Shown: in pieces, positions 1 through 64,000 of the stretch
How positions within the stretch are numbered: the first letter of the stretch is position 1
Layout of the letters: every line of letters starts with the position of its first letter
NCBI GenBank assembly: GCA_964220215.1
Contig: CAXPTH010000012.1
Location: forward strand, 31,170-95,169
Length of the DNA stretch: 64,000 nucleotides
Reading direction: 5' to 3'
From: Alteromonas sp.
GTDB lineage: Bacteria > Margulisbacteria > Marinamargulisbacteria > UBA6595
Made by a program: the position numbers and the translations under genes
Notes under the pieces: generated by a model
Databases searched by the model: none
What the model was told of the DNA's origin: nothing
What the model saw: the letters and a program-made list of their open reading frames with translations, nothing else

Positions 1-1466
1 TTAACTTCAACAATATTATCGGCACGGTCCAACAAACTCTGACATTCAGGACTCACATTTAATATATGCAGATTCTTGTTCACCTGCGCATACCGCTGGG
101 CAACCACATGAATGGCTTCAAGTCCTGAGTGATCGTAAACACGCGCATGTCGAAAATCAATCGCCACATGATCTGGATCATTGTCCACATCAAACAAGGC
201 TTTAAACGCCGTTGCGGACCCAAAAAACAGCCCCCCGTTTAGTGTGTAAACTTTGTAGGCCGTATCATGGGTGGATTCTGTAACTGCAATTCGTTTACCC
301 TGTTCCCATGCAAATACCAAGGCTGAAATAATAACACCCACAAATACAGCCACGGCCAAATCAACAAGCACCGTGGTTACCGATACAATTACAATAACCG
401 CAACATCCGATTTAGGTATTTTTTTTATAATTCGAAAACTGGACCACTCAAATGTCGCAATCGATACCATAACCATAACACCCACCAACGCCGCCAACGG
501 AATACGTTCAATCCATCGAGCCCCCACAATTAAAAAAATTAATAGGCTACCGGCTGCCACCACCCCCGACCATCGGCCACGACCACCCGCACGCACATTA
601 ATCATGCTTTGACCAATCATCGCACACCCGCCCATGCCACCCAAAAAGCCATTGAGCACATTTGCGAGGCCTTGGGCCAAACTTTCTTTATTGCCTCGCC
701 CCCGGGTACCCGTAAGCTCGTCCACTAAAACCAACGTCATTAACGACTCAATCAAACCAACGGATGCCGCCAAAAAAGAATACGGCAACACTGTCATCAC
801 GGCCTCCAGCGTTAGAATCGGTAATTGAAATTGTGGCAAGCCCACAGCAATCGTCGTTTGGGTCGGGTCCATAGTTTGAACAAAATCCAAGACCGTCCGA
901 CTATCATAGCCCAGTGACTGCAAATAAACAGACACCCCAGATACCACAAGAATTGCCGTCAGTGTGGCCGGTAGGCGCTTGGTAATTTTGGGCAACCCAT
1001 AGATAATTGCCATCGTTAGGGCCACCAAACCCAGCATAATTAATAATGGCCGTAGCGGCATTATTTGCAGCCCTTCATGGGTTTGAATATAAAATTGCGT
1101 GAGCTGAGATTTAAAAATAACAATGGCCAAGCCATTCACAAACCCAAACATGACCGGCTGCGGAATGAGTCGAATAAACTTGCCCCAACGCAGCAAGCCA
1201 AATATTAGCTGGAAAACGCCCATAATTACAACGGCTAAAAACAAATACGACAACGCAACCGCCATGCCCTGCTGCTGAGTTTGGCTAATTACAAGCGGCG
1301 CAAATATAACCGCAACCGCACCCGTAGCCCCGGATATCATACCCGGACGGCCACCCAATAATGCCGTGACAAGCCCCATGATAATTGCTGCATACAAACC
1401 CACCCTTGGGTCGACGTGAGCCACAAATGAAAAAGCAATCGCCTCTGGCACCAACGCCAGGGCCAC
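1..1466 (-). CDS. SulP family inorganic anion transporter (3' end runs off the left window edge)
   Basis: Manual minus-strand translation gives DTLSGLTVALALVPEAIAFSFVAHVDPRVGLYAA...GGRPGMISGATGA and a C-terminal STAS-like LNGGLFFGS...DHSGLEA...NIVEV. It is absent from the ORF track because it is open at the edge. The first in-frame canonical start is GTG at 1466; the true start is uncertain. Confidence 0.88.
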   Translation of the reverse strand, partial: MALALVPEAIAFSFVAHVDPRVGLYAAIIMGLVTALLGGRPGMISGATGAVAVIFAPLVISQTQQQGMAVALSYLFLAVVIMGVFQLIFGLLRWGKFIRLIPQPVMFGFVNGLAIVIFKSQLTQFYIQTHEGLQIMPLRPLLIMLGLVALTMAIIYGLPKITKRLPATLTAILVVSGVSVYLQSLGYDSRTVLDFVQTMDPTQTTIAVGLPQFQLPILTLEAVMTVLPYSFLAASVGLIESLMTLVLVDELTGTRGRGNKESLAQGLANVLNGFLGGMGGCAMIGQSMINVRAGGRGRWSGVVAAGSLLIFLIVGARWIERIPLAALVGVMVMVSIATFEWSSFRIIKKIPKSDVAVIVIVSVTTVLVDLAVAVFVGVIISALVFAWEQGKRIAVTESTHDTAYKVYTLNGGLFFGSATAFKALFDVDNDPDHVAIDFRHARVYDHSGLEAIHVVAQRYAQVNKNLHILNVSPECQSLLDRADNIVEV

Positions 1467-1486
1467 GGTTAACCCAGACAGCGTAT

Positions 1487-2131
1487 CTAACCAGTACTGG
1501 TATCGGCGTTGTTTAGTCCTTGTTTGTTTCCTTTTTTGATTGCTAGAATATCTTGTATTTTTTTAATGCTTTTATTGTATATTCGGGACACTTGAGATTC
1601 AGACAACTGTATTTTTTTTGAAATTTGTTTAAATGTTTGATCATGAAGCGCATGGGAAACGACAATTTCCTGGTCTCGGGCATCCAAAAGCTGCAACACC
1701 GATTGCAAATCATGCGCACTGTCCATGTCTGATTCAAAGGTATTATTCTCTTGGATGACAATATACATATTGGCAGCCGTATTCACCCACTCGTAAAATC
1801 GGGTGGGGTCGGATCGAGTGACGAATCGAATGTGATCACGCATCGCGCCGTTAATGCGCTGATAGGCCAACGGCCAGACTGAACTATGGCGCTCAGGATC
1901 CCAAATTTTAATGGTCTCAAACAACTCAATTAACACGATGGTTTGCAAGTCCTCTTTTTCACTGTCTCGAACATGCCGGGGCAAATGATTCAGGTACGTA
2001 TATAAAATTCGATTCATCCGTGTTTTAAATGTCGTTAAGACCACTTTATGATGCCGCTTTAAAATGGCCAACTTCAGATAATTGGCAATGGCGACTGAAT
2101 TCTTTTCCCAATACTCGTCGTGCGTACTCAT
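1487..2131 (-). CDS. FliA/WhiG (sigma-28)-like RNA polymerase sigma factor, short (214 aa)
   Basis: Region 2-like EDLQTIVLIELFETIKIWDPER...YQRINGAMRDHIR and region 4 HTH TFKQISKKIQLSESQVSRIYNKSIKKIQ; lies downstream of flhA. Confidence 0.75.
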   Translation of the reverse strand: MSTHDEYWEKNSVAIANYLKLAILKRHHKVVLTTFKTRMNRILYTYLNHLPRHVRDSEKEDLQTIVLIELFETIKIWDPERHSSVWPLAYQRINGAMRDHIRFVTRSDPTRFYEWVNTAANMYIVIQENNTFESDMDSAHDLQSVLQLLDARDQEIVVSHALHDQTFKQISKKIQLSESQVSRIYNKSIKKIQDILAIKKGNKQGLNNADTSTG

Positions 2132-2385
2132 ACACCCAATTTTCGCTTAATCGCATTTAAAATGTTGGTCGAATCAACATGGTCTGTATGCTCCCCCATT
2201 AATTCATTCAGAATCACGGTATACAGCGCATCAACCCGCTCACGGAGTCTCTGCTTGTCCGATTCATCATTAGCAGTCCAGGCCTCAACATCCATGGGCA
2301 GGGACCGAACGTCACCGTCCTCGTCAATTTTTCGATACCGACTTTGCGGAATAATCTGGGACCAATACTCGTCATCAACCATCAT
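2128..2385 (-). CDS. hypothetical protein (85 aa) coupled between flhA and the sigma factor
   Basis: Overlaps the flhA stop by 1 nt and the sigma start by 4 nt; no family recognised. Confidence 0.7.
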   Translation of the reverse strand: MMVDDEYWSQIIPQSRYRKIDEDGDVRSLPMDVEAWTANDESDKQRLRERVDALYTVILNELMGEHTDHVDSTNILNAIKRKLGV

Positions 2386-4460
2386 TAATTCGACAAAATA
2401 CCAATGGACTGAACCTTAACATTTGAGGGAATTTCAGTATAGGACAATATAATTAAACGGGGATAATTGCGTTCTAAAAACTTTTTAAAATAGGTTCTAA
2501 TTTTAGGTGAACACAAGCCAACCGGTTCTTTATCCAATCGTCTAAAATTTCTCACAAATTCACCAATTTGAGCCAACACACTTTGACCCACATCCGGATC
2601 AAGCGCCAAAAATGAGCCATATTCAGATTGATGAATCGCATTAATCATCCGTTCTTCAAACTCCGGGTCAATCGTAAAGAGCAGAATGCTGTTATCTTTA
2701 TCAACATACTTACTACAAATCTGACGAGCCAAGGCTTGTCGTACGTATTCAGCCAATAAATTCGTATCACGGGAAATCGTCGCATAGTCAGCCAATCGCT
2801 CCAAAATGGTAGACAAATCGCGGATCGATACGCGCTCAGAAACAAGTATCTGCAACACTTTATGGACTTGCCCCAGGGAAAGCATATCGGGAATGAGCTC
2901 TCGAACGATGGCCGCGTTGGTATTTTTAACTAAATCCAACAACGATTGGACGTTTTGGCGCGTCATAATTTCATCGGCATGTTGCATAATCACTTCTGAA
3001 AAATGCATCGCAATAAAATCGGTTGTATTTAAACCAGAAATGGCCTGCTCTTGCAACGCCCCCAACTTATCTTCTGGCACCCAAGCCGCAGACTCCTGAG
3101 TGATTGGATCCACGGCTTCAATACCTGGAACGCCTTGGTGCTTTAAATCAGTGGCTGACTGACCCACAAAATAATGCCCCATGACCACTTCCCCGTACCC
3201 AACCTGCGTCCCCCGAATATACACCTCATACGCATTGACCGGCAAACTTAATTCATCCATAATTCGGACACCCGGAATGACAAACCCAAGTTCTTGGCCA
3301 ATATGATACCGAACCAGCGTAATACGCTCCAGCAACGGGCCATTTTGATTGGGATCAATAAGCGGGACTAAATTACGCCCTACTTTTAAACTAATTGGGT
3401 CCAAGCTAAGCGTGCCCAGCAAGTTTTCTGGCTTTTTCATGGCTTGCTTGGCTACGTTTTGCTGCGCTTGTATCGTATGCGCTTCTTGTGTTTTTTTTGC
3501 TTTAACCACGCTCAAAGAAAACAGGCCCGCTAAACAGGCTAATAAAAAGAAATAACGAAATGGAAATCCCGGCACTACACTTAATCCCAGCAAAATAATG
3601 CCGGTAATCGCAAATGGTTTTGGCTGCTCAAAAATTTGACGCTTCACATCGGACCCAAAGCTTTCTTCAGAAGCGGCTTTGGTCACCACCAAACCGGTTG
3701 CCACTGAAATTAACAGGGCCGGAACTTGAGACACCAGGCCATCCCCAACCGTCAGGCGAACATATACCTGCGTTGATTCGCCCAAATCCAATGCTTGTTG
3801 AAATCGCCCAATTAACAACCCCCCAATAATATTAACAATAACGATAACAATACCCGCAATGGCATCCCCTTTCACAAATTTATTGGCCCCATCCATAGAG
3901 CCAAAAAATGTTGATTCTTTTTCTAGTTTTTTTCGGCGAACTCGGGATTCTTCAGCATCAATCAAGCCCGCATTTAAATCGGCATCAATACTCATTTGTT
4001 TGCCCGGCAATGCATCCAAAGTAAATCGAGCGGACACTTCTGCAACACGTTCCGACCCTTTGGTTACCACCACAAATTGCACAAGGGTAATAATTGAAAA
4101 GGTAACCAATCCCACAACCAAGTTTCCTCGCGTGACAAAATCCGCAAATGCCATAACAATTTGACCATCAAAATCTGGCCCCGAACTCAAAATAAGCTTG
4201 GTGGACGCCACGTTAATCGCTAAGCGAAACAAGGTCATCACCAATAGAATTTGCGGAAACGCTGAGAACTCTAGAGACTCTTTTAAATACAAAACAACCA
4301 ATAGCAAAATAATAGCGATGGATAAATTCAACGACATCAGAACATCCAACCCCCACGTTGGAATTGGAATAATCATAACCCCAACAATCATGATCAAGGC
4401 GACTGCAACGGATACATCCGGAACATTGAACATGGCTTTTAATGACTTTAGTTTCGACAT
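2385..4460 (-). CDS. flhA: flagellar export gate protein FlhA
   Basis: FHIPEP motif RVAEVSARFTLDALPGKQMSIDADL, FFGSMDGANKFVKGDAIAG, N-terminal TM helices, 691 aa. Confidence 0.96.
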   Translation of the reverse strand: MSKLKSLKAMFNVPDVSVAVALIMIVGVMIIPIPTWGLDVLMSLNLSIAIILLLVVLYLKESLEFSAFPQILLVMTLFRLAINVASTKLILSSGPDFDGQIVMAFADFVTRGNLVVGLVTFSIITLVQFVVVTKGSERVAEVSARFTLDALPGKQMSIDADLNAGLIDAEESRVRRKKLEKESTFFGSMDGANKFVKGDAIAGIVIVIVNIIGGLLIGRFQQALDLGESTQVYVRLTVGDGLVSQVPALLISVATGLVVTKAASEESFGSDVKRQIFEQPKPFAITGIILLGLSVVPGFPFRYFFLLACLAGLFSLSVVKAKKTQEAHTIQAQQNVAKQAMKKPENLLGTLSLDPISLKVGRNLVPLIDPNQNGPLLERITLVRYHIGQELGFVIPGVRIMDELSLPVNAYEVYIRGTQVGYGEVVMGHYFVGQSATDLKHQGVPGIEAVDPITQESAAWVPEDKLGALQEQAISGLNTTDFIAMHFSEVIMQHADEIMTRQNVQSLLDLVKNTNAAIVRELIPDMLSLGQVHKVLQILVSERVSIRDLSTILERLADYATISRDTNLLAEYVRQALARQICSKYVDKDNSILLFTIDPEFEERMINAIHQSEYGSFLALDPDVGQSVLAQIGEFVRNFRRLDKEPVGLCSPKIRTYFKKFLERNYPRLIILSYTEIPSNVKVQSIGILSN

Positions 4461-4463
4461 AAT

Positions 4464-5546
4464 TTATTCCTGTGGCGCTAATCGCTGACGACGCTTCCTT
4501 TTTAAATTATATACAAAAGCGAGAATCTCAGCCACTGCTCGATAATATTCTGGCGGAACAAATTGGCCCGCCATGCTCTTTTTATACAAATTTCGAGCGA
4601 GTGGTGGGTTCTGAATAATGGGAATATAGTGCGAATCTGCAATTTGACGAATGGCCTGCGCCAGTAACTGACGACCCCGCGCAACAATCATGGGCGACTG
4701 CATGGTCTCTGCATCGTAACGAATTGCAATTGCAATGTGTGTGGGGTTGGTCACCACAACATCAGCGCCTGGAACCGCTCCCATTTGCCGACTTTGGGCC
4801 AATTGACGCTGCTGATCCCGCTGGCGCTGCTTAATCATCGGGTCTCCCTCGAGTTGCTTGTATTCGTTTTGAATGTCTTTTTTACTCATGCGCAATGATT
4901 TGATGTACTCGTACTTTTGATACATATAATCTAATAGCGCAATAATCAAATAAAATATGCCAATTTGAATAACAATACGCATGACTAACGTGCCCACCAA
5001 AATCATCACCTGCATCGCAGGCATTTGACCCGTAACGAAAAAATACGGTAAAAAGCTTTTAACTGCACTGTAAATCAAAAAAGAAATCATCAAAATTTTA
5101 GCAATTGACTTTAATGTCTCAACATATTGCTTTAATGAAAAGAATTTTTTGGTGCCGGCAATAGGGTCTAATTTTTTAAGGTCCGGCAAAATAGCCCCCC
5201 AATAAATTAACGCTTGTGTTTGCAAAATTTCAAGTACAAAGATAACCACAATAATACCAGCAAATAACGGAGTCATTATTTGTAAAAACGTCCACATGAG
5301 CTCCGACAAAATGGTATACGCTAAATCTAAGCTAAACGGCTTTGCAATTGCATTAAATATCGTTTCAGTTAGATATCCAATTCGACTCCACATTTGAAAC
5401 GATATGGCCTTTAAGATAAAAAATATCGCCAACATGGCAACTGCCCCCGTTAAATCTTTACCCTTGGCAATTTGCCCTTTTTTTCGAGCCTCACGCAACT
5501 TATGCGGTGTTGGCTCTTCTGTTTTTTCGCCGGAATCATCGCCCAT
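4464..5546 (-). CDS. flhB: flagellar export switch protein FlhB
   Basis: N-terminal EKTEEPTPHKLREARKKGQ, KQLEGDP and an intact NPTH autocleavage motif. Confidence 0.96.
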   Translation of the reverse strand: MGDDSGEKTEEPTPHKLREARKKGQIAKGKDLTGAVAMLAIFFILKAISFQMWSRIGYLTETIFNAIAKPFSLDLAYTILSELMWTFLQIMTPLFAGIIVVIFVLEILQTQALIYWGAILPDLKKLDPIAGTKKFFSLKQYVETLKSIAKILMISFLIYSAVKSFLPYFFVTGQMPAMQVMILVGTLVMRIVIQIGIFYLIIALLDYMYQKYEYIKSLRMSKKDIQNEYKQLEGDPMIKQRQRDQQRQLAQSRQMGAVPGADVVVTNPTHIAIAIRYDAETMQSPMIVARGRQLLAQAIRQIADSHYIPIIQNPPLARNLYKKSMAGQFVPPEYYRAVAEILAFVYNLKRKRRQRLAPQE

Positions 5547-6328
5547 TACTGCTCCTGGCCGACTAAAATAAAATCACCCATTAAATTGGGGATCATTGCC
5601 AATAATTCCGATACATCTTCTAAGAAATAGGGAATGATCAACATCAAAACCACAATCATAACCATGGGCTTTAATTGAAAACTTAACTGAAACACATTGA
5701 CTTGTGATGCAATGCGACTGAGCATCCCAAACCCAAAGTCAACAAAAAAAATAACAACAATTACTGGTGCTGAAAACCGCCAACCCACCTCAAAAATCAT
5801 TGCCCCCAAATTAACAATATGCAAAAAGTGATTGCCGGTTATCATATTGTGTGCCATACCAATGGGCATAACATCAAATGTCGTACGAATCGCCAATAGG
5901 ACAATATGGTGCCCATTTAACAAAAGAAATACAAGTAAAATCAACTGTCGATACAACCGCGCGATAATGGTGACCTGATCCCCACGAAGTGGATCAAACA
6001 TTGCCGCTGCACTAATTCCTGCTTGCGTGTCAATAATAGAGCCGGCCAACTCCACACCAATAATAAGCAGCTGAATCGTGAATCCCAAACACAGCCCAAT
6101 CAATATCTCCATAGCCACCGCCAGCAACAATGAAATCGGCTGAGCCGGCAATGTATTTGGAAGCGGAACAACAAATGCAATGAGCGTTGATAATAACACC
6201 ATCATAATAATGCGAACTGTGGCTGGCATCAGTTGAGCATTATTAAAGACCGGCGCTGTAACAAACAACCCAAAAATTCGGGCTGTAATTAAGCCCACAA
6301 CAATAATGTAATCAATAGGAATAATCAT
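5546..6328 (-). CDS. fliR: flagellar export protein FliR
   Basis: Hydrophobic 260 aa with AGSIIDTQAG, NGHH and QVNVFQLSFQLK; lies between fliQ and flhB. Confidence 0.93.
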   Translation of the reverse strand: MIIPIDYIIVVGLITARIFGLFVTAPVFNNAQLMPATVRIIMMVLLSTLIAFVVPLPNTLPAQPISLLLAVAMEILIGLCLGFTIQLLIIGVELAGSIIDTQAGISAAAMFDPLRGDQVTIIARLYRQLILLVFLLLNGHHIVLLAIRTTFDVMPIGMAHNMITGNHFLHIVNLGAMIFEVGWRFSAPVIVVIFFVDFGFGMLSRIASQVNVFQLSFQLKPMVMIVVLMLIIPYFLEDVSELLAMIPNLMGDFILVGQEQ

Positions 6329-6594
6329 TGGCTATATATCGGTATATCTTGCCACAGATCCAACGCGACACCCGATATTAACCCAAACATCCAATGAAAA
6401 AAAACAGCAAATAACAACAAAACAACAACCATTTTTGGCACAAAGGTCAATGTTTGCTCCTGAATTTGAGTCACAGCCTGAATAATCGAAATGATTAAAC
6501 CAATGAGCAGACCCAAGCCAACCGTTGGCAAGGAAACAACCACAGCTAAATTAAAAATACGCGTAACAATCTCAGACGCTACCATTAAGTCCAT
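6325..6594 (-). CDS. fliQ: flagellar export protein FliQ
   Basis: GLIISIIQAVTQIQEQTLTFVPK signature. Confidence 0.96.
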   Translation of the reverse strand: MDLMVASEIVTRIFNLAVVVSLPTVGLGLLIGLIISIIQAVTQIQEQTLTFVPKMVVVLLLFAVFFHWMFGLISGVALDLWQDIPIYSQ

Positions 6595-6625
6595 TTAGAT
6601 TTCCGATTTTTACGCATGACACCCA

Positions 6626-7354
6626 TTATTGATAACTGAGCAATAAGCCACGAATAATCAAATTCCAGCCATCAACCAAAATAAACAACAAAAATTTAAA
6701 TGGCATGGAGACCATGGCCGGCGATAACATAAACATCCCCAATGTTAATAATACATTTGAAATTAACAAATCGATCACCACAAAGGGCAAGTAGATTAAA
6801 AAGCCAATTTGAAAGGCTGATTTTAACTCAGAAATAATAAACGCTGGTATTAAGACATAAATTGGAACTTTTTCGCTGACTTTCAATTCTACGTTTGAAA
6901 AATCTAGAAACAACTCAATATCGGCCTCATTCGCTTGTTTCATCATAAATGCATGGAATGGTTCAGCGCCTAGTGCAAATGCCTGCTTTTGGCTAATTTT
7001 TCCATTGTTATACGGCACAATCGCTGTTTCATATACTGTAGACAATACGGGTGCCATAACATACGCTGTCATGAATAATGCCAAAATAACAATAACGGGA
7101 TTGGGTGGAGACTGCGCCGTTCCCAGTGCCTGACGAATCAAGCTTAAGACAATAACAAATCTCAAGAAAGACGTTGTCACCATTAAAAATGCCGGAACAA
7201 ATCCAATCGACGTCAAAATTAATAGCAAATTTACCGATGAGCTTAACGCATCGGTATTAATCAGTGTATTGCCGGCATCAAACAGCACATTAGCCGGCTC
7301 CGCCCACGAGGGCATCCCAAGCATTACCAATCCCAACACAATTAATTTAATCAT
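6626..7354 (-). CDS. fliP: flagellar export protein FliP
   Basis: TSFLRFVIVLSLIRQALG.AQSPPN, PAFIISELKSAFQIGFLIYLPF, FILVDGW; N-terminal signal peptide as in flagellar FliP. Confidence 0.96.
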   Translation of the reverse strand: MIKLIVLGLVMLGMPSWAEPANVLFDAGNTLINTDALSSSVNLLLILTSIGFVPAFLMVTTSFLRFVIVLSLIRQALGTAQSPPNPVIVILALFMTAYVMAPVLSTVYETAIVPYNNGKISQKQAFALGAEPFHAFMMKQANEADIELFLDFSNVELKVSEKVPIYVLIPAFIISELKSAFQIGFLIYLPFVVIDLLISNVLLTLGMFMLSPAMVSMPFKFLLFILVDGWNLIIRGLLLSYQ

Positions 7355-7587
7355 AACTTATCCAACACCTGTATTGATTTTCCATTGATTCCTAAAAAAT
7401 AATCATTTCCGCGTACCTTTACAATTAACAAAGTTGTATTATTGGCGATAATTAATTGATCCACAACGGTCATATCGCAGGCATACCGTTTATTTTGGAG
7501 CCACTTAATTAGTTGGATAGCCCCCATCAAAATAAAAACTAAAATTGCGAATAATACAATAAATTTTATGTAATATCCGCTGGTCAT
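7351..7587 (-). CDS. fliO: FliO-like flagellar biogenesis protein
   Basis: Single N-terminal TM then a beta-rich segment (VVDQLII...LLIVKVRGNDYFLGI); directly upstream of fliP. Confidence 0.72.
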   Translation of the reverse strand: MTSGYYIKFIVLFAILVFILMGAIQLIKWLQNKRYACDMTVVDQLIIANNTTLLIVKVRGNDYFLGINGKSIQVLDKL

Positions 7588-7595
7588 AAGCCACC

Positions 7596-8177
7596 CTATT
7601 GGGTATTAATCAACTCAATAATACGAATAGCATATCGATAGTTAATCGATACAATTTCACATTTAGCAATCACTTGACCATTAACAACCACATCCAATGG
7701 AGCACCCAGCTCACGATCCAATTCTAAAATTTGACCTTCTCTCAATGCATACAGTTGGTTCAGATTAATCATTGTTTCACCCAATTCAACACGAACATCA
7801 ACTGAAATTGAACCCAGTACCGATTGGGGTATTGCAACAGAATCACCACCCGAATCCGATGCTGACAAGTGGGCAATGTCGACCTGATCCAGATTAATTT
7901 TTTCAGAGTTTTCTAGTGCCGGATCATCGGCTAAATCCGCCACAGTCTCCTCGACAAGTTCAGCCTCATCTACAGGCTCGGAAATCGCTTCAATGACGGG
8001 TTCTTCTTCATCTACCCTGGGTGGCGTATGGATTGAAAACGCAGACTCCATAACCGAATCTGTGCTATCATCCAATTCGCTATCGCTATCGACGTGCAAA
8101 TCTTCTGATACAACATCTGGATCAGACTCAATCACTGAGTCCGCTTCTATTTCATTCAAGTAACCATCATCTTTCAT
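7596..8177 (-). CDS. fliN: FliN-like SpoA-domain C-ring protein with long acidic N-terminus
   Basis: C-terminal ISVDVRVELGET...LREGQILELDRELGAPLDVVVNGQVIAKCEIV...YAIRI. Confidence 0.85.
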   Translation of the reverse strand: MKDDGYLNEIEADSVIESDPDVVSEDLHVDSDSELDDSTDSVMESAFSIHTPPRVDEEEPVIEAISEPVDEAELVEETVADLADDPALENSEKINLDQVDIAHLSASDSGGDSVAIPQSVLGSISVDVRVELGETMINLNQLYALREGQILELDRELGAPLDVVVNGQVIAKCEIVSINYRYAIRIIELINTQ

Positions 8178-8929
8178 TCATTATCTCCTTCTATCATCAC
8201 GGCTTTTAGCAATTGGTTGTAGTCTGGAATAACCCGTGATTTTGGTTTGTACTCAAACACAGTTTGTCCCACGCCCGCCGCATTGGACACATCGGCACAA
8301 CTACGAATGGGCCCTCGTATTTTGTCAAGGCCAAACAAGGCCTCAACGGCAGCCATAACTTTGATAGTTTTTGCTTGACGCTGAGCATAAAAGGTTGGAA
8401 CGACATGCTGAACGTGGATGGACTGGGCAAACAGTCGATTCAGCAGTTTTACATTTTTAAGCAATTGTTTGGCCCCTACAACAGACATAAAATCCATTGA
8501 AATCGGAACCATTAAGTTTTGAGAAGCAATCATGGCGTTTTGAGCCAGTAAGTCAAAGGATGGTCCAGAGTCAATGAGAATATAATCATAACCATGGACT
8601 GTCTCAAGTCGATTGTGAAGAACAAATTCTCGATTTGGAAATCCAACCATTTGCATCGATGCTGGGAACAGTCGCTCATCACTAGCGATAATATCCAAGC
8701 CATCACGAACTGGCGTGATACAGTCTGCCACCGGCTGCTTTCCCACTAACAACTCATAGGTCCCCGATGATGCCTTAACGCCCAACATGGCCTTCACAGA
8801 CCCTTGCGGATCCATATCAACGACGAGCACACGCTGCCCATTTAACGCCAACCCCATAGCCAAATGAACAACCAAAGACGTCTTTCCCATACCCCCTTTA
8901 TAATTCATAATACCCAAACGCTTTGTCAT
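8174..8929 (-). CDS. ParA/Soj family ATPase
   Basis: Deviant Walker A KGGMGKT, VDMDPQG, YDYILIDSGPS and a Soj-like C-terminus GQTVFEYKPKS...DY; GGAGG SD upstream. Confidence 0.9.
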   Translation of the reverse strand: MTKRLGIMNYKGGMGKTSLVVHLAMGLALNGQRVLVVDMDPQGSVKAMLGVKASSGTYELLVGKQPVADCITPVRDGLDIIASDERLFPASMQMVGFPNREFVLHNRLETVHGYDYILIDSGPSFDLLAQNAMIASQNLMVPISMDFMSVVGAKQLLKNVKLLNRLFAQSIHVQHVVPTFYAQRQAKTIKVMAAVEALFGLDKIRGPIRSCADVSNAAGVGQTVFEYKPKSRVIPDYNQLLKAVMIEGDNE

Positions 8930-8944
8930 GAATACCTCCTCGGC

Positions 8945-10183
8945 CTAGCTTGATTTACCATCTGCATCATCTTCCAACCAAAAGCTGCTTTCCAAATCAT
9001 TGTCGTTATCCGCATCATCGATCGACGATATCATGGAATCATTAATATCATCCCATGAAAAGCTATCATCGGATGCATTGCCTGTCTCGTCAGTAGCGCG
9101 TTCCGTGTTTTCTAAACTAAATGTATCTAAATCACTCGGTGCTGAATCTGCCTCATCATCATTTAAACTATCATCGTAGTCTATCAAATCCTCAACGTCG
9201 CGATCTGTTTCCGAGTCGTCTAACTGAGCTAAATCAGCATCCCCTTCGGGCACTTCCGATGCATTCAACCCAAAATTATTGGCCAATAATTTCAGCGCTA
9301 AGCTTTGATGCTTCTTACCCAGAACAGCATCGAATCGTGTGGTTCCGATTTCCAGCGAAACTGGGTCGTCCAAGCGCGTAGGCAAAGCAACAACATCGCC
9401 GACTTGCAACTGCATTAAGTCCGCCATATTCATGCGAGCATGTCCCAGAACACCTTTCATGCGAACAGATATCTTAGACATCGAATTAGCGCTTAGCGCC
9501 ACAGATTCTTGGTTAATGGAATCTGGCACCGCATCTTTAGCAAACCGGAGGACTGTTTTAGCATCATAATACGTTCCAATCACGACTGGAGCGCCCCCAT
9601 CAATGGATACTGTCGCCATAAAAAAACATGATTTATAGTTATTTGTATCACCCGATGCAGTTGAAGAATCCCAATGAAATCCAGCTCGACCCGCTGATTG
9701 ACCCCAAGCCTTATCAAATGATTTCAAAAGCATATCCGTAAAGATTTCAACGACTTTTTTTTCTCGTTTTGTCATAGATAACGACAAAATTGACTGCCCC
9801 ACACAACCCAAGGCATAATGCACAAAACTATTTAAAAACGCATCGGACAGCACAATTGAAATACGCGCATTGTCTGACAACAAGGATAAATGTTGAAACG
9901 TATGGGACTCGTATTGCAACAAATCAGCAGGCATCGCCTCAACAAAGGCAATGGATTGAATAGCAATTGGACAGCCCAATGAACGAGACATGGTTTGAAC
10001 TAAATCTTGAAAATAGTAATAATGTTGCAGCAGACCGTTGCGAATAATTGATTGTGTCAACAGGGGTGATTCGATTGGGCAAGAAACATTCGCATCAACG
10101 TGTTCTTTTTTTAACTCTGTCCAATGAAACGGATAGTCCAAAACCAATCGATTACTATACAACTGCTTTTCTTTTAACGTCAT
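8945..10183 (-). CDS. FliM/SctQ-like C-ring protein with acidic C-terminal tail
   Basis: Central TKREKKVVE and SpoA domain ISVRMKGVLGHARMNMADLMQLQVGDVVAL...FDAVLGKK; no N-terminal LSQxEIDAL motif. Confidence 0.72.
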   Translation of the reverse strand: MTLKEKQLYSNRLVLDYPFHWTELKKEHVDANVSCPIESPLLTQSIIRNGLLQHYYYFQDLVQTMSRSLGCPIAIQSIAFVEAMPADLLQYESHTFQHLSLLSDNARISIVLSDAFLNSFVHYALGCVGQSILSLSMTKREKKVVEIFTDMLLKSFDKAWGQSAGRAGFHWDSSTASGDTNNYKSCFFMATVSIDGGAPVVIGTYYDAKTVLRFAKDAVPDSINQESVALSANSMSKISVRMKGVLGHARMNMADLMQLQVGDVVALPTRLDDPVSLEIGTTRFDAVLGKKHQSLALKLLANNFGLNASEVPEGDADLAQLDDSETDRDVEDLIDYDDSLNDDEADSAPSDLDTFSLENTERATDETGNASDDSFSWDDINDSMISSIDDADNDNDLESSFWLEDDADGKSS

Positions 10184-10196
10184 TTAATTACTCTGC

Positions 10197-10826
10197 TTAC
10201 TTAATCTTAGGCTCAACAAAAAAACCGTTGTCAAGTGCGATAAAAAAATATTGACCATCGTCTATAGTATACCAAACTTTACCTGATTTAACAACGTCTC
10301 CATCCCAATAATGAATACTCGAATTGACTTTAACAAATTGCTTTAAATCCGGCTGATTGATTGGATTGGGGCTAAAACTCTGAAGCATCGCATCCATCTC
10401 ATTGGGGTTACCCCAATCGCTGGCAATCGGGCTAGCGCCCCCATCAAAAAAAGATCGGCCACTATCACCATCACTAACAATGCTGCTCATCAATGCCTCT
10501 TGCGCCTGAACCATAATTTGATTGGCTTGAAACTGCGAGTTTTGCATGGCTGGTGAGCGCTGGGTTGATGATTGCAACAACTGTTGTGGGGGCGATGCCG
10601 CATAAAATTCAACACGCCTATTTTTTCTACTGTCGCGCATAATTGCAAAATAGCGTCGATGCGGACCCAATGGTTTTTTATAATCTTGGTACCGAATACC
10701 AACCACGCGATCGGATTTATACGCTTGATCAATAACATGTGCACTCAAATAATGAATCAAGTTTTTTTCTTGAGCAAAAACACAGGAGAAACAAAAAATA
10801 AAAACACAAAAAACATAAGCTTTCAT
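10197..10826 (-). CDS. hypothetical exported protein
   Basis: N-terminal signal-peptide-like segment; overlaps the upstream ORF by 4 nt. Confidence 0.6.
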   Translation of the reverse strand: MKAYVFCVFIFCFSCVFAQEKNLIHYLSAHVIDQAYKSDRVVGIRYQDYKKPLGPHRRYFAIMRDSRKNRRVEFYAASPPQQLLQSSTQRSPAMQNSQFQANQIMVQAQEALMSSIVSDGDSGRSFFDGGASPIASDWGNPNEMDAMLQSFSPNPINQPDLKQFVKVNSSIHYWDGDVVKSGKVWYTIDDGQYFFIALDNGFFVEPKIK

Positions 10827-11260
10827 GATTTTTTCAAGTCTAGCTGCACGGATTTTCCCAGGCTTTTTTTTAGTTTTTTTTCTAATTCTAAGCGCGAACT
10901 TGAAAATGCGCTAAATAGCTCCGCTGATACCGTTACTGTTATACCTAAGTGATGGGGATTATTGTAAAACGCAATTTCAATGGGCAACTGATGCGTCTGC
11001 CTCAATGAAACACGAATGCTATTATCGATATGTTGATAAAATTCAACGCCGGATTGTTCTAAACGGTGCACCAATGTTTGAGGAGTTACCGGCGTGTTTA
11101 GCCAAGTCATTAACAAATTTAGAAACCCGTTGACCACAACCAACCCGTTTTCTTCCTGTAATGTTTGATCAAAACTGCCATCTGGCTGAGACGCCTGGTT
11201 TCCAAGGGTATTGCTAAAGGAATCTGACAATGGTGCTGGCCCCGTTGATGCCGTTGACAT
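10823..11260 (-). CDS. hypothetical protein, possibly FliK/SctP C-terminal-domain-like
   Basis: Low-complexity N-terminus then a beta-beta-beta-alpha-beta pattern (IRVSL...IEIAF...LGITVTV...ELEKKLKKSLGKSVQLDL) in export-cluster context. The gene is likely; the family is tentative. Confidence 0.4.
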   Translation of the reverse strand: MSTASTGPAPLSDSFSNTLGNQASQPDGSFDQTLQEENGLVVVNGFLNLLMTWLNTPVTPQTLVHRLEQSGVEFYQHIDNSIRVSLRQTHQLPIEIAFYNNPHHLGITVTVSAELFSAFSSSRLELEKKLKKSLGKSVQLDLKKS

Positions 11261-11264
11261 GACT

Positions 11265-12284
11265 TTAGATCTCTAAGTCAGCCGCTGATGAAATAAATAA
11301 TTGAGACAATTTATCCGGGTATCGTTTTTTGGCAATATAAGCGGGGGACAACGATAGACGCTCCACCGCTTCATAGCCGTTATTTTGAACTGCGTTAAGC
11401 ACTGTTTCAGGGCTGTCTAGGCCAGGCTCAAAAAACAGATTTTTGCCACTATATAAACGACCAATATCCCGAACGCCCGATGCCAGTATTTTCTTTATTG
11501 AATGCACGGTTGTTGGGTTTACACTTAAAATTACATCACTCGATAATGTTGATTGTGCCATTTGAATTGTTTGTATAAGTTTCGCATCATCACATGCTGA
11601 CTTTTTTGCAAAGTCAGTATCTGTTTGAGGCACAAAATTCTGTATAATGACATCATGCAGCAGCCCGTATTCTTTATGCAAATTCATGAGCTCATTCAAC
11701 ATTTTTTGACGATACGTAGGGGTTTCCCCAATACCGATTAATAAACCTGTACTAACAGGAATTCCAGCTTCCATCGCCCATCGGATATTTTGCAATCGGT
11801 TTTCAATTGCCTTGCCCGGAGAATCGGGATAAATTTTATCATGTTTGCTTGGATTTACAGCATCCAAATTAATTCGAACCAACGAGCAAATTTCCGATAG
11901 GCGCTGATAATCACTCAAGCCGGATAACGACCCAATTTCAACAACTGGAATAAACCCTTCTAAAAATACCATTTCACAAATGGTATACACGTAAGATAAA
12001 TATGAATCAAATCCCCAAACAGCCAGTCGATTGCGAACTTTCGAATATTTATCAGGACGATCGCCACTCACGCATAAAATCTCTTTACAGCCATTAGCCG
12101 CTGCTTCTTTAACCAATTGAATAATTAAATACGGTACATTAAGTACTGGAGCCCCATCCCCATCAGCAACTCGATAGGAACAGTAGGGGCATTTGTTTTG
12201 ACAAAAGTAAGACATTGGAAACATAGCAGAATTCAAATAATGAACGTTATCCGTTGTATTCGTTAATTGATTCAATCCTGTCAT
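11265..12284 (-). CDS. cofG: CofG-like radical SAM protein (FO synthase subunit 1 family)
   Basis: CQNKCPYC triad, GCKEILCVSGDRP, DSPGK...RL, GIPVSTGLLIGIGET, DVIIQNF. Start moved to ATG 12284, which has AAGGAG SD at 12296-12291. Confidence 0.72.
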   Translation of the reverse strand: MTGLNQLTNTTDNVHYLNSAMFPMSYFCQNKCPYCSYRVADGDGAPVLNVPYLIIQLVKEAAANGCKEILCVSGDRPDKYSKVRNRLAVWGFDSYLSYVYTICEMVFLEGFIPVVEIGSLSGLSDYQRLSEICSLVRINLDAVNPSKHDKIYPDSPGKAIENRLQNIRWAMEAGIPVSTGLLIGIGETPTYRQKMLNELMNLHKEYGLLHDVIIQNFVPQTDTDFAKKSACDDAKLIQTIQMAQSTLSSDVILSVNPTTVHSIKKILASGVRDIGRLYSGKNLFFEPGLDSPETVLNAVQNNGYEAVERLSLSPAYIAKKRYPDKLSQLFISSAADLEI

Positions 12285-12345
12285 AATTATCTCCTTAAAA
12301 TACACTAGCTCCCTCATCAATTGTGCTGTTTAATTGATATACTAT

Positions 12346-12463
12346 TCTTGGCCACGACCGACTCTCCCACCAAGGAACCCTGGCAGTACCATAGGCGCTA
12401 AAAGACTTAACTTCTGTGTTCGGAATGAGAACAGGTGTACCCCTTTTGCTATAATGACCAAGA
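12346..12463 (-). rRNA. rrf: 5S ribosomal RNA
   Basis: Minus strand UCUUGGUCAUUAUAGC...CCGAACACAGAAGUUAAG...GGUACUG...GGGAGAGUCGGUCGUGGCCAAGA with closing helix I; ends approximate. Confidence 0.95.
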
Positions 12464-12494
12464 ATAGTATACATGAAACATAAATTAAATTGCA

Positions 12495-15528
<3,034 letters not shown>

Positions 15529-15608
15529 TTGAATTCAATTCAGTTTCATTATTTTTATTCTACTTTCTTCCAATGATCTAGCACGCTTAGTGGTGCAATG
15601 GATTATCA

Positions 15609-15638
15609 ATCTTACCGGGAATCAATCATTAATGTCAA
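15609..15638 (-). promoter_or_regulatory. sigma70-type promoter of the 23S-5S unit
   Basis: Minus strand TTGACA-18 nt-TAAGAT about 100 nt upstream of the 23S 5' end, with an A/T-rich UP-like tract further upstream. Confidence 0.75.
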
Positions 15639-15824
15639 CACTGAAATCAAAAAAACAGATTTTTAAGCATAGATTAAAAAAATTTTTATTGTTAAAAAAA
15701 GGTTTTTGAAAAAACCGACCGAGATTATTTTTTTAAAAAAACAAAAAATTTGATACACTATAGCTATAATTTAAAACGTCTAACATCAACATAAACGCAA
15801 GTAAACCAAAGGAGCAACCATCAG

Positions 15825-16199
15825 ATGAGCAACAAGCATTACACACCGGATCACGAATGGGTAGAGATTCAATCCACCGAAGCGACCATCGGCATTACCC
15901 AATATGCCGTGGATGAGCTGGGCGATATTGTCTATATTGAGTTACCCGAAGTCGGGCGATCGGTGACAAAAGGCGAAGAAATTGGAACCGTTGAATCCGT
16001 AAAAACCGTATCCAGTATTTACGCACCCCTATCGGGAACAATTACACGAATCAATGCCGAATTGACCGAACGGCCTGACATTGTTAACGAATCCCCGGAT
16101 GCCAATGGCTGGATGGTGGCTATTGAGCCAACCAATAGCGCCGAACACCATGAACTGCTGAACGCATCCGATTACCAAAAACACTGTGATTCCCTATAA
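15825..16199 (+). CDS. gcvH: glycine cleavage system H protein
   Basis: [14 protein letters not shown] and lipoyl motif VESVKT; AAGGAG SD. Confidence 0.95.
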
Positions 16200-17005
16200 T
16201 GAAACAGTACCTAGACTTAGTTCAAACAATTTTAGAGAACGGCATTGATAAAACAGATCGAACGGGTACTGGAACAAAGTCTATTTTTGGCTATCAATAC
16301 CGCGTTGATTTGCAAGCGGGGTTTCCACTACTAACAACTAAAAAAATTGTAATTAGTAGTGTCGTCAACGAACTGTTGTGGTTTTTAAAAGGCAGCACCA
16401 ATATTCATGATGGTTTAAACTCAAAAATATGGGATCCTTGGGCGGATGCCGATGGAAATGTGGGCCCAATTTATGGGTACCAATGGCGACAATGGGAACA
16501 GTTTAGACCCGATGAATCTGGCCAACCTGTAAAACGGCATATTGACCAAATTCAAACGGTAATTGATACCATCAAAACAAACCCGGATTCCCGACGGTTA
16601 ATTGTATCCGCATGGAATGTTGCGGATTTGGATCAAATGGCGTTGCCTCCCTGCCATTTACTCTTTCAATTTTACGTGCGAGGCGATTATTTGGATTGCC
16701 AACTGTATCAACGATCGGCAGACGTCGCCATCGGCGTGCCGTTCAACATTGCGAGTTATTCGTTATTGCTGAGCATGATTGCCCAGGAATGCAATCGACT
16801 ACCCGGCCATTTTATTCACACCATCGGGGATGCTCATATTTACACGGACCATGTGGATGGCCTTCGGGAGCAACTTACACGACCAACTCAAACACTTCCC
16901 ACAATTCGAATTGCCAATAAACCGTTTGATCAGATTACCGCTGATGATATTGTTGTTGATAATTACCAACCCGCACCCTTTATTCGGTTTCCGATTTCCG
17001 TCTAA
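16199..17005 (+). CDS. thyA: thymidylate synthase
   Basis: [41 protein letters not shown]. Confidence 0.97.
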
Positions 17006-17514
17006 TGCAGGTTATCGTTTTAGTAGCTATGGATACCAATCGCGGGATTGGCATTAACAATCAGTTGCCCTGGCATATTCCGGAAGACTTAATTCGATTC
17101 AAACAACAAACAACCGGGCAAGCCATTATCATGGGTAGAAAAACATGGGAATCGCTGCCCAAGGCTCCGTTGCCCAATCGATTAAATATTGTACTATCCC
17201 GAAACCCCGATGCACTCAATGTGCCGGTACCCGTGGTATCCACACTAGCAGCCGGCATTCGCACAGCACAAGAAGCGGGTGTATCGAAAACGTATATTAT
17301 TGGAGGCGCTGCGGTTTATCAACAAACAATCCAAGAACAAATCGCCACTCAGCTCATCATTACGCAAGTGTCAGGATCTTGGGAGTGCGATACCCACTTC
17401 CCCGATCCCGAACCTTTTTATCAACTCGACCACGTTGAAGACCGCTTTGTCAGCCAGTCTATCGCATGCACTATTGAACGCTGGACTATAAATTCCACCC
17501 GTTCAAAATTTTAG
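17005..17514 (+). CDS. folA: dihydrofolate reductase
   Basis: IGINNQLPWHIPEDL, IMGRKTWES, PLPNRLNIVLS, IIGGAAVY. Confidence 0.95.
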   Translation: MQVIVLVAMDTNRGIGINNQLPWHIPEDLIRFKQQTTGQAIIMGRKTWESLPKAPLPNRLNIVLSRNPDALNVPVPVVSTLAAGIRTAQEAGVSKTYIIGGAAVYQQTIQEQIATQLIITQVSGSWECDTHFPDPEPFYQLDHVEDRFVSQSIACTIERWTINSTRSKF

Positions 17515-17911
17515 ATACTTCCTCACTATGCCGAGTTTCATCCCGAATCATATCTTCCAAATCTAAAGACAAGGCTTTATGACCCAAAGCCGCCGCCTGC
17601 TCAGCACGTTGGGTATATCCGATAATTGCGCGGTTTTCAGCTTCTAAAACAGCTTCGAGCATGGCTTTATTGGTACTAGCCGGCGCTACACTGGCTGCCT
17701 GGGTTGTGGGCTCTCCGCCCAAAACCAAAATTTTATCCGCTAAAAACTTAGCATGCCCTTGCTCATCAGCAACTTCGGCCAATAAAAATTGACTGAGCTC
17801 CGGTCGAAATGGACCCGTTACTTTTGCCGCATACGTTGTGTATTGAATAATGGCAGCAAATTCATTGGCAAGGTCTTGGTTCAATAAATCAATCAATTCC
17901 TGGTTGCTCAT
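17486..17911 (-). CDS. ferritin-like/bacterioferritin family protein
   Basis: Di-iron ligands E...QY, DEQGH, E...Y, DETRH; AAGGAG SD and extended -10 TGGTACACT at 17966-17958. Confidence 0.85.
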   Translation of the reverse strand: MSNQELIDLLNQDLANEFAAIIQYTTYAAKVTGPFRPELSQFLLAEVADEQGHAKFLADKILVLGGEPTTQAASVAPASTNKAMLEAVLEAENRAIIGYTQRAEQAAALGHKALSLDLEDMIRDETRHSEEVSKILNGWNL

Positions 17912-17970
17912 GCTTTATCTCCTTTTGGTCGTTTTGATAATTCTATATCTCTATAAAAGTGTACCATATC

Positions 17971-19302
17971 TTAATTCGATTCAGTCTCATTTAATTGGCT
18001 GATTAATAAATCCACGACTTGTTTCACAGAATCATCTGAATCAATAACTGTTCGAATCCGGTCACACGCATACATGACTGTTGTATGATCTCTCTTTCCA
18101 AAGTACTCGCCAATTTTGGGGAACGACATATTGGTTAACTCTCGTGCTAAGTACATCGCTATCTGGCGAGCAAACGTAATATCTTTCGCCCGACTGGATG
18201 AACACAAATCAGTATCTGTAACACCGAAATAATTTTGAACTTTGGATTTTATCTTCTGAATGCTTAACGGTTTTGTGGACCGAACGCCAACTAAATCCTT
18301 AATAATATTGCTCACAATTTCTAAGGTAATATCCGCATCATCCAACAACGACATATACGCAGCAATTCGGTTTAAGGCACCTTCCATTTCTCGAACATTT
18401 GACGGAATCTGTGTGGCAATAAAATGAACCACTTCATCGGTAATTACCAACGACATGTCTTCGGATTTTTTACGCAAAATTGCCAAACGAGTCTCCAATT
18501 CAGGCGGTTGAATATCGGCGATCAATCCCCACTCAAATCGCGTACGCAACCGGTCTTCCAATGTTGGTATCTCTTTGGGGGATCGGTCCGATGTTAAAAT
18601 AATCTGCTTATTTTGACTATACAAGTCATTAAATGTATGAAAGAACTCTTCTTGAGTCTGAACTTTCCCCGCTAAAAACTGCACATCATCCACAAACAAC
18701 ACATCCACGGCACGGTACTGATCTCGAAACTGCCGGGTTCGTTGATTCTTAATTGCATTAATCAAATCATTGGTGAATTTTTCAGATGTCACCATGCTTA
18801 ACTTCAACCCAGGATGATTTTTCTGAATATGATGCGCAATAGCATGCATTAAATGCGTTTTTCCCAGCCCAACAGACCCGTAAATAAACAATGGATTATA
18901 GGCCGATGCTGGCGTTTTTGCCACCGCTTCACATGCGGCATGCGCAAACCGATTGTTATGCCCCACAACAAACTGGTCAAATGTATACCGAGAATTAAAC
19001 AACCTATCTTGAGAAACCACACTCGGAGCCGCGTCAAATAAACTCAATTGTTGCTCCTCAGGCCGCTCAACATCAATCGTATATTCTACCAATGTGCCTG
19101 GGTATTTTTCAGATAAAATATACTCCCTAAAAATTGGTTCACATTTTTCTTGCATCCAAGTTTTTGAAAATGCATTGGGCACTTTGAGCTGCAATACAGA
19201 ATTATCGTATGAAACAAAGGATGCTGAAGACAAAAATGTTTGATAAGCAGGCGGTGTTAAATACGTTTCAAGGGCAACTTGGACATCCTCCCAAATAGTC
19301 AT
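17971..19302 (-). CDS. dnaA: chromosomal replication initiator DnaA
   Basis: YNPLFIYGSVGLGKTHL, QEEFFHTFN, RLRTRFEWGL, RDHTTVMYA. Confidence 0.98.
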   Translation of the reverse strand: MTIWEDVQVALETYLTPPAYQTFLSSASFVSYDNSVLQLKVPNAFSKTWMQEKCEPIFREYILSEKYPGTLVEYTIDVERPEEQQLSLFDAAPSVVSQDRLFNSRYTFDQFVVGHNNRFAHAACEAVAKTPASAYNPLFIYGSVGLGKTHLMHAIAHHIQKNHPGLKLSMVTSEKFTNDLINAIKNQRTRQFRDQYRAVDVLFVDDVQFLAGKVQTQEEFFHTFNDLYSQNKQIILTSDRSPKEIPTLEDRLRTRFEWGLIADIQPPELETRLAILRKKSEDMSLVITDEVVHFIATQIPSNVREMEGALNRIAAYMSLLDDADITLEIVSNIIKDLVGVRSTKPLSIQKIKSKVQNYFGVTDTDLCSSSRAKDITFARQIAMYLARELTNMSFPKIGEYFGKRDHTTVMYACDRIRTVIDSDDSVKQVVDLLISQLNETESN

Positions 19303-19318
19303 TTATGCCGCCGTCATC

Positions 19319-19990
19319 TTATAAGAACTTTGATATGCTAGCGCCCACCATGAATCGGGGATTGCTGCTCTCGCCAACACCATCTAAGATCGCTGCCTGA
19401 AAAATCAGATTTTCCATTGCAAACCACCGAGCACCCGTGTTTACCCGATACAGCCCGTCATCGCCAATCATGTCGACAACAAGGCTAATGGCATCGTTTA
19501 AAAAGTATTCACCACCCATCATCAACGCTGAGCTAACCGAATCTTCGAATAAGGCACGAAACCCAACATGGCCCGTAAACGATGCCTGAAATGGCTTGCT
19601 CGCAACCATGTACAAACTGCTGCCTTCATTGGCTGTCAAATTCTCAAGCCCCACGGCCACATCGACTGGATACTGCTTCTGCTCAGAAAACACATGATAT
19701 TTCATATTTAAAAACACACCCTCTTCCGGATAAGTCCCACCCACAACACCCATCTCAATATTGTCATAGGTCCCAATGTTAAGTTTGTAATAATGAGCGC
19801 TTTTATGCTTATCGTTGTCAATACTTCGAGCATCGCCTAAATAATCAATACCTAGATTGTACTCTTGATACTGCAAACGCTCGGCTGTTGGCATTTCCAA
19901 AAGCCCGGTTGGCCCACCAATTGTTGGTGCAGCAAGCACAGAAGTTCCGATAAGCGCCACAATAAAAATTCCATATATTAGTTTTGTCAT
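19319..19990 (-). CDS. YjbH-like outer-membrane beta-barrel protein
   Basis: Signal peptide, GPTGLLEMPTA motif, amphipathic strands and a C-terminal aromatic residue. Confidence 0.55.
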   Translation of the reverse strand: MTKLIYGIFIVALIGTSVLAAPTIGGPTGLLEMPTAERLQYQEYNLGIDYLGDARSIDNDKHKSAHYYKLNIGTYDNIEMGVVGGTYPEEGVFLNMKYHVFSEQKQYPVDVAVGLENLTANEGSSLYMVASKPFQASFTGHVGFRALFEDSVSSALMMGGEYFLNDAISLVVDMIGDDGLYRVNTGARWFAMENLIFQAAILDGVGESSNPRFMVGASISKFL

Positions 19991-20928
19991 TTTGTATCTA
20001 CCATCCGTTTTAATTTTGCCTGAAATCGCAGTTCATCACGATGCAACTGAGCTGGGAATCCAAACAATGTCACCCCACCAGATGGGAATGATTTGGTTAC
20101 GCCTGCTCTACTTAGAATAACACTATTAGGCCCAATTGTCACATGATCTTTAACGGCCACTTGGCCCGCAAAAATACAATGATCCCCAATCGTTACGGAC
20201 CCTGCAAATTGAACCCCTCCCGCTATTAGACACTGTTTGCCAATCAACGCATTATGCGCAATATGACAATGCGCATCAATTTTAGTGCCTGCCCCGATTT
20301 GTGTGTCGGCCAAAACACCCCGATCAACGGTTGTCAAGGAACCAATATGAACAGAATCTCCAAGCCAAACACCGCCTTGATGCGGCATAAACCGATGCGT
20401 CCGGTCGGGCTGTGTCATGTACCCAAAGCCATCAGAACCAATAACAGCTCCGGATCGAATCGTACAATTATTGCCAATTCGAACCGAGTCCCCAATAGAA
20501 ACATTTGAAAAAATTTGAGATCCTTCACCAATAAAACATCTATTACCAATAACGGCACCGGGATGAATCACAACACCGGCCTGAATCACAGACCCATCCC
20601 CAATATGTGCCGATGCATGAACTTGGGCTGTATCGTGCACCAGTGTTGGCAATAGAGGGACAACCCATCGAAACAACGCAATTAGTTGAGCCATCGCCAT
20701 AGGCCCATTAGAAACAAAAATATGTGGCTGGTCTATCGCTTGTGTGGACAACAAAACCGATGTTTTAGATACATTAACCAGCTGATCATAATGTTGATCT
20801 GAAAAATACGGAATCACATGATTCGGCTTTGGTGCTTGGATAGACGCAACCCCAACCAATGGATGATGGGGATCTAAACCAACCGCTTTGCCTTTGAGCG
20901 CATCAACAATATCCGCTACGGTGATCAA
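19987..20928 (-). CDS. lpxD: UDP-3-O-(3-hydroxyacyl)glucosamine N-acyltransferase
   Basis: Hexapeptide repeats, IGSDGFGY, VDRG, TKID..HIAHN; follows skp. Confidence 0.92.
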   Translation of the reverse strand: MITVADIVDALKGKAVGLDPHHPLVGVASIQAPKPNHVIPYFSDQHYDQLVNVSKTSVLLSTQAIDQPHIFVSNGPMAMAQLIALFRWVVPLLPTLVHDTAQVHASAHIGDGSVIQAGVVIHPGAVIGNRCFIGEGSQIFSNVSIGDSVRIGNNCTIRSGAVIGSDGFGYMTQPDRTHRFMPHQGGVWLGDSVHIGSLTTVDRGVLADTQIGAGTKIDAHCHIAHNALIGKQCLIAGGVQFAGSVTIGDHCIFAGQVAVKDHVTIGPNSVILSRAGVTKSFPSGGVTLFGFPAQLHRDELRFQAKLKRMVDTK

Positions 20929-20930
20929 GA

Positions 20931-21395
20931 CTACTTTGAATCCGATTCTTTATTCAGCCGATCCAATACAAACTCAGTTAAGTCGTAGCCACCATACACA
21001 ACCGCTTGCTGATCCATAACAACATCCAAGCCTTGCTCTTTGGCCACACGCTGAGTCATGGCTAAAATCTTTTGTCGAATCGAATAAATCGACTCGTTAC
21101 GAAACTGCAACAGTTCTTGCTGCAACGGCTCCATTTCTTTTTGCATGGCATCCGCAAGGTCTTTCATTTTTTTCTCGCTGGATTTTTTTTCCCGGGCCTC
21201 AGTCATTTTTTCATTATGCTTCTCAAGCTTTTCTTCATACTTTTGGCGCTTTTCTTGAAACACCTCTTCCATTTTAGCGGCTTCTGTATATCGCTCAAAA
21301 ATAGCCTGCATATTAATTAATCCAACTTCTGCATGAACTGGTGCCATGCCAAATACGGCCAATGAAACTATAATGCTAATTAAAACTTTTTTCAT
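20931..21395 (-). CDS. skp: OmpH/Skp periplasmic chaperone
   Basis: Signal peptide, VGLINMQAIF, coiled coil, VAKEQGLDVVMD...YGGYDLT. Confidence 0.88.
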   Translation of the reverse strand: MKKVLISIIVSLAVFGMAPVHAEVGLINMQAIFERYTEAAKMEEVFQEKRQKYEEKLEKHNEKMTEAREKKSSEKKMKDLADAMQKEMEPLQQELLQFRNESIYSIRQKILAMTQRVAKEQGLDVVMDQQAVVYGGYDLTEFVLDRLNKESDSK

Positions 21396-21434
21396 TTATA
21401 TGGTGTCTCCTTTTTGTACAATTCTTTTTGTTTA

Positions 21435-22439
21435 TTATACCGTGTTTAAATGATTCCGCAACTCACTGGGAGATAGTAAAACCAATAAAAATAAAGCCAT
21501 TCGAACGTATAGCCCATTATCTGTTTGCCGAAAGTAGGCCGCTTGGTTCAGGTCATCCACATCGGGATGAATTTCATTGGTCCGTGGCAGGGGATGCATA
21601 ATAACCACATCGGGCTTACACACCGATTCTATTAACGTCCGATTTAAAATATACAATTGTTCAAATCGCTCATAATCCGACTCGGATTGAAATCGCTCTC
21701 GTTGCAATCGCGTCATATAAATGACGTCCGCTGTAGCAATACCCACTTTGAAGTCATCGGTTTGAGTGACACGAATACCGCTCCCTTGCAAAGCATGGAC
21801 GCTGTCCGCTGGCAATTGAAGATCATTGGGCGCAATCGCAACAATATGAATGTTGGTATATAACCGCATTAAATGAACCAACGAATGAACGGTTCGACCG
21901 TGTTGCAAATCACCCACAACGGCTATGGTCAAATCAGACAGGCGTTTTGTTTCATTGTATATCGTATACAAATCCAGTAAGGCTTGGGTGGGATGTTCAC
22001 CAATTCCGTCTCCAGCATTGATAATGGGGGTTGTACTGTTATCCGCCGCAATGCGTGCAGATCCCACCGTAAAATGACGCAAAACAATCACATCAACATA
22101 CCCCTGGACCACCCGAATTGTATCCGACAAACTTTCGCCCTTGGAAATTGAAGAAAACACAACACCCACCGTATTATCCACACTGCCGCCTAAATATTGA
22201 AATGCAGAAGCAAAGCTAATGCGGCTACGGGTACTAGCCTCAAAAAACAAGTTGCTTAGCACATAACCACTGAGTGGATTCCACTGTCGCAATTGGGATC
22301 GCCCCATTGCTTTAAGCCGATCGGTTAACTCAAATAACGCATCAATCGCAGACTCTGTAAACTGCGAAACCGATACAACATTGTTGCCGTTCCAGGTATC
22401 TGCTTGTATTGTGGATTCTATTGTCTGTTTTTTTGTCAT
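21435..22439 (-). CDS. pyrB: aspartate carbamoyltransferase catalytic subunit
   Basis: FFEASTRSRISF, KGESLSDT, INAGDG.GEHPTQALLD, MHPLPR. ATG at 22439 preferred over the upstream TTG. Confidence 0.95.
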   Translation of the reverse strand: MTKKQTIESTIQADTWNGNNVVSVSQFTESAIDALFELTDRLKAMGRSQLRQWNPLSGYVLSNLFFEASTRSRISFASAFQYLGGSVDNTVGVVFSSISKGESLSDTIRVVQGYVDVIVLRHFTVGSARIAADNSTTPIINAGDGIGEHPTQALLDLYTIYNETKRLSDLTIAVVGDLQHGRTVHSLVHLMRLYTNIHIVAIAPNDLQLPADSVHALQGSGIRVTQTDDFKVGIATADVIYMTRLQRERFQSESDYERFEQLYILNRTLIESVCKPDVVIMHPLPRTNEIHPDVDDLNQAAYFRQTDNGLYVRMALFLLVLLSPSELRNHLNTV

Positions 22440-22466
22440 ATAAATCAATTAACTAAATTAATCCAT

Positions 22467-22496
22467 ATTGTAGGCTTCATTTGAGTTGCACGTCAA
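22467..22496 (-). promoter_or_regulatory. sigma70-type promoter upstream of pyrB-skp-lpxD-yjbH-dnaA
   Basis: Minus strand TTGACG-18 nt-TACAAT. Confidence 0.65.
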
Positions 22497-22572
22497 CGAA
22501 ATGCGGTGATATTATGATTTGTGTCTTAAAAAAAAACAAACAAACATTGAATAAAAAAGCGCAAAAACAACC

Positions 22573-23346
22573 ATGATGATACTCACGATAACGACACTCG
22601 GAATTCTGCTATCCCTGATTAGTTTTGGAAATCTGAGCGATGGCCCAAGTCGTCCGGTTGCTAAAGTTGGCAAAACGATTATTGATACGCACGATGTCCA
22701 TACTCGATTAAACCGACTTCCCCAAAACCCACAAACTACACAAAAAGACCGTTACGAATGGGCATTAAATCAGTTAATTGATGAAGCCATTTTAGTTTAT
22801 CAAGCAAAAAAAACCGGTTTGCATCGCACAAAAGAATATGCGGACAATTTAGAAACCGTCAAGAATGCGCTGTTGCTAGAATTGATGATTGCTCGATTAC
22901 TAGAAAACTACCCCGGTGTGTCCGATGCTGAAGTCAATCAATTTTATCAAGCCAATGCTGCACTGTTTGATTCCATTCATCAACGTCGGTTTCAATATAG
23001 CGTGTCAGACACACAATCCGAAGCCAGTAAGCGCTATTCCCAACTGACTCAAAACCCCAGCGCCGTTCCATGGACACACGGGGGTTGGATCACCCACAAT
23101 CACCCAGACTCCGCACTGGCCAAAACTGTGTTTTCATTAAAGACCATTGGCGATATTGCCCCACCGGTTGAAACACAAACTGGCTACTATGTTATTCAAT
23201 TAATTGGGATTAACCAAACACCCACACAGCCCAAAGCAGATAGCCTAAAGCTCATCCGGGCTGAATTGGACTTTGAACAACGAGAGGCCTTCATTGATGC
23301 CTATATTAATCAAGCACGGGATACCGTAACCGTACATCGATACTAA
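22573..23346 (+). CDS. PrsA/SurA-like foldase (parvulin-like)
   Basis: N-terminal TM, VAKVG..I, LNQLIDEAILVYQAKKTGL, GDIAPPVETQTGYYVI. Confidence 0.75.
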   Translation: MMILTITTLGILLSLISFGNLSDGPSRPVAKVGKTIIDTHDVHTRLNRLPQNPQTTQKDRYEWALNQLIDEAILVYQAKKTGLHRTKEYADNLETVKNALLLELMIARLLENYPGVSDAEVNQFYQANAALFDSIHQRRFQYSVSDTQSEASKRYSQLTQNPSAVPWTHGGWITHNHPDSALAKTVFSLKTIGDIAPPVETQTGYYVIQLIGINQTPTQPKADSLKLIRAELDFEQREAFIDAYINQARDTVTVHRY

Positions 23347-23349
23347 ACT

Positions 23350-24243
23350 ATGGACATTCAAATCAAATCGCCCGCCAAATTAAATTTATCCCTCGCTGTG
23401 TATGCCCCGCGCCACGACGGGTATCATCCAATTGCCTCGTGCTTTCAAAAAATAAACCTATGGGATAGCATCAGCATTCGTCAAACCAAACAGCCCGGTC
23501 TGACGTTAACCTGCAATGACCCCTCGATACCCACCGACCATACCAATACTATAGCGGCCTGTTACGCAAAAATTAAAGATCGGCTCTTGCATGGGCTGTC
23601 CGTACATCTCAACAAAAAAATACCGGTGGGCAGCGGCCTCGGAAGCGCCAGCGGAAATGCCGCTGCATTTTTAAAAACCATCAACCGCGTATGTACTCTC
23701 GGCTATACAAACCATGAATTGATACAATTGGGCCGATCCGTTGGATCAGATGTCCCCGTATTTATACACGAATGCTCAACCGCGTGGGTCACCCAAACCG
23801 GCGAATCTGTCACCCCCATTGGCCCCTGTGAATTTAACTTTTTTTTACTTGTTTTCCCCAACCAACGAATGTCAACTCAGGATATTTATGCTGCCTATGA
23901 TGCAATTGGACATTATCCCGACGAACCGTTGACACAAGCCATCCCTGATTACGGAACCCTCGGGCATAACGACTTGCAGCCCATTGTTTGGCAATTGCAT
24001 CCGCTGTACCAAACACTCCAAGACACCTGGATACGGAAGCATCCCGAGAGCCGCTTGCATTTAACGGGATCCGGCGGATGCTTATTTGTACCGGCAATTG
24101 ATGCAGCTACTGTCGATCACTATTATTCAAGTGCCAAAGCGATTTGGCCATCGTTCTGGATTAAAACCGTGTCAGCCCCTAATCCCAACGCAAAAACGGA
24201 TTTTTTTGACTCTGATTCAACCGTTTCACAATCGTTTTTTTAA
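23350..24243 (+). CDS. ispE: 4-diphosphocytidyl-2-C-methyl-D-erythritol kinase
   Basis: SPAKLNLSL, KKIPVGSGLGSASGNAA, GSDVP, LTGSG. Confidence 0.93.
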   Translation: MDIQIKSPAKLNLSLAVYAPRHDGYHPIASCFQKINLWDSISIRQTKQPGLTLTCNDPSIPTDHTNTIAACYAKIKDRLLHGLSVHLNKKIPVGSGLGSASGNAAAFLKTINRVCTLGYTNHELIQLGRSVGSDVPVFIHECSTAWVTQTGESVTPIGPCEFNFFLLVFPNQRMSTQDIYAAYDAIGHYPDEPLTQAIPDYGTLGHNDLQPIVWQLHPLYQTLQDTWIRKHPESRLHLTGSGGCLFVPAIDAATVDHYYSSAKAIWPSFWIKTVSAPNPNAKTDFFDSDSTVSQSFF

Positions 24244-24364
24244 GATTATCACGGATGGTGTCTTGCCGTTTTGTATTGCGCCAATAGGATCGAAAATTCG
24301 CATAGCGACTCATTGTTCGAATGATGTCTTGAACCAGTTGATCCGCTAATTCATCGTGTGCCAT
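24179..24364 (-). CDS. small hypothetical protein (61 aa, MAHDELADQLVQ...)
   Basis: ATG 24364 lies 10 nt downstream of extended -10 TGGTACACT (24383-24375); fills the ispE-priA gap. Confidence 0.5.
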   Translation of the reverse strand: MAHDELADQLVQDIIRTMSRYANFRSYWRNTKRQDTIRDNLKKTIVKRLNQSQKNPFLRWD

Positions 24365-24438
24365 TGGTGTCTTTAGTGTACCATTTACACACCACAAAAT
24401 CACTACACACCACCGGATAAATTTCTATGCTATGATGA

Positions 24439-26376
24439 ATGACCATGCGATTTGCCCACGTTCTTGTCCTGCGCGATTTGAATCGATATTACACCTATGC
24501 CGTTGACAGTGGCATCGAACCCGGGGACCATATTGAAGTTCCGTTTGGTAAAAGTATTGCCCTAGGGTTAGTCATGCGCATTATTCCCAAACCATCCACA
24601 CGTTATGCGATAAAACCAATGATTCGCCATAGTCCGCATCTACCCCGCCTATATCCCGATTTGATCGAACTCATTGACTGGTTTTCCGACTACTACTATG
24701 TGACCCCTTACGTCAGCTACACGACCATTGTTGGCACCAACCGCACATGGATCACCCCGCCAGCCATGTCGGACCCCCCCCAAACAGCCCCCGACCTTCC
24801 ACTAACCCCCCATCAACAGGATGCCCTAAACGCCTTGCATGCAACCACCAATGAACATCTATTATTTGGGGTAACTGGCAGTGGGAAAACCGAGCTATAC
24901 GTTCACCTAGCTCGCGCATTATTAAACCAAAACAAGTCCGTCTTGGTATTGCTTCCTGAAATTAACTTAACCCCTCAAATTCAACGGTATTTTGAATCGC
25001 GATTCGGCACCGGAGTCACAACCCTGCACTCTGGTATGACCCCGCGTCAACGCAACATTGCCTGGAGTCAAATTTACAGCAACCAAGTCCGCATTATTAT
25101 TGGCCCTCGATCCGCTGTATTTTCACCCATTCAAAACCTAGGGTTAATTTTAATGGATGAAGCCCATGATCAAAGCTACAAGCAAGACAACACCCCGCTG
25201 TACCATGCCATTACCATTGCTCGAAAGCGCACTCAGTACCATAACGCGAAGCTCGTTTACGGAACAGCCACCCCAGATATTGGGTTGTACCATACGTTAT
25301 CGAAACGCAATCAAGTGGTTCAATTAACCCATCGAATTGCAAATCCCACCATTCCCCTACCCACCATTGACTGCGTTGATACCACCCTGCAGCCCACAAC
25401 CGATGGAATCAGCGATGTCTTGCATCAGGCTTTAGTCAAAAACTTAGACTTAAAGCAGAAAAGCATTATCTTGCTGAATCGTCGGGGGTATGCCCCATTT
25501 GTCACCTGTAGTCACTGCAACACGCCCCATATATGTACCCAATGCCAACTCAGCTACACCTATCATGCTGATCAAACATTTCGGTGCCATCGATGCGGAA
25601 TTCGTGCCACTATGACCCATACGTGTCTCAACTGTAAAAAACCAAGTTTGCATGCCAGTGGACTGGGCATTCAAAAACTGGAGCTGGCCCTGCGCCAACA
25701 ACTGCCCAATGCAACAATTATTCGCATGGATCGCGATACCGCCAATACATTAAAGAAACAAACGGAACAGCTGGATGCTTTTCGAGCCCATGGAGATATT
25801 CTGATTGGCACCCAAATGATTGCCAAAGGCCATCATATTGATGCCGTTACCTTAGTCGGCATTTTGGGCATCGAGACTGTCTTAAATAGCCCCCATTTTC
25901 GATCCTCAGAACATGCCTTTCAGCTGATTACGCAAGTGGCTGGACGGGCTGGACGCGGGACACAACCCGGGCGGGTTATTTTGCAAACGACACAACCGGA
26001 TCACTACGCGATTGAAGCGGCTCAACAGTATGACTTTCTTGGGCTATACGAAACTGAAATTGATACGCGGCACTTACTCAACTACCCACCGTTCTCGCAT
26101 TTATTCCGAATTTTAACCTATGCCACTGTCGCCAAACAGGCTTTGGCCCATTTAACCCAATGCTACCAAGTTATTCGCCAAGCCTTACCAACAGCCACGC
26201 TATCAGAACCCTGCCCAGCACCGCTTGAAAAACAAAACAACTATTATCGATTTCACAGCCTCATTCGCATCTCAGACGCACTGCTTCCCGATTGTCATGC
26301 CGTTTTAAAGGAATTGCCCGCCCCACCCAAATCTGTTCGACGTCATATTGACCGAGAACCTGTAACTCTGGTTTAG
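24439..26376 (+). CDS. priA: primosomal protein N' (replication restart helicase)
   Basis: GVTGSGKTE, DEAHD.SYKQ, LNRRGY, Cys-rich Zn module, ILIGTQMIAKG, QVAGRAGR; start may be ATG 24445. Confidence 0.96.
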   Translation: MTMRFAHVLVLRDLNRYYTYAVDSGIEPGDHIEVPFGKSIALGLVMRIIPKPSTRYAIKPMIRHSPHLPRLYPDLIELIDWFSDYYYVTPYVSYTTIVGTNRTWITPPAMSDPPQTAPDLPLTPHQQDALNALHATTNEHLLFGVTGSGKTELYVHLARALLNQNKSVLVLLPEINLTPQIQRYFESRFGTGVTTLHSGMTPRQRNIAWSQIYSNQVRIIIGPRSAVFSPIQNLGLILMDEAHDQSYKQDNTPLYHAITIARKRTQYHNAKLVYGTATPDIGLYHTLSKRNQVVQLTHRIANPTIPLPTIDCVDTTLQPTTDGISDVLHQALVKNLDLKQKSIILLNRRGYAPFVTCSHCNTPHICTQCQLSYTYHADQTFRCHRCGIRATMTHTCLNCKKPSLHASGLGIQKLELALRQQLPNATIIRMDRDTANTLKKQTEQLDAFRAHGDILIGTQMIAKGHHIDAVTLVGILGIETVLNSPHFRSSEHAFQLITQVAGRAGRGTQPGRVILQTTQPDHYAIEAAQQYDFLGLYETEIDTRHLLNYPPFSHLFRILTYATVAKQALAHLTQCYQVIRQALPTATLSEPCPAPLEKQNNYYRFHSLIRISDALLPDCHAVLKELPAPPKSVRRHIDREPVTLV

Positions 26377-26407
26377 ACTCCCAATTTAGATTACACTTAA
26401 TTCTACA

Positions 26408-27325
26408 ATGGTGATGACAAGTGTTTTATTTATTATCGGACTCATTGGTCTATGGAAAAGCAGCGACTGGCTCGTTGACAGCGGCACCGCCATCGCAAAA
26501 TACTACCAAGTATCCCCATTAATGATTGGATTATCCCTCGTGGCATTTGGGACATCGGCACCTGAACTTATGATTAATATTATGGCAAGCATAAACCAAC
26601 AGCCGGAGATTGTCTGGGGGAATGTATTGGGCAGCAACATTGCCAATACAACACTCATTTTAGGTTTAACCGCCATTATTACTCCGTTATGCTTTAAGCC
26701 GTTACGACAAACCGCTATTTTAGTTGCCCACACACTACCGCCACTCGGCCTCGCTGTATGCATAATGATCAACCCCACCCTAGGCCCTAGCGCAGGGTGC
26801 GCGCTGTTGTTACTACTAACCGGCTACCTAGTATTGTTATACCGAAACAACCAATTACCCACCGATTCTGAGCCAGGCCCTCCCCAATTGGGGCCATCCT
26901 TGGGATTGTTTGCATTCGCCTGTATTGCATTGCCAAGCTTTTCATACCTCGTTCTCACACAAGCCACTGCACTTGCTTTATTTATGGGAATACCTGAACT
27001 AATTATTTCCTTGTTTTTTGTGTCTTTAGGCAGCTCGCTGCCTGAGCTTGTTACCTGCATTAATGCGGCCGTAAAACGCAACGCCGATATGGTATTGGGC
27101 AATATTATTGGATCCAATGTATTTAATATCGCCTGTGTCTTAGGCATTAGCTGCAGCATCCAGCCCATTGCCTGGCAATCCAAACTAAGCCTTGAAGGTG
27201 CGCTTGTATTGGGCTTGCCCATTGCGCTATGGCTATTGAGTCATTATGCGACCCAAATGAATCGTTGGGCTGGTAGCGGATTAGCGTTTCTATATATTGC
27301 TTATATCGCCTATTACCTAGCATGA
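26408..27325 (+). CDS. calcium/sodium antiporter (YrbG family)
   Basis: Two alpha repeats: GTSAPE...GNVLGSN and GSSLPE...GNIIGSN. Confidence 0.92.
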   Translation: MVMTSVLFIIGLIGLWKSSDWLVDSGTAIAKYYQVSPLMIGLSLVAFGTSAPELMINIMASINQQPEIVWGNVLGSNIANTTLILGLTAIITPLCFKPLRQTAILVAHTLPPLGLAVCIMINPTLGPSAGCALLLLLTGYLVLLYRNNQLPTDSEPGPPQLGPSLGLFAFACIALPSFSYLVLTQATALALFMGIPELIISLFFVSLGSSLPELVTCINAAVKRNADMVLGNIIGSNVFNIACVLGISCSIQPIAWQSKLSLEGALVLGLPIALWLLSHYATQMNRWAGSGLAFLYIAYIAYYLA

Positions 27326-28587
27326 CGGAACAATTGGATTTAGTTCAGATTGTCAAACGAAAGGGAACGGGTAAAACCATGAGTAAAGCGCTATCGGACG
27401 ACGACTTGCACGCACTGGCTCCTTTGCTACAATCCCCCAACACCCATGCCGCTACCAAAGCGACCCTAATAACGGCATTGATCATGCTGGAAAAAACGGA
27501 TGCCGAAAGCCGTTGGTTTGAACATACACTCCAAGACCCAGCCAGCCAAATACTACCCCCGGATTTATATGCCCTATTTTTTACATCACCGAAAAGTTCA
27601 ATGGATCAAATTATTCACAACCTACTCAATCACACGAATTTGTCTGAATCTGATATGAACACGGGTTTGGACTATGTCTTTAATTCACGAAACAACACAA
27701 CTAAAAAAGCGGTTTTTTTAGAAGCATTGCGGCTAAAAGAAGAAACCAAGCTTGAAAATCATACGGCCTATACTTATTTGCTCAACCAGAGTCATCATAT
27801 ACAAACAAGACTGCCCCATGTGATTGATTTGGCAAACCCATATGATGGATTTAATCGCAATCTATACTGCGGCGTGTTTTTAGCGCCATTATTGGGCAGC
27901 ATTGGCTTCCCCTGTGTGTTGCATGGCATCGATGCCATTGGCCCTAAAAATGGTGTCAATCCAAGCAAACTATTGCAGGCCATGAATAAAAAAACAACCC
28001 ATACATTATCCGAAGCGGCTGAGCAATTAATGGGTAACGGATGGTGTTATGTGGACCAGTCTGTTTTTTCGCCCCTGTTATACGCACAAAAACAATTGCG
28101 TTTGGATATGGTCAAACGGCCATTGCTCGCAACCTTAGAAAAAATATTGCTGCCGATTCGCGGCCAATCCACCCACTTGATTACCGGATACACGCACCCG
28201 CCCTACAAACAAAAAATGACCGATTTAATGGCCCACAGCCCCATGACACAAGGCACCTTGTTTCGTGGAGTTGAAGGCTCCACGCAACTATCCCTGACCA
28301 AGCGGATACGATACAGAACTGTTCAGCTCAACACCCATACCGAACACTTTCTTGACCCTCCAAACATGCCACACAATGACGCCCCTCCCCACGACTGCTT
28401 AACCGATTCCATAGACACCGGCATAGCCGCTTTAAATGGTCGGCCCTCCCCCATGCGGTTAATCCTATTACATACCGGATCAGCCATGCTCGACACTCTA
28501 TCCCTGATGCCGTATGCGACGGCATGGAATGCCCTAGACAACGCATTACAATCTGGAAAAGCGCTGTCCCATTGGACCAACAGCTAG
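27322..28587 (+). CDS. anthranilate phosphoribosyltransferase-like protein (glycosyltransferase family 3, TrpD/YbiB-like)
   Basis: KGTGKTMSKAL, ALRLKEET, PYDGFNR, GPKNGV, KRPLLATLEK, RGVEGS. Confidence 0.75.
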   Translation: MTEQLDLVQIVKRKGTGKTMSKALSDDDLHALAPLLQSPNTHAATKATLITALIMLEKTDAESRWFEHTLQDPASQILPPDLYALFFTSPKSSMDQIIHNLLNHTNLSESDMNTGLDYVFNSRNNTTKKAVFLEALRLKEETKLENHTAYTYLLNQSHHIQTRLPHVIDLANPYDGFNRNLYCGVFLAPLLGSIGFPCVLHGIDAIGPKNGVNPSKLLQAMNKKTTHTLSEAAEQLMGNGWCYVDQSVFSPLLYAQKQLRLDMVKRPLLATLEKILLPIRGQSTHLITGYTHPPYKQKMTDLMAHSPMTQGTLFRGVEGSTQLSLTKRIRYRTVQLNTHTEHFLDPPNMPHNDAPPHDCLTDSIDTGIAALNGRPSPMRLILLHTGSAMLDTLSLMPYATAWNALDNALQSGKALSHWTNS

Positions 28588-29594
28588 CCCAATGCGCGTT
28601 GTATAATGCCCGATAATGCAGACACCCACTCGGGCTCTGTATTCAGGCATGGAATCATGGTGAATGTTTCACCCCCGTTCTCTAAAAAGATTTCTTTCCC
28701 CTCTTCACCAATTTCTTCAAGCGTTTCCAAGCAATCCGCAACAAATGCCGGACAACATACAGCCAGATGCCGCACACCGGATTGGGCCAACCGCTTAATT
28801 TCTGCATCCGTAAATGGGGTCAGCCATTGATCCAATCCGAACCGAGACTGAAACGACCAACTCCATTGTGGAGGGGGTGTTTTCATCGCCTGAATAACAG
28901 ACAGCGACGTTTGTTTGACTTGGTGCGGATAGCACACCGCATGCGCATCTTTATTGGGTATGAAACAACAGTCTTTGGATTGAAAACAATGCTTCCCGGG
29001 ATCTGTTTTTTTAACATGCCGAACCGGTATGCCATGATAACTCATTAACAAGTAATCAACCGTATGATCAACATGCGCTTGAATTGTATTCGCTAAAGCA
29101 TGAATATAACCAGAATCGCCATAAAATGGCGAAACATGATTAACAACCATGCCCAATTCCTGTGCAGCTGTGTCGACCGCCACCGTCACCGTTTTTGTGG
29201 TAGCCATTGCGTATTGTGGATACAATGGAACGGATATAACATGATCAACACCCCGGTCTTTCAATTGCTCAAGCCCATGACGAATGCTGGGGTTTCCATA
29301 GCGCATGGCCAACGCAACTGGAATTTGACTCTGCGACTGAATGTCCTGCGTCAATGCGTCACTAATGGCGTATAGCGGAGACCCAGCATCTGTCCAAATT
29401 GACTGATAGGCTGCAGCTGTTTTTTTAGGACGAACCCTCAGAATGATCCCATGAATCAGCAGCCATCGTAGCCAATGGGGCAAATCAATGACGTATTCAT
29501 CCATTAGAAACTCCCCCAAGTATCGTCGGACATCCGGAACAGACGTTGAGTCTGGTGTTCCTAAATTGACCAATAAAATACCCGATTGCGTCAT
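28584..29594 (-). CDS. hemH: ferrochelatase
   Basis: LLVNLGTP, LYPQY, SYHGIP, FQSRFG..WL.P, FVADCLETLEE. Confidence 0.97.
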   Translation of the reverse strand: MTQSGILLVNLGTPDSTSVPDVRRYLGEFLMDEYVIDLPHWLRWLLIHGIILRVRPKKTAAAYQSIWTDAGSPLYAISDALTQDIQSQSQIPVALAMRYGNPSIRHGLEQLKDRGVDHVISVPLYPQYAMATTKTVTVAVDTAAQELGMVVNHVSPFYGDSGYIHALANTIQAHVDHTVDYLLMSYHGIPVRHVKKTDPGKHCFQSKDCCFIPNKDAHAVCYPHQVKQTSLSVIQAMKTPPPQWSWSFQSRFGLDQWLTPFTDAEIKRLAQSGVRHLAVCCPAFVADCLETLEEIGEEGKEIFLENGGETFTMIPCLNTEPEWVSALSGIIQRALG

Positions 29595-29621
29595 CTTATA
29601 GCGCTCTATAGCTCTATTAAA

Positions 29622-30128
29622 CTACAGGGAAGGTTTTTTGGATTTATCATGAAGCAATCGCTTGTCATATGATCGAACACGCGTTTGAGCCGCAATGATT
29701 TCACCCTGTTTCAACACAACAATACGCTTCAGCAAATCAATCAATTTATCAATATCAAATGGCTTGATTAAATATTCAATAATGCGTCCATACACTGGAT
29801 CACAAACCGCTTGCCAAATGTACGGCTCGTCATACGCTGTTAACAACACAACGTTCAAACACTCGTAAAACGATTCCTTTTCTCGCCACTCTTTTAAAAA
29901 ATCCAAGCCGCCTTGTTTAGGCATATTAACATCCAAAATTACACAGTCTATTTTTGGGGTTCCCAAACTCATGAACGATCGGGTTGCTTCTATTTTTTCA
30001 CTGGCTTCATAGCCATTTCTGGCATCCAAAACAGTCCACCCCAACCGAGACTCAATTAGCTCTTTAATTCCTTTTCGCAAATCATCTTCATCATCAACAA
30101 CCAAAATTGTTGGGGTATATTTCATCAT
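29622..30128 (-). CDS. single-domain response regulator
   Basis: ILVVDDE, ILDVNMP..GGLD, LLTAY, YLIKPF. Confidence 0.88.
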   Translation of the reverse strand: MMKYTPTILVVDDEDDLRKGIKELIESRLGWTVLDARNGYEASEKIEATRSFMSLGTPKIDCVILDVNMPKQGGLDFLKEWREKESFYECLNVVLLTAYDEPYIWQAVCDPVYGRIIEYLIKPFDIDKLIDLLKRIVVLKQGEIIAAQTRVRSYDKRLLHDKSKKPSL

Positions 30129-30475
30129 TATTTAGCATTCGCCTTTATAATTTGTTTTATGTGTGCTCGACTCAAATAAATTGGACCCAACACGGTTCCT
30201 CGAAGGGTTAGAAATAGTATTAGTGGAATACATAGTAGAATTATAGCTATAAAATCAATGAAAAACAAGGGTTTTCGTTTCCTAGCAATCGATTCATTAT
30301 CGGTTACGAATTCAAACGATTGATCGTAAAAATTAGGGAAGTTTCTCTGCGCTGCAACAACAACGGCCACCCGATCCGATGCAATACGAAACCCAGTCAA
30401 GATGCCGGCAAAAAAACCATAAAAAAACCCCAATAAAAAAACAACAGGTGTCCCCAAGTAGCATAATTTTTTCAT
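30128..30475 (-). CDS. hypothetical membrane protein
   Basis: Two hydrophobic segments; stop overlaps the response-regulator start; AT-rich. Confidence 0.45.
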   Translation of the reverse strand: MKKLCYLGTPVVFLLGFFYGFFAGILTGFRIASDRVAVVVAAQRNFPNFYDQSFEFVTDNESIARKRKPLFFIDFIAIILLCIPLILFLTLRGTVLGPIYLSRAHIKQIIKANAK

Positions 30476-30748
30476 ATACAATTGAAAATAATATCACAAG
30501 GAACCATAGCATGTGAACAGATGATCCACATGCCCCACGATACATCTAGCTTACTATCGGATAAAATAAAGAACGCTCCGCCCTGGGCCACTTCATAATT
30601 TTTAGAATGGATTACTGTAATTATCGATATTAATGTGGTACTATGATTGGCTGTTGCCAAGTTAACAACAAGTCGTTGTGTAGCAACGCCAATTAAGTAA
30701 GTAATTTAGCAAAAATTTAGTATAGAAAGAGTAAATAGATAGGATTGA

Positions 30749-33342
<2,594 letters not shown>

Positions 33343-33343
33343 C

Positions 33344-34297
33344 CTAGAAATTTAATGCTAAAGAAAAGTAGTGCTGAAAGTCAAAATCTGGATGCTCCGA
33401 TACCTGATACGCATAATCAATACTCAAAAAATCAAATTCAAACCCCATACCCAACGTGGTGGCAGAACGAACTCGAACCGGGCTCACGGGAAAGTTGCGC
33501 TGACCCACACGAAAAAACCAGTCAATATTTTTCAAGAGCCGATGAAATAACTCATAGTCCAATGCGGCAGAGAAAAATATATCCGAATGAAACTCATACT
33601 TTTTAACTTCGGATAATACCGAATAATACTCCGCTGGCTTATACTTACCCGCAATCAAATAACGGGACGGCAATTTTTCAGCATTTCCATCGTTGCTATA
33701 TTTAATATTTTGGTTGGGAATCGCGTTTTGAAGAACCATCGACAGATCCAATCGATCAAATTGGCGAATAGCCCCAATATCCATATTCACCCCACTACCC
33801 TTTAAATGAGTCCCCGCATTAATCCGGTAATAATTGAATGCCAATCCCAAAGACCATTGGCTTTCAAGCATCGTTTGGTACCCCAGCTTATACACATGGT
33901 TGCCGTATTCGAATACAGAAACGGTATCAATACCAATCAACTCATTGCTAGCATTATACTGGCCCGCAGTATTTGGAATATCAGACACACTGGCTCCCAT
34001 ACGCGCCAGGGCTAACACCCCATGCTTAAGCCGGTATGCACCGGCTATCGACAAATACTCAACTTCATCCATAACCGTTGTGCTAAAAAAGGATGCCGAC
34101 CATCGATCCACAGAATACAAACTAGCGGGGTTTTCAAATACACCACTCGCCGATCGATTAAACCCACTAATATTCGCTAATCCAATGTGGTGCGCACTCG
34201 TCCCTAGCTGAGTAATATCAATCGCTGTGACCGGTGCCGCAGACGCTGAAATCCCAAGGCATACAAGCACAGCAATAAGCGTCTGTATCTGGCGCAT
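33344..34297 (-). CDS. PorV/FadL-like outer-membrane beta-barrel protein
   Basis: Signal peptide, SA...GLA...FENPASL, SIDYAY, C-terminal HYFSLALNF. Confidence 0.6.
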   Translation of the reverse strand: MRQIQTLIAVLVCLGISASAAPVTAIDITQLGTSAHHIGLANISGFNRSASGVFENPASLYSVDRWSASFFSTTVMDEVEYLSIAGAYRLKHGVLALARMGASVSDIPNTAGQYNASNELIGIDTVSVFEYGNHVYKLGYQTMLESQWSLGLAFNYYRINAGTHLKGSGVNMDIGAIRQFDRLDLSMVLQNAIPNQNIKYSNDGNAEKLPSRYLIAGKYKPAEYYSVLSEVKKYEFHSDIFFSAALDYELFHRLLKNIDWFFRVGQRNFPVSPVRVRSATTLGMGFEFDFLSIDYAYQVSEHPDFDFQHYFSLALNF

Positions 34298-34302
34298 TAA
34301 TG

Positions 34303-35232
34303 CTATTGCAAGGAAACCATCATCAGCACAAACCCCTTCTGACCCCGTGGCAACGCAGTCATGGCTTTACCAATGATGCCACCACGCGTCACACTGGATG
34401 CCTTCATAGCATACCCGGGCGTATTGGATGATGCGAGCCAGTCACCCGGCTGAATCGCCTCATACGATGCATCGCTGTAAACCCAAACACGGCCCGCCAA
34501 TGCCACTGGATGATCCCCGTCCCCAATGATGGCACCAGGGGATAACCCATTGGCGCCACTCACCACGCCAATAACGCGGGAATCATACGCCATTGTTGAT
34601 TGTTTAAGAACACCGGGTTGTGCAGACACATCGATGGCAACAACCATGCCAGGAGTAATGTCAGACGCATCTGAAAAATAAAACTTTTCAGCAAGATCCG
34701 AACCATCCTTCAAAATACTAACCCCTCCAATATTAGCTGTTGCTGCCGTGATATTGATAATACCGTTTGGTGTTACTTCAATATCCAACAAAGAATCTGT
34801 ACCCTTAATTTTTGAAACTTTTATTTCTTTGGGAACGCTTTTTGTGTAAAGCGCATAAGGAACCGAATACAATGGAATAGTCTCAGTTTTAATTTGATTA
34901 CCACTATTATCTGTTAAAGTCACTTTTAATGTCGGCGGACCCAATAAACCCGAAAAATCAACACGATCAAAACCACCCACTTCTTGCGTCAAAAACCGCC
35001 CATTTAATGTTGCAGATTGTGGGAAATTGGTTAATGAACCTGTAGCTGTACCATTACTCTCCAACAATGCCACTACTACCCCAACACGAATGTTTTCAGT
35101 GACATCATCGAAGAAAAAATTGATGTTAACTGTAGGCGGAACATAACCAGTCGGAACAGAACTACCCGATACCGAAAATGAGAAAAAAGTTAACGAAAAC
35201 CCCAAAATCAAACATACGATTATTTTTTTCAT
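34303..35232 (-). CDS. exported protein with C-terminal DLAE-type (peptidase G2/intramolecular-chaperone-like) domain
   Basis: Signal peptide; SDLAEKF...PGMVV...VIGVVS...PVALAGRV.V...IQPGD.L.SS..PGYAM...IIGKAM. Confidence 0.6.
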   Translation of the reverse strand: MKKIIVCLILGFSLTFFSFSVSGSSVPTGYVPPTVNINFFFDDVTENIRVGVVVALLESNGTATGSLTNFPQSATLNGRFLTQEVGGFDRVDFSGLLGPPTLKVTLTDNSGNQIKTETIPLYSVPYALYTKSVPKEIKVSKIKGTDSLLDIEVTPNGIINITAATANIGGVSILKDGSDLAEKFYFSDASDITPGMVVAIDVSAQPGVLKQSTMAYDSRVIGVVSGANGLSPGAIIGDGDHPVALAGRVWVYSDASYEAIQPGDWLASSNTPGYAMKASSVTRGGIIGKAMTALPRGQKGFVLMMVSLQ

Positions 35233-35437
35233 ATTTTATTTTTTCCTAAAAATTCAAAATTTTAAGACATTAATTTATTAATGGAATACAAAATAAATGA
35301 TATCATATTTAATATCCATACCGCAACACACAAGTCTCAGAACCGCTTAACCTTAACTATTATACGCCAACTAGATCGTTAGCTATAGGCCAACACCCCA
35401 AGAATCTGGTACACTATCATTTGGTGATTTAACAAAT

Positions 35438-35516
35438 GGCGACGTAGCTCAGTTTTGGTTAGAGCACACGGTTCATACCCGTGGGGTCACTGGTTCAAGT
35501 CCAGTCGTCGCTACCA
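35438..35516 (+). tRNA. tRNA-Met (CAT), elongator type
   Basis: GGCGACG/CGTCGCT acceptor stem, CACGG-TTCATAC-CCGTG anticodon arm, TTCAAGT T-loop, encoded CCA; TGGTACACT extended -10 upstream. Confidence 0.95.
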
Positions 35517-35595
35517 AGTTGCACACCGCTCTGATTTTGTTTTTAGGTTTTGAATACAGCTTACTAACCCCATAAACAATACCAAGGAGTCCTTT

Positions 35596-37368
35596 ATTTC
35601 TCGCAAACTTCCTGATTTTATTCAAACATTACCCGATTTGCTCTTGCATAACGTACTGGCAAATCCAAATAAGCCTTTATTTTTCACCCCCGACGATACC
35701 GGAAACTATGTTGGCAACTGCGCCATGGATATTCAGCGGCATGTGATGCAGCTGGGGCATGCCTTACGCACCATGGGCATTGCAGCGGGGAATCGGGTTG
35801 GTATTTTTGCTCGAAACCAAACCCGATGGGTCATTGCCGATTTGGCCATCATGAGCATTGGCGCGATTAGTGTCCCCATTTACCCCACCTCAAACCCAGA
35901 AGACATCGTCCATATTACTCAAGATGCCGATATATCAGTAATGTTTGTTGACGATGCTTCGCTACGCGATCGCATCCCCGATCACATAACACAACTATTT
36001 TTAAACAATAATCACCCCTATCCTAAAACGGACCGCTATCTATCTTGGAATCAAGTACTCGAAAATGGAAAAACAGCCGACACCAACAGTGGCGCTTTCG
36101 CTAAACAACTGGGGGCACTATCCCCCGATCAAACCGCAACCATTGTGTATACATCGGGCACGACCGGACAATCTAAGGGTGTTGTCTTGACCCATGCCAA
36201 TATTTTGAGTAATGTTCGCGATGTTTTGAGCATTATCCCACTAAACGAAAATGAAATTGCCCTGAGCTTTCTACCTTTATCTCATATTTTTGAACGGACT
36301 GTCGGGTACTACACGCTGCTGGCGGTTAGCGGTCGTACTTACTATATCCATGATATTGAAAGGCTCGCTGAATCCATCCTTGAAATTAACCCAACGATTA
36401 TGCTGAGCGTCCCTCGATTGTATGAAAAAATACACCAGCGCATTCATGCGTCTGCATCTCGAATCCAGCGAATCTTGCTGAAAAGCGCACTGAGAATTAG
36501 CCAACGCTATCACACCAAAAAATCAAACCCCGACTACCTGTTACAACTGGCCTTTTCAGTCGCAGATACCCTGGTTCTTAAAAAAATACGCCAGCGATTT
36601 GGCAAACGGATTCGATTTTTTGTATCTGGTGGTGCCGGATTAAACCCAAAAATTGCTCAGTTTTTTCATAACTGTGGCTTGCTGATTATTGAAGGCTATG
36701 GACTAACCGAGGCGAGCCCAATTATCGCGTGCAATCGACTGGATGCCTTTAAATTTGGAACCGTTGGGCAAAGCCTGCCGAGTGTTACCGTGACGGTTCA
36801 AGACGGCGAATTATTAGCCAAAGGCCCGAATATTATGGTTGGGTATCACAACAATCCCACGGAAACCGACCGAATGTTGTCCCCAGAGGGCTGGCTCTCT
36901 ACCGGTGATCTGGTGTCTGTGGATACCGATGGATTTATCTCGATTATTGATCGAAAAAAAGACCTAATTATTCTATCGACTGGAAAAAATGTCCCGCCAA
37001 TTCCCATTGAATCCAAATTAAAAGAAAGTCGATGGATTCAAGAAGCCGTGCTAATTGGGGATAACCGAAACTACATTGCAGCCGTGATATTTCCAGATCA
37101 GGCGCAATTATCTCAGCATCCGACCCTTGGCAACCGCGTCAATACGCCCGACTGGAACACGCATCCTGAGCTGCTTCAGTTTTACCAAAAAGTTATTCGC
37201 AAACAATGCCGATCGTTTACCCCATTTAAACAACCCAAACAATTTGTTTTAGTGACTGAATCCGTTGAACAATTTAGTACCCCCACATTAAAAATCAAAC
37301 GCCGTATGATCCAAGATTTTTATTGTCATCAATTGGATGAATTGTACAAAACGGCTGTTGAATCTTAA
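35596..37368 (+). CDS. fadD: long-chain fatty acid-CoA ligase
   Basis: YTSGTTG.SKG, SFLPLSHIFER, EGYGLTE, TGDL, DRKKD. Start placed at ATT 35596 behind AAGGAG; TTG 35638 is the alternative. Confidence 0.9.
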   Translation: MSRKLPDFIQTLPDLLLHNVLANPNKPLFFTPDDTGNYVGNCAMDIQRHVMQLGHALRTMGIAAGNRVGIFARNQTRWVIADLAIMSIGAISVPIYPTSNPEDIVHITQDADISVMFVDDASLRDRIPDHITQLFLNNNHPYPKTDRYLSWNQVLENGKTADTNSGAFAKQLGALSPDQTATIVYTSGTTGQSKGVVLTHANILSNVRDVLSIIPLNENEIALSFLPLSHIFERTVGYYTLLAVSGRTYYIHDIERLAESILEINPTIMLSVPRLYEKIHQRIHASASRIQRILLKSALRISQRYHTKKSNPDYLLQLAFSVADTLVLKKIRQRFGKRIRFFVSGGAGLNPKIAQFFHNCGLLIIEGYGLTEASPIIACNRLDAFKFGTVGQSLPSVTVTVQDGELLAKGPNIMVGYHNNPTETDRMLSPEGWLSTGDLVSVDTDGFISIIDRKKDLIILSTGKNVPPIPIESKLKESRWIQEAVLIGDNRNYIAAVIFPDQAQLSQHPTLGNRVNTPDWNTHPELLQFYQKVIRKQCRSFTPFKQPKQFVLVTESVEQFSTPTLKIKRRMIQDFYCHQLDELYKTAVES

Positions 37369-37414
37369 ATGAAACCCTGTATAATAATGCTAATCCCTAT
37401 GAGTATGAAGCGCA

Positions 37415-38677
37415 ATGTCTAAAAAAGATAGACTCGCCATAATTAACGGTTTGCGAACTGGGTTCGGAAAAGCCGGTGGCCAATTTAAATCCATGCAAGC
37501 GGACGATTTGGGGGCTGTGCTATTGCGAGAAGTATTGGCACAAAGTCCTGTGGATGCAACTCAAATTACCGACGTGTTTTTGGGCAATGTTGCCCAACCC
37601 GGTCACGCCGCCAACATCGCCCGCGTGATTGCCTTAAAAGCCGGCCTCGATCAAGGCATTCCCGCAGCAACTGTACACCGCAATTGCGCATCGGGCATGG
37701 AATCCATTAGCACAGCCTATCAGGCTATTGCATCGAAACAATCCGACATTTGTGTCGTGGGCGGTGTTGAATCCATGTCCAACATCCCCCTACTGTTTAA
37801 CGCCTCCATGACCCAATTTTTTGAAACGTTGTCTCGACTCAAATCCACCAAAGACAAACTGCAGCATTGCTTGTCTTTTCGCCCCCGGTTTATGACACCG
37901 ATTATTGGTGTTGTCCAGGGCCTTACCGATCCAGTATCCAATTTGATTATGGGTTTAACAGCCGAAAATTTAGCGCAAGAATTTTGCATCACCCGTGCCG
38001 AACAAGATGCCTATGCTGTATTGAGCCACCAAAAAGCCGCTGCTGCTGAATCCAAGCATCGGTTTGATTGTGAACGCCATGCGATTCCCAATCCAGGCTA
38101 CACCCATATGATTCACAGTGATGAGTGCGTTCGCAACGATCAATCGCTGGACGCTCTAGGCAAATTGCGCCCGTACTTTGACCGAAAGCTCGGAACCGTA
38201 ACCGTGGGCAATGCCTGTCCCATTAACGATGGAGCTGTTGCAATGATCGTCATGGCCGAATCCAAAGCGGCCGAGATGGGGCTATCCCCCATGGGCTATA
38301 TTCATGATTATGCGTACGCTGGGTTAGAACCCGAACGCATGGGCTTAGGGCCAGTTTATGCAACCCAGGCACTGCTTAAAAAAACAGGGTTTACACTCAA
38401 GGATTTTGACATTATTGAAATCAACGAAGCGTTTGCCGCTCAGGTCATTGCGTGCGAACGAGCGTTTGAGCAGTACGGCATTGGTAAAATTGATCCTAAA
38501 AAGCTAAACGTGAATGGTGGCGCCATTGCATTGGGTCACCCGGTTGGCGCCACGGGTGCGCGACTCATCTTAACCGCTTTGCATGAACTTCGAATCCAAC
38601 AAAAAGAACGAGCGCTCGCAACATTGTGTATTGGGGGTGGCCAGGGTGGCGCCTTCATTGTGGAGGCTGCTGCATGA
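37415..38677 (+). CDS. 3-ketoacyl-CoA thiolase (FadI/FadA-like)
   Basis: NCASG, INEAFA, NGGAIALGHPVGATG, LCIGGGQG. Confidence 0.95.
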   Translation: MSKKDRLAIINGLRTGFGKAGGQFKSMQADDLGAVLLREVLAQSPVDATQITDVFLGNVAQPGHAANIARVIALKAGLDQGIPAATVHRNCASGMESISTAYQAIASKQSDICVVGGVESMSNIPLLFNASMTQFFETLSRLKSTKDKLQHCLSFRPRFMTPIIGVVQGLTDPVSNLIMGLTAENLAQEFCITRAEQDAYAVLSHQKAAAAESKHRFDCERHAIPNPGYTHMIHSDECVRNDQSLDALGKLRPYFDRKLGTVTVGNACPINDGAVAMIVMAESKAAEMGLSPMGYIHDYAYAGLEPERMGLGPVYATQALLKKTGFTLKDFDIIEINEAFAAQVIACERAFEQYGIGKIDPKKLNVNGGAIALGHPVGATGARLILTALHELRIQQKERALATLCIGGGQGGAFIVEAAA

Positions 38678-40767
38678 TTTGGACCCTTGAATCCACCGAC
38701 GGACACTACTGCCTCACCTATGACTGCGAGGCCAACACTATGCCCATTTTAACAACGGCCGCTTTGCATGAACTGGATCATCATCTCACTCAGCTTGCAA
38801 CCGATTCCAAATGCTTAAGCTTGCAAATTCGAAGCAATAAACCCCATGTATTTATTGCTGGCGCTGATATCCAAGAAATTGCCGCTATTCACGACGCCCA
38901 CGATGGCAAAGAAAAAGCCACTATGGGCCAAAACATATTGAATCGCTTGGAAGACCTTCCATTTCCAACCCTGGCCGTGATTGATGGGGCCTGTTTAGGC
39001 GGGGGCTTAGAATTGGCCCTGGCCTGTACCTATCGCATTGCATCGGATCATGGCAAAACACAGCTGGGGTTACCCGAAACAACCCTGGGCATTATTCCGG
39101 GATTTGGGGGCACCTATCGATTACCCAAAACCATTGGGTTACCTGCCAGTTTGGATATGATTTTAGGGGGGCGATCGGTATCCGCCACCAAAGCGTTAAA
39201 ACTTGGCCTAGTGGATCGACTCGAAAAGGGTGCCTTTTTATCCGATACCAGCAACCAATGGGTTCGAACGCTCAAGCCCACACGATCACACAAACACGGG
39301 GCTGGGTTTCCCGGCAAATCAAACCTAATTACCCACATGGCCAAAAAAGCCGTAATGAAAAAAACGAACGGCCATTACCCCGCTCCGCTTGCCGCCCTAA
39401 AAACCATACAAAAAACAGCGTTTAAATCTCGAGACTACGCCCTTAAACAAGAAGCCACCGCCTTTGGGGAGTTGGTGCATACCGATACCTGCAAAACCTT
39501 CGTTGGCCTCTATTTCGCCAACGAAGACCTTAAACGCTGTGGCGGTGACATGCGTCTCACCCAGTCCAGTTCCACACGGCAAACCTCAGTGGGCGTTTTA
39601 GGCGCTGGATTTATGGGCGGTGGTATTGCCTTTGCATGCGCCAATGCAGGCTTTCAAACACGACTTCAAGATTTAAACTGGGAAGCCATTTTAAGTGGCT
39701 ATAAAACCGTGCATACATACTGCCAACAAGCCACACAACGCAAAAAAATGACGACGCATGATAGCGCCACTATTTTGCATCGATTATCTGGAAATATAGC
39801 CCCCACTAGCCTAGCCAAACAACCGTTTATTATTGAGGCTATTGTGGAAGACTTGGCCATTAAAAAAACCGTCTTTCAATCACTTGAACCCCACATTGCC
39901 CCCACGGCTATTCTGGCCAGCAACACGTCGGGGTTGTCGATTGATCAAATGGCTGACGGACTTCAGCATCCTGAACGCTTGATTGGATTGCATTTTTTTA
40001 GTCCGGTCAATCGCATGCCCTTGGTTGAAATTATACCCGGTCAACACACCAGCTTGGATACGATTCATGCCACATTTGCTTTTGCCAAGCACATCAAAAA
40101 AACACCCATTGTTGTTAAAAACAGCCCCGGATTTTTAATTAATCGTGTGTTAATCCCCTATGTGAATGAAGCCGTCCATATGGTATGCGAAGGCTATGCC
40201 ATTCCGGCCATTGACCGGATTGCCACGCAATTTGGCATGCCGGTAGGCCCATTAACGTTGGTCGACGAAGTGGGGATTGATATTGGCATGAAAGTTGCCA
40301 AACAATTGGGGGATCATTTCGGTGATCGACTCCGGGTAGCCAGTTTGTTTCAAGTGTTTGAACAAAACCCCGGTTGGCTCGGCAAAAAAACAAAACTTGG
40401 TTTTTACGATTACACCAGCAAAAAAACAGTAAACAAAAAGCTGTTGAGCTCCGTCACACCCAAAGCCTATTCGACCGATATCATTGAAGATCGTCTGATG
40501 CTAACACTGTTAAACGAAGCGTCTCGGTGTATAGAAGAATCGGTTGTCTCAGACCCCAAGTTACTAGACATGGGGCTCATTATGGGTATGGGATTCCCCC
40601 CATTTCGGGGTGGAATTTTGCGATATGCCGATGCATTGGGCATCCCCGCTGTTGTTGACAAGCTAAACCGGCTAGCGGATACCGTCCATGATCGTTTCGC
40701 ACCGAGTGAGCTATTGGTCACAATGGCAAAAAAGAATCAGCAATTTTATTCAGGAGGTAACACATGA
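38674..40767 (+). CDS. multifunctional fatty acid oxidation complex alpha subunit (FadJ/FadB-like)
   Basis: FIAGADI, CLGGGLELAL, GLPE..LG crotonase; GAGFMGGG, IEAIVE, LHFFSP dehydrogenase. Start ATG 38674 overlaps the thiolase stop (ATGA). Confidence 0.93.
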   Translation: MIWTLESTDGHYCLTYDCEANTMPILTTAALHELDHHLTQLATDSKCLSLQIRSNKPHVFIAGADIQEIAAIHDAHDGKEKATMGQNILNRLEDLPFPTLAVIDGACLGGGLELALACTYRIASDHGKTQLGLPETTLGIIPGFGGTYRLPKTIGLPASLDMILGGRSVSATKALKLGLVDRLEKGAFLSDTSNQWVRTLKPTRSHKHGAGFPGKSNLITHMAKKAVMKKTNGHYPAPLAALKTIQKTAFKSRDYALKQEATAFGELVHTDTCKTFVGLYFANEDLKRCGGDMRLTQSSSTRQTSVGVLGAGFMGGGIAFACANAGFQTRLQDLNWEAILSGYKTVHTYCQQATQRKKMTTHDSATILHRLSGNIAPTSLAKQPFIIEAIVEDLAIKKTVFQSLEPHIAPTAILASNTSGLSIDQMADGLQHPERLIGLHFFSPVNRMPLVEIIPGQHTSLDTIHATFAFAKHIKKTPIVVKNSPGFLINRVLIPYVNEAVHMVCEGYAIPAIDRIATQFGMPVGPLTLVDEVGIDIGMKVAKQLGDHFGDRLRVASLFQVFEQNPGWLGKKTKLGFYDYTSKKTVNKKLLSSVTPKAYSTDIIEDRLMLTLLNEASRCIEESVVSDPKLLDMGLIMGMGFPPFRGGILRYADALGIPAVVDKLNRLADTVHDRFAPSELLVTMAKKNQQFYSGGNT

Positions 40768-42632
40768 GTAAACACGATAAACAAGCATCTATGGATTTAG
40801 CCGAATCGGCCAGACAAACCAAATGGCAACACCCCAGTTTTACAGCTGAGCTTTTTAAAGGCTCGTTTCGCTGGGATTTGATTCATCCGTATCCAGCGCA
40901 GTCTGAGGCGGACAAAACCATTGGCGATGCGGTGCTTGTCGAATTAGAAAAATGCTTAAAAACGCATATTAATCCGGATGAAGTGGACAAAACCGGTGTC
41001 TTACCCGAATCAGCCCTCAATGCATTAAAAGCGGGCGGGTATTTTGGCATGAAAATTCCAAAAGAGTATGGCGGCATGGGCTTATCCGTTACCAACTATG
41101 TGCGTGCCATGGAACTGGTTGCCAGTTGGTGTGGCTCAACAGCCGTATGGCTATCGGCGCATCAAAGCATTGGGGTCCCTCAACCACTTAAAGAATTTGG
41201 TACTGAAGAACAAAAACAAAAATACCTGCCGCGTCTGGCTGCTGGTGCGGTGTCCGCATTTTCACTCACTGAGCCGAATGTTGGGTCCGATCCGGCACGG
41301 ATGAGCACCACAGCCACGCCGATTGACGATGGCAACTATTACATCATCAACGGTCAAAAACTATGGACCACCAACGGCCCTGCAGCTGAACTCTTGGTTG
41401 TTATGGCTGAAACCCCACCCAAACTGGTTCATGGAAAAGAAAAGAAACAAATTACGGCTTTTATTGTTGAGGCACCCACCCCAGGCTTGTCGGTCTTGCA
41501 TGAATGTGAATTCATGGGCATTCGGGCGATTCGAAACGGGTGGATGGAATTTAAAGACGTTAAAGTCCCCAAAGAAAATATTATTGGAAACTTAGGTGAT
41601 GGGCTTAAAATTGCCTTAGCGACACTGAATGTTGGTCGACTCACCATTCCGGTTATTTCAGCGGGTACGGGTAAAGTGTGTTTGTCTTACTGCCAAGAGT
41701 GGATTAAACAACGTGTTCAATGGGGCCAAGCCATTGGCAAGCACCAAGCTGTTGCCAACTTGATTAATGATATTGCGACCCAGACATTTGCCATTGATGC
41801 TATGAGCTTTTTAACCTGTTCCTTGATTGAAACAAACAGCGCAGACGTACGCCTGGAAGCAGCCATTGCCAAATATTTTGGATCCGAACGGGCGTGGGAT
41901 ATGGCGGACAAAACCGTACAAATCCGTGGTGGACGGGGCTTTGAAACGGCGGATTCATTGCGCAAACGCAATGAACCTGGCATCCCAATTGAACGGGTGT
42001 TGCGCGACACACGAATTAACCGAATTATTGAAGGAACCAGCGAAATTATGCACTTGTTTATCGCCCGAGAAGCCATGGATTTGCATATTAAAACCGTCTT
42101 TGCTCTAAGCAACCCGTCAATCAGTATCGGAAAGAAAATCGGTATTGTGTTGAAAGCCGGTTTGTTTTACTTGCTATGGTACCCGAAGCTATGGCTGCCA
42201 TCGTGGTCGATGTTTTCAATCAAGCATTTAAACCAGCGCAATTTATCCCAATTGCATTATATCTCACGCACATCGAAACGCCTGGCCAGAAGTTTGTTTC
42301 ATACCATGATGCGCTTTGGCCCCAAACTCGAATATCAGCAGGCGATTCTTGCGCATTATGTAGATATTGGAACGCTATTGTTCGCCATGGCGGCAACGCT
42401 GTCCAAAGCGGAGTCGATTTTACATAATCATCAAAACCCCAAAACCATTCAGGCTTTAACAACGGCTTTTTGTCATCAATCTCGCAAAGAAATTGAGCAG
42501 CACTTTAGAGCGGTTCGATCGTCTGAACCCAAAGAAAAGCAAGTCGCCAGCACCGCCTTGATGAGTACCGATCTGGATTGGCTCATGAATGATGTCATTC
42601 GATTTAGCAGCAATGGAACTGGCGCCAATTGA
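40764..42632 (+). CDS. acyl-CoA dehydrogenase
   Basis: FSLTEPNVGSD, NGQKLWTTNG, QIRGGRGF, RINRIIEGTSEI; GGAGG SD. Confidence 0.95.
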   Translation: MSKHDKQASMDLAESARQTKWQHPSFTAELFKGSFRWDLIHPYPAQSEADKTIGDAVLVELEKCLKTHINPDEVDKTGVLPESALNALKAGGYFGMKIPKEYGGMGLSVTNYVRAMELVASWCGSTAVWLSAHQSIGVPQPLKEFGTEEQKQKYLPRLAAGAVSAFSLTEPNVGSDPARMSTTATPIDDGNYYIINGQKLWTTNGPAAELLVVMAETPPKLVHGKEKKQITAFIVEAPTPGLSVLHECEFMGIRAIRNGWMEFKDVKVPKENIIGNLGDGLKIALATLNVGRLTIPVISAGTGKVCLSYCQEWIKQRVQWGQAIGKHQAVANLINDIATQTFAIDAMSFLTCSLIETNSADVRLEAAIAKYFGSERAWDMADKTVQIRGGRGFETADSLRKRNEPGIPIERVLRDTRINRIIEGTSEIMHLFIAREAMDLHIKTVFALSNPSISIGKKIGIVLKAGLFYLLWYPKLWLPSWSMFSIKHLNQRNLSQLHYISRTSKRLARSLFHTMMRFGPKLEYQQAILAHYVDIGTLLFAMAATLSKAESILHNHQNPKTIQALTTAFCHQSRKEIEQHFRAVRSSEPKEKQVASTALMSTDLDWLMNDVIRFSSNGTGAN

Positions 42633-42664
42633 CGCATACCCCCGATTTCTTGTAGACTGCTACC

Positions 42665-42904
42665 ATGGCTGAGCGTGAATTAGAATTGTTTTACTTTGAT
42701 CAGTGTCCGTACTGTCAAATTGTCTTGAATCACATTCAAACCCATGAATTCCCCGTAACGCTACGCAATACTCAAACCGATCCAAATAACCACGTACGGC
42801 TAAAAGCCGTTGGGGGTAAAACCCAAGTCCCCTGCCTCTTTATTGATGGCCAACCGTTATACGAATCCCAAGATATTATAAACTGGCTGACCCAGCATGC
42901 TTGA
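42665..42904 (+). CDS. dithiol glutaredoxin
   Basis: CPYC, TQVPCLFIDG; promoter TTGACG-18-TAGACT ends 6 nt before the ATG. Confidence 0.9.
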   Translation: MAERELELFYFDQCPYCQIVLNHIQTHEFPVTLRNTQTDPNNHVRLKAVGGKTQVPCLFIDGQPLYESQDIINWLTQHA

Positions 42905-43223
42905 TCAGATCCAACTCATTATTGAATCGGCCTTGCCTGAGTCAACCGCCTACATCATCAATCCCGAGCAAGACGGCAAACATTTTCAGGCCATTGTCAT
43001 TTGCCCATCGTTTGAAGGCATGCCCCTAGTTAAACAGCACCAAGTCGTTATGAATGCTTTGAAAGCACAGCTTGAAACCACCGTTCATGCCCTGGCTTTG
43101 AAAACATTCACGCCCGCTACTTGGGCTGAAAAAAAACAGCTATATCCCTACATTGAATCTGAGGAGGTTCCCCATGAGCAATCCCGTCGCGCTTGCAAAA
43201 GACCAAATAAAAACCGACATTAA
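42897..43223 (+). CDS. BolA/IbaG family protein
   Basis: DGKHFQAIVICPSFEG..LVKQHQ.V, VHALALKT.TP. Confidence 0.9.
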   Translation: MLDQIQLIIESALPESTAYIINPEQDGKHFQAIVICPSFEGMPLVKQHQVVMNALKAQLETTVHALALKTFTPATWAEKKQLYPYIESEEVPHEQSRRACKRPNKNRH

Positions 43224-43491
43224 TCAGCACGCTGTTGTGCTGTATATGAAAGGCACCAAGTTTGCCCCCCAATGCGGTTTCTCTGCCCAAGTGGTCCAGA
43301 TTTTAAATGACCTTGGAATCAGCTACGAAACCCGGGATGTGTTGCAAGACGATGCCTTGCGCCAAGGCATTAAAGAATTTACCGATTGGCCAACAGTCCC
43401 TCAGCTATACGTTAACGCAACCTTCATTGGGGGCTGTGACATTGTCATGGAACTCTATGAAACAGGCGAACTCGCTCAGCTGTTTGCATAA
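43174..43491 (+). CDS. grxD: monothiol glutaredoxin Grx4
   Basis: YMKGT..PQCGFS, WPTVPQLY, GGCD; ATG 43174 behind GAGGAGG SD. Confidence 0.94.
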   Translation: MSNPVALAKDQIKTDINQHAVVLYMKGTKFAPQCGFSAQVVQILNDLGISYETRDVLQDDALRQGIKEFTDWPTVPQLYVNATFIGGCDIVMELYETGELAQLFA

Positions 43492-43495
43492 CTCA

Positions 43496-44560
43496 ATGGC
43501 TGCGCCGGCTGACTGGCCCGATGCGCTCACTCAATGGTATCACCAACGCCAACGGACACTGCCCTGGCGCAATCAATCCCCCACAGATCCGTATCCTATT
43601 TGGGTCAGTGAAATCATGCTTCAACAAACCCAAGTGGATACCGTTATTCCGTATTTTAATCGCTTCATGGCTGCCTTTCCGACCGTGGCTGAATTGGCCA
43701 AGGCCGATGAAGACACCGTCCTAAAACTGTGGGCCGGATTGGGGTATTATTCCAGAGCCCGAAATTTGCACGCCGCAGCCAAACAAATTGCTCAAACCGG
43801 CTGGCCAACGCAATACACCCAACTCAAACAGTTGCCCGGCCTGGGGTTTTATACCGCCGCAGCGGTTGCCAGCCTGGCCTTTGGCGAGCCGGTTCCTGTC
43901 GTGGATGGCAATGTCATTCGGGTGTTTACCCGATTCTTTGGACTACCCGAAGACAGCACTACCCAGCGCATGAAAACCGACCTGTTTGACCGACTATTGC
44001 CCGCTATTCAAAATCAAAAACCCGCTGATTTTAATCAAGCCATGATGGAGTTGGGTGCCCTAGTATGCAAACCGAAAAATCCAAACTGTCCCGACTGCCC
44101 GCTACAGTCTGGATGCTTTGCTACGATTAACAACCAAATTGAGCACCTGCCCAATCGACCAGCCCGAAAAAAAGTGCCCCATTATCATGTGGGTATTGGC
44201 GTGATTCAACACAACAATCGGGTATTAATTGGAAAGCGAAAAAAAGAACAAATGCTGGGCGGACTCTGGGAGTTCCCCGGTGGCAAACAACTCCCCAACG
44301 AGTCACTGACTGAAACGGTTGTACGGGAAGTCTATGAAGAAACGGGCTTAACCGTGAAATGCACCACCGCCATTGCCAGCATTAACCATGCCTACAGCCA
44401 TTTCAAAATCACCGTTCATGCTTACTGGTGTACGTTGGTGTCTGGCACGGCAACCCCCATTACAACCGATGCCCTGCGCTGGGTATCCCTCAGCGAGTTG
44501 CATCAGTATCCATTTCCAACCGCCAGCGTTAAAATTATCCACCATTTACACCCAACATGA
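43496..44560 (+). CDS. mutY: A/G-specific adenine glycosylase with C-terminal NUDIX domain
   Basis: WVSEIMLQQTQV, GLGYYSRARNL, VDGNV, 4Fe-4S C-X6-C-X2-C-X5-C; start ATG 43496. Confidence 0.95.
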   Translation: MAAPADWPDALTQWYHQRQRTLPWRNQSPTDPYPIWVSEIMLQQTQVDTVIPYFNRFMAAFPTVAELAKADEDTVLKLWAGLGYYSRARNLHAAAKQIAQTGWPTQYTQLKQLPGLGFYTAAAVASLAFGEPVPVVDGNVIRVFTRFFGLPEDSTTQRMKTDLFDRLLPAIQNQKPADFNQAMMELGALVCKPKNPNCPDCPLQSGCFATINNQIEHLPNRPARKKVPHYHVGIGVIQHNNRVLIGKRKKEQMLGGLWEFPGGKQLPNESLTETVVREVYEETGLTVKCTTAIASINHAYSHFKITVHAYWCTLVSGTATPITTDALRWVSLSELHQYPFPTASVKIIHHLHPT

Positions 44561-45255
44561 GTATGCGTATTCAAAAGTATTTATCCCAAACCGGTGTATT
44601 GTCCAGGCGAAAAGCCGAAGAATTTTTAAAAAAAGGCTGGATTTTAATGAACGACACCCCAGTAACAACCCCAGGCACCCGATTCAATCCCGAGACCGAT
44701 ACCCTGACCTTCTCCCCCGAAGCCCAGCAAGCCATGCAGGCCTACACACTCTTGGCTTTTCACAAACCCAAAGGAATTGTAACCAATTGCAAACAACCCG
44801 GGGAGCGTGAAATTATTGATTTATTGCCCCAACACTACCAACATCTGCATGCCATTGGCCGCTTGGACAAAGCCTCTGAAGGCCTGATTCTATTAACGGA
44901 TGATGGCACCATTGCCAATTATTTTTTAAATAACTCAAGCCCGCACACTCGGATTTACCGCGTTGTGACCGCCCACCCCTTATCCAAAGAACACGTCCGC
45001 CAGCTTGAATCTGGGGTGGATATTGGACACTACATCACCAAACCGTGTCAGATTCACCAACGATCCGCACGCCATATTGATATTGAATTAACCGAAGGTA
45101 AAAACAGACAAATTCGCCGGATGCTCGAGGCTGTTGGTAATCGTGTGCATCGCCTCACCCGCGTTCAATTTGGCGATATTCTCCTAGACGATTTAAAACC
45201 CGGGGACTATCGCATACTCACCGATTATGCAATCCCAGTTCAAAATAACCGGTAA
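44557..45255 (+). CDS. RsuA/RluB/E/F family rRNA pseudouridine synthase
   Basis: S4 domain RIQKYLS..G..SRRKAE, GRLDKASEGL, EGKNRQIRRM. Confidence 0.93.
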   Translation: MSMRIQKYLSQTGVLSRRKAEEFLKKGWILMNDTPVTTPGTRFNPETDTLTFSPEAQQAMQAYTLLAFHKPKGIVTNCKQPGEREIIDLLPQHYQHLHAIGRLDKASEGLILLTDDGTIANYFLNNSSPHTRIYRVVTAHPLSKEHVRQLESGVDIGHYITKPCQIHQRSARHIDIELTEGKNRQIRRMLEAVGNRVHRLTRVQFGDILLDDLKPGDYRILTDYAIPVQNNR

Positions 45256-45277
45256 TAATGCTACTCTAAGAGTTACA

Positions 45278-46195
45278 ATGAGCGACATCATTACCATCGA
45301 AAACTTAAGCAAGTCCTACGCCTCTGGGGTCCACTCGTTACAGGATGTATCGTTGTCTATACGAAAAGGCGAATTGTTTGCCCTATTGGGGCCCAACGGC
45401 GCTGGCAAAACAACCTTAATCAGCATTATTTGTGGCTTAACCAAAATTACCCACGGCCACATTCACGTTGGGGGCTATGACATTATTCATCAATACCGAG
45501 AGGCTCGATCCAAAATTGGACTGGTGCCCCAAGAAATTACGATTGATATTTTTGATACCCCGTGGAAAACAGTACGCTTTAGCCGGTCCTTGTTTGGGCT
45601 GCCCAAAAACGATGCCTATATCAAAGAGTTACTCAAACGCCTGTCATTATGGGATAAACGGAATCAGAAAATGATTACGCTATCCGGCGGCATGAAACGC
45701 CGAGTCATGATTGCCAAGGCCCTGGCCCATGAACCCCAAGTTTTATTTTTGGACGAACCCACGGCAGGTGTTGATGTGGAATTAAGGCAGGCTATGTGGG
45801 AACAAATCCGAACCTTGAAATCCAATGGGGTCACCATTATTTTGACCACCCACTACATTGAAGAAGCCGAAAAAATGGCCGATCGAATTGGGATTCTAAA
45901 CAACGGCCAGTTAGTTCTAGTTGAAGACAAACAAACATTAATGCAACGCATGAGCACCAAACAAGTCTCAATCGAGCTCAAAGACCCACTCGCAACACTC
46001 CCCGATACACTCACGCCGTTTCACGTATCGTTGCATGAAAACAAATTTATTAAAATGCGCTACGATTTTGAACAAGCCACGCATACCATTGCCGATGTTT
46101 TAGACACACTAAAACAAAACGATTTAACCTATGTGGATATTCAAACCGAGCAAGACTCGCTAGAAGATATTTTTGTCCGGTTAACCAAGTCATGA
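45278..46195 (+). CDS. ABC-2 transporter ATP-binding protein (YadG-like)
   Basis: [25 protein letters not shown]; start ATG 45278. Confidence 0.93.
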
Positions 46196-46953
46196 TGCTT
46201 CAATCAATTTTTACTATTTATAAAGCGGAACTGTTGCGCATGCGCCGGACATTAATTCAAAGCATTGTGGCCCCGATTTTGTCTACCAGCTTGTATTTTA
46301 TTGTATTTGGATCTGCAATTGGTTCTCATATTAATGAAATTGATGGCATCGGGTATGGGTCTTTTATTGTCCCGGGCCTAATTATGCTATCGGTACTCAC
46401 CCAGAGCATTGCTACCGGTTCATTTGGTATTTATTTCCCACGATTTAATGGGACTATTTATGAAATATTATCCGCCCCCATGTCCTATATTGAAGTGGTC
46501 ATTGCCTACGTTGGAGCCGCCGCCTCCAAAGCCGTTCTTATTGGTCTGCTCATTTTAGCCACATCATTTGCCTTTACCCCTGTTAGCATCCAAAACCCTG
46601 GACTGATGCTAGTTTTTTTAGTATTAACTTGTATTACGTTTAGTTTGTTTGGGTTTATGATTGGCATTTGGGCGGGGAATTTTGAAAAACTGCAAATTAT
46701 TCCAGCACTGATTATTACCCCCCTCACATTTTTGGGTGGGAGTTTTTACTCGATCTCAATGCTTCCCCCCTTTTGGGAAACGGTATCGCTATTTAATCCG
46801 GTTGTTTATTTAATCAGTGGATTTCGTTGGAGTTTTTATGGTCAAGGTGACGTTAGCCTAACCACCAGTTTTATCATGATTGGGGTATTTTTATCTGTTT
46901 CCCTGATAATAATTCATTGGATTTTTAAGACTGGCTATCGGTTAAAGCCGTAA
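46192..46953 (+). CDS. ABC-2 transporter permease (YadH-like)
   Basis: [37 protein letters not shown]. Confidence 0.93.
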
Positions 46954-46994
46954 GCACTTAACAGCCACTTTCTTTTCTGCTAGACTGGTTTTCA

Positions 46995-47381
46995 ATGCCA
47001 AAGCATATCATTTATACCCCAAATGCCCCCCAGCCCATTGGGCCTTACTCGCAAGCCATTGCGTACAATGGTCTCGTGTATATTTCCGGGCAAATTCCCA
47101 TGCACCCCGATACTGGGGTTATTCCAGATACGATTGCCGAACAGACTGGCCAAGCGTTGGATAACTTAATCGCTATTATTCATGCGGCCGATGCAACCGT
47201 TGCCGATGTTATCAAAAACACCATTTACATCAAAGACATGGACGATTTTGAAACCATTAACCGCATATACAGCACCTACTTTTCGGAACCCTACCCCGCC
47301 CGCGCTGTCGTAGAAGTGGCTCGGTTGCCCAAAGATGTTGGCATTGAAATCGAATCCATCGTGTCTCATGCTCATTCCTAA
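46995..47381 (+). CDS. ridA: RidA family enamine/imine deaminase
   Basis: APQPIGPYSQA, SGQIP, PARAVVEVARLPK..IEIE. Confidence 0.92.
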   Translation: MPKHIIYTPNAPQPIGPYSQAIAYNGLVYISGQIPMHPDTGVIPDTIAEQTGQALDNLIAIIHAADATVADVIKNTIYIKDMDDFETINRIYSTYFSEPYPARAVVEVARLPKDVGIEIESIVSHAHS

Positions 47382-48378
47382 AGATATTCAAAACGCCATT
47401 CAAGCGCTATCCCAAGCCATAGCCAAACACACGGAGCCGGGTGATATAGATGCCGCTTTGTCGTATTTGGTCAAAGTATGGCTCACAACACCCACTGCCA
47501 GCGACCGCAAAATTGCCACCACATCGTTGGACGAGCTGTACCATTCGTTTAAAGTATTTTTGCCCCATCGCGATAGCCGAAAAGTGTGTATTTTTGGGTC
47601 CGCTCGAACACCCAGCGAAGACCCCGATTATCAATTGGCCAAAGCCGTATCCGCCGAATTGTCACGCTGCGGCTTTTTTGTTATTACAGGTGCGGGGGAT
47701 GGCATTATGGCCGCTGGCAATGAAGGCCCCGGTCCGGAACGCAGTTTTGGACTCAATATTGATCTGCCATTTGAACAAGAGCCCAATATCTTTATCAAGA
47801 ATAGCCCCAAATTGGTTCACTACAACTACTTCTTTTTACGCAAACTCTTTTTTATTAAAGAATCCGACGCCACAATCCTATGCCCCGGTGGGTTTGGCAC
47901 CCACGATGAAGGCTTTGAATTGCTCACCCTCATTCAAACCGGCCGCTGCGCGCCACGCCCCCTTGTATTAATGCATGAAAAAAACTCGTCATACTGGAAC
48001 TCTTGGGTCGCCTTCGTCAAACACGAGTTGCTTGAGCGACAATTAATTTCACCCGATGACATGGATTTATTCATGATCACCAGCGACCCCCATGAAGCAA
48101 CCGAGCACATCCGTCATTTTTATAGTCGGTACCATTCTATTTTTTATCGGGACAACACGGCTATTATTCGGCTCAACAGCCCTTTAACAAGCCAGCACAT
48201 ACAGACGCTGACCGATTCGTGTGGGACCGATTTAACAACCGATGGCGTCTTTACCTATTCTGAGCAAACCGATGTGGCGTCTGACCCATTTCCCGAAAAA
48301 CCGGTGCTTCGATTTTTATTTAACAAAAAATATGGTAGTCTGAATAAGTTGATCCATGCAATTAATAACGTGAGTTAG
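47368..48378 (+). CDS. LOG family nucleotide phosphoribohydrolase
   Basis: FGSART, TGAG.GIM.A.N.G, YFFLRK, PGGFGTHDE; start ATG 47368. Confidence 0.9.
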   Translation: MLIPKDIQNAIQALSQAIAKHTEPGDIDAALSYLVKVWLTTPTASDRKIATTSLDELYHSFKVFLPHRDSRKVCIFGSARTPSEDPDYQLAKAVSAELSRCGFFVITGAGDGIMAAGNEGPGPERSFGLNIDLPFEQEPNIFIKNSPKLVHYNYFFLRKLFFIKESDATILCPGGFGTHDEGFELLTLIQTGRCAPRPLVLMHEKNSSYWNSWVAFVKHELLERQLISPDDMDLFMITSDPHEATEHIRHFYSRYHSIFYRDNTAIIRLNSPLTSQHIQTLTDSCGTDLTTDGVFTYSEQTDVASDPFPEKPVLRFLFNKKYGSLNKLIHAINNVS

Positions 48379-48386
48379 GAGTCTAT

Positions 48387-48995
48387 ATGATTAATCTATT
48401 CATTAAGGGCGGCCCCATTATGATTTTGTTGGGACTATGCTCATTTTATGGGTGTTATATTGTTGTTCAAAAGCTATTGTTTTTTAAAGTTAACACAATT
48501 CAAAAAGACGCTATGATCCGCATGATTACCCAACACTTTGTGAATTTTGGCAAACCGGCCACGGTTCAAAAATTAAGTCAATCCCGATCGGCTACCCAAC
48601 GGATACTGGCGATGAGTATCGCCGAATCCGATCAACCACACGATGTTATCCAAGACACGATTCAACACGCTTTGCCCAACACCGCCCCCGAACTGGATCG
48701 AAACATGGCTGTGTTATCCAGTATTATTACAATTACGCCTATTTTAGGTCTATTGGGCACGGTCATTGGCTTGATGGATATTTTTAATGTGCTATCCAGC
48801 GGCCCCATTGATGATGCGCAACAACTCTCCGGCGGCATTGCCCAAGCCCTAATTACCACGGTTACCGGACTGTCAATTACCATTCCATTAATTATTATGC
48901 AACGGGTTATTCAAGAAAAAACACACCGATACATAGCCACATTGGATGCCTGTATTCGCGATGTCGTTGAGCTCTGCAAAAAAACCGCTGTATAG
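48387..48995 (+). CDS. exbB: MotA/TolQ/ExbB proton channel protein
   Basis: PILGLLGTVIGL, LSGGIAQALITTVTGL. Confidence 0.88.
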   Translation: MINLFIKGGPIMILLGLCSFYGCYIVVQKLLFFKVNTIQKDAMIRMITQHFVNFGKPATVQKLSQSRSATQRILAMSIAESDQPHDVIQDTIQHALPNTAPELDRNMAVLSSIITITPILGLLGTVIGLMDIFNVLSSGPIDDAQQLSGGIAQALITTVTGLSITIPLIIMQRVIQEKTHRYIATLDACIRDVVELCKKTAV

Positions 48996-49002
48996 TTTAT
49001 TT

Positions 49003-49422
49003 ATGCGCTATCTTTCAAACCGATCGCCTTTAAAATCGAATAATCAAACAATTGATCTCATTCCATTAATTGATGTTGTCTTTATTTTACTGATCTTTTT
49101 TTCTGTATCCACAACACTCAAGAGCAATCATGGGCTCGAATTAAACTTGCCCGACGCAAGCCCGAATCCACAAAAAACAGCCCAATTAACCATTCATGTT
49201 GACGCCAACAATCGCCTATCCATCAACCAAGTTGTTCTAAACCCAGACCAATTTCAACGCCAACTATCTACCGTTATCCAGGCCCAGCCCAGCATTCCAA
49301 TTGTCATTCGTGCGGATAACAGCTTAACCTACCAATCCGTCATCACGGTTCTTGACCGAGTACACAAAGCCGGTGGCAAGCACGCAGTACTAGCGACAAC
49401 GCGCCGTTATGACGCCCCTTGA
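49003..49422 (+). CDS. exbD: ExbD/TolR biopolymer transport protein
   Basis: DLIPLIDVVFILLIFF, IVIRAD; start ATG 49003. Confidence 0.88.
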   Translation: MRYLSNRSPLKSNNQTIDLIPLIDVVFILLIFFSVSTTLKSNHGLELNLPDASPNPQKTAQLTIHVDANNRLSINQVVLNPDQFQRQLSTVIQAQPSIPIVIRADNSLTYQSVITVLDRVHKAGGKHAVLATTRRYDAP

Positions 49423-49975
49423 TCGAACCGCATTCGTCATCACGGCTATCGTGCATGCCCTCGTTGCTCTATTCATTGCCCTCTACCCCCCCATTGCGCC
49501 AGCGTTAGATCTCCCTCAACAAACACTAACCGCCAGCTGGCATCATGAACCAGAAACGATCAGACCCGCTCCTAAAAAAGCCGTTCAAAAACAGCCCAAA
49601 CCATTAGCGGCGGCAGCCCCAAAAGCGGCACCAAGCGACACCCCAGCACCGGCTAGTGTGACCGAGTCCATGCCGGTTGAGCCGCAACCATTTGAAACCG
49701 ACCGAAAACAACCCGACGTTCAGACCGCCGTCACCCCGGTATATCCTAAGCGCGCCTTAATTAACAATTGGGAAGGCCGGGTCCGTGTGGAATTGCGGAT
49801 TGGAACTGGCGGCCAGATTACCAATATCAAAATTCTACAATCCTCCGGCTTTCCAGAACTCGATACGGCCTACATCAACAGCCTAAAGCAACAACAGTAT
49901 TTACCCCAAGAATTTCGAGGGAACGCTGTTGAAGGAATTTTAGAACAAGATTATACTTTTTCTTTAGACGAATGA
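49409..49975 (+). CDS. tonB: energy transducer TonB
   Basis: N-terminal TM with His, Pro/Lys/Ala-rich linker, PVYP.RA...WEGRV...SSGF.ELD. Confidence 0.85.
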   Translation: MTPLDRTAFVITAIVHALVALFIALYPPIAPALDLPQQTLTASWHHEPETIRPAPKKAVQKQPKPLAAAAPKAAPSDTPAPASVTESMPVEPQPFETDRKQPDVQTAVTPVYPKRALINNWEGRVRVELRIGTGGQITNIKILQSSGFPELDTAYINSLKQQQYLPQEFRGNAVEGILEQDYTFSLDE

Positions 49976-51498
49976 AGTACCCGATACGGCTATGTTTAAT
50001 GATACTTGGTTTTTGCACCGCTGGTGCATGCGCCACCAATACTTTGTTTCTTGAAAATGAATTTCTTCGTGTGGATGTTAATAATCGGGCCTATAACACG
50101 GGGCGATTCAGCATTCAAACGACCCAGGGCAACCCCGCCACACCCTTGGATGACAACCAACCCCTATCGTTGGGCAAACCCTATCCCTGGAGCTCCTACA
50201 CTACATTCTTGATTGATGGAAGCCCCATTGTATTTGGCGGCACTGCCAGTAAACGCGCGGGGAAAAACAGTGTCGTGGGGACCGTTACCCGTCAAGAACT
50301 GGTCGATGGGGCCATTGAAACAACCGTTCAGTATAATACACTGACCATCACACAAACGATTCAGCTCGTCCGAAATCCCAGCACCTTGGTTAAAGATTTG
50401 GTCTTAATTGACTACACCGTACACAACACCGACACAACCCCTCATGCCATTGGCGCACGCATCATGATTGATACCTGGTTGGGCAGCAATGACGCCGCGC
50501 CCTTTCGGGTGGGCGAGCTCGCCATTCAGTCTGAGTCTATTCTTGACAACCACCCTGTGGATTACTGGCAAACGTTTGATAGCCTCAGCCAACCCACCGT
50601 TATTGCCCAAGGCCTCCTTCGAAACCCTCGCTTGCGAATCACGCCACCGGATCGAACGGCTTATGTTAACTGGGGAACACTCGCCGATTCGGTTTGGGAT
50701 TTTAATTATATCGAGGGCCGATCGTTTATTCGATCCGGAGAATCCGATCCGGACACGGCTCTTGCAATGTATTGGGATCCAATCTCAGTACCCCCCAATG
50801 GCACACACACCATTCGAACCGCCTATGGCCTTGGAGGCGTTACCCTATCCCCAGGTGCATTAAGTTTGGGATTAACGGCGCCGGCTGAGCACTACTTTAC
50901 CGACAGGGACCCCATCCCCGTTGTGGCTTACGTCCAAAACACCGGCGGGTTTGATTCATCCGATACAGCATTATCGTTACACATCCCAGACGGATTCAAA
51001 TTGGTGTCGGGCACAGCCACGCAGTCAATCGGTTGGTTGCCTGTCAATGAAACGCGTCAAATTGTATTTAAATTACAACCCCTGCAACCCGGAAAAGGTC
51101 GCCATACCCTAGCCTTACACGCAACATCCAGCACATTACCAAGCAATACAACCGAACGAACTATTACAACCATTGCCCCACCAACCCCAACCCATACACT
51201 GACCATGGAACAATTATCCCAAAAATATTACAAAATCACCGCCACAATTACCAACCCATCCCCACATGTCTTATTGGATCTCACCTATCAGCTACAATTG
51301 CCCGATGGTCTTCAGCTCGCTTGGTTTGAATCCAACGAGAAGCCCATTTTAGCCTTCCCAGACACCAGCCAAGAAACGCTGAGTTGGGTCGTGCACGGCA
51401 GCCACCACATCAGCGACACACAACTGACACTCGTCGAATCCTATGCCGGTATCGGAACCCAAGAATATTTACATTCACTGGCACTTGGGATAGACTAA
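49972..51498 (+). CDS. exported beta-rich hypothetical protein
   Basis: Signal peptide; GARIMIDT.LG.ND.AP and D.ALAMYWDP motifs followed by Ig-like modules; coupled to tonB. Confidence 0.6.
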   Translation: MKYPIRLCLMILGFCTAGACATNTLFLENEFLRVDVNNRAYNTGRFSIQTTQGNPATPLDDNQPLSLGKPYPWSSYTTFLIDGSPIVFGGTASKRAGKNSVVGTVTRQELVDGAIETTVQYNTLTITQTIQLVRNPSTLVKDLVLIDYTVHNTDTTPHAIGARIMIDTWLGSNDAAPFRVGELAIQSESILDNHPVDYWQTFDSLSQPTVIAQGLLRNPRLRITPPDRTAYVNWGTLADSVWDFNYIEGRSFIRSGESDPDTALAMYWDPISVPPNGTHTIRTAYGLGGVTLSPGALSLGLTAPAEHYFTDRDPIPVVAYVQNTGGFDSSDTALSLHIPDGFKLVSGTATQSIGWLPVNETRQIVFKLQPLQPGKGRHTLALHATSSTLPSNTTERTITTIAPPTPTHTLTMEQLSQKYYKITATITNPSPHVLLDLTYQLQLPDGLQLAWFESNEKPILAFPDTSQETLSWVVHGSHHISDTQLTLVESYAGIGTQEYLHSLALGID

Positions 51499-51501
51499 AT
51501 T

Positions 51502-51990
51502 ATGGTGAACTACAAACTTCTCATAGCCGTGTTAATTTCTGCAAGCGCGTTTGGCTCGTCGATTCAAGATGTTCCAGTTAGCAATCGATCGTACCCCGCC
51601 ATTCAACAGTCTTTAGACGCCGGCTATATGGTTCTGGACAGCAAAAACCGATTCAATCCCAACCAAAGCATTAGCCGACAGGATATGGCAACTATTATTC
51701 AAAAATTTGATTCTAAGATTAAACAAAAATATTTTAATTTGTCTCAAAGTGATTTTGAAGAATTGCTACACTTAAGCAACTCATTTAAAACCTATATTGT
51801 TAATGTAGAATCCGACATCACCCAACTCACCGACGCCCAAACCGCATTAACAACCGATTACATGACCCTTCTCAGCGCACACGACACCTTGGCTGGGGAA
51901 CACCTGAAGCTCCAGAAACGTGAAACCCAAACACGTTGGATTGCCTTGGGTGCCGGTCTTTTAAGTATTATTGCCCTTGCTACCAACTAA
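51502..51990 (+). CDS. S-layer homology (SLH) domain protein with coiled coil and C-terminal TM
   Basis: DVP.SNRSYPAI...GYM...FNPNQSISRQDMA. Confidence 0.75.
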   Translation: MVNYKLLIAVLISASAFGSSIQDVPVSNRSYPAIQQSLDAGYMVLDSKNRFNPNQSISRQDMATIIQKFDSKIKQKYFNLSQSDFEELLHLSNSFKTYIVNVESDITQLTDAQTALTTDYMTLLSAHDTLAGEHLKLQKRETQTRWIALGAGLLSIIALATN

Positions 51991-52639
51991 GATTACCATC
52001 GGTTGTGCCTACTTAGTCATTGGATCCCCGGGGTCCAATTTAACCCAGCGTGTTCGCAATTGGATTGACGCTCAAGCGTCCACGTTGTGCATGCCGTTAT
52101 TGGAAGACCCTATTCGTATTGAGCACATTCGAGCCTTGCATAGCGATACCCGTTCTGGCACCCATACCCACACACTGGTATGGATTCCATCGGCCAATCG
52201 CTTGCATGCATCGGTTGCCAATGCCTTACTCAAATTTTTAGAAGAACCGCCGCCCAATATTAGTACCATTTTGTCTGCCCCCACCACGGATGTCTTGGAC
52301 ACCATTCGATCCCGATGCCACCACATTTATTTGAATCAAGCCAAGCAAACGCCGGGTATGCCCAGCCCCCTGCACCGCGATTATGGAGACTCAGAACCGC
52401 CCCTGATTGCATTTGAGACACTGCAGCAGTATTCATTAATTGATCGATTTTCGCAGTCAGAAATCATGGCAAAGAATAAAAAATATTGTGAATATCAATT
52501 ATTATTTTGGCTTGACACCTTGGTTAAACGCAATCAATTTTCACCAATCATGAATCTGATTGTCGAAAAAATTAAGAAAATACAGTATAATTGCAATATA
52601 AAACTACAACTGGACGAGCTTATGCTTGCCATACATTAA
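51971..52639 (+). CDS. holB: DNA polymerase III delta' subunit-like (short, degenerate)
   Basis: IRIEHIR, ANALLKFLEEPP, LDTIRSRC. Confidence 0.75.
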   Translation: MPLLPTKITIGCAYLVIGSPGSNLTQRVRNWIDAQASTLCMPLLEDPIRIEHIRALHSDTRSGTHTHTLVWIPSANRLHASVANALLKFLEEPPPNISTILSAPTTDVLDTIRSRCHHIYLNQAKQTPGMPSPLHRDYGDSEPPLIAFETLQQYSLIDRFSQSEIMAKNKKYCEYQLLFWLDTLVKRNQFSPIMNLIVEKIKKIQYNCNIKLQLDELMLAIH

Positions 52640-52658
52640 ATAATAACAAGGAGTTAAC

Positions 52659-52844
52659 ATGGAAAAAAAACGCAAATCATCATTGGAACAGCTATTGGGT
52701 AAATTCAAGCGCGATTCCAAAGAAACAATTTTGGCCTGTAAAACAAAAGAGTTTTATGAAAAGCCATCCAATGTCCGCAAACGAAAAGTGAAGGCTGCCA
52801 AGCGTCGGACGCGCATTGAGCAGCAAAAAGACAAATTAACCTAA
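52659..52844 (+). CDS. rpsU: 30S ribosomal protein S21
   Basis: LEQLLGKFKR, EFYEKPS..RKRK..AAKRR; AAGGAG SD. Confidence 0.85.
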   Translation: MEKKRKSSLEQLLGKFKRDSKETILACKTKEFYEKPSNVRKRKVKAAKRRTRIEQQKDKLT

Positions 52845-52845
52845 A

Positions 52846-55146
52846 TTGAGCACCGTACTCGACAGCCTTTTAGAACAGTCTGATCGAGGTCCTCTTTATG
52901 AATTTTGCAAAGAAAAAATTCAAAAAAACAAATCTGAATTCTCTCAAACATTAATCCCACTGTATCGGACTTTAATGGGCAACTTAGCCGATGCGGATTT
53001 GCATCACACGATTGCTCAACTGTACTATGATTTTGGTTTTTATGCCAATGCGCTGGAAGCCTGCCTCGATATTTTAGATACTCAAATTGACCATATCCCC
53101 AGTTATGTTTTGCTGGACAAGCTCTATTATCAATCGCAACCCCCTGCCCCGATTATTGGCCAATTTGAAACGGCGCTTAAGCATGGGTTTTGGTTTCCCA
53201 TTATTATTGATTCATTGCCCAAATTTTATGCCGATCACGGAACCGCTGCTGATTTGGTTTGGTTTTATGAGCATTGGCGACAATCCACCGGATCTTTAAG
53301 CCCATATTATATGGAGGCCGCACTGGCCTACCAAGCCAACCATCAATATCACCCAGCCGCCGAGGCCTATTACGCCTATGCAAAAGAATCAGATATCGCC
53401 CGAAACCACGCCATACATGGCTTAAAACGATTGCTGCGTCAGCACAAACACTGTGGGCACAGTTACCAGTGGCTGATCCAATTATTAATTCAAGAATCTG
53501 AACCCGATGCCATCCACGCCGTTCTTCTACAGGTCCGTGCATCCGACTGCCCCCAAACCATGGATGCCTGCTTCAGGCTCGCAACCGAACATTACCCGGA
53601 TCATGCTCGATTTTGGGTTCTCTGGTTAACCATCTACACCCATATCCCGTGGAATGAGGCCCAGTACATGCACATTAATCAACGTCTTTTGAGCCTTACC
53701 CTGTGCGACACCGATACCGAACTCTGGATTACCACCACGGAGCATACGTTATCCCATCATCGCATAGCCATTGCCCATCAAGTCATTTTATTGGACATTT
53801 TATTTGATCATAACCACGATCACGCTGCGTACACGCACTTATCGACGCTATTGGCCACAGAACACGGGGAGACAAACCCGGCGCTTCACGATTTAATGCA
53901 TCGGATTGGGACCCATGAAAACCCTGTCGGGCTGTATTTATATGCCCAATGGTTAATTCAGACCCGGCAATACGACCTAGCCCAACCAACATTGGATCAG
54001 TTATCCGAAACCTCGTACCAGGCAAAAGCCTTATTGCTAAGCAGTGAGCTGGCCAAGCAAACCCGTCATTACCCCGCTATGGTTCAAATTTTAGTGGATT
54101 TAATTCACCGGCACCCATACACCGTTGCGTATCATAACGCTTTAATGGATGCCCATGCTTACTGGGGCATGGAGCAACGCAATCGGCTCACCACACAATC
54201 CCCTAAAACCCACTATCAGCTCGGGCTTCTGGCATTTCGAGATGAACGACTATCCGATGCCATTGCCCACTTTCAAAAAATTCGATTCATCAGCAAACCC
54301 AAACCCCAGCAATTAATTGGCCGATGTTTTTTAGAAGATGGCTTGTATTCACTGGCGATGGATACATTGGCAACCAGTTACGACGAATCCCCCCATGCCC
54401 AAACATTATTTTGGCTTGTTTGCGCCGCTATTCATGCGGGAGACGATGCCGCCGCCATGCGCTACCACCGCCAACTCATGCAAACCGCAATTGACACCCC
54501 CGGCATTACAGAACTGGGTCACGATGTGCACCAACGCCAATTGCATCAATCCTTACCCAAAGTGCTGGGCGTTGCCCTCAACTGGCGCAACCAATCCCCC
54601 CATTTCATTGCCTTGCCCCCAGTGGCGTTTATTACACAAAAACAACGCAATTATGCCAATCTTAATTTTTCCAACCACCACAACGATACCGGCATTTCCC
54701 AAAGCTTGCATCATAATATTCGGGATGCCAACCAAAGTTTTGAGCTAGCCATACAGCTCAACAACGAGCATCCGGTTGCCCATCACAATGCCGCCGTTAC
54801 CCAAAGCGTTTTAACAGAGTCTCCAGCACCAGAATCCGGACTAACCGCAGCGTGTGTTCATTTGATTCATCGCAATTTTTCTGAAGCATTACCCGAATGG
54901 CTTGCACTCACTCAAAAAAAATCCGTGTACTATGGCTTAGCCTGTTTGAATACTGGAGACTGTTACTTTCAGTTAAATCAAGCCCAAAAAGCCTATTACT
55001 ATTGGCAAATGGCTAGTACAACCATCAGCCTAAACCACCTAGTTTATCAACGTTTTTACCATTTGAATCCCAAACGCATAGGATTTAATTCTATGTTTTT
55101 AACAAAAAAAACAAATGATTTAATTCAAAAATATAAAGTTAAGTAA
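52846..55146 (+). CDS. tetratricopeptide-repeat protein
   Basis: Repeated TPR-like helices (HYQLGLLAF...AIAHFQK, LNTGDCYFQL..AQKAYYYWQ). Confidence 0.75.
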   Translation: MSTVLDSLLEQSDRGPLYEFCKEKIQKNKSEFSQTLIPLYRTLMGNLADADLHHTIAQLYYDFGFYANALEACLDILDTQIDHIPSYVLLDKLYYQSQPPAPIIGQFETALKHGFWFPIIIDSLPKFYADHGTAADLVWFYEHWRQSTGSLSPYYMEAALAYQANHQYHPAAEAYYAYAKESDIARNHAIHGLKRLLRQHKHCGHSYQWLIQLLIQESEPDAIHAVLLQVRASDCPQTMDACFRLATEHYPDHARFWVLWLTIYTHIPWNEAQYMHINQRLLSLTLCDTDTELWITTTEHTLSHHRIAIAHQVILLDILFDHNHDHAAYTHLSTLLATEHGETNPALHDLMHRIGTHENPVGLYLYAQWLIQTRQYDLAQPTLDQLSETSYQAKALLLSSELAKQTRHYPAMVQILVDLIHRHPYTVAYHNALMDAHAYWGMEQRNRLTTQSPKTHYQLGLLAFRDERLSDAIAHFQKIRFISKPKPQQLIGRCFLEDGLYSLAMDTLATSYDESPHAQTLFWLVCAAIHAGDDAAAMRYHRQLMQTAIDTPGITELGHDVHQRQLHQSLPKVLGVALNWRNQSPHFIALPPVAFITQKQRNYANLNFSNHHNDTGISQSLHHNIRDANQSFELAIQLNNEHPVAHHNAAVTQSVLTESPAPESGLTAACVHLIHRNFSEALPEWLALTQKKSVYYGLACLNTGDCYFQLNQAQKAYYYWQMASTTISLNHLVYQRFYHLNPKRIGFNSMFLTKKTNDLIQKYKVK

Positions 55147-55200
55147 GTGTTTTTTGGTTTTTTTACTCTTTTAAAAAGCATAATCATACCCGACTGGCTG

Positions 55201-55230
55201 TTGCACGAACTAAAAACCCGCTTGTATACT
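55201..55230 (+). promoter_or_regulatory. sigma70-type promoter in the TPR-membrane protein intergenic region
   Basis: TTGCAC-18 nt-TATACT. Confidence 0.55.
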
Positions 55231-55236
55231 TTCTAG

Positions 55237-55331
55237 TAACTAAGCAAATTGTCCCTCCCCTCGGCAATTTTGCTTTCCTTTCCCTGCTCTGCAGGGAGAG
55301 GTTCTTTTAAGTTTGGGAGCTTAAAAAAGAA
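55237..55331 (+). ncRNA. candidate structured small RNA with C-rich (anti-SD-like) loop
   Basis: Three consecutive hairpins after the promoter; loop 1 is CCUCCCCUC; hairpin 2 (11 bp) is followed by UUCUUUU. Confidence 0.4.
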
Positions 55332-55375
55332 TTTCAAAAATTGATGTTTAGCCTTATATTTGATACTCTTGTATC

Positions 55376-55816
55376 ATGAACACATGTGTATTACTGGCAA
55401 TCGGCATTGGCATTCAAGTGCTGGGGTTACTCTTTATGCGTCGATGGCCAAAATTAACGAATCGAACACTCTTACCCATTGGCTTTTCGATCATTGTTAT
55501 TGCAATCGCATCGGTGATTATACCCAATATTCCAAACCACTATCGCTTTATGGCCTCTGGGCTAGTCGCCGCTGGATTTTCCTACATGGGCACGGCCCCA
55601 TTCAATCGCCATTACACTGTCTTGCAAAGCGTTTTTTTAGTCTTATTCGGATTTAACGCTATTGCATCCCCACTGATTCGCCAGATATTGCCCCAAGGGG
55701 TTGTGGGTATGACCCTGTATATTGGTATAATAATAAGCGTATTGATTTGTGAGTTTTATCTCTTTATTATTGCCAGCGAATTAATAATCAAAAGGATTAA
55801 CAATGACACTACATGA
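55376..55816 (+). CDS. hypothetical membrane protein
   Basis: About five hydrophobic segments; TTGATG-17-TACTCT ends 6 nt before the ATG. Confidence 0.65.
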   Translation: MNTCVLLAIGIGIQVLGLLFMRRWPKLTNRTLLPIGFSIIVIAIASVIIPNIPNHYRFMASGLVAAGFSYMGTAPFNRHYTVLQSVFLVLFGFNAIASPLIRQILPQGVVGMTLYIGIIISVLICEFYLFIIASELIIKRINNDTT

Positions 55817-56219
55817 TATTTTTAATGAACAAGTTGAGCTTAACAAAAAAGTAATCCCTACCTTGTATGAGGATATCCGCAACGACCCTGAGCTTCGAAA
55901 AATGTGGTTTCTACGGTTTGAGCGTGCCTTGCGCCAAGAATCGGCGGAAGCTGTCGACAGTTTGAGCTGGAAGTGGTGGAAAAAAGGCGAGGATAATTGG
56001 GACAACGTTAAAGTTGAATTAATTGATATGCTTCACTTTTGGGTGTCTATGTGTACAATTGTGGGTCTTGATGCCCACGATGTGATTGACTTGTATACGA
56101 AAAAAAACAAACTCAATCACCACCGCCAAAACAATGGGTATCGCGACGGCACCTACAATAAATACGAGGGGGGCGTCGAAGATAACGAGCGATTTGTCAC
56201 CCATGGCAGCCTATCATGA
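55803..56219 (+). CDS. dimeric (all-alpha) dUTPase
   Basis: [35 protein letters not shown]...EDN. Confidence 0.88.
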
Positions 56220-58303
56220 CAACCCGTTTAGATGGAAAAGCAACCGCTGAAGCCATTGTTCATGAACTGGAAACTCAGTTAGCCCAACACAGCGGACGAG
56301 CCCCGGGCCTTGCGGTTGTGTTAGTGGGCAACAACCCCGCATCCCACGCCTATGTCAAAACAAAAAAAACGATGTGTGCCCGAGTGGGCATTCAGTCATT
56401 TGACTACCAATTACCTGACACGGTCTCTCAGTCTGAGTTGGAGGCCTTGATTCATGAGCTCAATGGCAACGACCACGTGGATGGTATTTTAGTCCAACTC
56501 CCCTTACCGGATCATATTGACGAAGCCATGGTAATTAACACCATTAGCCCAACCAAAGATGTGGATGGGTTTCATCCCTATAACGTGGGGCAGTTGCTCA
56601 TTGGCACACCGGCTTTTCGCCCCTGCACACCCTATGGGGTCATCAAGCTTTTAGAACACTACGGCATTGAAACCACTGGTAAGCATGCCGTGGTGGTGGG
56701 CCGCAGCAACATTGTGGGCAAACCCATGGCTGCTTTATTGGTGCAATCCAGTGCCTACGGCAATTGCACGGTTACAATCGCCCATTCCAAAACCCAGGAT
56801 TTGCCCGCCCTTGTGCGTCAGGCAGATATTGTTGTGGCAGCAATTGGCAAGGCCCATTTTATTACCGCAGACATGGTTAAGCCAGGCGCTGTGGTGATTG
56901 ATGTGGGCATAAACTCAATCCCCGATGCCAATACCCCTAAAGGATACCGCTTGGTTGGCGATGTGGACACGGATGCAGTTGCGCCGATTGCCTCGGCCAT
57001 TACACCGGTTCCGGGTGGCGTGGGCCCGATGACGGTGGCCATGTTGATGCACAACACCATAGATGCCTTTAAGCAACGGGAATCCACCAGCCGCTCGGCC
57101 GTTTTGGAGCAAGCCTGTGCCCGATTCAAACCGATTGTATCCAAGCAATTGGATCGGGTTGAGACCTTGCTAAAGACATCCGCCGCCGTGGATTACAGCG
57201 CCCAAAAAACCATCACGATTGGCGTGTGTTACGGCGATGGCATTGGCCCTGAAATTTGTCAGCAAGCGCAGCGATTTTTAGAGCATAGTCTCCGTTCAGC
57301 GGTGCAAAGCGGACGGATTCAATTTTCAATTATTGATGGTTTAACCATTGAAAACCGTGCGGCGCACAAACAAGCCATTCCCGATTCTGTTTTGGCGCAG
57401 CTCAAAGCCTGCGATGTTATCCTCAAAGGGCCAACAACAACACCCCAAAAAGGCGACCAGTGGCCCAATATTGAAAGTGCCAACGTGGCCATGCGCCGAG
57501 AATTGGATTTATATGCCTGCGTGCGTCCAATTCGGGTGCCCAGTTTGGGCATTGATTGGGTCTTGTATCGGGAAAATACCGAAGGGTCCTACATGCTCGG
57601 CTCGCATGGCTTTCACGTTGACCCAACCGTGGGCATTGACTTCACGGTAACCACACGCCCAGGCTCTGAGCGACTCATTCGAGCGGCTTTTGAGCATGCG
57701 AAAACCAATGGGCGGTCTCGCGTCACCATTGTGACCAAATCCAATATTGTAAAAACAACCGATGGGCTATTTTCAGCCATCGCAAAAGAGATCGCGGCGG
57801 AGTATCCAGGCATTCAGTGCGATGAATGGTACATTGATATTATGACAGCCAATCTCATTAACCCTGCGACTCAATCCAAGTTTGAAGTATTGGCGATGCC
57901 CAATTTGTATGGGGATATTTTGAGTGATGAAGCGGCACAAATTCAAGGCGGTGTTGGAACAGCTGGGAGTGCCAATATTGGGGATCGATGGGCGATGTTT
58001 GAAGCGGTTCATGGCAGTGCCCCACGGATGATTGAAGAAAACCGGGCCCAGTATGCTGACCCATCTTCAATGATTAAAGCGGCGCAATTGTTGTTATCCC
58101 ACATTGGATACCCCAAAGAGGCCAAGCAATTGGAACAAGCGATGACGGTTTGTTCATTGGAAAAGGCTTTAAACTTGACGGGTCACGCCGATGGCTGTAC
58201 CGGTGCCCAATGGGCGGATTACATCATGGAAACCTACGATGACCCCCAATTACCCACACGGTATGACACGTGTTTACGCGCACTAACCCCATCGCATTCG
58301 TGA
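56216..58303 (+). CDS. folD: FolD fused to an isocitrate/isopropylmalate-family dehydrogenase
   Basis: aa 1-~288 FolD ([38 protein letters not shown]); remainder [49 protein letters not shown]. Confidence 0.9.
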
Positions 58304-59163
58304 AGCAATTTATTACCGATAGTCTGGATATCATCAAATTGCGCATTAGCCTAATGCAAGTCATTACGGTGGTGTGGGGGTATTGGTTGGCGCATCCCAA
58401 CCCAACGTGGACCATCACGGTTACTTGGCTCAGCCTGGGCACCTTTGTGGTATCTGCGGGTGTGGGCATGTTGAATCATTATTTAGAACGTCAAACGGAT
58501 CAGCACATGGTGCGAACCCAAAACCGACCCTTGCCCGGTGGGCGATTTAACCCGACATGGGTTTTTATATTGGGCCTATGCGTCACCATGGTGGGTGTGG
58601 GTATTTTATTTCGCAATGTGAACGGCGTGGCGGGGTTTATATCCATGATCACGGCTGGGCTGTATCTATTGGTGTATACCCCGTTGAAGCGTGTTTCTTG
58701 GTTAAATACATTGGTGGGAGCCTTCCCCGGGGGATTGCCACCGGTGGGTGGTTGGGCAACCGGTGCGTTAACGGCTGGGGTGTATCCCTTGGGGTTGGGA
58801 GCTTGGCTGGTGCTGGCCATTTTTATTGCGTGGCAACATCCGCATTTTTATGCGATTGGGTATTTGTATAAAGATGATTATAAACGGGCGGGCATTCATA
58901 TCTTGCCCAATAGCGATGCGACGGGTAGCCGCATGCGTCGGCATATGTTTATCAGCGTTGGGGTGTTGACCCTTGCGACAGTATGGCTGTATCGCCTGGA
59001 TGTGTTATCGATTGTGGGGCTCAGCATTGGGTTGGTCCTCAGTGCCTATTACCTCAAACAATCCCTGGATATGGTTCGCACACTAACCAACACCACAGCC
59101 AAAGCCTTGCTCAAGGGCTCCATCCTGTACCTGGTGCTGTTTATGTTGGGGTCGGTGTTATAG
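58300..59163 (+). CDS. ctaB: protoheme IX farnesyltransferase (heme O synthase)
   Basis: N..ER..D..M.RT.NRPLP.GR, YTPLKR, WQ.PHF, DY..AG. GTG 58300 overlaps the upstream TGA. Confidence 0.92.
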
Positions 59164-59169
59164 ACGCCT

Positions 59170-59210
59170 AAAAAAAAGGGAACACGCCGTAGCTGTTCCC
59201 TTTTCATTTT
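59170..59210. terminator. bidirectional intrinsic terminator (ctaB on +, tracrRNA on -)
   Basis: A8-GGGAACA...TGTTCCC-TTTTCATTTT. Confidence 0.85.
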
Positions 59211-59275
59211 GGCCATTGTTTTTCAACAATGCCGTGTTACTGGTTGGTCACTAATTTTCCCGAAAAGTGTCCTGA
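59170..59275 (-). ncRNA. tracrRNA
   Basis: 59240-59261 matches 22 nt of the crRNA-sense repeat exactly, plus GTT after one extra base. The minus-strand RNA reads anti-repeat, GAAA-loop hairpin, terminator. 5' end approximate. Confidence 0.92.
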
Positions 59276-59302
59276 GTATGATATTATCATATTTACAGTA
59301 TT

Positions 59303-62300
59303 ATGACGAATCAATCACCCCACACAAACTACCGCTTAGCACTTGATTTGGGTACAAACTCAATTGGATGGGCCGTTTTGTCCTTAGACAGCCAAAATCA
59401 ACCAACGAGCATTATTGATGGCAACAGCTTTATTTTCAATAACTCTCGAGACCCGCAATCCAAGGAGTCTCTGGCCAAAGCCCGTCGCGATGCTCGACAG
59501 GCTCGCCGTCAACGGGATCGGCGACTCAAGCGAAAAAAACAAATTATCCGCTTTTTAAGTGAAAACAACCTATTTCCTAAAGAAAAAGCCGACCAAAAAA
59601 ATTTGGAGAAACTGGACCCCTATAAACTTCGATTTGAAGCACTCAGCCGCCCCCTAGATCCGTTTGAATTGGGGCGAGTTTTATTTGCATTGGGCCAACG
59701 ACGTGGCTACAAGTCCAGTCGCAAAGATGGTCAAAAAACCGATGACGGGAAGCTCCTTAAAACACTGAATGCGTTTGAGACTACCTTTGAAGAATCCGGC
59801 TACCAAACCCTCGGGGAGTATCTGTGGAAAGAAAAACAAACCCAACTCGACGGCGATTTAAGCAACAACATCCAACGCGTATACGGTGTGCGGTCCCGAG
59901 CCGAGGCGGACCCATTCCCATATCGGGATTTGTATGAACAGGAATTTGACTGCATTCGCACCCATCAAGAACCCCACCACGCACTATCCACCGACGATTG
60001 GGAAAAAATTCGAGATATTATCTATTTTCAACGACCCTTAAAACCGGTTGAGCGGGGCTACTGCTCTATTTATTTTAATGACAAAAAACCCCGCGCTGAC
60101 CGATACCTACCCGCTGCAGAAACGTTTATCGCATGGCAAACCGTTCATAACTTACGCATTATTACCCCTAATTTTGAAAAAAAAACCTTAACCCTTGATC
60201 AAAAAAGCATAATTATCTCAAAATTAAGCGAGCAAAAAAAACTAGCCTTTAAAAAAATCAAATCGTTGTTAAACTTGGATGACGCTTGTCACTTTAACCT
60301 AGAATCAACCACCAAACAACTCACGGGCATGCCCACCCATATCGAATTCAAAAAATTAATTGACGCATGGGATTCATTCTCAGAAAGAAAAAAAAATGAG
60401 ATTGTGTCTGGGGTATTCACAAGCGAAAATCAATCTGAAATTATTCAAAAAGCGACTACCAACTGGGGCTTGTCCGAAGCAACCGCACAGGCGCTCGCCA
60501 ATCTAGATGTATCAAAATTTGCCACTGGAACCCTTCACTTTTGTACGGATGCACTCGAACAACTCAATACCCTAATGAAAAAAAATATGGACGCTTATGA
60601 GGCCAAGCAAGAACTTCAAAAAACGATTGCCCAACCAACCCATACGACTATGGCCACACTCCCATATTACGGCTATGTTATCCCAGAGGCACTAACCAAT
60701 AGTGGAAAACACCGAACAGCCTCAGCCGAAAAAGAAACCGGCATCATTGGCAACCCCACGGTTCACGTGGGGCTGAATAATATTCGGGCCGTTGTTAATG
60801 CTGTTATTGCCCGAATGGGCCATCCCCCCACTGCCATTCATTTAGAAATTGCACGCGATTTGAAGCTGAGTGCTACAAAAAAGAGCGCACTAGAAAAGTA
60901 TCAAAAAGAAAATAAAAAAACGAATGAACGCATTGCAGCGGCACTAGCCGAATTAAACCAAGCCAACACCTATACCAATCGATTAAAATACAAATTATGG
61001 GAAGAGCTGGGAGAGCCCAAATTGTGTGTGTATACCGGGAAACCCATTAGCGCAGCTCAATTGTATGGGGATGACGTTGACATTGAGCATATTTTGCCAC
61101 TGACACGCACCCACGATGATAGCCCTGCGAATAAAACATTATCATTTCGATCTGCCAATAAAGAAAAGGGCAATAAATCCCCTTTTGAAGCCTTTGGGCA
61201 TACCCTCGAATTTGAATCTATATTGCATCGCGCACAATCACTACCGAAACACAAACATTGGCGATTTAGCGAAGCAGCCATGGATCGGTTCAACGATCAG
61301 TTTGCTTTTTTAGATCGCCAGCTACACGATACCCAATACCTCTCCAAAGTGGCCAAACAATACTTGCACGCTATTTGTGACACAGTATCTGTAGTCACTG
61401 GCCAACTCACCGCAAAATTGCGCCATGACTGGGGACTTAAAAAAGATCGAGACAACCATCACCATCACTTTGTTGATGCGGTTGTTATTGGGCTGACCGA
61501 CGCATCTACCGTTCAAAAAGCCAATGTCTATAGTAAATACGATCGATTAGAAGCCATTCAATTTCCATGCCCACTTGATAAATCTGCGTTGCATAAACAA
61601 CTCGAAGCCATCACCAGCACCCGTATTGTGTATCACAAAAAAACCATCCGTAACAACGGACAACTCCACGAAGCCACCAACTATGGCTATATTCCTGAAG
61701 ATAAACGAAACCCATCAGACAAAAAATTCAATCTTGTCTATAGAAAAGCATTCGTTGATTTGACTAAAAAGGAAATTGCCCAAATTCGGGACATCAGCAT
61801 CCGCAACACCTTAATGGAACGGACCCAGGGGCTCGCAGACAACTCCAAAGAATGGAAATCCGTGTTGGACCGCTATAGTCAAGAAACCGGCATTAAGCAG
61901 ATTCGACTCCTCAAAACAGACAACCCCATCATCCCCATTCGGCACAACGGCCATACCAAGTGGGTCGTGCCGGGTAGCAGCAATCATCACATGAAGGTGT
62001 GGCAGTTGCCCAACGGAAAAGTCTCCGGGGTTATTGTTCGATTGTTGGATATTAACACCCCCAACTATGGCACGCAATCATTTCGTCCCAAAGACAAAGC
62101 CGGTCGTGAAATACCCACCGCAAAATACCTTGGTAAACTACACAAGGGAGACATGATTTCACTCATTCACAAAGGTACGCGCTGCACAGGCGTCATTAAA
62201 GGACTACGTCAAGATGGCCAAATTGTATTTAAGCCCCACAATGACGGTGGGGACAAGTCAAATGAAACCATTTCTATTTCCAAATGGATTACGGCCGAAA

Positions 62301-62353
62301 TTACCGTTCTTCAGTTAACCGTTTTGGGGGATGCTCGCCACACGCACTCATGA
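59303..62353 (+). CDS. cas9: type II-C CRISPR endonuclease Cas9 (1016 aa)
   Basis: RuvC-I LALDLGTNSIGW, Arg-rich bridge helix, RuvC-II IHLEIARD, HNH DIEHILP...DDSPANK...N..KGN, RuvC-III HHHFVDA. Confidence 0.97.
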   Translation: MTNQSPHTNYRLALDLGTNSIGWAVLSLDSQNQPTSIIDGNSFIFNNSRDPQSKESLAKARRDARQARRQRDRRLKRKKQIIRFLSENNLFPKEKADQKNLEKLDPYKLRFEALSRPLDPFELGRVLFALGQRRGYKSSRKDGQKTDDGKLLKTLNAFETTFEESGYQTLGEYLWKEKQTQLDGDLSNNIQRVYGVRSRAEADPFPYRDLYEQEFDCIRTHQEPHHALSTDDWEKIRDIIYFQRPLKPVERGYCSIYFNDKKPRADRYLPAAETFIAWQTVHNLRIITPNFEKKTLTLDQKSIIISKLSEQKKLAFKKIKSLLNLDDACHFNLESTTKQLTGMPTHIEFKKLIDAWDSFSERKKNEIVSGVFTSENQSEIIQKATTNWGLSEATAQALANLDVSKFATGTLHFCTDALEQLNTLMKKNMDAYEAKQELQKTIAQPTHTTMATLPYYGYVIPEALTNSGKHRTASAEKETGIIGNPTVHVGLNNIRAVVNAVIARMGHPPTAIHLEIARDLKLSATKKSALEKYQKENKKTNERIAAALAELNQANTYTNRLKYKLWEELGEPKLCVYTGKPISAAQLYGDDVDIEHILPLTRTHDDSPANKTLSFRSANKEKGNKSPFEAFGHTLEFESILHRAQSLPKHKHWRFSEAAMDRFNDQFAFLDRQLHDTQYLSKVAKQYLHAICDTVSVVTGQLTAKLRHDWGLKKDRDNHHHHFVDAVVIGLTDASTVQKANVYSKYDRLEAIQFPCPLDKSALHKQLEAITSTRIVYHKKTIRNNGQLHEATNYGYIPEDKRNPSDKKFNLVYRKAFVDLTKKEIAQIRDISIRNTLMERTQGLADNSKEWKSVLDRYSQETGIKQIRLLKTDNPIIPIRHNGHTKWVVPGSSNHHMKVWQLPNGKVSGVIVRLLDINTPNYGTQSFRPKDKAGREIPTAKYLGKLHKGDMISLIHKGTRCTGVIKGLRQDGQIVFKPHNDGGDKSNETISISKWITAEITVLQLTVLGDARHTHS

Positions 62354-63243
62354 TTGGGCGAATCATTGAGGTTCAAAACAGTCATTATTTATCTGTCAAA
62401 AATGGTTTTTTAGTCGTCACCGATGCTGACACCTGCGTGGGCAAGGTTCCTCTGGATGACATTGCCGCCTTAATTTTAAGTGGCCCCAATACAACACTAT
62501 CGGTTCATTTAATCAATCGATTGCATGATCACCATGCCATCATTGTTCTGACAGATGCGCAGTACCTGCCAGCCAATATTATTTGGCCCATCAACCACTT
62601 TCATCAAATTGGCGCACGACTGAAGTGCCAACTAGCGCTTCCAATCGTTTTAAAAAAACAATTATGGAAACAAATTGTGTATGAAAAGTTACTCCGTCAA
62701 AAACAAATTCTAGATACCTTATATTCAAAAACCATGGACTTTCAGACGATTATTAATAATTTGAGATCTGGCGACAGCACCAACCAAGAAGCCGTCGGAG
62801 CTAAAAAATATTGGCCACTGTTGTTTGGCCCTGATTTTAGGCGATCCGATGCAACCAACCCGATTAACCACCGATTGAATTACGGCTACACTGTTTTGCG
62901 ATCACTAATCGCACGATCGGTGGCTGCCTCTGGCTTAAACCCAGCGTTGGGCATCCACCATAAAAATGAAACCAATGCGTTTTGCTTGGTAGATGATTTA
63001 ATGGAACCCTACAGGCCATTTATTGATTATTATGTCTATAGAACTGACAATACGATCGGAACACTAACCCCCACACTAAAAAAACACATGGTGGATTATA
63101 TCTACACCAATTTTCAATGTGCCAACCAGTTCAGCCCCTTACCCAATTGTATTCATAAGACTATTTTTAGCTATGTAAACAGTTTAGAATCCAAGCAAGT
63201 TGAGCTCGTCTTCCCCAGTCTTACTATCTGTGACGATTCATGA
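62350..63243 (+). CDS. cas1: type II CRISPR integrase Cas1 (297 aa)
   Basis: VPLDDI, SGD..N.EA, LNYGYTVLR, LGIHH.N..NAFCLVDDLMEPYRP. Start ATG 62350 overlaps the cas9 stop (ATGA). Confidence 0.95.
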   Translation: MIGRIIEVQNSHYLSVKNGFLVVTDADTCVGKVPLDDIAALILSGPNTTLSVHLINRLHDHHAIIVLTDAQYLPANIIWPINHFHQIGARLKCQLALPIVLKKQLWKQIVYEKLLRQKQILDTLYSKTMDFQTIINNLRSGDSTNQEAVGAKKYWPLLFGPDFRRSDATNPINHRLNYGYTVLRSLIARSVAASGLNPALGIHHKNETNAFCLVDDLMEPYRPFIDYYVYRTDNTIGTLTPTLKKHMVDYIYTNFQCANQFSPLPNCIHKTIFSYVNSLESKQVELVFPSLTICDDS

Positions 63244-63575
63244 CCACCCCATTATCCAGTTATCAGATTATGTGGATGCAAGTTATTTTTGATATTCCAG
63301 TTAAAACAAAACCCGAACGGAAAGCAGCAACCACATTTAGAAAAACCTTGTTAAATTTGGGCTTTCATATGGTTCAATACTCTGTTTATATGAAGTACGT
63401 AACTAATAAGAAAAAACAAGCGATTCTTATTGCTAAAATCAAATCTCATTTGCCAAGTAAAGGGTCTATTTACGTTTTATCTATTACAGATAAACAATAT
63501 GAAAATATTTATGCATTTATTGGAAAAAATAAATCCCCAAGCCCAAAAAACCCAGAACAATTGACATTATTTTGA
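63240..63575 (+). CDS. cas2: CRISPR-associated Cas2
   Basis: MWMQVIFDIPV, FRK.LL..GF.MVQYSVY, ITDKQY, EQLTLF. Confidence 0.95.
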   Translation: MTTPLSSYQIMWMQVIFDIPVKTKPERKAATTFRKTLLNLGFHMVQYSVYMKYVTNKKKQAILIAKIKSHLPSKGSIYVLSITDKQYENIYAFIGKNKSPSPKNPEQLTLF

Positions 63576-63611
63576 AAAAAGCAACCATTCATTACTACGA
63601 TTTTTATGCCT

Positions 63612-63647
63612 AAAAAGTGGGTATAATAGCGGGATCTATTATACCAC
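63612..63647 (-). terminator. hairpin plus U-tract at the leader/first-repeat junction
   Basis: Perfect 10-bp inverted repeat GGTATAATAG (63620-63629) / CTATTATACC (63636-63645), followed on the minus strand by CACUUUUU. Confidence 0.55.
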
Positions 63648-64000
63648 AGGGAAAATTAGTGACCAACCAGAACGTTCTAAATGTAACCATATGTTGTTTG
63701 TTATTATACCACAGGGAAAATTAGTGACCAACCAGAACAGTCTGACGCTTGTGGTTCCTCTAGCGTTATTATACCACAGGGAAAATTAGTGACCAACCAG
63801 AACGGTATATTCAAAATTGTACAATTCACGGTCATTATACCACAGGGAAAATTAGTGACCAACCAGAACTTACAAAAGTTTGCAGGTGATTACTTAACAA
63901 TTATACCACAGGGAAAATTAGTGACCAACCAGAACTATCATATCGCCCATTAAATCTCTAATAATTAATTATACCACAGGGAAAATTAGTGACCAACCAG
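63638..64000 (-). CRISPR. type II-C CRISPR array: at least 6 repeats and 5 spacers, truncated by the window end
   Basis: Identical 36-nt repeat ATTATACCACAGGGAAAATTAGTGACCAACCAGAAC starting at 63638, 63703, 63768, 63834, 63900 and 63968 (last truncated). Spacers are 29, 29, 30, 30 and 32 nt. crRNA sense is GTTCTGGTTGGTCACTAATTTTCCCTGTGGTATAAT. Confidence 0.98.

Follow-up and report, generated by a model that had tools for sequence, protein, structure and literature searches.

An intact type II-C CRISPR–Cas9 locus, probably of a Marinamargulisbacteria population, and a prediction of its PAM

The DNA analysed here (the window, 64,000 nucleotides) ends in a cas9 operon and a CRISPR array (Table 1), and the question raised by this locus is whether it serves as a working defence against phages and, if so, which PAM its Cas9 would read. 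Our answer, given with high confidence, is that this is an intact canonical II-C locus which likely protects a Marinamargulisbacteria population against phages. We predict that its PAM is NNNRNW and, for the allele in the window, probably NNRARA.

Table 1. Coordinates of the features in and beside the locus, in window numbering.
Feature	Position	Strand	Product	Remarks
cyoE, heme O synthase	58270-59163	+		3' end forms the 20-bp repeat
20-bp direct repeat, left copy	59144-59163	+		Last 20 nt of cyoE, including the stop codon
Predicted tracrRNA	59170-59279	-		Anti-repeat, hairpin, terminator hairpin with U-tract
tracrRNA terminator hairpin and U-tract	59173-59205	-		Predicted
tracrRNA hairpin	59211-59233	-		Predicted
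tracrRNA anti-repeat	59236-59261	-		Complementary to the repeat
cas9	59303-62353	+	1016 aa	RuvC and HNH motifs intact
D971 codon	62213-62215	+		Predicted PAM-reading hairpin; the sister strains L005 and L007 have Asn here
cas1	62350-63243	+	297 aa	Type II, NMENI class
cas2	63240-63575	+	111 aa	
Leader, putative insertion point of new spacers	63576-63637			From spacer polarity across strains
Terminator-like hairpin in or near the leader	63620-63645	-		Would stop array transcripts
CRISPR array	63638-64000	-		36-nt repeats, five spacers; stops at the contig end
Spacers	63674-63702, 63739-63767, 63804-63833, 63870-63899, 63936-63967	-		Phage match for each

By gene content and order, the locus is a standard, canonical and intact type II-C system. 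A first-pass annotation had reported a minus-strand tracrRNA and the order cas9-cas1-cas2 with ATGA overlaps, and we verified the overlap at both junctions. Cas1 matched the cas1_NMENI profile (TIGR03639) with 255 bits against a cut-off of 120. The same annotation had found neither cas4 nor csn2. In our searches, Cas4 (PF01930) was absent from the 82%-complete genome, the control being matched in 8 of 14 cases, and the space between cas2 and the array is only 62 nt and contains no ORF, so that there is no room for csn2 at the locus. No csn2 was seen behind the array in the contiguous sister loci, and the Csn2 profile PF09711 had no match anywhere, its controls being likewise silent. Cas9d of type II-D is also a compact Cas9, but its profile (NF049971) gave a weak match of 142 bits, well under the cut-off of 375 bits, and this subtype was rejected.

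The Cas9 scored 563 bits against the profile TIGR01865 (cut-off 100) over residues 10-1009, with matches to the domains HNH_4, RuvC_III and Cas9_a. All of the catalytic residues are retained, as previously claimed (D15, E515, E595/H596, N610, N619, H722 and D725), and in an alignment of 14 Cas9 sequences E515, N610, N619, H722 and D725 were invariant and D15 nearly so. Together with the profile score, these residues mark the protein as a type II Cas9, a single effector with a split RuvC and an HNH domain. The ORF runs uninterrupted to full length in six of the ten members of its cluster. The length emphasized in the first annotation is correct, but it is no distinction, being typical of the clade (median 1049 aa, with 13 of 119 homologues at or below 1016 aa), and in the wider clade proteins of similar size have already been characterised in vitro. 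The lineage is indeed poorly sampled, as had been stated; a Cas9 was detected in 3 of 146 genomes of the phylum Candidatus Marinamargulisbacteria, to which the host probably belongs, and a scan of GTDB genomes with a single protein returned no match. ESM Atlas gave clusters of Cas9 C-terminal regions at 0.88-0.91, which we treat as a lead only. A PDB search with the profile of the PAM-interacting (PI) domain retrieved no Cas9 at E ≤ 10, in keeping with the divergence ascribed to this domain.

A predicted tracrRNA with an anti-repeat and 3' hairpins adjoins the operon. Its anti-repeat contains 22 nt (59240-59261) that are fully (100%) complementary to the CRISPR repeat, and the repeat:anti-repeat duplex, which includes a 1-nt bulge, reaches 25 pairs. 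Two hairpins and a U-tract come after it; for the 3' part, z = -5.97. The 5' end was placed by means of a weak promoter match whose last position is 59286. Rfam, which has no model for this tracrRNA, gave no tracrRNA match at the gathering score. The array consists of five identical copies of the repeat and a sixth that is interrupted at 64000; the spacers measure 29, 29, 30, 30 and 32 nt. The repeats are thus identical, as the first reading had it, but the array is incomplete, because the window stops where contig C12 ends; the distal end, with two further spacers and a degenerate last repeat, sits on contig C17. On the minus strand, an extended -10 box (TG-n-TATAAT) ends each repeat (6/6), which would place promoters inside the repeats; with the variable spacers at the cas2 end, transcription would run towards the leader, as in Neisseria. 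Six JGI loci with an identical repeat have their distal spacers in common and differ in the cas2-proximal ones. Following known II-C biology (PMC12477760), crRNAs would be transcribed on the minus strand from the promoters inside the repeats. Paired with tracrRNA, they would be loaded into Cas9, which would cut phage DNA beside the PAM; neither Csn2 nor Cas4 would be required for Cas9 to aid Cas1–Cas2 in placing PAM-flanked spacers into the leader next to cas2.

Sixteen of the 20 distinct short spacers collected from the window and its sister strains, including all five of the window, matched IMG/VR phage contigs at five or fewer mismatches (15 at three or fewer, and seven perfectly), whereas all 40 shuffled control spacers reached 8 mismatches at best. 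Self-targeting was rejected, because no spacer matched the host genome with fewer than 7 mismatches. Against GenBank phages the array gave chance matches only (6 records, E ≥ 1), and seed scans with spacer 3, the second spacer of L002 and the C17 spacer likewise gave only chance matches, with at least 8 mismatches; spacer 3 and the second spacer of L002 afterwards found matches in phage contigs. The 157-nt insert of L004 had no convincing match. As the spacers match marine phage contigs and vary among strains, the system is probably active, as first proposed. The spacers also connect Marinamargulisbacteria with two groups of tailed-phage contigs that are related to each other; our paper searches listed no study on the phages or the Cas9 of this lineage.

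The PAM could be approached through these IMG/VR matches, as the first-pass annotation had recommended; four spacers were left out of the count, two of them for lack of any match and two, from C17 and (a hybrid) from L005, because their best matches had 6 mismatches. NNNRNW fits the 3' flank of 14 of the 16 protospacers, the exceptions being TGGTGT and GCCATG, compared with a mean of 5.0 in a local null taken from the same strand (P = 0.00125, in a test free to choose any two positions and any classes of bases). In the same test the 5' flank reached a best count of only 10, and a PAM on that side was rejected. An artefact of codon phase or of the sense strand was rejected likewise, as the protospacers occupy all codon frames and both strands (12 sense, 4 antisense). 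The pooled motif combines strains with differing Cas9 alleles, that of L004 not being among the known ones, and in the window alone all five flanks read NNRARA. We therefore predict NNNRNW as the PAM and NNRARA as its likely form for the window allele; the support for the possible new PAM anticipated earlier comes from the spacer-derived flanks. Phages that survive may bear PAM-escape changes.

Residue 971 belongs to a predicted PAM-reading hairpin (R969-Q970-D971-G972-Q973), which was assigned from a weak profile alignment to a Pasteurella PI domain (hhalign probability 7.9%). The sister strains, in which T predominates at PAM position 6, offer a comparison, made post hoc and on a small sample (n = 5 for the window): position 6 is A in 5/5 window flanks, against 1/5 where the allele is known (P = 0.048), 2/8 (P = 0.021) or 2/11 (P = 0.005). 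With the Asp/Asn difference, this post hoc result suggests a PAM shift within the species, in which residue 971 would tune position 6, Asp going with A and Asn mostly with T. At slightly under even chances, however, a single relaxed PAM (NNNRNW or looser) may serve all strains; residue 971 would then be neutral, and the A-rich flanks would reflect the small number of targets sampled from A-rich phage DNA. Strains with N971 too have AAAAAA and ACAAAT flanks, A-N-A occurs locally at 0.08-0.13 around the five targets of the window, and cluster members include both D and N at this position, all of which would fit a common PAM; yet A stands at positions 4 and 6 together in 5/5 window flanks and in only 1/11 elsewhere, and residue 971 aligns, if weakly, with the equivalent of Nme1 T1027, one of the contact residues of Nme1. 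The alleles differ further in the C-terminal part, at S908A, T919N and V1002I. A fuller reading, which we put forward tentatively and consider rather unlikely as a whole, is that this 1016-aa Cas9 represents an uncharacterised Marinamargulisbacteria-associated branch with a short two-position PAM, in which D/N971 toggles between NNRARA and a T-tolerant PAM of about NNNRNT within one species under pressure from shared phages, and which is carried in an integrase-free cassette at the 3' end of cyoE. If true, it would offer a compact pair of editors whose permissive PAMs complement each other, as well as an example from nature of one-residue PAM evolution, and such a switch would inform the evolution of PAM specificity.

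The right copy of the 20-bp repeat at the end of cyoE lies behind the array on C17; copies are present in the window, C17, L003 and L005, and an empty site with a single copy is found in the congener G001 and on a contig of run X16, which has a loose end at 59163. A target duplication and an empty site, as expected of an integrative element, are thus present, and an integrase or transposase of its own is missing: no integrase, transposase or recombinase lies within the cassette, and the only two PF00589 genes of the genome are on other contigs and are XerC/XerD-like by eye. We infer that the direct repeats would let a 4.9-kb unit enter and leave the genome at the 3' end of cyoE. There is, in our estimate, an even chance that the repeats are instead the scar of one old illegitimate insertion, later spread or lost by homologous recombination, for example through natural transformation; the missing integrase and the distant XerC/XerD-like genes favour this, but L003 and L005 carry the repeat at one junction after another, and the unit that follows their array opens with the same tracrRNA-end sequence, together with a deleted cas9 5' piece, so that repeated insertion at one site seems indicated. 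That two congeners and some of the population lack the cassette would also suit a recently silenced relic, with intact genes, lost protection and spacers recording past activity, as would a cluster member whose cas9 is split on one contig (438 + 567 aa) and the second, decayed cas9 fragment that sister strains have beyond their array. To such a relic we give only a slim chance, in view of the strain-specific spacers at the leader end, the seven perfect phage matches, the retention of every catalytic residue and the coverage of the locus by RNA-library contigs (contigs from 4/4 runs overlap parts of cas9, as strandless contigs with DNA carry-over uncontrolled), and we continue to regard the locus as probably active.

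II-C orthologues are known in thousands, and dozens of this size have been characterised. On sequence evidence, the locus is an untested candidate gene editor and not a new kind of system. Small Cas9s with short or A-rich PAMs are still useful, and this one is ready for testing, because its tracrRNA is at hand, 16 protospacers give a prediction of the PAM, and two natural alleles are available. In the open literature, no solved or characterised Cas9 is close to it by our comparisons, in agreement with its earlier description as a probably uncharacterised orthologue; the nearest named homologues are of the alphaproteobacterial II-C type, at 30-39% identity. Identity with the 36 GOMC marine Cas9s, including Om1Cas9, was rejected (six peptides absent, control peptide found), as was identity with the three enzymes given in the available part of 10.64898/2026.08.17.745178, which have 1074-1092 aa and other hosts. 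The best-scoring solved relative is GeoCas9 (PDB 8JTJ, 8UZA; chains of 1087-1095 aa; E 2e-65 over residues 9-747), which differs in coming from a thermophile, in giving no WED/PI match and in its long PAM, N4CRAA (as cited in the same part of that source). The Neisseria meningitidis II-C system (Nme1/Nme2Cas9, 1082 aa; PDB 6JDV, 6JE3) is alike in having only cas9-cas1-cas2 with an NMENI-type Cas1 and, from PMC12477760, repeats of 36 nt that contain an extended -10 box, and an array read towards the leader. The Nme Cas9 alignment, however, covers only the N-terminal three quarters, the PI profile of the window protein retrieving no PDB Cas9, and the Nme PAM occupies positions 5-8 (N4GATT or N4CC; PMC9433092), against the predicted positions 4 and 6 here. 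In size, in mostly purine-containing degenerate PAMs and in short tracrRNAs, the Cas9s that Gasiunas et al. 2020 place in clade IX are similar, although the window Cas9 was assigned to this clade by eye and not by tree; PMC7606464 gives Msc (1044 aa, NNRRCC), Sdo (1070 aa, NRRNTT), Ghc1 (1038 aa), Ghh1 (1094 aa) and Cme4 (1029 aa, NNNCAT), and lists enzymes characterised in vitro at 1029-1094 aa in the same broad clade and at 972 and 978 aa in another. EHCas9, with 1070 aa (PMC10281378), is among these similar enzymes as well. Neither NNNRNW nor NNRARA is among the clade IX PAM rows examined in PMC7606464, and the repeat and N-terminus of the window Cas9 are absent from its 11 supplement files, in a search run without a positive control. 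By eye, the repeat and N-terminal sequence of Msc Cas9 resemble those of the window (PMC7606464).

Every item listed by the first-pass annotation, namely a minus-strand tracrRNA, the cas9-cas1-cas2 genes with their ATGA overlaps and the repeats, was present in the sequence. The Cas9 scored only 142 bits against the Cas9d model (cut-off 375), cas1 cleared the NMENI model and cas2 cleared TIGR01573, with ATGA at both the cas9/cas1 and cas1/cas2 junctions. The catalytic motifs, described as intact, are indeed so, with D15, E515, H596, N610, N619, H722 and D725 all in place, and the predicted tracrRNA forms a repeat:anti-repeat duplex of 25 pairs with one bulge, followed by two hairpins and a U-tract. 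A profile search of the genome found no cas4, and the locus leaves no room for csn2. The array is incomplete in the window: downstream of cas2 come five identical 36-nt repeats and a truncated sixth, the window ends where its contig (C12) ends, and the final two spacers are found on C17, another contig of the same assembly. The ends of contigs C5, C16, C17 (the array end), C21 and C26 carry what we take to be Illumina adapter sequence.

Features at the cas9 locus (window coordinates)
Feature	Position	Strand	Remarks
FolD fusion ORF	56216-58303		695 aa
last 20 bp of cyoE	59144-59163		second copy behind the array on C17
predicted tracrRNA	~59170-59279	-	duplex, two hairpins, U-tract
palindrome	59277-59292		TATGATA-T-TATCATA
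cas9	59303-62353	+	1016 aa; TIGR01865, 563 bits

The predicted tracrRNA and cas9 diverge from either side of a short palindrome, possibly an operator or overlapping promoters; no obvious Shine-Dalgarno sequence precedes the cas9 start. Further upstream, a single ORF, full length in several cluster members, fuses FolD (methylene-THF dehydrogenase/cyclohydrolase) to an isocitrate/isopropylmalate dehydrogenase domain.

The window's repeat occurs in six JGI loci from sister strains, four of which have distal spacers in common and differ at the cas2-proximal end. An extended -10 box ends each repeat on the minus strand, as in the Neisseria-type arrangement with repeat-embedded boxes described in PMC12477760. 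A chimeric contig end, in L007, pointed to a phage contig that encodes a terminase and a methyltransferase and also carries a DUF4116 gene; from this contig and seed scans, a phage set of 44 overlapping loci (~0.5 Mb, two related groups) was collected. Sixteen of the 20 distinct short spacers matched it with at most five mismatches, 15 with at most three and seven perfectly, and all five of the window's spacers were among those matching; shuffled spacers never fell below eight mismatches (40/40). No spacer came within fewer than seven mismatches of the host genome. RNA-run contigs covered parts of cas9 in all four runs examined (two from a diverged strain), these contigs being strandless and possibly of DNA origin. 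The window's type II-C system is genuine and probably active.

In the sister locus L004, an abnormally long spacer of 157 nt lies between the fifth and sixth repeats, both perfect; by eye it seems to hold a hydrophobic ORF of ~50 codons on one strand, and it had no match within the collected phage set. Either the acquired spacer was oversized or the assembly is at fault here. The first, leader-end spacer of L005 is a hybrid of 22 nt shared identically with a spacer of L002/L003/L006 and eight other bases at the leader junction, which suggests recombination within the array. The targeted phages (L008, 3969-4340, and L070) carry DUF4116-repeat genes with ~70-78% DNA identity to the host DUF4116 genes (contig C6, near 58.8-60.0 kb), and one spacer targets the phage gene and spares the host copies.

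The PAM, which the first-pass annotation had proposed to derive from IMG/VR spacer hits, was obtained as a prediction from the 16 matched spacers. In the 3' flanks of the best matches, position 4 is a purine in 15/16 and position 6 is A or T in 15/16, and both are true of 14/16, against a mean of 5.0 for the same-strand local null (P = 0.00125, allowing any position pair and base classes); the 5' flank gave no more than 10. Protospacer frames and strands are mixed, and a codon-frame or sense-strand artefact was rejected. The pooled PAM is predicted to be NNNRNW. The PAM-interacting (PI) domain is divergent, as had been claimed, its profile matching no solved Cas9.

The window's five flanks (GGAAGA, ACGAAA, GAAAAA, TAAAAA and ATGAAA) all fit NNRARA, and those of the other strains have A at position 4 in 3/11 and at position 6 in 2/11. 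Residue 971 is Asp in the Cas9 of the window and the homologues P0127, P0129 and P0223, and Asn in L005, L007, P0123, P0126, P0131 and P0004. A weak profile alignment (probability 7.9%) to a Pasteurella PI domain maps R969, D971 and Q973 to a D-x-x-T-x-N hairpin, which we provisionally equate with the Nme1 hairpin. The PAM contacts of Nme1 given in PMC9433092, H1024, T1027 and N1029, have the same spacing as R969, D971 and Q973. From the hairpin placement, this spacing and the flank difference between strains, we propose that residue 971 tunes PAM position 6. However, the comparison was made post hoc, giving P = 0.048 when restricted to known alleles and 0.021 and 0.005 for wider sets; three further C-terminal residues also differ, and A-rich flanks are present in N971 strains too.

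The tracrRNA-to-array unit appears to behave as a cassette between 20-bp copies of the cyoE 3' end. Both sides lie within a single contig in L005, and cyoE is joined straight to the downstream gene in the congener G001 and in a contig of sequencing run X16. GC content falls from 0.48 upstream to 0.45 in cas9, 0.41 in cas1 and 0.31 in cas2. No recombinase was found within the cassette, so that movement could be by either site-specific or homologous recombination. Extra DNA separates the array from the downstream gene in four sister loci. For L003 and L005 it forms a unit that starts with the tracrRNA-end sequence and a cas9 5' piece lacking an internal stretch, and that includes a further copy of the 20-bp repeat and two ORFs. 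This decayed remnant of a second cas9 5' end and the two orphan ORFs (~205 and ~345 aa, neither matching Pfam) are stacked behind the array at the same cyoE repeat in L003 (433-2572), and also in L002, L005 and L006.

Cluster-mates of the flanking genes carry the name Candidatus Marinamargulisbacteria, and the DNA is best represented in marine, estuary and salt-marsh sequencing runs, with at least half of the sequence words present in 14 of the 24 runs listed. Among 146 genomes of the phylum, TIGR01865 matches occur in three (one of the 72 near-complete) and Cas1 matches in 19, in agreement with the statement in PMC11390488 that Margulisbacteria seldom encode Cas proteins. The nearest Cas9 homologues (89, 53, 48, 45, 40 and 39% identity) and the Cas9 of G055, a genome of the same class, form one branch (SH 100), next to Nitrospinia and alphaproteobacterial-type II-C enzymes, in a midpoint-rooted FastTree of 88 rows that carries a composition-bias flag and includes no characterised Cas9. 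The enzyme is compact, as the first-pass annotation held, but not exceptionally so: the median length is 1049 aa among the 119 homologues listed (13 at 1016 aa or less) and 1063 aa among 61 full GTDB ORFs (three at 1016 aa or less), and the Gasiunas catalogue (PMC7606464) already includes enzymes spanning 972-1094 aa whose PAMs have been measured. The system belongs to a well-populated class in which compact II-C orthologues are plentiful, and its size is normal for the clade.

The window's Cas9 was not among 36 GOMC Cas9 sequences, and identity with EHCas9 (1070 aa) or with the three enzymes of 10.64898/2026.08.17.745178 was ruled out on the accessible portions of these sources. Among the published studies listed for Margulisbacteria CRISPR, Cas9 or phage, none concerned this system; patents or large computational catalogues may well contain the sequence. 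The locus stands out from the routine through an unusually complete spacer-to-phage map, a testable short PAM, what may be a PAM polymorphism of a single residue, and its behaviour as a cassette.

Two observations concern other Cas9 enzymes. The homologue P0009 has Tyr at the position of the HNH catalytic His, which its 92%-identical G055 copy (L075) retains; this could be a naturally occurring nickase or an error in the sequencing. Another Margulisbacteria class contains a second compact Cas9 (L158/L159, G085:C3), distantly related, with an open frame of 1024 aa and an adjoining cas1.
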